From Octopus vulgaris (lineage: Eukaryota): a stretch of 64,000 bases of DNA. The stretch covers positions 18,414,001 through 18,478,000 of the forward strand of contig OX597833.1 in the NCBI GenBank assembly GCA_951406725.2, in the 5' to 3' direction. The stretch's first letter is position 1. Each line of letters begins with the position of its first letter. Position numbers and translations under genes: made by a program. Below, piece after piece: positions 1 through 64,000 of the stretch. The notes below the pieces were generated by a model. That model made no database searches and was not told the origin of the DNA. It was given only the letters and a program-made list of their open reading frames with translations.

Positions 1-1379
1 AATTCGACCTCGGCGTTCAAGTAAGCCTCATCAAGATTCTTCCTGGCAGCTATGAGTTGGATCTTCAGTGACTGGGATGGAGAACGGTGGTAAGCTAGTG
101 ATATAGACTTTAGATGGTTTCTGGCTTCGATGACATTTGGGGAATTAGAAGGTTTGCTCTGGCCCCTACTCTTCCTTTTGGGAAGAGTAGCCAGTGCAAC
201 TTCCTCTGTTGATTTGATGAGGCTGCTGTATACTTCCTCAATGTTCTCAGCATCTATTTCAGAAGTAGACAGAGATTGAAATTTGTTATAGACCTCGATA
301 GTAAATTGTTTGGACATATCGGGGTTAGATAAGACTTCCTTCCAGTCGATCATTTTGATCGGGTGAGGCTTAGTTTTTTTGGATGAGCGAAGACTAAGCT
401 TAACGGTAGCTGATACAATTCTGTGGTCAGAGCCGACAGAACTAAAGGAAGAGTAGGATCTCGAGTCCTTAACACTATTGCGCCATTTCTTTCGAAAGAT
501 GAGGTAGTCAATTTGTGTCCTATCACCAAGTGGGGACTCAAATGTCCAAAGTTGACCTTTTGGTTTCATAAAAGAATTGTTGGAGGTGTAGAGATTAAAT
601 TCCTCCAAGAAGTCTTTGAGCATTTCTCCGTTCCGATTGGTTTTAGAGTTGAAAGTAAACTTGCTCTCATCGGGTCCTAGTCTAGCATTCAGATCACCAG
701 CTATAACCAGAAAATTATGGAGAGGTACTTGCTCAATGGTTGAACGAAGGGTTGTATAGAAATTTTCAATTTCGTCTGCCACAGACGAATTATGTGGGCT
801 ATACACACATACCAATGTTGTTTTTGGGTTTCCATCTATCTCAAGCACCATAATTCTAGGTGAGATTGACTCTATACTCAAGAGAGTATCACTAGCCTTT
901 GATGAAAGTAGAAATCCGATACCTCCAACTGTTGAATTAACAGTATTCTTTGATGCTGAGGAGGTTACAAGTTGATAAGAACCGACTTGATGGTATTTGA
1001 GGATGTTGTCAGGGTGGTAAAATCGGTGTTCTTGGACAGCTATTATATCAATGCCATGTGATTCTGCATTTGCACCAAGTTCTTCTAGACGGCCAAGAGA
1101 GCCGAGGGTGCGGGCATTGAGGGTGCTGAGTATCGTATGATTTTTACAGCTGATGAGGTGTTTGTTTGGTGTTGTTTGGTTGGGGGCTGACTCTTCTCCA
1201 TCAGGTGATACCCGTCTGTTAAGATTGAGGGCATCACCGTCAATGGATGCCCTTGGAGGTGCAACATGATCAGAGACAGGACCCGGCAAAGCAGGGGCTG
1301 GACCTACATCCGCAGGTATACCATTAGGTCTGGTTCCCTGGGGAAGAGGAACCCTGGTGCAGTTAATTGTAAATTCCAT
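1..1379 (-). CDS. Non-LTR retrotransposon ORF (RTE-like), N-terminal APE endonuclease; open to the window edge
   Basis: Manual translation from ATG at 1379 gives 459 codons with no stop: MEFTINC...STLNARTL...IIAVQEHR...VGGIGFLL...SPRIMV...VYSPHN...AGDLNARLG...NRNG...QIDYLIF...SDHRIV. These are the standard APE motifs. Probably absent from the ORF track because it runs off the edge. Confidence 0.92.
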   Translation of the reverse strand, partial: MEFTINCTRVPLPQGTRPNGIPADVGPAPALPGPVSDHVAPPRASIDGDALNLNRRVSPDGEESAPNQTTPNKHLISCKNHTILSTLNARTLGSLGRLEELGANAESHGIDIIAVQEHRFYHPDNILKYHQVGSYQLVTSSASKNTVNSTVGGIGFLLSSKASDTLLSIESISPRIMVLEIDGNPKTTLVCVYSPHNSSVADEIENFYTTLRSTIEQVPLHNFLVIAGDLNARLGPDESKFTFNSKTNRNGEMLKDFLEEFNLYTSNNSFMKPKGQLWTFESPLGDRTQIDYLIFRKKWRNSVKDSRSYSSFSSVGSDHRIVSATVKLSLRSSKKTKPHPIKMIDWKEVLSNPDMSKQFTIEVYNKFQSLSTSEIDAENIEEVYSSLIKSTEEVALATLPKRKSRGQSKPSNSPNVIEARNHLKSISLAYHRSPSQSLKIQLIAARKNLDEAYLNAEVE

Positions 1380-1610
1380 AGTCTTTTCAAATGGCTAATA
1401 ATGTGTGCGCGCGCCACTACTACACACATTGGAAAGCATTGTACAACCAAGTACTAAAGAAGATCTTTCCTCCTCCATGAAACAAAGCTGTTCCCGCTGG
1501 ACGTCAACCCAGTACTTCTAAGCTACGGGCTGAGTGATTTATTGTAAGGTTATCTCCCTAGATAGGTTGCCTTCACTACGGCTAAGGAGCCCTTTCTACC
1601 CCACTGACAC
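1380..1610 (-). mobile_element. 5' UTR of the RTE-like LINE, bordering a (TACA)n array
   Basis: Non-repetitive sequence between the ORF start and the microsatellite. Contains GAAGGCAACCTATCTAGGGAGA, similar to RTE 5' UTR motifs. Confidence 0.6.
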
Positions 1611-1611
1611 A

Positions 1612-1711
1612 GATATACATACATACACACACATACATACAGACAGACAGACATACACACACACACACACACATACACATACATACATACATACATACAT
1701 ACATACATACA

Positions 1712-1742
<31 letters not shown>
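1612..1742. repeat. (TACA)n/(CA)n microsatellite, representative of dozens in the window
   Basis: Directly visible. Confidence 0.95.
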
Positions 1743-1743
<1 letters not shown>

Positions 1744-1867
1744 GATGTGGTAGCGTTAAAGTCAAAGATTTACTTACGGATTCCATTATACAGTAAAACG
1801 TGAAAATCAGACAATCTTTGAGTAATATATTCTTCTATGCACAATCATACATACCCGTGCATGTATG

Positions 1868-2036
1868 TTGGCTGTATGGTAAGTAGCTTGCTTACATCCA
1901 CATGGTTCCGGGTTCAGTCCCACTGCGTGGCACCTTGGGCAAGTGTCTTCTACTATAGCCTCGGACCGACCAAAGCCTTCTGAGTGGATTTGGTAGACGG
2001 AAACTGAAAGAAACCTGTCGTATATATATGTCAATG

Positions 2037-2102
<66 letters not shown>

Positions 2103-2300
2103 TGTGTCTGTGTTTGTCCCTCCAACATCGCTTGACAACCGATGTTGGCGTGTTTACGTCCCCGAAACTTAGCGGTTCGGCAAAAGATACCGATAGAATA
2201 AGTACTAGGCTTACAAAGAATAAGTCCTGGGGTCGATGTGCTCGACTAAAGGCGGTGCTCCAGCATGGCCACAGTCAAATGACTGAAACAAGTAAAAGAG
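1868..2300 (+). mobile_element. tRNA-derived SINE, family A (internal TA/TG microsatellite, AGTAAAAG tail)
   Basis: A-box-like TGGCTGTATGGTAAG, B-box-like GGTTCAGTCCC and body GGCACCTTGGGCAAGTGTCTT; many near-identical copies in the window. Confidence 0.9.
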
Positions 2301-2329
2301 TATATATATATATATATTTACATACATAC

Positions 2330-2378
<49 letters not shown>

Positions 2379-2436
2379 GTAACAACAAAAGAATGAGACC
2401 TCGATATTAGATAAATGGAGGATTATTTATATACGT

Positions 2437-2493
2437 TAGCTGACGAGAATGTATCGTAGCTCTTCACTCTGACATTCGAAACTCCGAGTACTA
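2437..2493 (+). ncRNA. Type I hammerhead ribozyme motif
   Basis: TAG-CTGACGA-GAATGT...ACATTC-GAA-ACTCCGAGT-A-CTA: intact core, 6-bp stem II, near-palindromic stem III, GUA site; stem I only 3 bp. Confidence 0.65.
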
Positions 2494-3088
2494 TAATGAC
2501 AATCGCTTACTGCTTGTTTTAAATTATATCATATATATATATATAACCACATTCTTTCTTATGAGTGTTACTTTCGCACATGTCTTACCTTCATTCTGAA
2601 TTCTGTTGCATAACCAAAAGGCCTTCTGTGTAATCAAACACTTGTGTCCTTCGCTGTGTGTTTAATTTTTCGTTACAGTTTTTATTTTTATTTTATGTAT
2701 TTTCCAGCTTTCTTCCTAACTCGTCCTTTTTATCGTTCGGTCTTAGAGGCCCAGGTGTTTTTATTATTTTTTTCTCTTTGTATTTGTCACTTGTTTTATT
2801 GTGTCTTTCATGTTTGGTCATTCGACTGCAACATCCTCTTGTCGTTGACGCCACCAAATTGGACAACATTATTGAAATTGAGGCATCGAAACTGAGATGA
2901 TTCTTGGTCTATAACTAAGGAGGGACGATCGTGTCCGCGTCCTTTGTGTGTGTTTTGTTCTGTTTCGTGTATGTTCCTTTATCGTCCTCTCGTGCCACAT
3001 TTTACGATTGTCCGGGTTAACCGATGGTAGAGGCTAATATTTGAAACCTAAACACAGTTTAGAGTTTCTGAACATATAATCTTCTGCA

Positions 3089-3218
3089 TCATGGAGTAAC
3101 ATACTTTATAATAAATGTATCAATCTTCTGGAGTAACATACTTTATAATCATGGAGTAACATACTTTATAATAAATCTATCAATCTTCTGGACCATGAGT
3201 GACATACTTTATAATAAA
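3089..3218. repeat. Short tandem repeat of TGGAGTAACATACTTTATAAT(AAATGTATCAATCTTC)
   Basis: Four imperfect copies visible. Confidence 0.8.
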
Positions 3219-3615
3219 CTAGCAGTATCGCCCGGCATTTCTTGGGTTTGTAAGGGAAATAACTATATAAGCATTTTTAGAGAGTTATAGCCAAAAAATA
3301 GCAAAAAAATGCATAAAAAATGGGGAAAAAATTATGGTAAATTTTTTTTTAAATCGTTGACTCATTGTAGACATTTTAGAGAGTTACTTCCCTTATATAA
3401 TAGCGAAAAAATGCATTAAAATGGAAAAAAATGATGGTAAATTTTTTTTTTAATCGTAGACTCATCGTAGACGCGCGCTAATACACAGAAGGGCTCGATA
3501 TGAATCACGACTATAAGATACCCGGTTTTGTTTAAACTGCACCGCAAAATGTGGGAGTAGTTAGGAATCTAAATCGTAGGAGACAGACACACAACCTCTC
3601 TTTTATATATAAAGA
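3219..3615 (-). mobile_element. Non-autonomous Helitron
   Basis: Minus strand begins TC(TTTATATATAAAAG), has a GC-rich subterminal hairpin, ends GATACTGCTAG, and lies between A and T. Confidence 0.85.
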
Positions 3616-4026
3616 TTATGATTTAAGTAATGGTTTATTAGTTACAAAAGAAAAATGGTGGTTTCTTAAACTAAAACCTCTTTTTTGTTTTATTTAATAT
3701 ATTTCAGTAACTGGCAAGTTATACGAATATAATAAAAAGACCCAGGAAAGACGTTGGGTTACAAAGTGACCAAATGAAGAAGAGAATATAAAAAAAAAAA
3801 AAAACGAAGAAGAAAGCAGTAAGAAGAGGAAGAAAACATGGCGTAAAGTTGACACTGACATTATAAAGAGATGCAAGCACATACACAACACTGCTACGCA
3901 CGAGCACACACACGCACACATACGCGCATATATGTGGATTGTACCAATCGATTAGACTAATAATTATACTATTTATATACCAGCAGTCAATCGAGGTGTA
4001 TAAATATATCTATAAATACAGATATA

Positions 4027-5247
4027 CGAGGGTTGATCAATAAGTATCCGGACTGTTGTCATAATTCTTTTCTACTCTAGGCACAAGGCCCGAATTTTTT
4101 TTTTGGGGGGGGGGCAGTCGATTAGATCGACCCCAGTACGCAACAGGTACTTAATTTATCGACCTCGAAAGGGAGGGATGAAAGGCAAAGTCGACCGCGG
4201 CGGAATTTGAACTCAAAACGTAAAAACAGACGAAATAACTATTTCTTTACTACCCACAAGCGGCTAAACACAGAGGGGACAAACAAAGACAGACAAGCGG
4301 ATTAAGTCGATCACATAGATCCCAGTGCATAACTGGTACTTAATTTATCGACCCCGAAAGGATGAAAGGCAAAGTCGACCTCGGCGGAATTTGAACTCAG
4401 AACGTAACGGCAGACGAAATACTGCTAAGCGTTTCACCCGGCGTCCTAACGTTTCTGCCAGCTCGCCGCCTTATTGACTGTTGCCATAATTACGAAGCTA
4501 AAGCATGCAGAGTAAAGCTGCTTAGTACAGTTTGACTTGACTAGGCATGTGCATTAAGTTTTAACGTTCTAACTCACTTCTGCCGTTTACAGCAGTGCTT
4601 GGAAGGAAGGGGTGTAGCGTGTGATCGTCCCATTGACCATGACAAAGAAAGTTGCGCAGAGAATCTGCATCAAATTTTGCCAAAAGCTTAGCGAAACCTG
4701 CTCAGAGGCCTACGCAAAGTTTTCAAAAAGTTTTCATCGATCTCGACACAATCAAGGAAATATTGTGCAACAGAAGCATGGCATATATGCGTCTCAGTAA
4801 TAATAGACTGAAGTGAACCGTAACTAATCTGCGCATCCTCTAATAACTCACGTATGGTGATGATTTTCTGCGATGTTTTTCTCAGTTCTGCTGGCTGCAC
4901 GTCTCCCAAGACGTTCGTCAATATCGACAATTTTTCGGCCATCTCGGAAACGTCTGAACCATTTGTACACTTGTGCGCGGCTCAAACACTCCTCTCCATA
5001 CACTTTCTGCAGCTTTGCGTGTGCTTCTGAGCAGGTATCGCCATGACAACTTTCTCTGTCATGGTCAATGCGACGATCATACGTTCCTTCCAGCCTCTAC
5101 TGTAAACAGCGGAAGTGAGCTGGAACGTTAAAACTTAATGCGCACGCCCAGCAGAGTTCAAGGTCAAATTGTGCCAAGCGTCTTTACTCTGCGTGCTTTA
5201 GCTTTGTTACTATGACAACGGTGCGGATTCTTATTGATCAGCCCTCG
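4027..5247. mobile_element. Mariner derivative made of two facing 5' ends
   Basis: TA-flanked TIRs CGAGGGTTGATCAATAAG / CTTATTGATCAGCCCTCG. Plus arm encodes MTKKVAQRICIKFCQK; minus arm encodes VYGEECLSRAQVYKWFRRFRDGR. Confidence 0.85.
4067..4472 (-). mobile_element. SINE family B dimer inserted into the mariner left end
   Basis: Core GTCGACTTTGCCTTTCATCCTTTCGGGGTCGATAAATTAAGTACCAG occurs twice; flanked by a ~16-bp duplication GACTGTTG(T/C)CATAATT. Confidence 0.88.
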
Positions 5248-5494
5248 TACATGCATACATAATGCACACATGTTAATACGTGCGCACGCACACATGCACA
5301 AACACCTATGCACTAAAAAGCCATGTTAACAGAGAGAACAAGTGCAGGTTCGTGCACTTACATATATGTACACACTAACGTCTACACATATTTACAAACC
5401 TGCCAGGAACAGTCTGAACTCAAAATCCCTTCAGTTTGCTTGTGACTGGCTTAAACTCCAGAAAAAAGAACTTAAATAAACCGAAGAGAAAGCA

Positions 5495-5543
<49 letters not shown>

Positions 5544-6137
5544 ACACAAACACGCACACATACATGCACATATGTACGCTTATGTTTGTATTTATGCATG
5601 CATGTATGTACGTATGTATGTATGCAGCAATATGTACGAAGTGGCAGAGTCGTGAGATCGAGAGAAAAGTGTGTAATATTCATTCTGGCTTTGTACATTT
5701 CTGAGTTAAAATCCCACCGAGGTCAGCTTTGATTGTTATCCTTTTTTTTTTTTCGATCAATAAAATAGTTAATGGAATCGGTCGAATGGATTAATCTCCC
5801 CCAACAAATTTTTTGCTTTATGCTCAACGCTGACTACGATATCAGATAAAGAACTCTTGAAAGATCAAAGCAATATTCCAGACAAATAAAATGTTTGCAC
5901 TGCACAAAGAAATATTATAAGTATAAATATTTTTAAAAAAACCACTCACCTTATGGATATTAAAAAACCCGTGTATGGGCATCTACTAAATACCTCATTC
6001 CTGAACATCGGATAGACACACATATATTTGATATTTATTTTCTTGAGAAATCTGTTCGCTAAATACCTTCGATAATACTTTTTCTATCAGTAGCCCTAAT
6101 CTATCAATCCATCTAACTATCTATGTATCTATCTACC

Positions 6138-6234
<97 letters not shown>

Positions 6235-6652
6235 GTCTATCTGTGTGTGTATTCCAACTTCATTCCATCAATTCTTTTCTCACAACAATACAACGAACTT
6301 CATATTATATACCAGAATGATCACTCTTTATATATTTATAGAATCTCTTACAACCATTTCTTGTTTATTTTGTTTTATTTGGGGTTTTTGTTTCGGTTTT
6401 TTCTTTCGTTTTCATTTTTTTACCCTTAAGTTCCTCAACTTCTCTGTAGTCGTATAGCACTCAGACTTGATGAATTGTTTATGCAACAAATGTAATTAGC
6501 TCTTTTGTATCTTGAAGTACAAACATTACAAGTCAGTGCTATATTAAAAAGACGGGTAAAAATTTCGCATAAGAAGTATTCTGTACTTGATAATAGTCAA
6601 TACAATAACGGAATATATGTATAGACAGACATACATACATACATACATACAT

Positions 6653-6721
<69 letters not shown>

Positions 6722-6738
6722 TAGACAGACAGACAGAC

Positions 6739-6776
<38 letters not shown>

Positions 6777-7297
6777 ACAGACAGGCAGAAGGATGGATGG
6801 ACGGACAGACAGATGGATGGACGGACGGACGGATGGAAGGACTTATGCTTATTCGGCTCCTTAGTCTACAAGGCTGGAGCTTCTATCCATAATACAGCTA
6901 CATTAGATGCAGGGCAGTTTTTTGATACATTTATAAATATATTTTTTAAAAAGCACGTCATATCCCCCGACAAATACGATAATTTATACAAAACAGTCTT
7001 AGCCATTAATGTTTAAATATATGCATGTGTCTCTGTTAAGAATTATATCAATCCACAATTAAAATCTAATTGTGTATAACTGGAACTTTGAAAACCTGCG
7101 TAGTACATCATACAACATAAACTTAACACTGTATTAGAATCTATATTTAAATCTTACACTAAAGTTTTAGCCGTAATTTTACACGTTGCTAAGCCAAATT
7201 CGTTTACGAAATGAAACATTCTCATGTAGTCAGTGGCTAACCACCTCCATGATGTGAAATTCTGTCAACTTTTCAATGCAATAATTTAATATATCGT

Positions 7298-7572
7298 GAC
7301 CCCACTTTCCGTTCGATGTCACTTTGTCCAACGTCCTTTGGTCCGAAGTGTTTTTGTCCGATGATTTTTTTGTCCAACGATTTTTTTGTCCAATCTTAAA
7401 AACTCTTTAGAAAACAAGGTGAACATCAAAGGCAAATAATCATTGAAAATTTTATTGATAGGATTTGTTATTGTATATAAAAAACAAAATCATCGGACAA
7501 AAAGAGATCGGACGAGAGACGTGAAAGAAAAGATGTTTGACGAAGTGACGTTGGACGAAAAGACAGAGCGCC
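7298..7572. mobile_element. Foldback/MITE-like relic with subterminal tandem repeats
   Basis: ~15-bp units (TTTGTCCAACGTCAC-like) on the left and their reverse complements (GTGACGTTGGACGAAA) on the right. Confidence 0.6.
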
Positions 7573-7643
7573 ATAAGTTATATCTCTCTGACGATTTAAC
7601 AATAAGTTTTGGTAATATAATTTGAATTTCTTCTTTTTTTTTT

Positions 7644-7949
7644 TCGCCCTTTTCAAGCCTAGCCAGGCTCATGGGCCTGGTTTCTCGGTTTCTATGGTGT
7701 ATGTGTTCCCCCCAGCTAGCCGGGACGCCAGTCCAGCGCAGCGTTACTCAAGAAACAGGAAGAGAGAGTGAGAGAAAGTTGTAGCGAAAGAGTACAACAG
7801 GGGTCACCACCACCCCCTGCCGGAGCCTCGTGGAGCTTTTTTAGGTGTTTTCGCTCAATAAACACACACAACGCCCGGTCTGGGAATCGAAACCGCGATC
7901 CTCCGACCGCGAGTCCGCTGCTCTAATCACTGGGCCATTGCGCCTCCAC
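7644..7949 (-). mobile_element. tRNA-derived SINE, family C, with V-domain-like segment
   Basis: Head GTGGAGGCGCAATGGCCCAGTGATTAG...GGTTTCGATTCCC; segment CTGCGCTGGACTGGCGTCCCG. Confidence 0.85.
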
Positions 7950-8378
7950 ATAATTTGCATTATGTAAGTAATAATCATGTAATGTTAATGAACGTACGTA
8001 AGATGGTGTAACTAAATATCTTATAAACAATCTCTCATGCTTTGTTTTATTTTCTATATATACTCACTGTAATACTCAAACTTAAATTTCATTATATATA
8101 TTTAAGAAAAGATACAATTACAACGCAAATACGGAAATTTAATAGGGAATTCTAAATATTGGTTGTCAGGTTTAAATAACACTGAGCGAATGTATATATG
8201 TCAGTGTATATTTGCGTGTGTGGGTAGTAAAGAAATATATATGGGTATATGTATATATATACTAAATACAATGAATACGGAGACTAGTACTATATCTACC
8301 ACCAGTTGAATTCAATTGCTAGTATTCTACGCAACAGAAACGTGAGGCGGACAAATTTTAACCAAATATTATACTGTA

Positions 8379-8742
8379 CTAGCAGTATCGCCCGATGTTG
8401 CTCGGGTTTGTATTGACCCTTTAGAATTGGATTTTTTGAAATGTAGCTTGTTATGTAGCTTGTTATTCTCTTTAAGTGAACATTTTTCTGGTTGAAATAC
8501 ACTGAAAAATGGCGACACAGCAGTAAAAAAATCGTAAAAAATAGGGATTTTCATAGAAAAAAAAAACACTTTTTTGATGTAAATAATTTTTGGTCTTAAC
8601 ATGGTCCGATTTGAATGAAGAGCAGGATCATATTCTCAATTTTGGTCAACTTGCGCCGCAGGGTCTCGGAGGAGATAGTGTTAGTTGAAGGCTACCAAAC
8701 CTGCCACACACAGACAACTTCAGCTTTATATATAGAGAGAGA
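8379..8742 (-). mobile_element. Non-autonomous Helitron
   Basis: 5' TC, 3' hairpin plus CTAG, A|T site; same family as 32300-32685. Confidence 0.85.
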
Positions 8743-9140
8743 TTACGGAGTGGAGAAATAAAAAAATGCGGATGTACAAATCTCTGTATTTATTTAATTG
8801 TCTTGGATATAAACTCAACAAAATATTCATAATCTAGCGAAGCGAACCCAGAATTGCTCATCGGAAGAATTAGAGTGGGATTACTCATCATAAGTAATCC
8901 TAGGTGTTCCTTATAGCTTGATGCGGTTAGCCTGAACCTGGATTATATGTGAATGTGCATAAAGTACCCGATTGGATAATTTCTCTGTCTATCCGTCATA
9001 TATATATATATGGGTGTGTGCCTATATATATATATATATATGTATATGTATATATAGATATGTATATATATATATAAATACACATGTGTGCATATATATA
9101 TGGATATATATATATATGTATATATTATATATGTTATATG

Positions 9141-9290
9141 GTTGTCCACTCAGTCCACTCAGCTGGCAAAAGTGAGTAACCCTGCGACGGAGCGGCGTCC
9201 CGTCCAGGTGGGGAATTTCTACGCCACTGAAACCGGGAAACCGGCCTTTATGAGCCTGGCATCGCTGGAGAAGGAACATTTAATTTAATT
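9141..9290 (+). mobile_element. 3' fragment of a V-domain-like SINE related to family C
   Basis: CCTGCGACGGAGCGGCGTCCCGTCCAGG...GAAACCGGGAAACCGGCC...ATGAGCCTGGC. Confidence 0.65.
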
Positions 9291-9629
9291 TAAAACGGAG
9301 AAGAATTAAACAGCAAACAATAAATGAAGACGTGATGGATACTTTGTTTTGTATGAGTGTTGGCACGCATACAGCTTGTGCGTTTATGCTTATGTTCATG
9401 CATATATGTATGTGTTAACTGATATACAAACTTGTATATATGCGTGTGCATGTATGTGTGTCTGATTGTCATACGCACACGTGTGTGTATATACGTGTAT
9501 ATGTGAGTGTAGATGCATGTGTGTGTGAATGTGCAGATGTCCACAACAGTAATAATATGGAGCAATATTGAATTCATTCATAAAAAATCGATTCATACAC
9601 ACCTGAGTGTGATCGATTAGACAATATAG

Positions 9630-9795
9630 TGAGATGGCCGAAACGTTGGCATGTCTTTACGCTCTGAGTTCAAATTCCGCCGAGGTCGACTTTGCCTTTC
9701 ATCCTTTCGGGGTCGATAAATTAAGTACCAGTTGCTTACTAGGGCCATCTAATCGACTGGACCCCTTCCCCAAAATTTTGCGCCTTGTGCCTCAC
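9630..9795 (+). mobile_element. SINE family B
   Basis: GAGTTCAAATTCC B-box plus the family B core. Confidence 0.8.
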
Positions 9796-9916
9796 TATAT
9801 TCTTTTCTGCTCTACATACATACATACATACATACATACATACATACATACATACATACATACATACATACATACATACATACATACATACATACATACA
9901 TACATACATACATACA

Positions 9917-9970
<54 letters not shown>

Positions 9971-10250
9971 ATATCTCCCTGACAGCAATACTCTGCAACT
10001 CACGCAGGTAAAGAGAAAAAATAACGAATCCACCCTGCTTTGATTAACTGTATACGCATTTCTGAGTTAAAGAGATGTAAAAAGATGTAAAATCATGTTT
10101 CTACTCACTTATTCCCTTCATCAGTACAGTATTTCAAATTTTAAATTTGAGAGCACTGATACCTAACATACGTACTCGACCAAGCGCCATCGAATAGCAT
10201 ATATCCAAAAACCAGTACTTCCGAATTCAAACAGACGAATGAGATCTCGC

Positions 10251-10291
<41 letters not shown>

Positions 10292-10382
10292 AGACACTTG
10301 CCCAAGGTACCACGCAGTGGGACTGAACCCGGAACCATGTGGTTGGTAAGCAAGCTACTTACCACACAGCCACTCCTACGCC

Positions 10383-10457
<75 letters not shown>

Positions 10458-10679
10458 ATATATATATGCATGTGTAGATATATAAGAGTATGTGTGTGTA
10501 TGTGTGTGTGTACCAGAAGACTGTTTTTGTCTTATATACACCAACTGATAACTGAAATTCTATTTACTGTTCTGTCTATTTCAACACTTTACTCCGTTTT
10601 CTGTATCCGTTTCATGTTATCCTCGGCTAACGTATGACTATAATCTTTCTAGCTAACACTTACTCGTTCACCTCTACTT

Positions 10680-11490
10680 TCCTCCCCGTTACCATTCACC
10701 ACTCGCCACCAGTCACAGATCTTACCCACCGCCATTAACCGTTCACTACCCACCCAGTAACCAGCCAATCGGCATCTGTCGTTAACTATCAACCATCCAT
10801 CATTCGCTGCCCGCCGTCGACCAGCTACACAACATTCACTGTCCAGGTTTCGTCATTCCCATTCGTCAGTTACAAGTCAACACATATTGTCCACCAACAA
10901 CCATCCATTCCTATCCACTATCTACTCACCACCCGCCATCCACCTTCGATCATCGCCATTCACCACTCATCACTCAGTACTATCACTTACCACCCATCAC
11001 TCATCACCCACTATTCAACGCCCACCACTCAACATTCACCATCCGCCCATCACTCACCACTCACTGCCCATCATCCACCTTCTATCACCACCACACACCG
11101 CTCAATACTCTCTACACATCATTTACCACTCATCATTCACCACTCACCGCATACCATCCACCATCCGTCATCCACCACTTACCACCAATGCATTAACTAC
11201 CATCCACTCATTCTCACTACCTATCACCACTCACCGGTCACCATCTTTCATCTAACAACACTCACCATTCATCACTCTGTTATCCACCAAACGATCACTC
11301 ACCATTTATCCATTACTCACTACCCGCCATTCACCACCTATCACTCACCACTCACCCATTACCCATCACTCACTATCCACCATTCACCACTCATCACTCA
11401 CAGCGCACTACTTATCACCCATCATCCACCACTCATCACACATCACTCACAACCCACCCATCACTCACCACTCACCATCAATCAACTATC
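10680..11490. repeat. Degenerate C/A-rich minisatellite (CACCACT/CACCATT-like units)
   Basis: Strong strand asymmetry with short periodicity. Confidence 0.8.
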
Positions 11491-11494
11491 AAGC

Positions 11495-11870
11495 AAACGA
11501 AGCTGTGTCGCTGCAATATTGATCCCAAGTGCGCTGAGTTGGGCTTTAGAAAGGATGTTTTCTTCCAGAAGTTTGCTCTCGCAGTCAAGATTTTGTTGGT
11601 TGAGGGAAGACATGTTACAGGTCTGTAGTTTTAAGGATTTGTTGTTTCTATTGATTGAGAGACTCAGATGACATCCGTTCTATGAGCCAGTAAAGTATTA
11701 TCTCCGACCCCGTCAGCATCTCGTCAAACTTCCTTGCTCGCACATAACGTTTTTTGTTGAATATTTTTACCAAAAGTTAGGTACCTCGTCATGTCCGGGT
11801 CCCTTCCAGTTGTTCGTTTTTCAGTGTATCTGGGTTACTTCTGTTGTTATAAGCACCCACGATCGTTCCG
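11495..11870 (-). pseudogene. Decayed R4/Dong-like LINE RT N-terminal region
   Basis: Frameshifted motifs NNWKGPGHDEVPNFW and NYRPVTCLPSTNKILT. Confidence 0.7.
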
Positions 11871-11975
11871 ATGTAGTCTTCATTGTTTTGACTAGTCTTT
11901 TCCATGGTGATACTTCCACAGTATAAGAAAGAAAAGCCGTCAGAAAACCGATTATAGCAACAACTCCATCTAAGA

Positions 11976-12012
11976 ATATCTGAAGAAGGAATATTATTCC
12001 GAAATATCATAT
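11976..12012 (+). ncRNA. Minimal type I hammerhead motif
   Basis: ATAT-CTGAAGA-A-GGAAT-ATT-ATTCC-GAA-ATAT-C-ATAT: intact core, palindromic 4-nt stem III, AUC site. Confidence 0.7.
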
Positions 12013-12244
12013 CAGACTATGAATGACTAAATTACAACAGCTATATAGCCCATTGTCTGCATTGTTGTACCATTCAAATTTTTTTTATTCTTTACAAACA
12101 ATACACAATGCTTCAAGCGAACTACAATACTCTCCAATTTTTTTGTTTTGTTTTGTTTCCGACACTCCTGTGTCCATTATAACCTACGAACACAGGTTTG
12201 GATGTCACATAGCTAGCTAGAGGCGATGGCTTCTTGGAGCTAAT

Positions 12245-12359
12245 CAACGGCAGCATTCGTCCTATATTTCCGGACTGCCATGTTAGCTTGGCGATAACTA
12301 TTAATATCCAGCACCGCTGCTGTAGTCTCCTTTAGAAAGACTCAGAAATTTTAATATAC

Positions 12360-12453
<94 letters not shown>

Positions 12454-12535
12454 TTATATGTGTATATATATGTATATATGCAAATATGTATATATATATA
12501 CATATATGCGTGTGTGTGTTTGAGTGTATGCATGC

Positions 12536-12615
<80 letters not shown>

Positions 12616-13129
12616 GTGTGTGTGTGTGTGTATATATGTGTGTGTGTGTGTGTATATATACATGTATGTGTGTATATATGTATAAATGTATGTATAAATG
12701 TATACATGCTCACACTCACGCTCACATACATATATGTTAGCAGATACACATATAAAAGATAGTCAGGGAGAGGCGGAGAGAGACAGAGACAGAGAAAGAG
12801 TGCGAGAGAGAGAGAGAGAGAGAGAGACAAAGGTGGGAAAATGGATAGATGTCACTATAAACGGGACGAATAAAGATATCAGTTGTGTTACGTTTCAATT
12901 ATCAAACAAAACACTGAAACAAATAAAAAAAAAAGTATTAAAAAAACCTCTTTTTTTATGGAACATTTCAGCGGTTGAAGAAAGTCCACATAAACTTAAT
13001 TAGTAGGACGAACAGTAGTGCTTTCAACACATGATATCTCAAAAGGGAGACTGGCAGCCCCTGCCTACACGCATCAAGTACATGATCGCCTGTCCGTTTC
13101 TCTGTATGCAGGCATGTATATGCGTTCGC

Positions 13130-13175
<46 letters not shown>

Positions 13176-13293
13176 ATTATATATGCATGAATGTTTGTGT
13201 GTGTGTGCGTCTATATATGTATATACAAACATGCATATATATATATATATATATATATAGGTGTGTGTGTGTGTATGTATGTATGTATGTATA

Positions 13294-13349
<56 letters not shown>

Positions 13350-13939
13350 ATCTTTTACTGTGTATCTTTCATTTATTTCAGTCATTGGACTGCGGCCATA
13401 CTGGAGCACCGCCTTGGTTCTTATTCTACCAGACTCTTTTGACGAGTCGCTAAGTTACGGAGACGTAAACAAACCAACTGCGATTGGCAAAATTTTTACC
13501 ATTTAAACAAACAATTTCACTTCTGCAAGAAAAAAGAATTATTCTTTTCGTTGTGACTTCTTTGTTTAACCTCAAACTCTAATTCTAGGGGTTTAGAGCT
13601 AAATCAAACCCGAACGCTAACCTTGAGCCCTAACCCCTGACCACTACACTAATGCTAAGCACTATTCCAATCCCTAATTATAAACGCTAACTATAACCCC
13701 AAATCTTAATTTTAACTCTAAGCCCTAACGCTATTCCTAAATCCTAGATTTGACTGGAACACCTAACCTTAAACTGCTAACATCAATTTTCCCTGGCAAA
13801 ATCGTAATCTTCAATATCTCATCTTACAACGGCAGCATTCGTCCTATATTTCTGGACTGCCATATTAGCTTGGCGATAACTATTAATATCCAGCACCGCT
13901 GCTGTAGTCTCCTCTAGAAAGACTTAGAAATTTTAATAT

Positions 13940-13940
<1 letters not shown>
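12245..13940 (+). repeat. Pair of ~115-bp direct repeats (12245-12359 and 13827-13940), each followed by (TG)n
   Basis: CAACGGCAGCATTCGTCC...GAAATTTTAATATAC occurs twice with about 4 differences. Confidence 0.9.
13590..13780 (+). repeat. Degenerate (CCCTAA)n-like hexamer tract
   Basis: CCCTAA/CTCTAA/CGCTAA units. Confidence 0.6.
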
Positions 13941-14003
<63 letters not shown>

Positions 14004-14149
14004 AACTGATGTTGAAAAGCATTTTATTTACAGAATTATAATTTCCAGTGTTTAAACGACAGAATTCTGAAGAAAATTTCAGAATGAAATGTAAAAAGTA
14101 TTTTTTAAAAATCAAGAGAATGAACTAGATTATAGCTGTGGGATAACAA

Positions 14150-14700
14150 TTTACTCAGAGTTGACGCCCTGTGACCTCAAGACGACTTCGGAACCTGTCT
14201 TTCGAGTTCCTTACTGTGTCCTTGGGAAGATATACGAACACCTCCATAATTTATCCCCCCCCCACCCTGCTCGGCCGTGGTGTTGCAGGCAAAGCGATTG
14301 GTGTCTTTCTCAACCGCGCCACATACAGTAATCCATGAGATTGCAATCGGGGGAATTAGGAGTTAAGAAATTGGGGCTGATGAAGTCACAAAATGTCCCT
14401 ACAATCACTTCTGACTCTTTCCGAGGGGTAAGGCAAGAAGCCGAGTCCTACTTGGACTTCCAGCAGCAACCCTCGCCAGCCAGATATTGGCCAAAGTCTT
14501 CAGCGGCTTCACATAGATGTCTGAGTTGAGTCTAAGGCCTTGCTCAAAGATGTGGGGCGAATACAAGCGTCCGGACGCAGTTAGAACGGCTGCTATGCCG
14601 CTTCCTGCTGGTCATGGTTTCATAAACTCAACTGCAGCTCAACAGAATCAGAGAGTCTGCATACATTCAAAAATAAGGTATGACGGTTGAACATCTCCAT
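14150..14700 (-). pseudogene. Decayed Tc1/mariner transposase C-terminus (maT-like)
   Basis: QxDSASC and PNSPDCNLMDYCMW motifs with stops and frameshifts. Confidence 0.7.
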
Positions 14701-14867
14701 AAAAACATCAACACAGTCTAAGAACAACAGGCTTGATATAGTTGTATGGAGAAGGGAGCAAAAGTAATTTTTCACTGTAGAGATCATCCACTCTGCAGAT
14801 GCGAATTTCTCTTAAAAAACTGGAGAAAAGCATAACATTTATGACAAACTGATTAGAAACTACAGTA

Positions 14868-15471
14868 CGAAGGGATGCTGAAGAGTTCCTGGTTTTAGGC
14901 AAAGGAAAATACAGGAGAATCAGTTAATTATGATTTTCTTCAACATATGCGCAGGAGTGGCTGTGTAAAAAGAAGCTTGCTTACCAACCACATGGTTCCG
15001 GGTTCAGTCTCTCTCCGTGGCACCTCGGGAAAGTGTTTTCTACTATAGAGTGGATTTGGTAGACGGAAATTGAAAAAAGCCCATCGTATATATATGTGTG
15101 TGTGTTTGTGTGTTTGTGTTTGTCCCCCAACTCACCCAACAATGCTTGACAGCCGATGCTGGTGTGTTTACGTCCCCATAACTTAGCAGTTCGACAAAAG
15201 AAACTGATAGAATAAGTACTAGGCTTACAAAGAATAAGTCATGGGGTCGATTTGCTCGACTAAAGGTGGTGCTCCAGCATGGTGGTCGCAGTCAAATGAC
15301 TGAAACAAGTAAAAGAGTAAAAGAGAAAATAGTATTCCCCGCTCAGATTCACACACTTATTTCAGCGGTCATTCAGTTTCTCTAATGTCTATAAAAGAAC
15401 TCAGAATGTGAGGCCTCCCACCCGGCCTTTTGCTGTACCCTTAAAGACAGGAACTTTCCAGTAGTCCTTCA
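14868..15471. mobile_element. Mariner-like MITE interrupted by a SINE A copy (14948-15327, +)
   Basis: Imperfect TIRs TA-CGAAGGGATGCTGAAGAGTTCCTG / CAGGAACTTTCCAGTAGTCCTTCA-TA. Confidence 0.7.
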
Positions 15472-17063
15472 TATTCGGACTATTGTTCCTATTATCATTG
15501 GCGCATTAGCAATTGATCTGCATAGAAGCATAGAATGCTTGGGTTCTACAAAAACAACAGAACAGCCTCAGATTCGTATAACTCAAATAAAATCCATCAG
15601 CTGAACGGTGAAATTTCGTAAAGCATTTCAGGGATTCGCCATTTGAGGTGCACACAATCACATACGTATATATATGGAATACATATGAATGCACACATAT
15701 AAGCAGTAATTAAACATACAGTTTGTATGACACGTACACTGACGAGTACAAGTTTATCCACACGCACACATTTATGTATGCATCAAGCCATTCAAGTATG
15801 CACAAACACCAAGAGAGGGCTTGACGTAAACAAAAGCACCGTGCTACGTTATTAGTGAGCGGCTTGAATGCTGCTCAAAGGGAAAAGGGAAAAAGGAAGA
15901 AAAGGACAATTAAAATAAATCCATCTCCAAGTATAACAAACAAGAATAACAACATACACACATTTTCATACACATACATACGCACATATATATATATATA
16001 CTCATATACATGCATGCATGATTGCAGACATACACACACATGTACATAAACACATACATACACACAAATGCATACTTGTATATATACATACATGTATACA
16101 TACATGGACACATTTACTTATATAAGAACATACCTACATACAAATATAGTTATATACTTACGTATATACACACATAAACATACGCACACATATCTACGTA
16201 CGTACACACGCACTCATCAATGCTTACATACACACATACAGATATATGTATCATATACTACCCACATACATACACACATACAAGCATATACACGAACATA
16301 CATACACATATACATACATATATACATACACAGGCACGCACGCACTCACACATATATACATATATACATTTATACACAGGCACACATACATACATGCATA
16401 TATACATACACATACATACACTTACATACGCACGCACACACACATACATACATACTTTATATATTATATACAAACATACGTACATACACACGCACACATA
16501 CACACATACATACATGCATACATACATACACACACATATATATACATACATACATACATACACACATACATACATACATGCATACATACATACATACATA
16601 CATACACACACACATACATACATACATACACACGCATACATACATACATACATACATACACACGCATACATACATACATACATACATATATACATACATA
16701 CATATATACATACATACACACATACATACACACATACACACATAACCGCGTGTCCTTATTTGATAGAAGTAGAGGAAATGGATGTCTCCGAAATAGCTGA
16801 GATACCACAAGATATTTCAATTCGGTGAGTGAAGACTCAATAAATGTCATCCTCGTTGTAGTTGCCGATTATTTAATGATTCTCCTTGATAGCTTTGTTT
16901 CCTATTCTCTCTCATAAAGGGAACAGCAAGTCATCTAAGACCCATATTTAGGGGCTTGGATGACTTGCCTACGATCATAGATACACACACACATGTATAT
17001 ACATACGCACTTTCAGATATGCGTACACACGCATACATGCGCTTTACATACATACACACACAC

Positions 17064-17126
<63 letters not shown>

Positions 17127-17248
17127 CGTACATACATAAATACATTCATACGTACATATATACTTACATGCATACATACAAACACACATGAATATATGTG
17201 TGTGTGTATGTATATGCATATACATATACACATATATATATATATTTA

Positions 17249-17323
<75 letters not shown>

Positions 17324-17345
17324 GTATATATATACATTTAGTTTA

Positions 17346-17379
<34 letters not shown>

Positions 17380-17769
17380 GTGCTGTGTGTGTGTATGTGT
17401 ATGTGTGTGTTTGTGTATACACAGGAAGAACTTAGTGTGACTGGATTACAAGAATTCCTATTCTGTTTCCCACTCAACGACTAGGGGAAGAAATCATCGA
17501 CTTGCTTAAGTTTCAAAACCGTAATCAGGGCCGTAGATAACCTGGCTTCCTACTCGAGCACTAACTTGAAATTAAATATAGGAAATGATTGTATTGTCTT
17601 AGATAGGATGTAGCAAAGCAGAGGTCTATTTCATGAATACCGTCCCTGTTTAATACTGCTTACGTTCAGTAAACCCCACGTATTTTTTGTTGAGGAAATC
17701 TGAAGGGTACATATTTGGCTTACACGAAATCAGAAACACCAACCTATACTATATAAGTTCTACGCTAAA

Positions 17770-18895
17770 GTCCAACCCCTCCTCAAAGCGATAGGGTGGT
17801 GTAAACGGGCAGTGTCAGAGATATGCCCGTCAGGAACTTCGGTTCCTGGTAGGCAACCGTAGGCGGATTGGTCTGGCACCGAGTGATATTAGGGCCGCAG
17901 CCTGGCCAACGGGGCTCTGGTGAAAATTCCAAGAGGCGTCTGATCGGCAACTGGCGGCTTCGAAGTCGTTCTGTCCCTGCGTCTGTGGAGACTCCGCGGC
18001 AAACAGAGCGTCCCGTCACTCGGGATATGCATGCGGGATGTCGGGGACCGCTTGTGAATTAAATATTCCCACAAAACTTCTGTGAGAAGAAGCCAGCTCA
18101 ACCCGCCCTGGATGAACGCCGTCACAAGTACACACACAACTATATAGGTTCTCTGCGAGCGTCGGAGGGAATACAAGTTCACATGTGCTCCACGGTTACA
18201 TGCAAACATACTTTGAGATTATGCGAACCGCAGCAGTTCGTTTTGCCGTCGGTTGTCGACCGTCGCAGGGGATTCGCTAAACAAGTCACCGTCGATTATC
18301 GGAACAAACTACATCCGGTAGTGGGGCTTTGGTACGGGAGTTCCAGAGTTTTGAGGAGTATGGAACCACCTCTTTGGTATTTTCTGACCCGGGGTAGTAG
18401 CCTTGTTCGCAGGTCTTCTCTAACCCGGAATAGTAGCACATGTCATTCTTTCAGCTATGGATTAACTACCACAAGTACCAACCGCTTTAAACTCAGGTTA
18501 CGTCTGTTCCGATAAATTGGTGATGACCAGCTAGTCGACATTCGATGGCAAGATTAGCTGCTACGGATCACACTATCCCAAAATATGTTTGCCTATTACT
18601 GAGGACCATATGTGAACTTGTATCCCTCTGAAGTTCGAACACGAACTCCACACCTCAACAACGAATAACTACTGTAAATGACATCAACACTATCCGCTGC
18701 GCTTGTTCTCTCAGTGGGACATTTGTCAAATTTGGAAGCTGGATTCTTGGAGTCCAGGCAGAAGCATTACTTTGCCTGCTGGAACGTTAGGGCCGACTGC
18801 CGGATGTGGTCAACATTCATGAGGAACGTGATGAACGCGTTGGTCGGACCCGGCTCAATCCACCTTGGGTGAATACCGGCTGCAAGTTCAAGTAA
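17770..18895 (+). mobile_element. Unclassified GC-richer segment, possibly a decayed LINE 5' region
   Basis: Composition differs from the flanks. FACWNVR in ORF 18678-18872 resembles the first APE motif, but no further motifs follow. Confidence 0.3.
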
Positions 18896-18904
18896 GAATA
18901 TGTA

Positions 18905-19470
18905 TTGGGTTGTCCGGAAAGTTCGTGCCGATTTTTAAAGGAAAGAAAAAAGTCAATAAATACTTACCATTACATTTTTAATCAACCAAATATGAACCAT
19001 TTTGTTGCACAACGCATCTCCATCTTTCCTTTAACTTGAAAATACCCTCTTCCCAGAATTCAGGTGGTTTCATGGCAAAGAATTCATCAAAATATCTTTT
19101 TACGTTATCCAAGGAATTGAAATTTTTACCATTAAGACTATTCTGCAGTGACCTGAAGAAGTGGAAATCCTAATGAGCAATATCTGGTGAATATGGAGGG
19201 TGGGGTAACACATCCCAGCCGAGCCGCAGCAATTTTTGTCTGGTTCCCAAAGCATCAAGTGCCGAAAATGAACTTTCTTATCTTCCATTTTAAAGGGTTA
19301 CAGAATTAACACAGGTTATAGGAACATAAACCTTCTTCCACGAAAAGATAGCTCAAACTGTGCTCTAAATGGAGGTGTAGTCAAATCCTATTTTACGGAC
19401 TCAACCATGTTCTAAAATAAGTCGAAAGATAAGCTACTATAAATCGGCACGAACTTTCCCGACAACCTAA
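18905..19470 (-). mobile_element. Internally deleted mariner with both TIRs
   Basis: TA-flanked TIRs TT(A/G)GGTTGTC(C/G)GGAAAGTTCGTGCCGATTT; MEDKKVHFRHLMLWE joined to LGWDVLPHPPYSPDIA. Confidence 0.92.
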
Positions 19471-19843
19471 TATGTAGGTTCTCTGTGGATAATCTAAAAA
19501 TATATGCCTAAGAAAAGGAATACTTTGAAAAGCCTTGACCTGATTACGACATTCTCAAGGAATATAAAATTGGATTTGGATCAGAACAAATGTTCCTACA
19601 TAATAGCAGAAACAAGGGAGAACTTCAAACCCACATATTGAGTTGTCAGATAAATTCGTTCGCTTTTTTTTACTACTCGGCTCCCTGTAGTCATACGTCT
19701 GTAAAAGAGGTAACACTTATTCAAATTTCAAACGCAATGAATAAAAGTTGTAGAGTAAGAATAGAACTACAAAAAAGGCATAAAACACCATCATAAAAAT
19801 ATTTTTCGTGTAAATTCAAATAACACAGGAATGGATTCGATTA

Positions 19844-19882
<39 letters not shown>

Positions 19883-19907
19883 CGTATATATATATATATA
19901 TATATAT

Positions 19908-20388
<481 letters not shown>

Positions 20389-20599
20389 CACTAGCTTGAA
20401 AGTCGCACTCCGTGCGGACTTTTGATTTTGCTCTTGCGAGAGAGAGCAATAATAATAAAGCATTTGTTGGTACCCTACCAGATTTCTATCACAGACTATC
20501 TCATTTGGAAAATTTTTGCATCACTGTGACATTTTGAGATCAACGTAAAGCAGCAGTATAAACAACATTCTTTGTTTTACCATTTGGTGTGAGTATAAA

Positions 20600-21290
20600 G
20601 AGATTGTTGCTATTTCCAGCTCTGAAACAACCAACATAGATCTGACCATGCGAAAATCTCTTCTGCATGAGGTGAAGATCGAATATTTTCAGTTATTGTT
20701 CTTGACTCTTGACTCTTTGACATCGCAAAACTAACTCTTACTAGAATTTGAAGTGTCTCGAAACCAAAGGGCATATCTGCTGGAATCAACGGAATACTTG
20801 GAATAAACATATTTTCTCCCTTTCCTTGTCCAGTAAGGATTGTTGTTTCCATAAGATGTGAATGCATTTGCCTGACAATTAGTTGTTCGATTGCAGAGTT
20901 TTGGAGGATCCAGATTTCTCAAAAGCATGACTGAAACTTTTTTCTTCAATGTCTGTTTGTGAGAAAACATTCCAGGAGGATCCAAAGAGCTAAGAAACGC
21001 AGTAGAGTAATTCACGGCCCTGTTGGGGTCCAATATCAATTGTATTGGTTGATTGCATAAGTTTCCAATTGACAACCGGAACAGTTTCATTCTTTGGTGC
21101 AAATATGGCGCTTTCACAAAGTCAGTCATGATCTTGAAAATTATGTCCAATGTCTGAGTAAACCTTGATAATCAACTCTTCTACAGTTTTGACCAAAATG
21201 TCACAGCCATGTGGAAAAGTGATGTCTCCATTACTATCTTAATGAGCTGCAAATGTTCCAGCATCCAAATCTCTGAATAAGCTGACTCTG
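20600..21290 (-). pseudogene. Decayed Helitron PIF1-like helicase
   Basis: FLSSLDPPG, VMLLRNLDPPKLCN, ILTGQGKGE, IPLIPADMPF and VRVSFAMSKSQ, with frameshifts. Confidence 0.85.
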
Positions 21291-21378
21291 CCGAAAGTCT
21301 GAGCCGGTCGGAAGTCCGATCAGACTGAAAGCCCGATCTGGCCGAAAGTCTAATTTGGTCGGAAGACCGATTTGGGCC
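21290..21378. repeat. 17-bp tandem repeat x5 (GCCGAAAGTCCGATCTG-like)
   Basis: Visible periodicity; probably a transposon subterminal array. Confidence 0.75.
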
Positions 21379-21783
21379 TGAGAAGTATGCTTAACTTGCA
21401 GTTGTCATTTGTAATAAGAACACGTTCCTCCATAAGTTCAGACTTCGAAAATGAGTATCGTTTGTTCTTTTTTCAGTGACAATTAATTATGCAAACATTG
21501 TTGAAGTAATCTAGTGTGTTGTGATAAAATTTAGAATGTCGTGGGCTAAACTTTATTTCGTGGAGTTCATCTGCATGCATTTAGAATAATGGCATGCAGA
21601 TGTCCTCAGATGCCTTTAGCGGAGTATACCCTGATGAAATAATTTGGGCTTAGCTTCCAGCCTATTGCAACCCATGAACCATTGTTTCTTCCTCCCTTTT
21701 ATCCAGCAGACATGGAGGCTCTGCACAATGGTCTGTTGCACAAAGAACATAAGCGTCAGTTGTTGTTGTTGTTGTTGTTGTTG

Positions 21784-21818
<35 letters not shown>

Positions 21819-22873
21819 AACATTAAAAAATATTTTATAGTATAATGCAAAATTTGATTTGCTACATACAATACGAATCCGTTGCCGGGTACGAACCTTC
21901 AATCTTTAGGTCATTAGTTCATGAACCTTAGGTATATACAACACAGAGGCTTAAAGTCAAGTCTAAATAGTACATGAAAACTATTTCATATTGAAAGAGT
22001 GAAGACAACGCTTTAGTAAGTTATCTGAAAAGGAAGATAGTTATTAGAAAATAAGGTTTTGTAAAGTATTTCTAAATAATGTTAAAAATGGAGACAAAGG
22101 TATCCTGTTCTGTGATTTTTCTTTCTTTTTCGTTTCATTGTTTCTTTTGGTAAATAGGAGATATTGTTAAACACCTTTTGATATAGCAATAAAGTGGAAT
22201 TTTAAAGAGAAAGACACACATTTAATTACAGCTTTCCAAGCCGACGCAATAAAATAAAATGGTGCTAAAGAGACAGAACTAGAAAGGAAGAGAGTGGACG
22301 GAGAAAGAAAAGAAAAAAGAAAAAAAGGAAGAGAGAGGAGGGAGAGAGTGAGAGGAAGGTAAAGAGAATGAGTGGAGAAAAAGAGAGGCAACATGGCGGA
22401 AATATCACACACAAAAACCTTTGAATAGCTCCTAACTTGAAAGTTTGCACGAGGCAAGCTGTAGAGTTGTGACGTTGAGGGAACACAACCAGATTAATCT
22501 GGTAACAAGTCGGGAGATAGGGAAACAAAGAAACGAACCAACAAACAAACAAACTACAACAACAACAGTAGATTAGTCTTTTGCAATGAGACCCCTAAAA
22601 GATAAATGGTTCCGAGTGTGACGAAATGTGGGTGTAAACATGAATCACATTCACTGTTAACACCCGCGCCACCCGGCACCCCACCACCACCAAACTAACA
22701 CTCAACAAGAAATTTACGATTTTTAACTGATCCCTTTTTTTTTAAAGACCACGAGCCTTGATTTAATGATTGTCGACAAAGAAACAAAAAAAGATCTTGT
22801 TTTATAGTCAGGCCTAGCAAATCTTAAAAGATTATGTTGGTAAATAACGAAATAAACCAAATCGAAAAGAGGA

Positions 22874-23021
<148 letters not shown>

Positions 23022-23765
23022 GATTTTTGCAAGAACTTAAAACCTATGCAGTTTTATGACTTGAAGTTATTGCTAACTTCAAGAAAAAAGTTGTTTATAG
23101 GCCTGAAGAAGAAAATAAAAATAACAACATTCGCTACTTTATGGCAGAACTAGATACAAGCTTTTGAAGGCGAGTTTACCTACATTTCTAATTTTACTTT
23201 TTTTCTTTAAAGAAAAAAATTACAACTTGTTAAAAACAGAAACAGCAAAAAAAAAAAACAACAAATAAACACGAATAAAAAGCTTTGCCAAAGATCGTCT
23301 GCCGCCAATGATTTTTTTCTTTTCGCTTTGTTGCCATTTTTTTTGGTTAATTTGTTATTTCTTTTTTCTTCATTTATCGTTTCTAAGCCGATGTTAGTAG
23401 TTATTCTTCTATTTTGAGTGGACTTTAGGGTTAATAACAAAATTTAGCTATCGTGTTAGTGGTGTTGAAAACTGGCTAAATATATTTCCGCCCATTTCCT
23501 TCGCTGTCATCACCAACAGTACTCCTACCCATTTTATCACTATCAACAGAACTACGATTACATAACAGCAACGAAATCAACTACGGGACGGAAGTCTCTG
23601 CGTAGTCGCTTGATCTGTTAGAAGTAGCAACCAAATATCGTTTTAATCACACCTTATTCTCTTTAAAAGGATACTTAAGATTCCATTGGATAATCTAGTA
23701 TAAGTACGAGATACTTGAATGAAAAGAAAGTGAAGTTCGTTACAGGAATGACCTCTATCGTAGAA

Positions 23766-23983
23766 CTCTTTTACTTGCTTCAGTCATTTGACTGTGGCCA
23801 TGCTGGAGCACCGCCTTTAGTCGAGCAAATCGACCCCACGACTTATTCTTTGTAAGCCCAGTATTTATTCTATCGGTCTCTTTTGCCGAACCGCTAAGTT
23901 ACGGGAACGTAAACACATCAGCAACGGTTGTCAAGCGATGTTGAGGGGGTAGGACAAACACATATACACAAGCATACACACAC

Positions 23984-24063
<80 letters not shown>

Positions 24064-24066
24064 GTA

Positions 24067-24163
<97 letters not shown>

Positions 24164-24316
24164 GACGGGCTTCTTTCCTTTTTTAGTCTACCAAATCCAC
24201 TCACAAGGCTTTGGTTGGCCCGAGGCTATAATAGAAGACACTTGTCCAAGGTGCCACGCAGTGGGACTGAACCCGGAACCATGTGGTTCGTAAGCAAGCT
24301 ACTTACCACACAGCCA
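23766..24316 (-). mobile_element. SINE family A with expanded internal (TA)n
   Basis: Matches the other copies. Confidence 0.9.
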
Positions 24317-24429
24317 TTCATACACCTAAACTGATTAAATTAATCGTACTTTAGGCGAAACAACAATACTAATAATTATTCGATATTAACGGTAGAACTC
24401 GAAGTAGATAGAGCTATGAATAATTATTT

Positions 24430-25015
24430 CTTCTATAGGTACAAGACGTGGAATTTTAATGGAGAGGGCTAATCAATCATATTGACCCCAGTGCTCAACT
24501 TGTACTTAATTTATTGATCCCAAAGGAAAATAAATGGCAAAGTTTGAACTCCTAAGAGCCGTAAAACCATATGAAATGCCGCTAAGCAATTTTTCTGGTG
24601 TGCTAATGATTCTGCCAGTTCGCCGTTCCTATATAAAACTAAAAAAATGGTTTCAAATTTTCAATTGCGGGGGAAAAGGATAATAGATTATATCGACCCC
24701 AATAGTCAACTGGTACTCATTTTATCAACCTCCGAAAGGATGAAATGCTAAACATTGCGTCCAACGTGCAAACAATTCTGCCAGCTCGCCGCTTTGATAA
24801 CATATAAAATAATCCTTTATTAAAGGCACAAGGCCTGAAATGTTGGTGGAGGAGACTAATCGATTGCATCGACATTGGTGCCTCACTGGTACTTAATCTA
24901 TCGACTAGAAAGGATGAAAGGCAAAGTCGTCTTTGGCGGAATTTCATCTCAGAACGTGAAGACGGGTGAAATGCCGCTAAGCATTTTCCCCGGCAATTCT
25001 GCCAGCTTACAGCCA
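24430..25015 (-). mobile_element. Cluster of three diverged SINE B copies
   Basis: Repeated GACCCCAGT..CAACTGGTACT..TTTAT and GCCAGCTCGCCG motifs. Confidence 0.75.
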
Positions 25016-25038
25016 TGATAAAACTGTAAAGAATCCTT

Positions 25039-25482
<444 letters not shown>

Positions 25483-25789
25483 ATACCTTTATATTTAAAT
25501 ATCATAAGAGATTGTATTAAAAGAAAATTGTGAAAATACTTCAAGTTTTGGCATAATATCAGCAAATTCGGAGGAAGTGGGTAAGTCGATTACGTCGACC
25601 CAGTATCCAACTGGTACTTATTTTATCGATCCCAAAAGAATGAGGGGTAATGTTGGCCTCGGAGGAACACACCTGTGTAATAGTAGGTCCCTTTCTTCTT
25701 CCTGTTAGCGTCACTTCAAAATCTGAAGACTGCATCCACTTGCTCCACTCCTTCCTCATGAATCTTTTAAATGGTGTAACTAGCTGTGA

Positions 25790-26021
25790 AGGCGGCGAGC
25801 TGGCAGAAACGTTAGCACGCCGGGCGAAATGCGTAGCCGTATTTCGTCTGCCGTTACGTTCTGAGTTCAAATTCCGCTGAGGTCGACTTTGCCTTTCATC
25901 CTTTGGGGGTCGATAAATTAAGTACCAGTTACACACTTGGGTCGATGTAATCGACTTAATCCGTTCGTCTGTTCTTGTTTGCCCTCTCTATGTTTAGCCA
26001 CTTGTGGGTAGTAAAGAAATA
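25790..26021 (+). mobile_element. SINE family B monomer with the alternative tail (...TGTGGGTAGTAAAGAAATA)
   Basis: Full head AGGCGGCGAGCTGGCAGAAACGTTAG plus core and tail. Confidence 0.9.
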
Positions 26022-26149
26022 GGTTGTAACTAGATGTTTATGCCTTCTGAAATTACAGCTATCTGAGTTTCCAAGTTTCCTCTTAACATGTTCAGTTCTA
26101 TAAGCCCGAAACTGTTGCCAAACTAATAAGCCAGGTTTCATTAATAAGC

Positions 26150-26720
26150 GGAATTTTGACGTAATAAATACTAATGAAATTATTGTATAGAGTGCTCATG
26201 TGCACCACAACTTGTCAAAAGTGCATATAAAGCATATGCAGTAATGTACAAATGTCTGGGAAGTGAACAGTGTATGCGTCAGATACATGCTTGCGGTGTA
26301 TGGAGGGGAGAAAATCAAGTATAGTGTTGGCGAATCTCAGGAAGCATGGAAGTTTTGAACGATGCAGTGCTCCGACAACTAACAACTGATGCCGGCAGTT
26401 TGTTCCATACTTCAGTAACTGGCTAAAATGTTTCTGAAAGTCATAGGAGAAAATCAAGTGTAGTTTTGGCGAATCACAGGAAGCATGGAAGTTTTGAACG
26501 ATGCATTGCTCCGACAACTAACAACTGATGCCGGCAGTCTGTTCCATGCTTCACCAACTCTTAGCGTGAAAAAATGTTTCCGAAAGTTATGGGAGCTGTG
26601 CTGTTTTCTGACTTTGTAAACATGTCCACGGGAGTTTGAAAAGGTGCTCAGAGTTATTGTTAGTAAGATGGTTGATAACTTTATGGGTGACTGCCAAGTC
26701 AGCTGCCAGACGTCTGAGTT
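26150..26720 (-). mobile_element. CR1-like LINE 3' end with a tandem duplication of ~140 bp
   Basis: RGHVYKVRKQHSSHNFRKHFFTLRVGEAWNRLPASVV; 26305-26445 is repeated at 26445-26590. Confidence 0.8.
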
Positions 26721-26935
26721 TCAATGTATCCATGCTCAAGGAAATAAGGCGTTCAGAATATGGCAAATGCCGAAATTTCTAAAATCTTTAATGCATTGCA
26801 GAAGTATGACCAATTTATTGCAGATAAATTTTAACAAAAATATCTTATATAGATCCCCAATGGTCATATGGACCACGGTTGGGAATCAAAGCTCTATACA
26901 ACATAGTCTCCATCACAAACGATGCCACTCTTGAA

Positions 26936-27130
26936 TCTTCTGGTTTGCACAGTTGTACCGTCTTCTTCACAGCCATTTTCGAATCGTTTGTCACCAGATC
27001 AGGGCTGTACGATGGCTGGTGGACCATTGACTGGAGTAATTTGCCGATTGCTTGGTTTGTTGCCATTGGTATATGTGGTCGTGCATTGTCATGTTGAACG
27101 TGGATTGCTTTAAGATTCTTGTCCGGTTTC
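26936..27130 (-). pseudogene. Mariner catalytic-domain fragment
   Basis: QHDNARPH and HQPSYSPDL. Confidence 0.8.
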
Positions 27131-27258
27131 CTCCTTTTAATAGCTTCTTGGGCATCCCAGCTTCTAAGGCATCCCAAAGCTTCTTGGGCATCCCAAAGTG
27201 CTGTTTTCTGGCTCTGAAATTTCTTAGGTTTTGGAGGAAAAGTATGACGCTATTCCAT

Positions 27259-27404
<146 letters not shown>

Positions 27405-27506
27405 TTTCAAAATGCATATATGTACATATGTATGTATATATGTGTGTATGTGGGCGCACGCCTTCACACACATACACATACATAAATAAATGCATACATA
27501 CATACA

Positions 27507-27539
<33 letters not shown>

Positions 27540-27603
27540 TCATATATATATATATGTGTGTGTATCAAATGAAGTAAATGAAAAACAGGACGCAAAGGAT
27601 TTT

Positions 27604-27696
27604 GCGGTACATATGTTTCGGGCTTTATTGAACAACTTATTCTTATAACAATGCATAATTGATATAACAGATTGATCAAAAGCCTTCTTCAGCCGC
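27604..27696 (-). ncRNA. Type I hammerhead motif with long stem II
   Basis: GCGG-CTGAAGA-AGGCTTT...AAAGCCC-GAA-ACATATGT-A-CCGC: intact core, palindromic stem III, GUA site. Confidence 0.8.
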
Positions 27697-27884
27697 GTAC
27701 AATTGCCACACCAAATCCTTGTATCACATTATAACAGGTTTGAGAAAAAGTTTGAGAAAAAACTGAGTTTCATTGGGAAAGTAAATCCTCATAGGCGTAC
27801 ATGGTATTACTAGACTCCAAAACAAATCGTCCATACCGTTTTTTCACTCGATATAGAATGAATACTGGGTATATATATATTTAT

Positions 27885-27965
<81 letters not shown>

Positions 27966-27973
27966 AATCTATC

Positions 27974-28075
<102 letters not shown>

Positions 28076-28076
28076 C

Positions 28077-28142
28077 CGGGAAAGCGGAAGTCACGTCGCG
28101 GGTGATATATATATCACCCGCGACGTGACTTCCGCCTTCCCG
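28077..28142. repeat. 66-nt GC-rich palindrome (1 mismatch)
   Basis: CGGGAAAGCGGAAGTCACGTCGCGGGTGATATA|TATATCACCCGCGACGTGACTTCCGCCTTCCCG. Confidence 0.95.
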
Positions 28143-28438
28143 TCGTTCACCCGCGACGTCCCTTCCGCTGTTGTCTCTCTCGCCTGGCTCTCTCAAGGTA
28201 ATGGACGACATTTCTTTTGGCTCCGCTCGTCGACCATAAAAAATTCTGCGCTTGCAATACTTATTTCGTTCGGCGTCAACAGCCCTTCTTATCTTGTTTT
28301 TCCTTGTCTTGTCCTTACTGTTTACAATTTGTACTGTCGTTACTGTCCTGTTTTTACCATTTTTTACCCCTCTGTGAAAAGATCTCAGAATTTTAATTGA
28401 TTTGCTTTTCGCAGGAAGGAAAGTTTTCTTGTTGAAGA

Positions 28439-28501
28439 TACGTCTCGCTTTTATCCTTCGAAACGTAGAGTAGATGAAACCTTTAGCGACTGAAGAAGGG
28501 G
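28439..28501 (+). ncRNA. Candidate non-circularly permuted hammerhead, copy A
   Basis: TACGT-C-TCGCT...CTTC-GAA-ACGTA...AGCGA-CTGAAGA-A-GGGG. Stems III and I are perfect 5 bp; stem II is 4 bp with 2 GU pairs. Confidence 0.7.
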
Positions 28502-28721
28502 TTTTTTCTTTGTGTTAATTGTCCTGTACCCTATTTTTTTTTGCTGTTTTTAAATAAATGTCCAGTTCCTTTGGTTTGTGTCTATGTTTTCGTTTCTCAT
28601 TGTGTTCGACGTCCATCTGGTGTCCTGTACTCATATATGCGTGTATATGTACATGTAGAGGTAGGTACGTACATATATGTTTTATATATATGCATATGTT
28701 TTATTTTATTTATTGATATAT

Positions 28722-28787
<66 letters not shown>

Positions 28788-29177
28788 CTTTCTGTCTGTC
28801 TCTTTCTTTCAAAATGCATATATATACATATGTATATATGTGTGTGTGTGTACGTGGGCGCACGCCCTCACACACATACATACACATACATATATACATG
28901 CATACATACATACATACATATACACATATATTCATGCACAATTACACACACACACACATACACGCACACGTAGCTATGAATGTATCACTCTCACCCCCTC
29001 TCTCTCCCCCGACCTTCCATTCCTTCGTAGGCTGTAAGAGAAAGCAAGGAAATTTCATATTTGTATTAACCGTAACCCAAGCTGAGTATCTAAATACAAC
29101 TATTATTTCTACTCATTTAAAAAAAATGTATATATTCTATCTTTCTTGTATTCATTTTTATCTTATTTCGTTTATAT

Positions 29178-29678
<501 letters not shown>

Positions 29679-29880
29679 ACGCGCGCGCGTCTTTGTGTGG
29701 GTACCAACTTACAATGATGTCATATAAATAGTATCAGATGAACGGTCTTCAGAATCCAGGTTAGTGAAAGAATGTAAACTCATGGACCTTCACATGGGTA
29801 CAAGACAAACATGCAATCTTACACCCAATAATCATAGTTGTGCATACATTAAAATATACGTACATGCATATTTAGATATG

Positions 29881-31345
29881 TTTCTTTATTAGCTACACAG
29901 GGCTGGACACAGACGGGACAAATTACAAAGTAGAGCTTTTCTTTTTGGGGAGAGAAAAACAAAAGCAGTAGGGCAGGTTTTCGATCAAAAGGGATCGTAA
30001 AAAAGAAAGAAAAAAAATTATCAATAGGGATCGTGTATCACAGATATGTCATGATGTAAATTGTAAAGGGGGAAGCAGATAAGGTTTATCCATGGAAAGA
30101 AAAGCCTACAGAAAAGACCACGGTAACCTCGGTCATTAATGTCACAGGTTAATACATTTATTTGCAAGTAAGTAAATCTCTGTTTTAAATTTTTCCAGGT
30201 TCATAGGATCATGCTCAAGGTGGCTTCGTCATTCATACGTGCCATCCTTACTACATTCACCCATCTTTTTTTTAAAACATTCGCTAGACAAAACTTGCCT
30301 CTCTACTCTCACTTTTCTTTTCAAGTGATACTTGAAGAAGTTGATGAGAGATCGACCAGAGAGGAAAGTGTTTGTCTCTAATCCTTTCAGATGCGTCCAC
30401 CATATACATTCTTTCGCCATAGCCACAAGGATGATGAAAATAGGTCTTCCTTCCCGTTTGAAGGAAGGAGGCGTGACGATATTGACCATAGACTCGGCTG
30501 ATAAACCGACTCGTCCCACACGTGACAGCAGTCGTTCGACATATGCCCACAGGTCGGAAATGGTTGGACACTGCACGAGTGCGTGCAGAACGGTTTCGTC
30601 GCTCTGACCGCATCTCGAGCAGGTCGGCCCCATGTTTCTCGAGCTGTGTCTGTAGAGCTTATCCCAAACTGTTAGCGCTTCTCGGTAGCACTGCCAGGTC
30701 AGGGATCTCTGGAAGTTGTCCATAGGTCCTGGCCCGAAAGTCGACCTGAACAGGCGGGTCAGGTATTTCTCATCGACGCCCAGGTTCGCCCCGAGCTCGT
30801 CGTCGTACCTCCCCTCCACTAATACCCTATAGAAAGCTTTGTTTGTGTTGAAGTCGCTCAAGGTCGACCCGGGACGGCATAGTTGCTTGACAGCAACGCG
30901 ACACTTGCAGTGCCATTCGCTCTTCCTCGGCCTCTTTTTGATCCACGACTGCAGTTCGGTCGTGGAGACGAGCTGCAGGAAAGCGTGCCTCACAAACGGC
31001 GACCACACCTGTTCACCGTCGTCTACGAAGAGCCGGAGATGTCGCCGTCTCAGCGCGTGTCTGCGCATCATCAACCGCGGCATGCCCAGTCCTCCTTTTA
31101 ACGGGTGTTGACAGCAAATGGATCGCCTGACCATCGAGATGCATCCTTTCCACAAGAAGCGGAACAGAATGCATTCTAGTTTGGTGATGGTAGGGTCGGG
31201 ACAAGGCACAACGGTCAGGCGGTAGTAGATGACGGACGCGATGTACGTGTTCGCCACCTCCGCCCGACCATTTGGGACAGTTTCCTCTCGGCCCATTGCC
31301 GGGCGAAAGTGACCATCCTTGTCGTTATCTCGTTCCAGCTCTTCT
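29881..31345 (-). mobile_element. 5'-truncated L1/Tx1-like LINE: ORF2 C-terminus (ORF 30229-31296) and 3' UTR
   Basis: LFRFLWKG, KGGLGMP and zinc knuckle CSRCGQSDETVLHALVQC; the 3' end finishes AATAAAGAAA. Confidence 0.88.
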
Positions 31346-32184
31346 CCATTTGGAGGTCCTCTTCACCATTTTGCCTTTATTTATTTTGTTCATTCTTTCC
31401 TTTCATTCATTCATTTACTAATTCATTCATTCTTTATTTCATTTTTTTTCTATCTTTTGTATCACTCACATAGAGTTATTATGGCCTCGGCTTCTAAATC
31501 CCCTCGAAGCAGTCTGTTCTTATTCTCTCATTTTCTTCGCCAAGTTACCATTTTCAGACTTCACACGAAACATTTCACAGAAATCTTTCCTTCACACAAC
31601 TATTCTATGTGTTTTCACTACTTAGAGTATGAAAGATTATTGCCTGCATGCACTGGTGATCATCCGGAAACAACTATTCTTAGAAATATGTTTTTCAAAG
31701 ACCATCGTGCCCTGCACGAAGTCCCACAGCTTGTTCGTTTCCAATTATTAAATATGACCACGATTAACATTCCTTCTAATTTGTACCTATTATTCATTAG
31801 TCGAAAAGAAATAATAAAACATAAACAAGCTGACGCTGCCTTCTGCCCTGTTATAAACATTGCTAGGAGACATTTCATTGAAAAGCATAAACAATGGCGT
31901 ACTTAATGTCGTCTGGGCCGCTCGGTAGAGACATTTTACTGAGTCAAATGCACTACTTCATACATATTTAAGCAATTCCTGATCCTCATTGAGGTACTAG
32001 TACGACCCATATTTCAGTACGGCTCACATGTCTAAAATGGAACAGCCACTCCAAATAAAAAACTGTACGAACATTCTAGATCAACTTCCTCCATGTACCA
32101 CCCACTGAATTCCTTTATACTTTTCTCGGTAGCTTTACTATATTTTCTTTCCCATAAATTCTGTGGCAAAATCTTCATCTGAAC

Positions 32185-32828
32185 CAGTGGTTCTCGAGCA
32201 TTTTTTTGCCTATGGTCTCCTTTGACTTTTATTGTACCCAAGTAGACACTCATAGCCATTCGACATATGTAAAAACCATATTCTATTTTTATACTTAAAC
32301 TAGCAGTATCGCCCGGCGTTGCTCGGGTTTGTTTCGACCCTTTAGAATTGGAATTTTTGAAAAGTAAAAGTTTTGCATTATGTAGCTTGTTATTCTCTTT
32401 AAGAGAACATTTTTCTGGTTGAAATACACAGAAAAATGGCGACACAGCAGTCAAAAAGTAGTAAAAAAAAAAATAGGGATTTTCATAGAAAAAAACCACC
32501 TTTCTGATATAAATAATTCTTGTTAACAAGGTCCGATTTGATTATTTTCTTCTACGAAAGGAAGAGCAAGCCTTCTTCTATCATGCTCCCAATTTTGTCA
32601 AATAGTGTAATTTTGTCAGATAGTGTTACTTGAAGGTTACCAAACCTGCCATACACAGACAACTTCAGCTTTATATAGAGAGAGATATCATAAGGAATTG
32701 TATAGAAAAATTGTTAAAATATTTTGCGTATTGTAAAAGCAGAACCAATTTATTGCAGATAAATTTTAAAGATAAAAATCTAGTTTGGAACCCCAAGGCT
32801 CATGTGGACCCCGACTGAGAACCACTAA
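32185..32828. mobile_element. hAT-like MITE hosting a Helitron
   Basis: Ends CAGTGGTTCTC / TGAGAACCACT; related fragment at ~26750-26892. Confidence 0.7.
32300..32685 (-). mobile_element. Non-autonomous Helitron
   Basis: 5' TC, hairpin CCCGAGCAACGCCGGG, 3' CTAG, A|T site. Confidence 0.88.
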
Positions 32829-32880
32829 TCTAAATTTTGTTTTAGCATCTCTTTTTATTGTTTTGAGCTAACTCTCTTCA

Positions 32881-33104
32881 CTCTTTACGCTTTTACTCTT
32901 TTACTTGTTTCAGTCATTTAACTGCGGCCATGCTGGAGCACCGTCTTTAGTCGAGCAAATCGACCTCAGGACTTATTCATTGTAAGCCTAGTACTTATTC
33001 TATCGGTTTCTTTTGCCAAACTGCTAAGTTACAGGGATGTAGACACACCAGCATCGGTTGTCAAACGATGGTGGGGGTACAAACACAGACACACAAACAT
33101 ATAT

Positions 33105-33145
<41 letters not shown>

Positions 33146-33155
33146 CACACACACA

Positions 33156-33248
<93 letters not shown>

Positions 33249-33543
33249 AGAGTTTACGAAAAAAACAAAAGACGAAGACAGGTGGTGTACAAAACAAACA
33301 GATGTATTAGTATAACGCTCAGGAATAGAAAAAGTCTTTTACGTTTCGAGCCTATGCTCTTCTACAGAAAGGGACACAGAAAAAACAAGGAGAGAAAAAA
33401 AAAGTAGTGGCTAACGATATACATATACAAATACATATACATATACATATATACGACGGGCTACCTTCAGTTTCTGTGTACCAAATCCACTCACAAGGCT
33501 TTGGTCGGCCCGAGGCTATACTAGAAGACACTTGCCCAAGGTG
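32881..33543 (-). mobile_element. SINE family A (head truncated) with an HHR element inserted in its microsatellite at ~33246-33420
   Basis: SINE halves flank an unrelated ~175-bp segment. Confidence 0.85.
33336..33371 (-). ncRNA. Minimal hammerhead variant (CUGUAGA core)
   Basis: CTTT-CTGTAGA-A-GAGC-ATAG-GCTC-GAA-ACGT-A-AAAG. Confidence 0.7.
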
Positions 33544-34803
33544 TCAATGACATCGGTGCCGTTAAAATCGATAGTGGCAGGAAATTCAAGGATATACAGA
33601 GTTTTTCAGAAAGTTTACATTCTGTGAAGGAAGGAATAGCCGTATTGGTTATCACGGTGTCTAAGACTGAGTGGACACAATAGAGGTACCAAAAAGAGGA
33701 GAAATGAATGTGTCGAAATTGCCTGTGAGTGCAATAGGAAACCAAGCAGCAAAGTCTTATACTGTAGTAGCGGTAGAAAACTTAAAACACATTTGTCAGT
33801 CAGAGGTAGAGTGTGGTTCTTACTACATGGATTAACATGGAAACATCTGAGCAAAACATTACTCATCCACCCCTATCAAAATACGTCTTTTCTCAAATTT
33901 AATAAAATATTTCTAACATTTGGTATAAATTTACAGGGCAATGAAGAATTGATTAAGTTGACTCCCTAATTGTGGACTGATATTAATTTTAATAAACTCG
34001 AAAATGACGAAAAGATTCTAGCTAAATGCCAGAAGACATTTCGTCCGGTAAGCAACCGATTTTGCCATCCAGCGGAAAAAGAAAAACACTACGCCGAAAG
34101 AAATAGTTTCATTTGTCGTCTGCTTTTTGCTCTAAGAAAAGTTTACTAAAGGCCACTTATACTAAAAAGACCGTGCACCGAAAGAAACCGTACACTTGAT
34201 GCCATCAGAGCCTGGTTTGCGTTAGAAGTTTCACTAGGTCACGTGCACCATGTGAAGAACGCTATGTCAAAGGAAGTAGTACCTCAGTTATCGTCTGCTT
34301 ACAGCTGCGATAAAAGTGTGTCTATCACAAACTCATTGAAACATTAATAAATAAACAAACAATATTGCACCAGAAGAGGTAATACATTAGATGCAGCCTC
34401 TCTCTTTCTCTCTCTCTGTCTATCTTTCTATCTATCTATCTATCTATCTCTTTTGCATCAGACGTTTTACTAAGGCACACGAAATATATGGAAAAACATT
34501 GGAAAGAGGTTGTAGTAACTGTGTTGTCTGTCGTCTGCCCACATATGAGATAGAAAACCTCAATATAGAAACCTCAGTATCAAGACGTTCGCTCCTGGAA
34601 GAAGAATAATGTCAACAATGGTTAGTACAGTTGATTCAGCTGAAACTGTTTATATCGACTTTAGTGCATCATTATTCTCTTCGTGTTTATTAAAAGATGA
34701 AATCTTTTTATATATTCATACACTTACATAACATGCACTCATAGACACATATCATAGATTGTACTCATAGACACACGTAAAACACACACACATTCTCTCT
34801 CTC

Positions 34804-34848
<45 letters not shown>

Positions 34849-35548
34849 TACATGCACATTTTCTCTCACTCCACCCACACTCTCTTTCGTCCACGCGCTC
34901 TCTCTCTCTCTCTCTCTTACATACACCCATACACACACATACATGTATATACACACATATATACACATGTAAATACATGTGAATGAGCTCAAGTGTAAGT
35001 GTGTGTGTGTGTGTGTGTGTGTGCATGTCTGTACATTTTCATTAGTTATATAACGAGATTATTTTTTTGAAGTATATCTTTGTCAGAGAAAGTTCGTAAT
35101 ACCGTGAGTTGTTAAGAATGCGACGAGACAAAAGAAAGATTAAGAAAGAGAGAAGTGAGAGAGTGAGAGAGAAAGGAGAGAAGGAGAGAGGGAGGGTGAT
35201 GGGAGAGCTAATAGATAATTTATGAATGAAAAGAAACTGGGTTCCCGAGCTCAGAATTTAAATGTATACTAGAGGGCCATAGGGCTAACATTCAGTGCAA
35301 AGGTATTGCCAGATTCTAAAGTCACGGGAAGCAAGCACATAAAAAGAAAGGTGCCGCGACACATACCAAGTAATATTTAACTCATTTCTTTCATATTACA
35401 CGAAATATTTCGTTAGTTGAAATAGGCGCAGGCGAGGTTGTGTGGTAAGAAGCTTGCTTCCCAACCACAGGTTCCGGGTTCAGTTCCCCTGCGTGACACC
35501 TTGGACGAGTATCTTCTATTATAGCCTCGAACCGTCCAAAACCTTGTG

Positions 35549-35680
35549 CTAGACAAGACTAGACAAAAAAGGAGCTGTGACAGAGAGTCACTCTGGAAAA
35601 TGCCACATGAAATGCTTACATCTCCAGCATTGAGAGATTCATTGTCACTGTTCAAAGTCATTGTGGTTCTCCATGATAAA
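35549..35680 (-). pseudogene. R4/Dong-like RT fragment
   Basis: ISCGIFQSDSLSQLLFCLVL matches the GIFQGDSLSPLLFC-type RT motif. Confidence 0.7.
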
Positions 35681-35701
35681 TATTGTTATTTATTATTATT
35701 A

Positions 35702-35763
<62 letters not shown>

Positions 35764-36165
35764 AGTACCAGTTACGCACTGGTGTCGATATAATCGACTT
35801 ACTCCCTTGGTCTGTCCTTGTTTGTCCTCTCTATGTTTAGCCCCTTGAGGGCAATAAAGAATTATTATTGTTGTTGTTGCTGTTATTATTAAGGCGCCGA
35901 GCTGACAGAATCGTTAGCAGGCCGAGCGAATTGCTTAGCAGTATTTCGTCTGCCGCTAAGTTCTGAGTTCGAATTCCGCCGAGTTCGACTTTGCTTTTCA
36001 TCCTTTCGGGGTCGATTAAATAAGTACCAGTTACACACTGGGGTCGATGTAATCGACTGTTCCCCTCCCCCAAGCTGCCCTTGTGGCAAAAATTTGAAAT
36101 CATTATCATTATTATTATTGTTGTTGTTGTTGTTATTGTTATTATTATTATTATTATCATCATCA

Positions 36166-36240
<75 letters not shown>

Positions 36241-36959
36241 CTACTGCATTTGTATCTTTCAGCCCTTGTGGCTAACCAAGAAATCGCCATCGTCGTCGTC
36301 GTAGTCGCCATCGCCACCGCGGCCGTCGTCGTCGTCGTTGCAGTTGCTGTTGTTATTTTTTAAATTCGAGCTGCACAAACTGTACACATTGTCGTTCTGT
36401 AAAGTTTTTTAAACTCTCTCTCGCCTTTTCTTCCAGTTCCTCCGATGATATTTTGAATTTTTGGTTCTGGAGCTTATTTATTACATACTCAGTGAAGGAA
36501 AAAAAATACAAAGGTTTTTTTAAAGTTTTTTTTTTCTCTAGTTAGACAAGCCACAGCTATTTGTTTTTTTTGTTTTTTTGCCGTCGTCTGCGTTTTAGCA
36601 AATAATCAAAATATATATAAATGTCATCAGCGTTGACATTTCAAGAGAGAAACGCTGGGAGGCAATCCTGACAGACGAGAGGTAGTAGCCACTTCAGAAA
36701 CTGCCGCTTGTCGAGAGGAAAAAAAAAAACTGATTATATCCGAACATTTTACGGAAAAATTTTGTCGCAACATCATCACCAACAACAGCAACATCAAGAA
36801 CACCAACAACTTCCAACATGTCTAGAACCAAAAACGACGCCAAAGACGAAAAAGCTATAAAACTATTCAACGATAATAATTTTCATTTCAATATTTTTAA
36901 TGGAAAGAGACTGCTAGCTTTGCCTGTTTTAAGGGAAAGCAACAGTAATATCCTTCCTG

Positions 36960-37460
36960 CTTAAAGCACAGGGCCTGAAGTTTTGGGGAAAGGGAAAGTC
37001 GATTGCATCGAACCCAGCGCTCAATTGGTACTTATTTTATAGACCATGGCGAAATTTGAACTGAGAATGTAACGACAGATGAAAAGCTGTTAAGCATTTT
37101 GTTTGACGTGCTAACGATTCTTATTTCTTTATTGCCCACAAGGGGCTACACACAGAGGGGACAAACAAGGACAGACAAACGGATTAAGTCGATTATATCG
37201 ACCCCAGTGCGTAACTGGTACTTATTTAATCGCCCCCGAAAAGATGAAAGGCAAAGTCGACCTCGGCGGAATTTGAACTCAGAACGTAGCGGCAGACGAA
37301 ATACCTATTTCTTTACTGCCCACAAGGGGCTGCACACAGAGGGGACAAACAAGGACAGAACGTAAAGTGGACCTCAGAACGCAAAGTGAACCTCAGAAAA
37401 AGTAATTGCTGCTAAGCATTTTTCCCAGCGTTCTAACGATTCCACCAGCTCGCCGCCATG
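36960..37460 (-). mobile_element. Nested or multimeric SINE B cluster (another copy at 35890-36100, +)
   Basis: Cores and tails repeated with the recurrent junctions. Confidence 0.8.
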
Positions 37461-38404
37461 AGTAATAACAGTCATATCACCATCATTAACAACAACGAGA
37501 AGTAAAGAGAGAAAGAAAAATAATAAAAACAACAAAATCGCCATCTTCACTAATGTTTCCACTATTGCAACGGCGACTAGACAACACGTTCCACCCTGCA
37601 ATTCTGTACGCCAAAACCTCATCCACCTCCACCATCAAAAGCATAATATTTCCCTTTTCTTTTTCCTTTTTCCTTTTTTCTTTTTTTTTTCTTTTTTATG
37701 CTTTTCTACCACCCTCGTTGCCGCTACTACCACCACCACCACTCATTGTGGCGGCCGGAACCATCAGCCGCAGGTTATTTCTGTTCTTTATATTTCTTTA
37801 TATAGACAGAAACAGACTTGTAAAACGCCCAAAATCTAGTCTGGAGTAACAGCAGTTGAACTACATTATTCGTTACAACGAAAGCTCCTGGAGAAAACAA
37901 CCCAGAGAACAATTACTTACTAGTATCTAAAGGTTAAGAGCTGCCGAGTATAAAGGGCCACATAAACCTTTCTGGAAAAGTAATTGAGAGGAATTTTCTT
38001 TCTTGAGCCCTAGGACACATAATGGTCACTTACCCGGTCTCCATGATATATAAGTGACCGAAATCACAATATTTCCCATGATTGAGATACCGGTCCGTCG
38101 CAGGATTTTGAAGAGTGATAAATTTAATCTCGGCGGGATTTGAACTCAGGTTGTAAAGAGTAGGAAGAAATGCCTGTCAGTATTTGAACTAACGATTCTG
38201 CCATCACACCGCCTAGTAGAGAGGCATGTAGGAGATTAAAAAGAGTGTCCCAAGATAAAGATAGTTTGACGGTAGAACATTAAGTATCATTGACCAACCA
38301 TTCGCCAACTACTCAATTTCCCTTAATCCCGATCACAAAAGCAAAACAGTAGCCTCTCCCATCAAACTTGTTGGTCTTGTGCCAAAATCCGAAACAAATT
38401 ATAT

Positions 38405-38690
38405 ATAGTGTGTGTTTCCTAATTAGAATAGCCTCTTTTATTTGCAAATTTCCAATGTTCCTTTCTATAGTTTCAGTAGAAAATTGAATGTCTTGGGTGT
38501 GGCTTTTGTGAAGATGTTTTTTGACAGAAAAGGCATTAGTATACCGCTGTTCTCCAATGCGTATGTGTACTTGTCTGATGGCACTTTCGGTGGGCATTTC
38601 GTTGCATTGGTTGCATAGGATTTTATACACCAGATAGGACTGCAGGCATATATTTTCATTTTTGATCAGACAATTAGGCAGTGTATATAT
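38405..38690 (-). pseudogene. Penelope-like GIY-YIG endonuclease relic
   Basis: LVYKILCNQCNE...RQVHIRIGEQ...SVKKHL...LQIKEAILIRK. Confidence 0.75.
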
Positions 38691-38739
38691 GCATATATAT
38701 ATACATACACACCCAAAAAAACAAAAAATAATTATAACC

Positions 38740-38818
<79 letters not shown>

Positions 38819-39106
38819 CTCCTAATTGATTCTAATACGGACATTCGGACCTCACAAGTACATCAATGTATTTATATTTATATGTTTATATATTTATAAA
38901 TTCTTATACGTTTATAAATTTTATATACTTCTGAATTTTTATATATCTATAATTCTTCGTATGATTATATGTGTATATAAGTTCTTATAAATTTTTATCA
39001 TGTTTCATATATGTGAATCTTTGTATATTGTGGAGAATTTCGATAATTTGAGATGGATTGAATGAATATATACACCGACCCCTGAAATTTGCTTCTCTTC
39101 TTTTTA

Positions 39107-39206
<100 letters not shown>

Positions 39207-39211
39207 TATAC

Positions 39212-39256
<45 letters not shown>

Positions 39257-39486
39257 TACATATATATATGTATATACATATACATATATATATATACATA
39301 TATATATACACATATATACATATACATCTCTCTCTCTCTATATATATATATATACATATATATACATATATATATACATATATATATACATATATATATA
39401 CATATATATATATACATATATATATGTATATACATATACATATACATATATATATACATATATATATACACATATATACATATACA

Positions 39487-39518
<32 letters not shown>

Positions 39519-39707
39519 CATATATATACATATATATGTATGACAGGCTTCTTTCAGTTCCCGTCTACCAAATCCACTCAAGGTTTCAGTCGGTCCGAGG
39601 TTATAGTAGAAGACACTTGCCCAAGGTGAGTGGGACTGAACCCGAAACCATATGGCTGGGAAGGAAGCTTCCTACCACACAGCCACACCTGCGCCTGCAC
39701 ACCCACG

Positions 39708-39781
<74 letters not shown>

Positions 39782-39942
39782 TAGAAAAAAACACCTTTTA
39801 TCAATTCAACAATGAAAAAATTAAATTATACCATATAGAAAAAAATTACATCCTATAGAAAAAATTAAATATAAGATAGAAACATATACCAATGATTAAG
39901 TAATGTGCAAAATAATAAATAAAACGTATATATTTGGTAAAA

Positions 39943-40024
39943 TGACTACCCGCGTTTTGTGGCTATATTTAAGAAATGATAACAGTAAAATCAATTCAAT
40001 TTAAATATAGCCACTCTTTAGGTA
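39943..40024 (-). ncRNA. Decayed type I hammerhead, same family as 43918-44006
   Basis: CTAAAGA-GTGGCTATATTTA...TAAATATAGCCAC-AAAACGCGGGTA: perfect 13-bp stem II, mutated core. Confidence 0.5.
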
Positions 40025-40841
40025 AAGCTAAAAACAATAAAATAATTAAATAAATAAATATATGTAAATAATGTTGTAAAATACGAAATATCTTTAAAAA
40101 TATATTCTGGTGTAACTAAAGATACAAGAAAAAGGTATAAATATTTATTATATCTATAAATATAAAAATTTTAATTAATATAAGAAAAGAATAACAAACT
40201 ATAATATATATCATATTTTTATTTACTCCAGAATATATTTGTTAAGATATTTCGTATTTTACAACATTATATATGTATGTTTATTTATTTATGGCGGTAT
40301 TTGAACTCAGAACGTAGCGGCAGACGAAATACTGCTAAGCATTTCGCCCGGCGTGGTAACGTTTCTGTCAGCTCACCGCTGCGAAATATTATCTTGATTT
40401 AAATATATCTATTAAGATTAAAGAACCATTTGTTTCTTTCCCATCGGAAAGTACGACAGGACTTTCCTTCCAGCCTAATAATTTTTGATAACTTGGGTAG
40501 TCTAGCACTAAATATAAGTCGTAATTAATACTCTTGGAACAAAGTTTCACAAACTGGTCGTTTGCCCGATACTTACATTATTCTATCCGTTATAAAAAAA
40601 AAAGCAAAACCGTTAAATAAAAACATAAAGTGGTCAACCAGTTGTTGTTGTTGTTGTTGTTGTTGTTTTGTTGTTGTTTTGTTGTTGTTTTCTGAAACAC
40701 TGGCGAAGTAAGTGGAAAACAAGATAACAGTAACAAAAACTAGCTGAGGCTGTCTGGAAAAGTTGAAAAGAAAAACAAATGCTATTATAGCCTAAAAGTA
40801 AGTAAAACCTTGAGAGCACAGACAGGTTTAAGAGAAAATGA

Positions 40842-41120
<279 letters not shown>

Positions 41121-41471
41121 ATCTTTGGATCAAGGGTGGGAGCAGAGCCAGGAAATCTGGGTGTGTCTACTGGCAACTAAAAACAGAACTAGTATTCAAA
41201 ACTACCTCTAATAACCTGGTGACTAGATATAGTTGTAGAGAGAAACTTAAGACGGGCGCATACCAGTGAATGTACTAAATGAGAAAAGGAGAATCGGAGA
41301 GTTTGTTGATGTAAAGGTTTGCACGGTGAACGTTGTATACAAACACACTTCATTGTGTATTTGTAAACATATCCACGCACACACACACATGCACCATACG
41401 TCACCGTATGTATATATACTCATAGTTATACACGGATGTACACATGTACAGATACATGTGTTCATAAATAC

Positions 41472-41571
<100 letters not shown>

Positions 41572-42037
41572 TCGTACCTCTGATTCACGTGTAAACATAC
41601 GTTCCGAAATCCAGAGTGATTCTGATCCCGCGCATCTCGGATAAGGGATTACTAATTCTGCTCCCGCGCGCGCGCGCGCGTGTGTGTGTGTGTTGTGTGT
41701 GTGTGCGTGTGTGTGTGTTTTATGTGTGCTATGTATGCATGTGTGTGTGTGTATTGTGTGTTGTGTATGTGCGTATGTTGTGTGCTGTGCGTTTTGCGTG
41801 TAGCGTGTTGTGTGTTGTGTGTGTGAGTGTATGTGTGCAAGTGAGTGAGTGTGTATGCAAGAGATGAGTGTGTGTCTCTGTATGTATGTGTGTGTGCATG
41901 CATGTACACACACACATACACATGCGCACACAGATACACAGCGCAGCACAGTAATATCTAAATCAGTGATTCCCAACCTTTTTATGTAAATGAGCTTTTT
42001 TCCAGGGACCCCTTTTAATATGCTTAACTCTTGAAGA

Positions 42038-42100
42038 CTCATATTGTCGTTGAATGCCCGAAATAAGGAGTAGATAGGCAACCGACAACTGATGAAGGGT
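42038..42100 (+). ncRNA. Candidate non-circularly permuted hammerhead, copy B
   Basis: CTCAT-A-TTGTCG...GCCC-GAA-ATAAG...CGACAA-CTGATGA-A-GGGT. Stem I is 6 bp, stem II 4 bp, stem III 4 of 5. Confidence 0.7.
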
Positions 42101-42238
42101 CTTCTCTCTGTGTTTACTTGTCCTGTTTTCCATTTTTTTATTGTTGTTTACGTATTTCATGTTATTAGCACCGCTGGTGACGCGTCCTGTTCCCATATTT
42201 GCATGTATATACCTACGTACATATATATATGTGACCGC

Positions 42239-42960
<722 letters not shown>

Positions 42961-43202
42961 AATGTATATATATATACATATATTTCATATATATATATGT
43001 ATGAAATTTTTAATTTAGTTCACGGACGTCCAGTTCTATCTTTGCGGACCACCAGGGGTCTGTGTAGCCAGGTAGGGAATCACTGATAGAAATGATGCTT
43101 GATGATTTTACGGACTCACGGGCATTTATTTCTTGGCTTACGATTTTCCTCCATACTTCTTTTCCCACTGCCGAACTTTTCCAAACATTTACACACACAT
43201 GG

Positions 43203-43634
<432 letters not shown>

Positions 43635-43641
43635 ACATACT

Positions 43642-43683
<42 letters not shown>

Positions 43684-43706
43684 CACACACATATATATAT
43701 ATATAC

Positions 43707-43759
<53 letters not shown>

Positions 43760-43917
43760 TATATACATATATATATATATACTTACATGTATATATATAT
43801 ATAATATATATGCATATATATATATATATATAAATATTAAAATTAAAATAACAATAAAATGTCAATGATTAAGTAAATTGCAAAAAATAATAATAATAAC
43901 GTATATAATAGGTAGAA

Positions 43918-44006
43918 TAACGACACGTGTTTCGTGGCTATATGTAAGAAATGATTATAGTAGTAGAGAAATCACTTCGATATAAATATAGTCACTCATT
44001 AGGTTA
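43918..44006 (-). ncRNA. Type I hammerhead motif with CUAAUGA core and long stem II
   Basis: TAAC-CTAATGA-GTGACTATAT...ATATAGCCAC-GAA-ACACGTGT-C-GTTA; GUC site. Confidence 0.7.
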
Positions 44007-44051
44007 AAAATAAAATAGAACAATAAAAGAAATTAATTAATAAATATACTT

Positions 44052-44090
<39 letters not shown>

Positions 44091-44443
44091 GATACTAACT
44101 TTACATAAGTGAAAAAAAATAATACTTAAAATATTAATTTCTTTAAAGTTAAATAAAATACACAAATCAAGTACAAGTCATTAAATTGTAATCAAAATAA
44201 GAAATGGTTCAAATATAGACAAACTCCTTAAATAAGCTAACCATATAATAAATACACATGTGTGGTATCTATAGATATAATATAACAATCTATAACTAAG
44301 TTGACTAAATATCAAATAATATAATACCTAATTAACTTAAAATTTAATATTACAAATACATAAGCCACCTAATAATAAAATAATATATTGTCTGACGAAA
44401 TTAATTCTTAAATCAGATTAAATGTAATACGTTAGATCCCTTC

Positions 44444-44984
<541 letters not shown>

Positions 44985-45777
44985 ATATATATATATATAT
45001 ATATATATTTAAAAAAATGAAAGAGATAAGAATTAATATCTATCGTAACTTATATCTATAAAGATATAATAGCGAGAATAATATGTCAATGGAAAGTAAG
45101 AAAACCTATCAACTCCAAAATTAAAGAAAGGTGCAAAATTATTAGAACCAAAGAACAATACACTATGAAGATGAACAATCACAATCACCAGTCCTCTACA
45201 AAACCAGTCAACAACAATAACAATAATAACAACGATCAAACTCAAAATAATAACAAGATCTAACTAATATTGATAAACAAACTAAATTACTAAGTTCAAC
45301 GATTATGTTAATCTATCTGGATTTTAAATGTATTAAAAATGTTTTAGCGTCTAATTAATCAACTCAATACGATTCCATTCATGAATAATATAATCAAAAA
45401 TTTGAAATAGTACAAATATACTCAAATCCATTATATAAACTAGTTATATTAATATCCATGTATAATATCTATAGATTTAATATATCACACGGTAAAAAAG
45501 TTAGACATAATCTTTATATTAAAAGAAAAACTTGTTTATTTTTAAATAATACTATTTAATGAAAATATTATCTAATTATTAAAAGAAATATAGTCTAACA
45601 ATATTAATTCTCAAATTAGATAATATGTAAAACGTTAAAATCTTTTATAACAATTAAAGGATAACATATTCAACATCGAACGTAAAAAATACTATCAAGA
45701 AACTATAAATAAATAATAATATTGCAACAACAATAATAATATCAACAATAATAATAATGATAATAATAATAATAATG

Positions 45778-45927
<150 letters not shown>

Positions 45928-46471
45928 GAGTGAGAGAGCAGTTCATGCCATCAAAGTGACACTGGGGTAAAAATATACGAAGCCCAATATACCCATCATG
46001 ACTACCCGTCTGATAAAGGTACACCAGGCACATGCATCACAACCATATGTGCGCGACATGGTGATCTCATATCAAGATAAACAGCACATGACCTTGCAGG
46101 TGGGGCCCAGTTAGAATTTTCTTCAGGTTGAGTAGCCCATCCCGCTCAAACGGTCCCTGAATAAGGGTTGTTTAAGGATGTTGAAAGGACCACCCATGTT
46201 TCCAGAGGTGAACTATTCAAACCCCAAAGAATCCCTCTCAACACATGGCTATGATGCTCCCCCACTACTTCTGCTCGTGATCAGAGATGCACATATCGTC
46301 AGCCACTAAGGGACATGCTCAACTGGTTAAGGTCAAACAACTGACAAGCAAATCTGTGGTATTGAGCAGAATATTTGCTGTAGCCCATCTTTTATACCAA
46401 GACAAAACAATGTACATGATAACACTTCCAATCAGTTAAGATCAGAAGCCATGAGAGCCACTGCCTGGTAC
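45928..46471 (-). mobile_element. Retroposon 3' segment embedded in (TAA)n, copy 1
   Basis: Shares its 3' end with copy 2 and is flanked by (ATT)n on both sides. Confidence 0.75.
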
Positions 46472-46504
<33 letters not shown>

Positions 46505-46557
46505 CATTATTATTATTATTATTATATTTTTTTTATTATTATTATTATTATTATTAC

Positions 46558-46594
<37 letters not shown>

Positions 46595-47000
46595 GAGTGA
46601 GAGAGCAGTGCATACCATCAGACTGACACTGGGGTACAGTTATACGAAGCCCAGTATACCCATCATGACTACCCGTCTGATAAGGGTACACTAGGCACAT
46701 GCATCACAATATATGTGCGCGACATGGTGATCTCATATCAAGATAAACAGCGCATGACCTTGCAGATGGGGCCCAGTTAGAATTTTCTTCAGGTCGAGTA
46801 ACCCATCCCACTCGAAAGGTCCCTGAATAAGGGTTGTTTAAGGATGTTGAACGAAACACCCATGTTTCCAGAGGTGAATTATTCAAACCCCAAAGAATCC
46901 CTCTCAACACATGGCTATGATGCTCCCCCACTACTTCTGCTCGTGATCAGAGATGCACATATCGTCAGCCACTAAGGGACATGCTCAACTGGTTAAAGTC

Positions 47001-47001
<1 letters not shown>
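46595..47001 (-). mobile_element. Retroposon 3' segment embedded in (TAA)n, copy 2 (more 5'-truncated)
   Basis: Highly similar to 45928-46335. Confidence 0.75.
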
Positions 47002-47054
<53 letters not shown>

Positions 47055-47077
47055 CATTATTATTATTATTATTATTA

Positions 47078-47118
<41 letters not shown>

Positions 47119-47120
<2 letters not shown>

Positions 47121-47540
47121 GGCGGTGAACCAGCAGAACTGTTAGCACGCCTGGAAAAATGCTTAGCGGCATTTCGTCCGTGTTTACGTTCTGAGTTCAA
47201 ATTTTGCTGAGGTCGACTATGCCTTTCATCCTTTCGTGATCGATAAATTAAGTATCCGTGAAAACATTGGGGTCGATGTAATCGACTAGTCCCCTACCCC
47301 CAAATTTCAGACCTTGTGTCTATAGTGGAAAGGATTATTATTATCATTAAGGCGGCGAGCTGGCAGAATCGTTAGCGCGCCGGACGAAGTACTTAGCGTT
47401 GTTTTGCCCGTTGCTACGTTCTGAGTTCAAATTCTGCCGTGCTCGACTTTACCTTTCATCCTTTCGGGATCGATAAAGTAAGTACCAGTTAAACACTGGG
47501 ATCGATGCAATTGAAACATCCCCTCCCACACAAAAAATTG
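47119..47540 (+). mobile_element. Two tandem SINE B copies after (ATT)n
   Basis: Head and core each occur twice. Confidence 0.85.
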
Positions 47541-47623
47541 CTGAACTGTTATTATTATTATGACCGTCGGTGGGCTCACAGAATTGTTAGTACGCCAGAA
47601 TTGATAAAAAGTGGGGGTTTTTT

Positions 47624-47665
<42 letters not shown>

Positions 47666-47679
47666 TCTCTTTTTACTCG

Positions 47680-48081
47680 CTCTTTACTCTTTTACTTGTT
47701 TCAGTCATTTGACTGCGGCCATGCTGGAGCACCGCCTTTAGTCGAGCAAATCGACCCCGGGACCTTATTCTTTGTAAGCCCAGTACTTATTCTATCGGTC
47801 TCTTTTGCCGAACCGCTAAGTGACGGGGACGTAAACACGCCAGCATCGGTTGTCAAGCAATGCTAGGGGGGACAAACACATACACACAAACATATACACA
47901 CATATACATATACATATATACGACAGGCTTCTTTCAGTTTCCGTCTACCAAATCCACTCACAAGGCTTTGGTCGGCCCGAGGCTATAGCAGAAGACACTT
48001 GCCCAATATGCCACGCAGTGGGACTGAACCCGGAACCATGTGGTTGGTAGACAGGCTACTTACCACACAGCCACTCCTGCG
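47680..48081 (-). mobile_element. SINE family A (a further head at 48585-48747)
   Basis: Matches the other copies. Confidence 0.9.
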
Positions 48082-48127
48082 ATTTTTTTCCCTCTGTCTT
48101 CCCTTCTCTGGATCTTTCCTTCTCCTA

Positions 48128-48164
48128 TGTTTCCGACGAAGAGCTCCGCTCGAAACGTTAACCC
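48128..48164 (+). ncRNA. Minimal hammerhead variant (CCGACGA), weakened stem I
   Basis: As at 42300, with stem II GAGC/GCTC. Confidence 0.55.
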
Positions 48165-48271
48165 CTCCTTCTTTCCTTCTTTCCTGAGCGTCCAGTGAAA
48201 TTTGATTTAGTATTTCTAAATTGAATTTTTTTCCCCAGTAAGTTTGTATTTATATTCCTTCAAATAATAAT

Positions 48272-48343
<72 letters not shown>

Positions 48344-48436
48344 ATCCAAACAAGAAAGCACAAAAAAGCACAACAACGCGAGGACGTGGGACAAATATAG
48401 TATTATTGGACGCTCAGGAAAGAAGGAAAGAAGGAG

Positions 48437-48473
48437 GGGTTAACGTTTCGAGCGGAGCTCTTCGTCGGAAACA
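48437..48473 (-). ncRNA. Minimal hammerhead variant (CCGACGA), inverted twin of 48128
   Basis: Exact reverse complement. Confidence 0.55.
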
Positions 48474-48534
48474 TAGGAGAAGGAAAGATCCAGAGAAGGG
48501 AAGACAGAGGGAAAAAAATCGCCAACGGTACACA

Positions 48535-48586
<52 letters not shown>

Positions 48587-49179
48587 GACGAGCTTCTTTC
48601 AGTTTCCCCTCTACCAAATCCACTCACAAAGCTTTGGTCTGCCCCCGAGGCTATAGTAGAAGCCACTTGCCCTAGGTGCCACGCAGTGGGACTGAACCTG
48701 GAACCATGTGGTTGGTAAGCAAGCTACTTACCACACAGCTACTCCTGATAAAATTGTGAAGTTTGGCAAACAAAAACTTTATCAAAACTACCGTTTTATT
48801 TTTTAAAGAATTAATCTGGTGAAAATTTGAAACACTTCAAGTTGTTGTAAGAAATTTTACAAGATCGAAACAATTTACCGAATGTGTCCCTTCATTTGCA
48901 AGTAGAGAGTGATTTGGAGGAGGGGAGATTTTGCTTCTATTTCTAGCAGTTTGAGTGACTCCATTGCTTTGCTGGTATGTGAAACGCTATGGTGGAATGT
49001 ATAAATGACATTAATGATCAACATTGCCTCCTATCACCGCCACCCATCGTCATACCCAATACTTAACCTAAATTATTCGTTCGCTTGGAAGTGAAAGTGA
49101 TTTGGTAAATACACGCTGTTTGTGTAATGTCGTGTTTTAAAGATAGGCGTTTAGTGGAGGCAGTTGTGGTCACGAGTTG

Positions 49180-49840
49180 ATGGTGGGGGCGCTTACTGGC
49201 GGCAGTGGCGGTGGTGGTAGTGGTGGTGGTGGTGATGGTGGTGGTGGTAGTAGTGGTGGTGGTAGTGGTGATGTTGTTGCTGTTGCTGGTGCTGGTGCTG
49301 GTTTTGGCCGATGTTGTCGTCGTCGTGATGGTGGTGGTGGTGGTGGTTTGGTGGTGGGTGGTGGCTGGTGGCGGTGGTGCTGGTGGTGGTGGTGGTAGTG
49401 ATGGTGGTGGTACTGGTTGCAGTATTGGTGGTGGTGGTGGTTGTAGTGGTGGTCGTCATGATGGTTGTGGTTGTGATGGTACTGGTTGTAGTACTGGTGG
49501 TGGTAGAGGTAGCGGTGGTGATAGTGTTAGTGGTAATGGTCTTGTTGTTTTTGGTGGTGGTGGTGGTGGTGGTGGTGGTGGTGGTGGTGGTAGTGGCGGT
49601 GGTAGTAGTGATGATGGTGGTACTGGTTGTAGTATTGGTGTAGAAGTAGCGGTGGTGATGGTGTTAGTGGTGGTGGTGGAGGTGGTGGTTCTGGGTGGCA
49701 GTAGATGTATTGGTGGTAGTAGTGGTGGCAATGATGATGATGAGGATAATGATGTTGATGATGATGACGGTGGAGACATCGATGGTGCTGGTGGTGCCGC
49801 TGGTGGCGGTGCTGGTGGTGGTGCTGGTGCTGGTCGGTGG
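49180..49840. repeat. Degenerate (GGT)n array
   Basis: Directly visible. Confidence 0.9.
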
Positions 49841-50199
49841 CCGTCCGTTATGCTTTGGGGGTTTAGCATCTACAACGATAAGAGACCCTAATATTATCAA
49901 AGTTACAAACCACCCCAATCACCATCTTTTCACTTGACTTAACACATCACAACCCTTCCTCTCCGCGCTCCCACCCGCAACAATACCCCTCTATAGAAAA
50001 AAAAAAAAAAAGAGAAAAAATAAATTAAATGAAATAAAACAAAATTTGATAAAAATATCACCAAAATTCTTCATCAGCCAAAACAAATTTTACCGCACAA
50101 TTTAACAGCCCACCCCGCTCCGCCATGGCCCCCACCCTCTTTCCATTTTATTTTATTTTTATTCTTCTATTTTCATAAACTGATACTGATTGTTTTGTC

Positions 50200-50808
50200 T
50201 CCGTTTACTTCTTCTTTTTCTTCTTCTTCTTCTTTTTCTTCTTCTTCTTCGTCTTCTTCTTCTTCTTCTTCTTCTTCTTCTTCTTCTTCTTCTTCTTCTT
50301 CTTCTTCTTCTTCTTCTTCTTCTTCTTCTTCGCTCTTTTTCTCATTCTTCTTCTTCTTCTTCTTCTTCTTCTTCTTCTTCTTCGCTCTTCTTCTCATTCT
50401 TCTTTTTCTTTGCTCTTCTCTCATTCTTCTTTTTCTTCTTTGTTCTTCACCTTTTTCTTCTTGTTTGCTCTCCTTCTTCTTCGCTCTTCTACTCAGTCTT
50501 CTTTTCCTTCTTCTTCTTCCATCTTCTTCCCATTCTTCTTTTTCTTCTTCTTTGATTATCTCATTCTTCTTATTCTTTTTCTTTGTTCTTCTTTTACTTC
50601 TTGTTCTTGTTCTAGTTCTTGTTCTTCTTCTTCTAGTTCTTTTGCTTGATGTTCTTCTCTTTCTTCTCTTCAACTTCTTCCTCCCCTCCTTTTTCTTCTC
50701 CTTTTTATTTTTCTTATCTTCCTCCTCTTTCTTTCTTCATTGTCTTCACCATGACTACTACTACTACTGCTGCTACTGCTGCTGCTGCTGCTGCTGCTGC
50801 TACATCGC

Positions 50809-50843
<35 letters not shown>

Positions 50844-50850
50844 CCATCAC
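50200..50850. repeat. (TTC)n grading into (CTA)/(CTG)/(ATC)n
   Basis: Directly visible. Confidence 0.9.
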
Positions 50851-51889
50851 CGTTTCCTTTTCCTAATCCTTCTACCTCCTCCACGTCCTCCTCCTCCTGT
50901 CACTCTCCTTTCCACCCCAATCAATCCAGCTACCAAAGCAACCATCCCAACAACATACCCAACCAGCCAGCCAACCAACCAACCAGCCAACCACCCTACC
51001 AGCCCACCAACCCATCAACCCACCAACCAGCCACTGAAGCCAAGTATCATTGTGCCCCGTCGACCTCACTCTCCTCGCTGTCATTACGTATCTCACCTTA
51101 TCAGACCGACAACCAGTTATGAGGGGATCCAGCGAAGCGTGTTCAAATTAGGAGCATGACTAACTGCTTCCACTAGATATTTGACTCGGGTATCAAATAG
51201 TGCTTGTCGATGTGTGTGTGTATGTATGTATGTATGTATGTATGTATGCATGCATGCATGTATGTGTGTATGTGTTTATGTATTTATGTGTGTTTATGTA
51301 TGTGTGTGTAGGTATGTATGTGTTTGTGTGTGTATATATATGTGTGTGTGTATGTGTGTGTGCATGTATGTATGTATGTATGTATGTATGTATGTATGTA
51401 TGTATGTATGTATGTATGTATGTATGTATGTATGCATGCATGTATGTATGTGTGTGAGTTTATGTATGTGTGTATGTATGTATGTGTTTATGTATGTGTA
51501 TGTGTGTAAGTATGTATGCATGTATGTGTGTATGTATGTATTTTTATGTATGTGTGTGTATATATGTATGTGTATATGTATGAATGAATTCTTTTTCTTC
51601 ATATTAGTATTTTTTTCTGGAAGGAGGGAGTTATTTCCTCACAAAAACAAAAGAAAAACCAAGGTACCATCGCTGGAATTTGGATAACCACAGCGGTAAT
51701 TGTTACATATTGAACATCAAGAAAGTTGCGGATATTTTTACTCATCCATTTACAAATTGTATCTGTAAAGTTCGTGTTAATTGGTTTCTTTATTTACTTG
51801 AAAATTTTAGCTCTCCCAGTTTGTGGCTTAAGCAGGTAGAAAAGTACCCAAGTGCAAAAATGACTATTTATACGAATTTTTTTTTTTTT

Positions 51890-52107
51890 TTACTTGTTTC
51901 AGTCATTTTGACTGCGGCCATGCTGGAGCACCGCCTTTAGTCGAGCAAATCGACCCCGGGACTTATTCTTTGTAAGCCCATTGCTTATTCTATCGGTCTA
52001 TTTTGCCGAACCGCTAAGTGATGGGGACATAAACACACAAGCATCGGTTGTCAAGCAATGCTAGGGGGACAAACACAGACACACAAACACAAACACACAT
52101 ATACATG

Positions 52108-52169
<62 letters not shown>

Positions 52170-52339
52170 TATATACGACAGGCTTCTTTCAGTTTCCGTC
52201 TACCAAATCCACTCACAAGGCATTGGTCGACCCGGGGCTATAGCAGAAGACACTTGCCCAAGATGCCACGCAGTGGGACTGAACCCGGAACCATGTGGTT
52301 GGTTAGCAAGCTACTTACCACACAGCCACTCCTGCGCCT
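51890..52339 (-). mobile_element. SINE family A
   Basis: Matches the other copies. Confidence 0.92.
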
Positions 52340-52560
52340 ATGTAAATTTAAAAGCAGAGTAAAGGAGTAGCAGATCTCGAAGCAGTTTTTCCATAAATAT
52401 TATCCTTGTCACTGATTTTGGAAGAGATGTTCACATCTTCAGGACAATTAATCTCTCTGACCGTAGTGTCTCTTTCTAATCCAGGCCGGAGGACACAACC
52501 AGTGGATTTTCGTCGAAGAAATGACATGGGTCTTGAGGTCAAATAAAAGAGAAGCACAGA

Positions 52561-52937
52561 TAGGCGCAGGAGTGGCTGTGTGGTAAGTAGCTTACTTACC
52601 AACCACATGGTTCCTGGTTCAGTCCCACTGCGTGGCACCTTGGGCAAGTATCTTCTACTATAGCCTCGGGCCGACCAAAAGATTTGGTAGACGGAAACTG
52701 AAAGAAGCCCGTCGTATATATGCATATATGTGTGTCTTTGTGTGTGTGTATTTCTCCTCCCAACATCGCTTGACATCCGATGGTGGTGTGCTTACGTCCC
52801 CGTAACTTAGCGGTTCGGCAAAAGAGACCGATAGAATAAGTACTAGACGTCCAAAGAATAAGTCCTGGGGTCGATTTGCTCGACTAAAGGCGCTGCTCCA
52901 GCATAGCCGCAGTCAAATGACTGAAACAAGTAAAAGA

Positions 52938-52946
<9 letters not shown>
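52561..52946 (+). mobile_element. SINE family A
   Basis: Matches the other copies. Confidence 0.92.
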
Positions 52947-52973
<27 letters not shown>

Positions 52974-52974
52974 C

Positions 52975-53420
52975 ACGTTTCCTTCCCGTCCTAAATAACT
53001 ATGTCGGATCTATTATGTTTGCACTTGGTAGAAGTTTTGAAAGGGAACGTTCCACCAATATTATTTATACTGATATGTGTGTAAGTATATATTCTATAGC
53101 AGCGGTGTTATTTACAGTTATCCTTCGTTTGTCTTTTCTGTAGATGGCGTTGTATGTTGTTTTAGAAACAACACCAAGACACAGTGGGAGGTAGTACCTC
53201 GATGATATTTTTCGACAGCTGTTGATTACAAGTGTTATGTCTTCCACAGAAAAAGAAACATAATTGACTCTTCCGGTTTCATCTAGGGATTTTAAGGGCT
53301 TCGATACCCCCATTTGTTCGTGGGGTATTTTGTAACTGTCTCCTACTCCAGGTTTGCAATGTGTAGTTTCAAGATGTGACATGATGCAGCCACGAGCTCA
53401 GAAGAAGCTACATTTCATAT
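52975..53420 (-). pseudogene. R4/Dong-like LINE zinc-knuckle region relic
   Basis: SVEDITLVINSCRKISSRYYLPL..VVSKTTYN. Confidence 0.6.
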
Positions 53421-53439
53421 TAACATTATCCCCCGTTTG

Positions 53440-54058
53440 AAGGCGGTGAGCTGGCAGAAACGTTAGCACGCCGGGTGATATGCTTAGCGGTGTTTCGTTT
53501 GTCTTTACGTTCTGGGTTCCAATTCCGCCGAGGTCGACTTTGCCTTTCATCATTTCGGGGCCGATGAATAAAGTATCAGTTACGCACTGGGGTCGATATA
53601 ATTGACTTAATCCCTTTGTCTGTACTTGTTTGTCCTCTATGTGTTTAGCCCCTTGTGGGTAGTAAAGAAATAGGTATTTCGTCTGTCTTTATATTCTGAG
53701 TTCAAATTCCTCTGAGGTCGACTTTGCCTTTCATCCTCTCAGGGTCGATAAATTAAGTACCAGTTACGCACTGGGGTCGATGTAATCGACTTAATCCCTT
53801 TGTCTGTCCTTGTTTGTCCCCTCTATGTTTAGCCTCTTGTGGGCAATAAAGAAATAAGAAACGTTAGCACGCCGGGTGAAATGCTTAGTGGTATTTCGTC
53901 TGTCTTTATGTTCTGAGTTCAAATTCCGCCGAGGTCGACTTTGCCTTTCATCCTTTTGGGATCGATAAATTAATTACCAGTTACGTACTGGGGTCGATCT
54001 AATCGACTGCCTCACTCCGCAAACGTTTCGGGACTTGTGTCTAGAGTAGAAAAGAATA
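53440..54058 (+). mobile_element. SINE B trimer (an older copy follows, to ~54290)
   Basis: Three cores: two with the alternative tail and the last with the standard tail. Confidence 0.9.
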
Positions 54059-54321
54059 TTATCCCCCATTTGGTGAACTGGCAGAAGGAGGCAACGTTAG
54101 CATGCCGAGGAAAATGCTTATCGGCATTTCGTCCGTTTTTACGTTTGAATTCAAATTCTGCCGATGTTGATTTTGTCTTTTATCCTCTCGGGGTCGATAA
54201 AACAAGTACCAGTTAAACACTGGGGTCGATGTAATCGACGTACTCCCTCCCCCAAAAATTGCTGACCGTATGTCAAAATTTGAAACCAGTATAACCCCAC
54301 TTTCGTAGTTTACGGAAAACA

Positions 54322-54735
54322 CTCTTACTTTTTTACTTTTATCAGTCATTTGATCGTGGCCATGCTTGAGCCCCGCCTTTAGTAGAGCAAATCGATCCCA
54401 GAACTCATTCTTTGTTAGCCTAGTACTTATTCTAACGGTCTTTTGCCGAACCGCTAGGTTACAGGGACGTAAACACACCAGCATCGGCTGTCAAGTGATG
54501 TTGGGGGGACAAACACAGACACACAAACATATATACACATACATACATACACACACACAAACACACACACATATACGACGGGCTTCTTTCAGTTTCTGTC
54601 TACAAAATACACTCACAAGGCTTTGGTCGGCCCGAGGCTACAGTAGAAGGCACTTTCCCAAGGTGCCACGCAGTGGGACTGAACCCGGAACCATGTTGTT
54701 GGTAAGCAAGCTGCTTACCACACAGCGACTCCTGA
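54322..54735 (-). mobile_element. SINE family A
   Basis: Matches the other copies. Confidence 0.9.
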
Positions 54736-54737
54736 GC

Positions 54738-54872
<135 letters not shown>

Positions 54873-56139
54873 TATAGAGAAAACGCACACACACTGTCTC
54901 ACACACGTACATACTGCGTTCGTGGCTGCAGTAAACTGACGAAAATAATTTGTCGATAGCGTCAATATTGTACTTTTGTATAGGATGTTATCATGTTATC
55001 AACAGCAATAAGAAACTGAAAAACAAACGTAAAACAAAACAAAAATAGTAATAATAAATAAACAACGTAAAATAACGTAAAAATGAGAAATGAAAACCAT
55101 GTGAAGAAGAACATTTAATTTTAACGAAATAATTTCAATTAAATGTTGTCCCCGAATGTTCATTTAAGCAACTTTCAGGGCCAGTATATTTGGCTGTGCT
55201 TCAAATATTTTCAACGATGCAGAAACTTTTCTCTAAGCCGACGGTAAACCGCAAACACTTAATTAATTGGTTGATAAGACAATTATTTTGAGATGATAAG
55301 GCAATAAACTGCTATAATGGGCATAGCCGGCGAGAGCAAATGTAAACCAACTTGAATTCTTTATCAAAATTACATTTATTTCTTTTTCTACCAGATGTCA
55401 ACTGTTTTGTATACGTAATTGCCGAAATCACCCGGAACATTCGGTAAAACACAAACTATAATTATATTACAGTGAATTTAATTGAACCAAATAATTTATT
55501 TAAACCCATTTTACTTGCAGTGTTCGTGACTTGGCCATTTTCTGTCTCTGCTTTATACATCTTCGAGACTTTGGGGGTAGGTTCATACTTGTTATGATTC
55601 CACTGCTTTTTGGGGGGGTTTTTGGGGGGGGGTCACGTTTTTGTAAAGTTTCTCAGAGGTTTGTTGAACTCATCAACATTTTTAGTTATAGCTTCTTTGA
55701 AAGTAAAAGAAAAAGAAGAACTGTGGGGAAATAGACCAAAGTTTTGAGATATATTAAAGAGTTTGGGATTGCTTCTCTCTCTCTCTCTCTCTCTCTTTCT
55801 TTCCTTCTCCCTCCTCCACGCATACAGACACTTATACACTGAAAGACACACACACATGTACACTCACACATACACACACATACATTTTCATTATTTTATT
55901 CTTAAGCCGTACCACCCATAAACCCACTGACCCGGTTTCCATGGCGTATAAGTGACCGAGAACACATTTCCTTATGAAAGGGATGTCGGTCTGTTATAGG
56001 GTTCAAATCCAGAAATTTAAAGGCGGGTGAGTAGATCGATTACATCAACATCAGTACTCGACTGGCACATTATCTTATCGACCCCGAAGGAATCAAAGGT
56101 AAAGTTGACCTTGGCAAGATTTGAACTCAGAACGTGAAG

Positions 56140-56518
56140 ATTCTTTTCTACCCTAAGCACAAGGCCCGAAATTTTGGGGGAGGGGGCCAGTCGATTAGAT
56201 CGACTCCAGTACGCAACTGGTACTTAATTTATTGACCCCGAAAGGATGAAAGGCAAAGTCGACCTCGGAGCAATTTGAACTCAGAACGTAAGACAGACGA
56301 AATACCTATTTCTTTACTACCCAGGAGGGGCTGAACACAGAGAGGACAAACAAGGACAGACAAACGGATAAAGTCGATTATATCGACCTCAGTGCGTAAC
56401 TGGTACTTATTTAATCGACCCCGAATGGATGAAAGACAAAGTCGACCTCGGCGGAATTTGAACTCAGAACGTAGCGGCAGCCGAAATACGGCTACGCATT
56501 TCTGCCAGCTCGCCGCCT
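56140..56518 (-). mobile_element. SINE B dimer
   Basis: Same layout as 4067-4472. Confidence 0.88.
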
Positions 56519-56930
56519 TTATTTACGCACACATAACAACACATAGTTACATACATACAAATTAACATGCGCACACATTGATTTCAAAATCTGTCACAAC
56601 GCCAGCAATTTTAGGGGAGGGTGTAAGTCAATTACATCGACCCCAGTGTTCAACTGGTACCAATTTTACCGATCCTGAAAGGATGAAAGGCACACACACA
56701 CACGCACACTCATATCGGCGGGCTCCTTTCAGCTTCTGGCTACCAAATCCACTCACAGGTCTTCGGTCGGTCGAGGGCTATGACAGAAGACATTCTCCCA
56801 AGGTGCCACAATATATATATATCACCGTGAACGACGAAGCCATCAGATGTTGCTACACATCGCTGGTCACAATGTGCTTCGCATTGCTTTAGCCCTCAAA
56901 TGACGCCACCCCACTGGCTAATCGAGCAAG

Positions 56931-57023
<93 letters not shown>

Positions 57024-57025
57024 TA

Positions 57026-57418
57026 TTCTTTTACTCTTTTGTTTCAGTTGACTGCATCCATGCTGGAGCACCGCCTTAGAGGGGGCTTTAGTCTAAGAAA
57101 TCGAGCCCTGGACTTATTCTTTCTAAGTCTACTACTTATTCCATCGGTCTCTTTCGCTGAACCGCTAAGTTACGGGGAACGTAAGTACACCAAGACCGGT
57201 TGTCAAGCGGCGATGGGTGGGGGTACAAAGACAGACTTAAAGACACATACACAAATATATACATATACAACGGGCTTCTTTCAGTTTCCGTCTACCAAAT
57301 CCACTCACAAGGCTTTGGTCGGCCTGAGGTAATAGTGGAAGACGCCCAAGGTGCGACGCAGTGGGACTGAACCCGGAACCATTTGGTTGTGAAGCAAGCT
57401 TTTTACCACACAACCACA
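57026..57418 (-). mobile_element. Diverged SINE family A
   Basis: Matches the other copies. Confidence 0.85.
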
Positions 57419-57784
57419 TATGTGTGTATGTGTGTGTGTGTGTGTATCTCTTCCTATCTCTCTCTCACTCTCTCTCTCTCTCTCTAGTTGTCTATCTAGT
57501 TGTCTATCTAGCTAGCTAGCAATACACACGCACATACACACATATATATATATACATGTATATACATGAGTACACACACACACGCTCGTGTGTATGTGTG
57601 TGTGTGTGAATTAGGTCATGAGATCCTATTTAGTGCGGGCTGTGAGGGAGTCAGATCTTCGGTGGAAGTGGAAAGGTCAATAAAATGATCACTCATTGAT
57701 GAATACTTCTGATCTCGAAAGGTCAAACAGTTCTATAGTATTAGGGCGTGCGTGCGTAATGGTCGTGTACACACGCGCGCACGT

Positions 57785-57825
<41 letters not shown>

Positions 57826-58084
57826 TATACACAGACTCATAAAACCACATATACATACACCTACTATGTGTAGATATTTGTATGCGCAAGCATACATATA
57901 TGCATGCACACATACGCACACACATAAAGGAACACTCGTGCATAAATAGACACATATCCGTATATACAGAGAAGCAGAAATATACTCACGATTATACACG
58001 CATACAAACAACACCTACAGTACATACATGTTCATATACACAAACAAACATACATACAGACATGCACACATACAGAAGCACACA

Positions 58085-58911
58085 CGCACATACCTCGACT
58101 TAAGTTGTTTCGCTTTAAGTCCTTCTCGATTATACGTCGGTTTTCAAAAATAATATATGGAGAAATAAAAATCGATTTAAGTCATTTTGCTCGACTTTAC
58201 GTCTGTCCGCCACAAATATTGGAATCGTAAAATCACTAGAAAGCCGTTAAAAGCACATCAAATCATGTTACTGTACAATAAATAAGAATAAAAGCATATA
58301 AAATCATATCAAAATACGTACAGTAAATGTTAAGATACACACCATAAAGTAGTGTAGCTAAGTGAACGAAATGATGAAATCAGCTGTGTTATCTTATTTA
58401 TCGGTCTTTCAAAGCTCATATTTCACTGACGTTCCAATATCTACCGTTAGGCGTCGTTGTCACTCGTGATTCCCGCGATTGTTTTGAATTCAGATTTGTT
58501 TACATCTGTTTATCGGCTACTTTCTCATTCTCATTCATTTGTGACTTTATCTTTTGCTCCCATGGATCCCAAGAAAATTCATAGTGAAAGTGCTAAGCGT
58601 CATAACTATAACGCTGGAAGATAAACTGGCTATGATAATACACTATGAAAAAGGTGAAAAAGTGGTAGCAGTTGCACCATCTTTTGTGATGAGTCACATA
58701 ACTGTATCGACGATTGTACATAATAAGGACGAGATTTTAGCACACATGGTTTTTATTAACCATGTATCATTGAAAATGCATTCATAAATAAAGTACAGAA
58801 CTCGGAATGGTTATTATCGGTTTAGCCTAGAGACAAGTTAATTCGACTTCGTTTTTCAACTTAAGTCGTGTCTCCTGGAACCAGCTAACGACGTAGGGTG
58901 AGGTATGCCTG
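58085..58911 (+). mobile_element. Internally deleted pogo/Tigger-like element
   Basis: Ends (..)CATACCTCG / TGAGGTATGCCTG-TA; CENP-B-type HTH ITLEDKLAMIIHYEKGEKVVAVA..MSHITVSTIVHNKDEI. Confidence 0.82.
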
Positions 58912-58956
<45 letters not shown>

Positions 58957-59295
58957 CAATTAAGGACAACTACTTAATAAGGAAAACTTAACAAGAAATT
59001 GTCAGGTAGATAGCGTAAGAACCTCATAAGAGAAAAAATTTCGAAAATAATTATTTCTTATTGAATATATTAATTTATATATAGAGGGCATTATATACAT
59101 GCCAGAAGGCATTATACATACATGCCAAACGCTATATTCCGAAAAAACTTTTCCTCTCCCGAAATGCAATTCGTAAAAGTTTGCCATTTGACAGGATGTA
59201 ATATATGTAAACTCACCCATGTGCTTCGTTGAATGTTGAACAGTTAGCTGATCGACTTAAGCGGGGCAGGGTCGTTGTTTATTTATAATGCATTC

Positions 59296-59343
59296 AGGCC
59301 TGCTGATGAGTACGTAAGTATGAAATCACTGTGATACAGGTCT
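59296..59343 (+). ncRNA. Type I hammerhead ribozyme, canonical core
   Basis: AGGCCTG-CTGATGA-GTAC-GTAA-GTAT-GAA-ATCAC-T-GTGAT-A-CAGGTCT; predicted cleavage after 59336. Confidence 0.88.
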
Positions 59344-59490
59344 ATATATTTTTAAAATGTCTTACTTTGAAAAATTGCATTCGGTGGGATTAGTAATATT
59401 TTTGGTAGAAATGACTAATTGTCCCTCTTAGCGTTTGGCATGTATGTATAATGCCTTCTGGCATGTATATAATGCCCTCTATATATAAAT

Positions 59491-59528
<38 letters not shown>

Positions 59529-59623
59529 GTATGTATATGTATATATATACATGTATATATGTATGTATATATGTATATGTTTGTATGTATACATACACAC
59601 ACACACACACACATATATATACA

Positions 59624-60964
59624 CAGACATGACAGAAGTAAACAGACACCCTAATAATCATTAAAATTTATTTAAATCTGAACTTATACATTCAAATTAT
59701 TTATTAATTGTTATAATAAATTGTTATAATTGTTCTGTACTTTATGAATATTTAATAGACATGCCCTTTGCATTTTTCAGTGCAAGGACCCTATAAGGCA
59801 TACTACTGACCAGATGACGAATATTCTCTTGAGGAACTTCTTGCCAAGTTTCATTCAATAATCTCAAAAGACCTGGCTTTGAAGATGCTTTCTTGTTCTT
59901 TTTATGAAGTGTCCAGTTCATTATGTCCCAGAAGTGTTCACTAGGGTTCATATCTGGTGACTGGCTCATTTTAGCCGTGTGACAAGGAGCCCCATCTTCC
60001 ATTAATAAAGAGTTTTCTTTAATCATTTCACCACTGGAGAAGACTGGAAGGAGTCCTTTCTGCATTATGGACATATATTTATGTGAGTTTGTTTCCCTCA
60101 CACTCCACCAGCTCTGATCAGCCATTGCTCCCAATTGCTCTCCAAACCATCACAGAATAGCTTCCGTGTTTCATTGTTGACTGCAATCTTTTCACATCAA
60201 ATTCTTGATCACAGAATCTCCAGATCCACACTCAACGACTGTCAGGAAATACAGCAAATCTGGACTCATCAGAGAATATGATAGTGTCCCAAAATGCTAG
60301 TGGCCTCTCCACCATCTCATTGGCCCAATCTTTTCTCCGCTTGATGTTGGCTGGTTGAAGAAGTGGCTTCCTTCTTGCTGCTCTTCCATAGTAACCAAGT
60401 TTGTGGAGATACCTGATAGCTGTTCCGGGACTGACCCCAACTTGTTCTGCTATGTCAGAAGCCTTGCAACGAGGATTATTCTCTACGCTTGTCTTAGCAA
60501 AGAGAAGGTCCTATCAGAAGGCCCTGGTTGATATGGGCGAGGTGATGTAGACTCCTTCCCCTCACTGGTGAATTGCACAATCACTCTATTGACTGTAGAA
60601 AGCACGCGTGTGTGTGCATACATATATGAACCAGATATGAACCCTAGTGAACACTTCTGGGACATAATGAACTGGACACTTCATAAAAAGAACAAGAAAG
60701 CATCTTCAAAGCCAGGTCTTTTGAGATTATTGAATGAAACTTGGCAAGAAATTCCTCAAGAGAATATTTGTCATCTGGTCAGTAGTATGCCTTATAGGGT
60801 CCTTGCACTGAAAAATGCAAAGGGCATGTCTATTAAATATTCATAAAGTACAGAACAATTATAACAATTTATTATAACAATTAATAAATAATTTGAATGT
60901 ATAAGTTCAGATTTAAATAAATTTTAATGATTATTAGGGTGTCTGTTTACTTCTGTCATGTCTG
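59624..60964 (-). mobile_element. Tc1-like transposase pseudogene with inverted duplication of its 3' end
   Basis: GRAARRKPLL, IIFSDESRF, EDGAPCH and [11 protein letters not shown]; terminus CAGACATGACAGAAGTAAACAGACACCC on both sides. Confidence 0.9.
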
Positions 60965-61051
60965 TGTATATATATGTGTGTGTGTGTGTGTGTATGTATA
61001 CATACAAACATATACATATATACATACATATATACATGTATATATATACAT

Positions 61052-61108
<57 letters not shown>

Positions 61109-61305
61109 TATATGTGTATGTGTGTTTGTGTGTGTATAATTATTGTTCAATAAATGGTGCACGAAACCTTTACCCTTTAAGTAACTTTCTACCTTTTGCC
61201 GTTTGTGTGTGTGTGTGTTTGTGTGTGTGTATAGCATACGTGCGTGTGTGCATGTATATAAAAAAGGAGAGAGAAAGAGAAAGAGAAAGTGAGTAAGAGA
61301 GAAAG

Positions 61306-61357
<52 letters not shown>

Positions 61358-61419
61358 GGATGGATGGATGGATGGGCGGATGAATGCTTAATACAATAAT
61401 AATATAATGACATTCACGT

Positions 61420-61482
<63 letters not shown>

Positions 61483-61858
61483 TGTGGAATGTAGCGTTGA
61501 TTGTTGGGATGACGGAAGAATTCAAATGAAAGCACAAGATTTATGACTGGGATGATGTCAGATGATGTAAATGTATTTGGTTACAGTTGAAAAGGATATA
61601 AAAACAAAACAGACCGTTGCAACCTGTAGACATAACAAGTGTTCATTTTACTACGTATTTTAGATACGAACAACAGAAAATACGTTTTCAATTTATGATA
61701 GTGGTTGATTTTTAAGACATTCTTTAGGTGTCTCGGTTTATATAAATAGTGGTTGTTTGAATTGTGCATGTTTTATACACATACACATGCACACAGAAGC
61801 ATGAATACATGTGCACGCGCAATCCCCATATATATGCATATATGTATAACATGATATA

Positions 61859-61939
<81 letters not shown>

Positions 61940-62059
61940 GTATGTATGCATGTATTACGTATGCATTATGTATGTATGTATGTATGTATATATGTATGTA
62001 TGTATTATGTATGTATTATGTATGTATGTATGTATTATGTATGTATGCATGTATATATG

Positions 62060-62130
<71 letters not shown>

Positions 62131-62841
62131 CACGCAGTTTACGTTTACCAAGTTTACTCACAAGGCTGTGATTTGATCGGAGATATAGCAGAAGACACTT
62201 GCCCACGGTACCGCACAATGGGACTGAACCTGAAAACACGTGTTAGCAAAGCGAGCTTCTTAACCGCATTGCCATACTTGAACCTATGGCCACAGTTATA
62301 TTATACAACGCAAATACACACCAGAAACCAAGCAAATCACTTTATGAAGGAGAAAGGGGGAACAATGTAGCGCAGAATCATACGAATTTTAGGTGTGTAT
62401 TTAGCCCCTGCAACTTTTAAATAACAAGGTTAAAGACAGGATGTTGCTTATGTTTGCGAATCTAATTAGAATAATATCTATGCAAACTGTGAGTTCATGA
62501 GAGTAGTAGTCGGGTGGGTGAATGTGTTAGTCAGATAACGCATGAGCCCTATTACATATGTCCGGCTTAGGGCCATGAATTCTATCTCCCAAACACCAAC
62601 CCATTTACTTAAACTGCAGTACACTGACGATCTTGAAAACCATGTAGTGCAACGGTCCTCAGTTACTTTTCCACCTATGAATCCCCTTTGATTCCACTTG
62701 AGTGAAATATGGCCCTTGGGAGATCCACGTAAGATTTCGTTGTTAAAATTTATATGTAATAAACTGATAATACTTTAACAATTCACAATATTTTTAGCAA
62801 TATTTTTATATAATTCCTAATAATGTTTAATTATAAAAATA

Positions 62842-63372
62842 TTAGGTTGTCCGGAAAGTACGTGCCGATTTTTAGTAGCTTACCTTTCGACCTATTTTAG
62901 AACATTATTGAGTCCATAAAATAGGATTTGGCTACACTTCCATTTAGAGCTATCTTTTCGTGGAAGAAGGTTTATGTTCCTATAACCTGTGTTAATTCTG
63001 TAACCCTTTAAAATGGAAGATAAGAAAGTTCATTTTCGGCACTTGATGCTTTGGGAACCAGACAAAAATTGCTGCAGCTCGGCTGGTATGTGTTACCCCA
63101 CCCTCCATATTCACCAGATATTACTCCTTCGGATTTCCACTTATTCAGATCTCAGCAGAATAGTCTTAAGGGTAAAAATTTCAATTCCTTGGATAAAGTA
63201 AAACGATACCTTGCTGAATTCTTTGCCGTGAAACCACCAGAATTCTGGGAAAAAAGTATTTTCAAGTTAAAGGAAAGATGGAGACGCATTGTGCAACAAA
63301 ATGGTTCATATTTGGTTGATTAAAAATGTAATGGCAAGTATTTATTGACCTTTTTTTTTTCATCTTTTAAAA
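62842..63372 (+). mobile_element. Internally deleted mariner, same family as 18905-19470; right TIR missing
   Basis: Same TIR and same deletion junction; PHPPYSPDITPSDFHLFRS. Confidence 0.9.
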
Positions 63373-63379
63373 TGTGAGA

Positions 63380-64000
63380 ATAGAGGTTCATGGAAGACAG
63401 GGGCAGTTGAGGAGTCGGATAGCAGAAAGCAGACGTTAGCACGTAAATTTTATTGAGGGATCCGAATACTAGGATGGAAGGTGAAGGAAAGAGAATACTG
63501 AGTGGCGTGAATGTTGCACTATGGCTTATGGAATCAATGAAATTTTGATAGTAAGTGCGTAAAAGAAAAAATAGCACATTTGCATAGAATTCTAATCGAC
63601 GTCAGAATTTTTGCGGCAGAGGTGACAGATGTAGGAAATGTGATTTTAAAAAATTGGTTTTGGGAGTGATGCGATGAGCAAAAGCCAAGGTAGATGTGAA
63701 AATCTTTAGGTTTACAATAGACCAGTGTAGAAAGATGGATGTTGTTGATAAGGATAGAAATGTTTAGGATGTTGATGGAGGTATCGATGGTAGCAATGAA
63801 TTCCAGTGCTGGGTGGAAACTGTTATAAAAGGTATGAACAATGTGAGTTGTTATCAGGCTGAGATACATTGATGTAGTGATCGATAAAATTGAATAAAAA
63901 TTTGTCCTCAAAGTGGACAAAGGAAAAATTGACATAATTAGAGCCAATTTTAGTTCACATTGGTACTTCCGGCACATCTTGATGGGAGTCTGTTGAGGAG
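63380..64000 (-). pseudogene. Penelope-like RT C-terminal relic
   Basis: NSFHPALEF...ILNISI...LSTLVYCKPKDFHIYLGFCSSH. Confidence 0.75.

Follow-up and report, generated by a model that had tools for sequence, protein, structure and literature searches.

Copy B, which occupies 42031..42215 of the window (the whole 64,000-nt stretch of Octopus vulgaris DNA analysed here), is best explained as a truncated, likely inactive member of a repeat clan that likely derives from Naiad 3′ ends and whose complete copies would fold as a self-cleaving hammerhead with stem II formed through an upstream strand. We consider this explanation fairly likely as a whole, on the basis of comparisons between the sequences of many copies. 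The conserved core blocks of the clan follow one another in the order S-G-C (cleavage site, GAAA, CUGANGA), and the predicted fold comprises six helices, namely stems I and III, a stem II made by an upstream strand X with strand Z (X:Z), and three further helices, P4, P5 and P6.

The blocks of copy B described in the first-pass annotation are present where it had placed them, including an A at H17 (Table 1). Homology of copy B to its family begins only at 42031, ~13 nt before the predicted cut, and the upstream half of the fold is therefore missing: P5-5′, P6, X and most of P4-5′ are gone, and four of the six helices need the ~70 nt of upstream sequence that has been lost. Compared with the family, copy B also carries private changes at 42058, 42065, 42078, 42081, 42102 and 42104, of which the first is a T>C in Z and the second a G>A in the stem III 5′ strand. 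The latter accounts for the one mismatch earlier noted in stem III: the stem itself stands (60 of 60 consensus cells paired), and the mismatched A is private, the family having G. Copy B is a decayed fragment and probably dead. A piece of another repeat (41963-42030, covered by contigs) abuts its 5′ junction; the start of this fragment resembles what we take to be a DNA-transposon terminal repeat. The second copy in the window, copy A, is complete (28366-28502), with core blocks spanning 28439-28502. At its 5′ junction lies a near-perfect 66-bp inverted repeat around a (TA) core, with promoter-like TGACGTCA/ACTTCCG-type motifs.

Table 1 Coordinates of copies A and B, their elements and the control repeat in the window.
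Feature	Position	Strand	Remarks
Copy A	28076..28720	+	subfamily A member; unit ~870 bp in tandem copies
Copy A, short inverted repeat at 5′ junction	28076-28142
Copy A, upstream module, P5 5′ strand	28366-28371	+
Copy A, upstream module, hairpin P6	28372-28414	+
Copy A, upstream module, X	28415-28419	+	predicted stem II 5′ strand
Copy A, P4 5′ strand	from 28421	+
Copy A, block S	28439-28450	+	H17 = C 28444
Copy A, Z	28455-28459	+
Copy A, GAAA	28460-28463	+
Copy A, stem III 5′ strand	28463-28467	+
Copy A, P4 3′ strand	~28476-28482	+
Copy A, stem I 3′ strand	28484-28489	+
Copy A, CUGAAGA	28490-28496	+
Copy A, P5 3′ strand	28497-28502	+
Copy B	42031..42215	+	subfamily B member, 5′-truncated; 3′ end approximate, enters (TA)n
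Copy B, block S	42038..42049	+	stem III 3′ strand, H17, predicted cut 42043/42044, stem I 5′ strand
Copy B, CTCAT	42038-42042
Copy B, H17 = A	42043
Copy B, TTGTCG	42044-42049
Copy B, block G	42055..42067	+	stem II 3′ strand Z, GAAA, stem III 5′ strand
Copy B, GCCC	42056-42059
Copy B, GAAA	42060-42063
Copy B, ATAAG	42063-42067
Copy B, linker and C region	42076..42101	+	decayed P4 3′ strand, stem I 3′ strand, CUGAUGA, strand D
Copy B, CGACAA	42083-42088
Copy B, CTGATGA	42089-42095
Copy B, strand D	42096-42101	+	AGGGTC; P5 3′ strand in family
Unrelated short repeat used as control	42236..42435	+	ordinary-order minimal PLE-type hammerhead, core 42305-42336

Both copies have abundant relatives, as expected of the mobile-element family that had been proposed for them. 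The pattern CGAAA-N20-30-CTGANGAAG matched 12,049 times in the 2.8 Gb genome, against 636 matches for a reversed-pattern control, and the repeat clan amounts to >11,000 genomic copies; a first look in the same genome with each copy returned 2,704 candidates for copy B and 2,441 for copy A. Tighter subfamily patterns gave 107, 1,041, 662, 26 and 366 matches, with 0, 0, 0, 0 and 5 in the respective controls. Subfamily B was matched in contigs of organisms B, C and D (1,573-3,004 contigs) and of organism E (7). A descriptor combining stems I and III with the core found only copies A and B in the window and produced a single match in 100 shuffles of 64 kb; among 222 pattern-found copies, 104 passed on core, stem I and stem III. 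The full descriptor (core, I, III, X:Z, P5, P6) was passed by copy A alone in the window and by 43 of the 222 copies, with no match in 340 kb of random genome or in 100 shuffles. The motif is real and goes beyond chance resemblance.

In the best-matching copies the 5′ ends vary, the 3′ end is fixed and the flanks are (TA)n. Most copies are single, with a unit of ~0.8-0.9 kb; head-to-tail copies with a period of ~835-880 bp were found at three loci (L042, L046 and L058), and other layouts include a 3′ fragment with a full unit and an inverted 5′ copy. Variable 5′ ends, a fixed 3′ end, (TA)n flanks and tandem or inverted layouts are hallmarks of Penelope-type insertion, and copies A and B belong to a (TA)n-inserted, 5′-truncated clan of non-coding retroelements. 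Two relatives deserve separate mention. One is a young S-G-C subfamily (L521:1500-1545, +) with the same linker in at least 13 among 100 matches listed for the family N pattern, although the copy that was fetched seems rearranged. The other is a strongly diverged S-G-C family (L522:1430-1545, +) with a 7-pair stem III, a local duplication in P6, X:Z of GCCCAA/TTGGGC and P5 of CAGCT/AGCTG. Elsewhere in the window, a 377-aa open frame at 30229-31362 (-) resembles the C-terminal part, presumably the zinc-finger region, of a LINE ORF2.

The predicted helices are kept by compensatory change among subfamilies. Removal of duplicates reduced 231 full copies to 205; 189 of these could be parsed, and 12 subfamilies of at least three copies each took in 144 of them. 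Across the 12 consensi, stem I was paired in 66 of 72 cells, stem III in 60 of 60 and X:Z in 59 of 60 (58 Watson-Crick, WC). Stems I and III, reported at the outset as different in sequence yet paired in the two copies, are compensated both between A and B and across subfamilies. The two other helices drawn in the first-pass annotation fared worse: its stem II (GCCC/GGGT), in which Z pairs with the strand D that follows CUGANGA, was paired in 47 of 60 cells (24 WC), and its fourth helix (GAAGAC/GTCTTC), made of bases private to copy B, in 49 of 72 (28 WC). In a larger set of 16 subfamily consensi, one of them the single copy L522, X:Z was paired in 79 of 80 cells (78 WC) versus 60 of 80 (30 WC) for D:Z, which can thus form but is not the selected pairing. 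A free search for P5 chose other registers in 5 of the 16 families, so that P5 and P6 were searched jointly, the best register scoring 14-20 points and the second best 11-15. The resulting counts for P5 (84 of 96 cells, 82 WC) and the closing pairs of P6 (62 of 64), like those for H17/P4 (P4 paired in 76 of 84 cells of the 12 consensi), are optimistic, because registers were picked by best pairing and 0-nt P5/P6 linkers were imposed. Both A (ACCCCT/AGGGGT) and B (GACCCT/AGGGTC) have this P5, and in each the P6 hairpin separates P5-5′ from X.

Individual copies tell the same story. For a test on natural sequences, 19 copies were chosen by hand, one or two per type, plus copy B. Core nucleotides were invariant in 19 of 19, and over stems I and III, X:Z and P4 together 92.3% of cells were paired, with double changes in 15 of 20 pairs; slid-register controls paired in at most 47%, and none of 500 shuffles reached the score, bearing in mind that related sequences can beat such shuffles. 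In clades A-K, D:Z was paired in 93.4% of 76 cells, mostly as G-U and with one double change, and 478 of 500 shuffles matched it. In the subfamily with Z = CGTTC (26 matches), 24 copies retain X, and 18 of these carry the compensating C there, the others having G (4), A (1) or T (1). One copy (L263) has GAGCG/CGCTC for X:Z, which suggests a stepwise route to the GAGCA/TGCTC of family B, the order of steps being our reading of the sequences. The diverged family N (366 matches versus 5 in the control) has GCACC/GGTGC at 12 loci, including two copies counted twice, and GTGCC/GGCAC at 4 loci. In this family D reads AGAATT; it is mismatched to Z at the second pair but pairs with an upstream strand over up to 10-11 pairs. 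Neither a local upstream hairpin (Y:X) nor a 3′ splice site preceding X, two other candidate elements in this region, was conserved, and both were rejected.

The pairing possible between D and Z raises the question of a plain type-SGC hammerhead with D as stem II, in which X, P5 and P6 would be an inhibitory alternative fold, or switch, leaving most transcripts uncut. In its favour, every A-K subfamily allows 3-4 D:Z pairs, PLE hammerheads typically have an unpaired A ahead of stem II, copy B on its own can use only this fold, and most copies reach past the predicted cut. Family N nevertheless has a D:Z of one pair at most and keeps the whole core and X:Z, the strand after A9 in Naiad_Ovul also cannot, by eye, pair C11.1, and X:Z, which is made first, is ~4 kcal/mol stronger than D:Z in 11 of 12 consensi. 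We regard the switch as improbable, and take X:Z as the pairing that would form stem II.

CUGANGA, GAAA, U16.1 and an H17 other than G are all present, and helices I, II and III flank the core with covariation, helix II being formed by the upstream X. The pairing retained through compensation in an alignment of many copies bears out the non-circular permutation first recognised in copies A and B, and the fold is very probably under selection. Chance resemblance, or an ordinary type II fold, is extremely unlikely. The type II fold does not explain the consensus, because no GAAA is conserved 5′ of the cleavage block S, and chance is contradicted by the covariation and the descriptor nulls. What might speak for either is that an Rfam search of the window gave no match at gathering score, and by E-value only microsatellite or noise, and that pseudoknot-free folding placed neither copy better than shuffles (z -1.24 and +0.78), while still recovering P5 and P6 in copy A. 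Both are uninformative here, since such tools cannot represent pseudoknots.

The 5′ ends of insertions suggest cleavage of the selected fold. The 3′ anchor retrieved 93 copies, and 86 were kept after 7 had been left out as internal deletions. Among these, 14 of 55 at-risk copies end at 0..+14 from the predicted cut, compared with 3 events in -65..-1 (p = 3e-7, n = 86). The loss per 15 nt is 2-8% from +134 to +30, 13% at +15..+29 and 25% at 0..+14, and the sharpest drop point is at -8..-1, at the fold-predicted site. A core-anchored set gave 46 of 161, against 4-9% per 15 nt upstream (17 of 178 copies left out for low similarity). The whole of family B (38 copies) gave 6 of 20 versus 4 upstream events (p = 0.028), a noisier result that includes some internal deletions. 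No 5′-end stop was seen at P6, the strongest local hairpin. The unrelated short repeat next to copy B (5,277 exact 3′-motif matches, 62 examined), whose hammerhead has mostly C at position 4 and a palindromic stem III, was meant as a positive control; its 5′ ends did not gather at its own cut (2 of 58), and it had instead a fixed 5′ start ~105 nt before that cut, with 42 of 62 copies within 17 nt of it. Because the control piles up at a fixed 5′ start, a pile-up is to be read as an RNA 5′ end of any origin, with a spread of ~15 nt. Its position just 3′ of the predicted cut suggests cleavage in vivo, the attribution to the ribozyme following from that position.

The same 0-17 nt spread at the control's fixed start would also suit a fold that is selected but non-catalytic, such as a signal, derived from a hammerhead, through which the Naiad protein binds or packages the RNA; a second transcription start or a stop of reverse transcription would then account for the pile-up. 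We find this unlikely: clades with wholly different stems all retain every catalytic nucleotide, U16.1 and an H17 other than G, the drop falls at -8..-1 with no stop at P6, and no shared initiator is seen, because the site sequence differs among families. In our judgement complete copies are likely to self-cleave.

In the mechanism that we propose, helix II is X:Z, and P4, in which the G-to-C linker pairs with the strand following X, lengthens stem I. P5 joins the strand right after A9 to a strand ~45-75 nt upstream of the cut, and P6 lies between P5-5′ and X with no unpaired linker. A9 would not be linked to G10.1; rather, A9 would continue into P5, P5-5′ would abut P6, and P6 would abut G10.1. 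At the base of stem II, the A9.G12 pair, P5, P6 and stem II itself would form a four-way junction in which stem II stacks under the core and P5 on P6, and the RNA ends would leave through P5. The P5 3′ strand comes last in the transcript, so that assembly of the ribozyme would have to wait for the whole 140-nt domain. Cutting 150-230 nt before the unit 3′ end would yield unit-length RNAs from tandem or read-through transcripts; a reverse transcriptase started from the (TA)n target would run off at the cut and leave the many short copies, and uncut or re-ligated, possibly circular, templates would give long and partial-tandem copies. The blocks could in principle act in trans instead, as dimers or across tandem units, giving an ordinary-order hammerhead, as the tandem copies at L042, L046 and L058 and the dimeric action of PLE minimal hammerheads might indicate. 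All six helices, however, pair within one unit over short conserved linkers, copies are mostly single, and monomeric SGC ribozymes are known to work, which makes action in trans very unlikely.

The likely mover would be a Naiad RT/endonuclease acting in trans. A PLE RT/GIY-YIG frame had been anticipated in the flanks, but in the loci retrieved the unit has no autonomous ORF attached, and no ORF-bearing copy continuous with it, as expected of a Neptune-like pLTR with its RT-GIY-YIG ORF, was found among 234 loci. Pieces of PLE ORFs occur in 6 of the 234 loci (781 kb) versus 1 in 404 kb of random DNA, and in the four ORF loci that were read (L054, L132, L181 and L190) a microsatellite separates ORF and unit. 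A Neptune-like (C-terminal-endonuclease) PLE partner, suggested by the GIY-YIG ORF of L054, was rejected as a neighbour across that microsatellite, and only 1 of 30 endonuclease loci, the seed, carried the motif. A PLE family at another locus (L111; G000:C25:40768500-40776500, -) is autonomous and young: its 781-aa RT and GIY-YIG frame is intact in many near-identical copies. The hammerhead in its 3′ region is of ordinary order and has a mutated core (TTGATAA).

The available part of Craig et al. 2021 (PMC8557442) reports no canonical hammerhead in Naiads and no permuted fold, and its supplement, likewise in part, lists Naiad_Ovul and Naiad_Esco among 8 'HHR_half_core' entries. In the sequences available, the 3′ UTRs of Naiad_Ovul and Naiad_Obim end, by eye, in the same six helices, in the order P5-5′, P6, X (GACACC), P4 (CGGAT), III (ATGGT), H17 = A, I (CTGCCC), Z (GGTGTC), GAAA, ACCAT, ATCCG, GGGCAG, CTGATGA and the P5 3′ strand, which forms 3 pairs, a mismatch and 2 G-U with P5-5′. 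In Naiad_Esco the S-G-C order can be made out by eye, together with I, III, P4 and P5; its X:Z is imperfect. The fold was seen in cephalopod Naiads and was not parsed by eye in the tails, as available, of ~8 other Naiads. A kink-turn between III and P4 seems canonical by eye in Naiad_Ovul; no register for it was found in the short repeats. Like Naiads as described in the accessible part of PMC8557442, the clan targets (TA)n, is 5′-truncated and has inverted or partial-tandem insertions, and by eye it shares its 3′-end ribozyme architecture with these cephalopod Naiads; it differs in units without an ORF and in stem sequences unlike those of Naiad_Ovul. On the shared architecture and (TA)n preference, both read by eye, the clan likely derives from Naiad 3′ ends, and its partner is likely a Naiad rather than a C-terminal-endonuclease PLE.

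We lean, with some reserve, towards a wider proposal: that a four-strand hammerhead, which is non-circularly permuted and in addition has a four-way junction opening its core between A9 and G10.1, may be the missing ribozyme of Naiads, that its cutting in vivo may surpass in efficiency that of ordinary PLE minimal hammerheads, and that its cut site may be recorded in thousands of octopus insertion junctions. If true, the finding would give animal genomes their first non-circularly permuted ribozyme, and no earlier natural hammerhead would have its CUGANGA block split from stem II; the assumption behind the six-permutation scheme and present search descriptors would be overturned. Why Naiads, dominant in many invertebrate genomes, seemingly lack hammerheads would become testable, insertion 5′ ends would serve as a genomic read-out of ribozyme activity, and the natural subfamilies would supply short constructs with ready compensatory pairs.

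Among known systems, non-LTR retrozymes (PMC4209133, PMC7229834, as far as available) resemble the clan as non-autonomous PLE derivatives with a hammerhead per unit and tandem copies. Tandem copies, part of the retrozyme layout to be looked for, do occur, but the type I ordinary-order hammerhead expected in each unit was not found here. The hammerheads of retrozymes and the minimal ones of PLEs (PMC4209133; bioRxiv 10.64898/2026.07.22.740005; available parts) are of ordinary-order type I, with a weak stem III and action as dimers, in contrast to the non-circular order, 5-pair stem III and mostly single 0.8-0.9 kb units seen here. The PK hammerhead (PMC11300833, in part) similarly draws helix II mostly from a distant strand and has an added helix; in it A9.G12 and G10.1-C11.1 close a continuous loop, whereas here the chain is predicted to exit after A9.

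Closest is the type-SGC hammerhead (HRIMA-1 and variants), an order known, according to the available part of Eckert et al. 2023 (PMC10085705), from metatranscriptomes only, with five RNAs validated in vitro, where they cleave as monomers. Common to both, as far as that source extends, are the S-G-C order, an intact core, a short stem I-II linker and a helix, right after the stem II 5′ strand, tying the far ends of I and II; here the site, GAAA and CUGANGA run 5′ to 3′, and P4 (the 76 of 84 cells noted above) joins the other sides. In the described ribozymes the stem II 5′ strand lies in block C, whereas here that strand and the I-II tie lie upstream of block S, P5 and P6 are inserted between A9 and G10.1, and the clan has >11,000 genomic copies, in an animal. 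Block C is not uninterrupted here, no stem II strand lying 0-2 nt after CUGANGA. The predicted junction is without tested precedent, because the accessible part of Eckert et al. assumes block C to be uninterruptible, with at most 1-2 nt beside CUGANGA in known hammerheads. The A9/G10.1 insertion is absent from the available parts of Perreault 2011, Forgia 2023, a 2025 review and a 2026 NAR paper, and a search of openly accessible papers gave no permuted hammerhead in an animal genome or in Naiads. Of the undescribed system first suspected in the window, the S-G-C order was thus already described by Eckert et al. 2023; the insertion of a four-way junction between A9 and G10.1, as predicted here, was not found in print and is the new feature of this variant.
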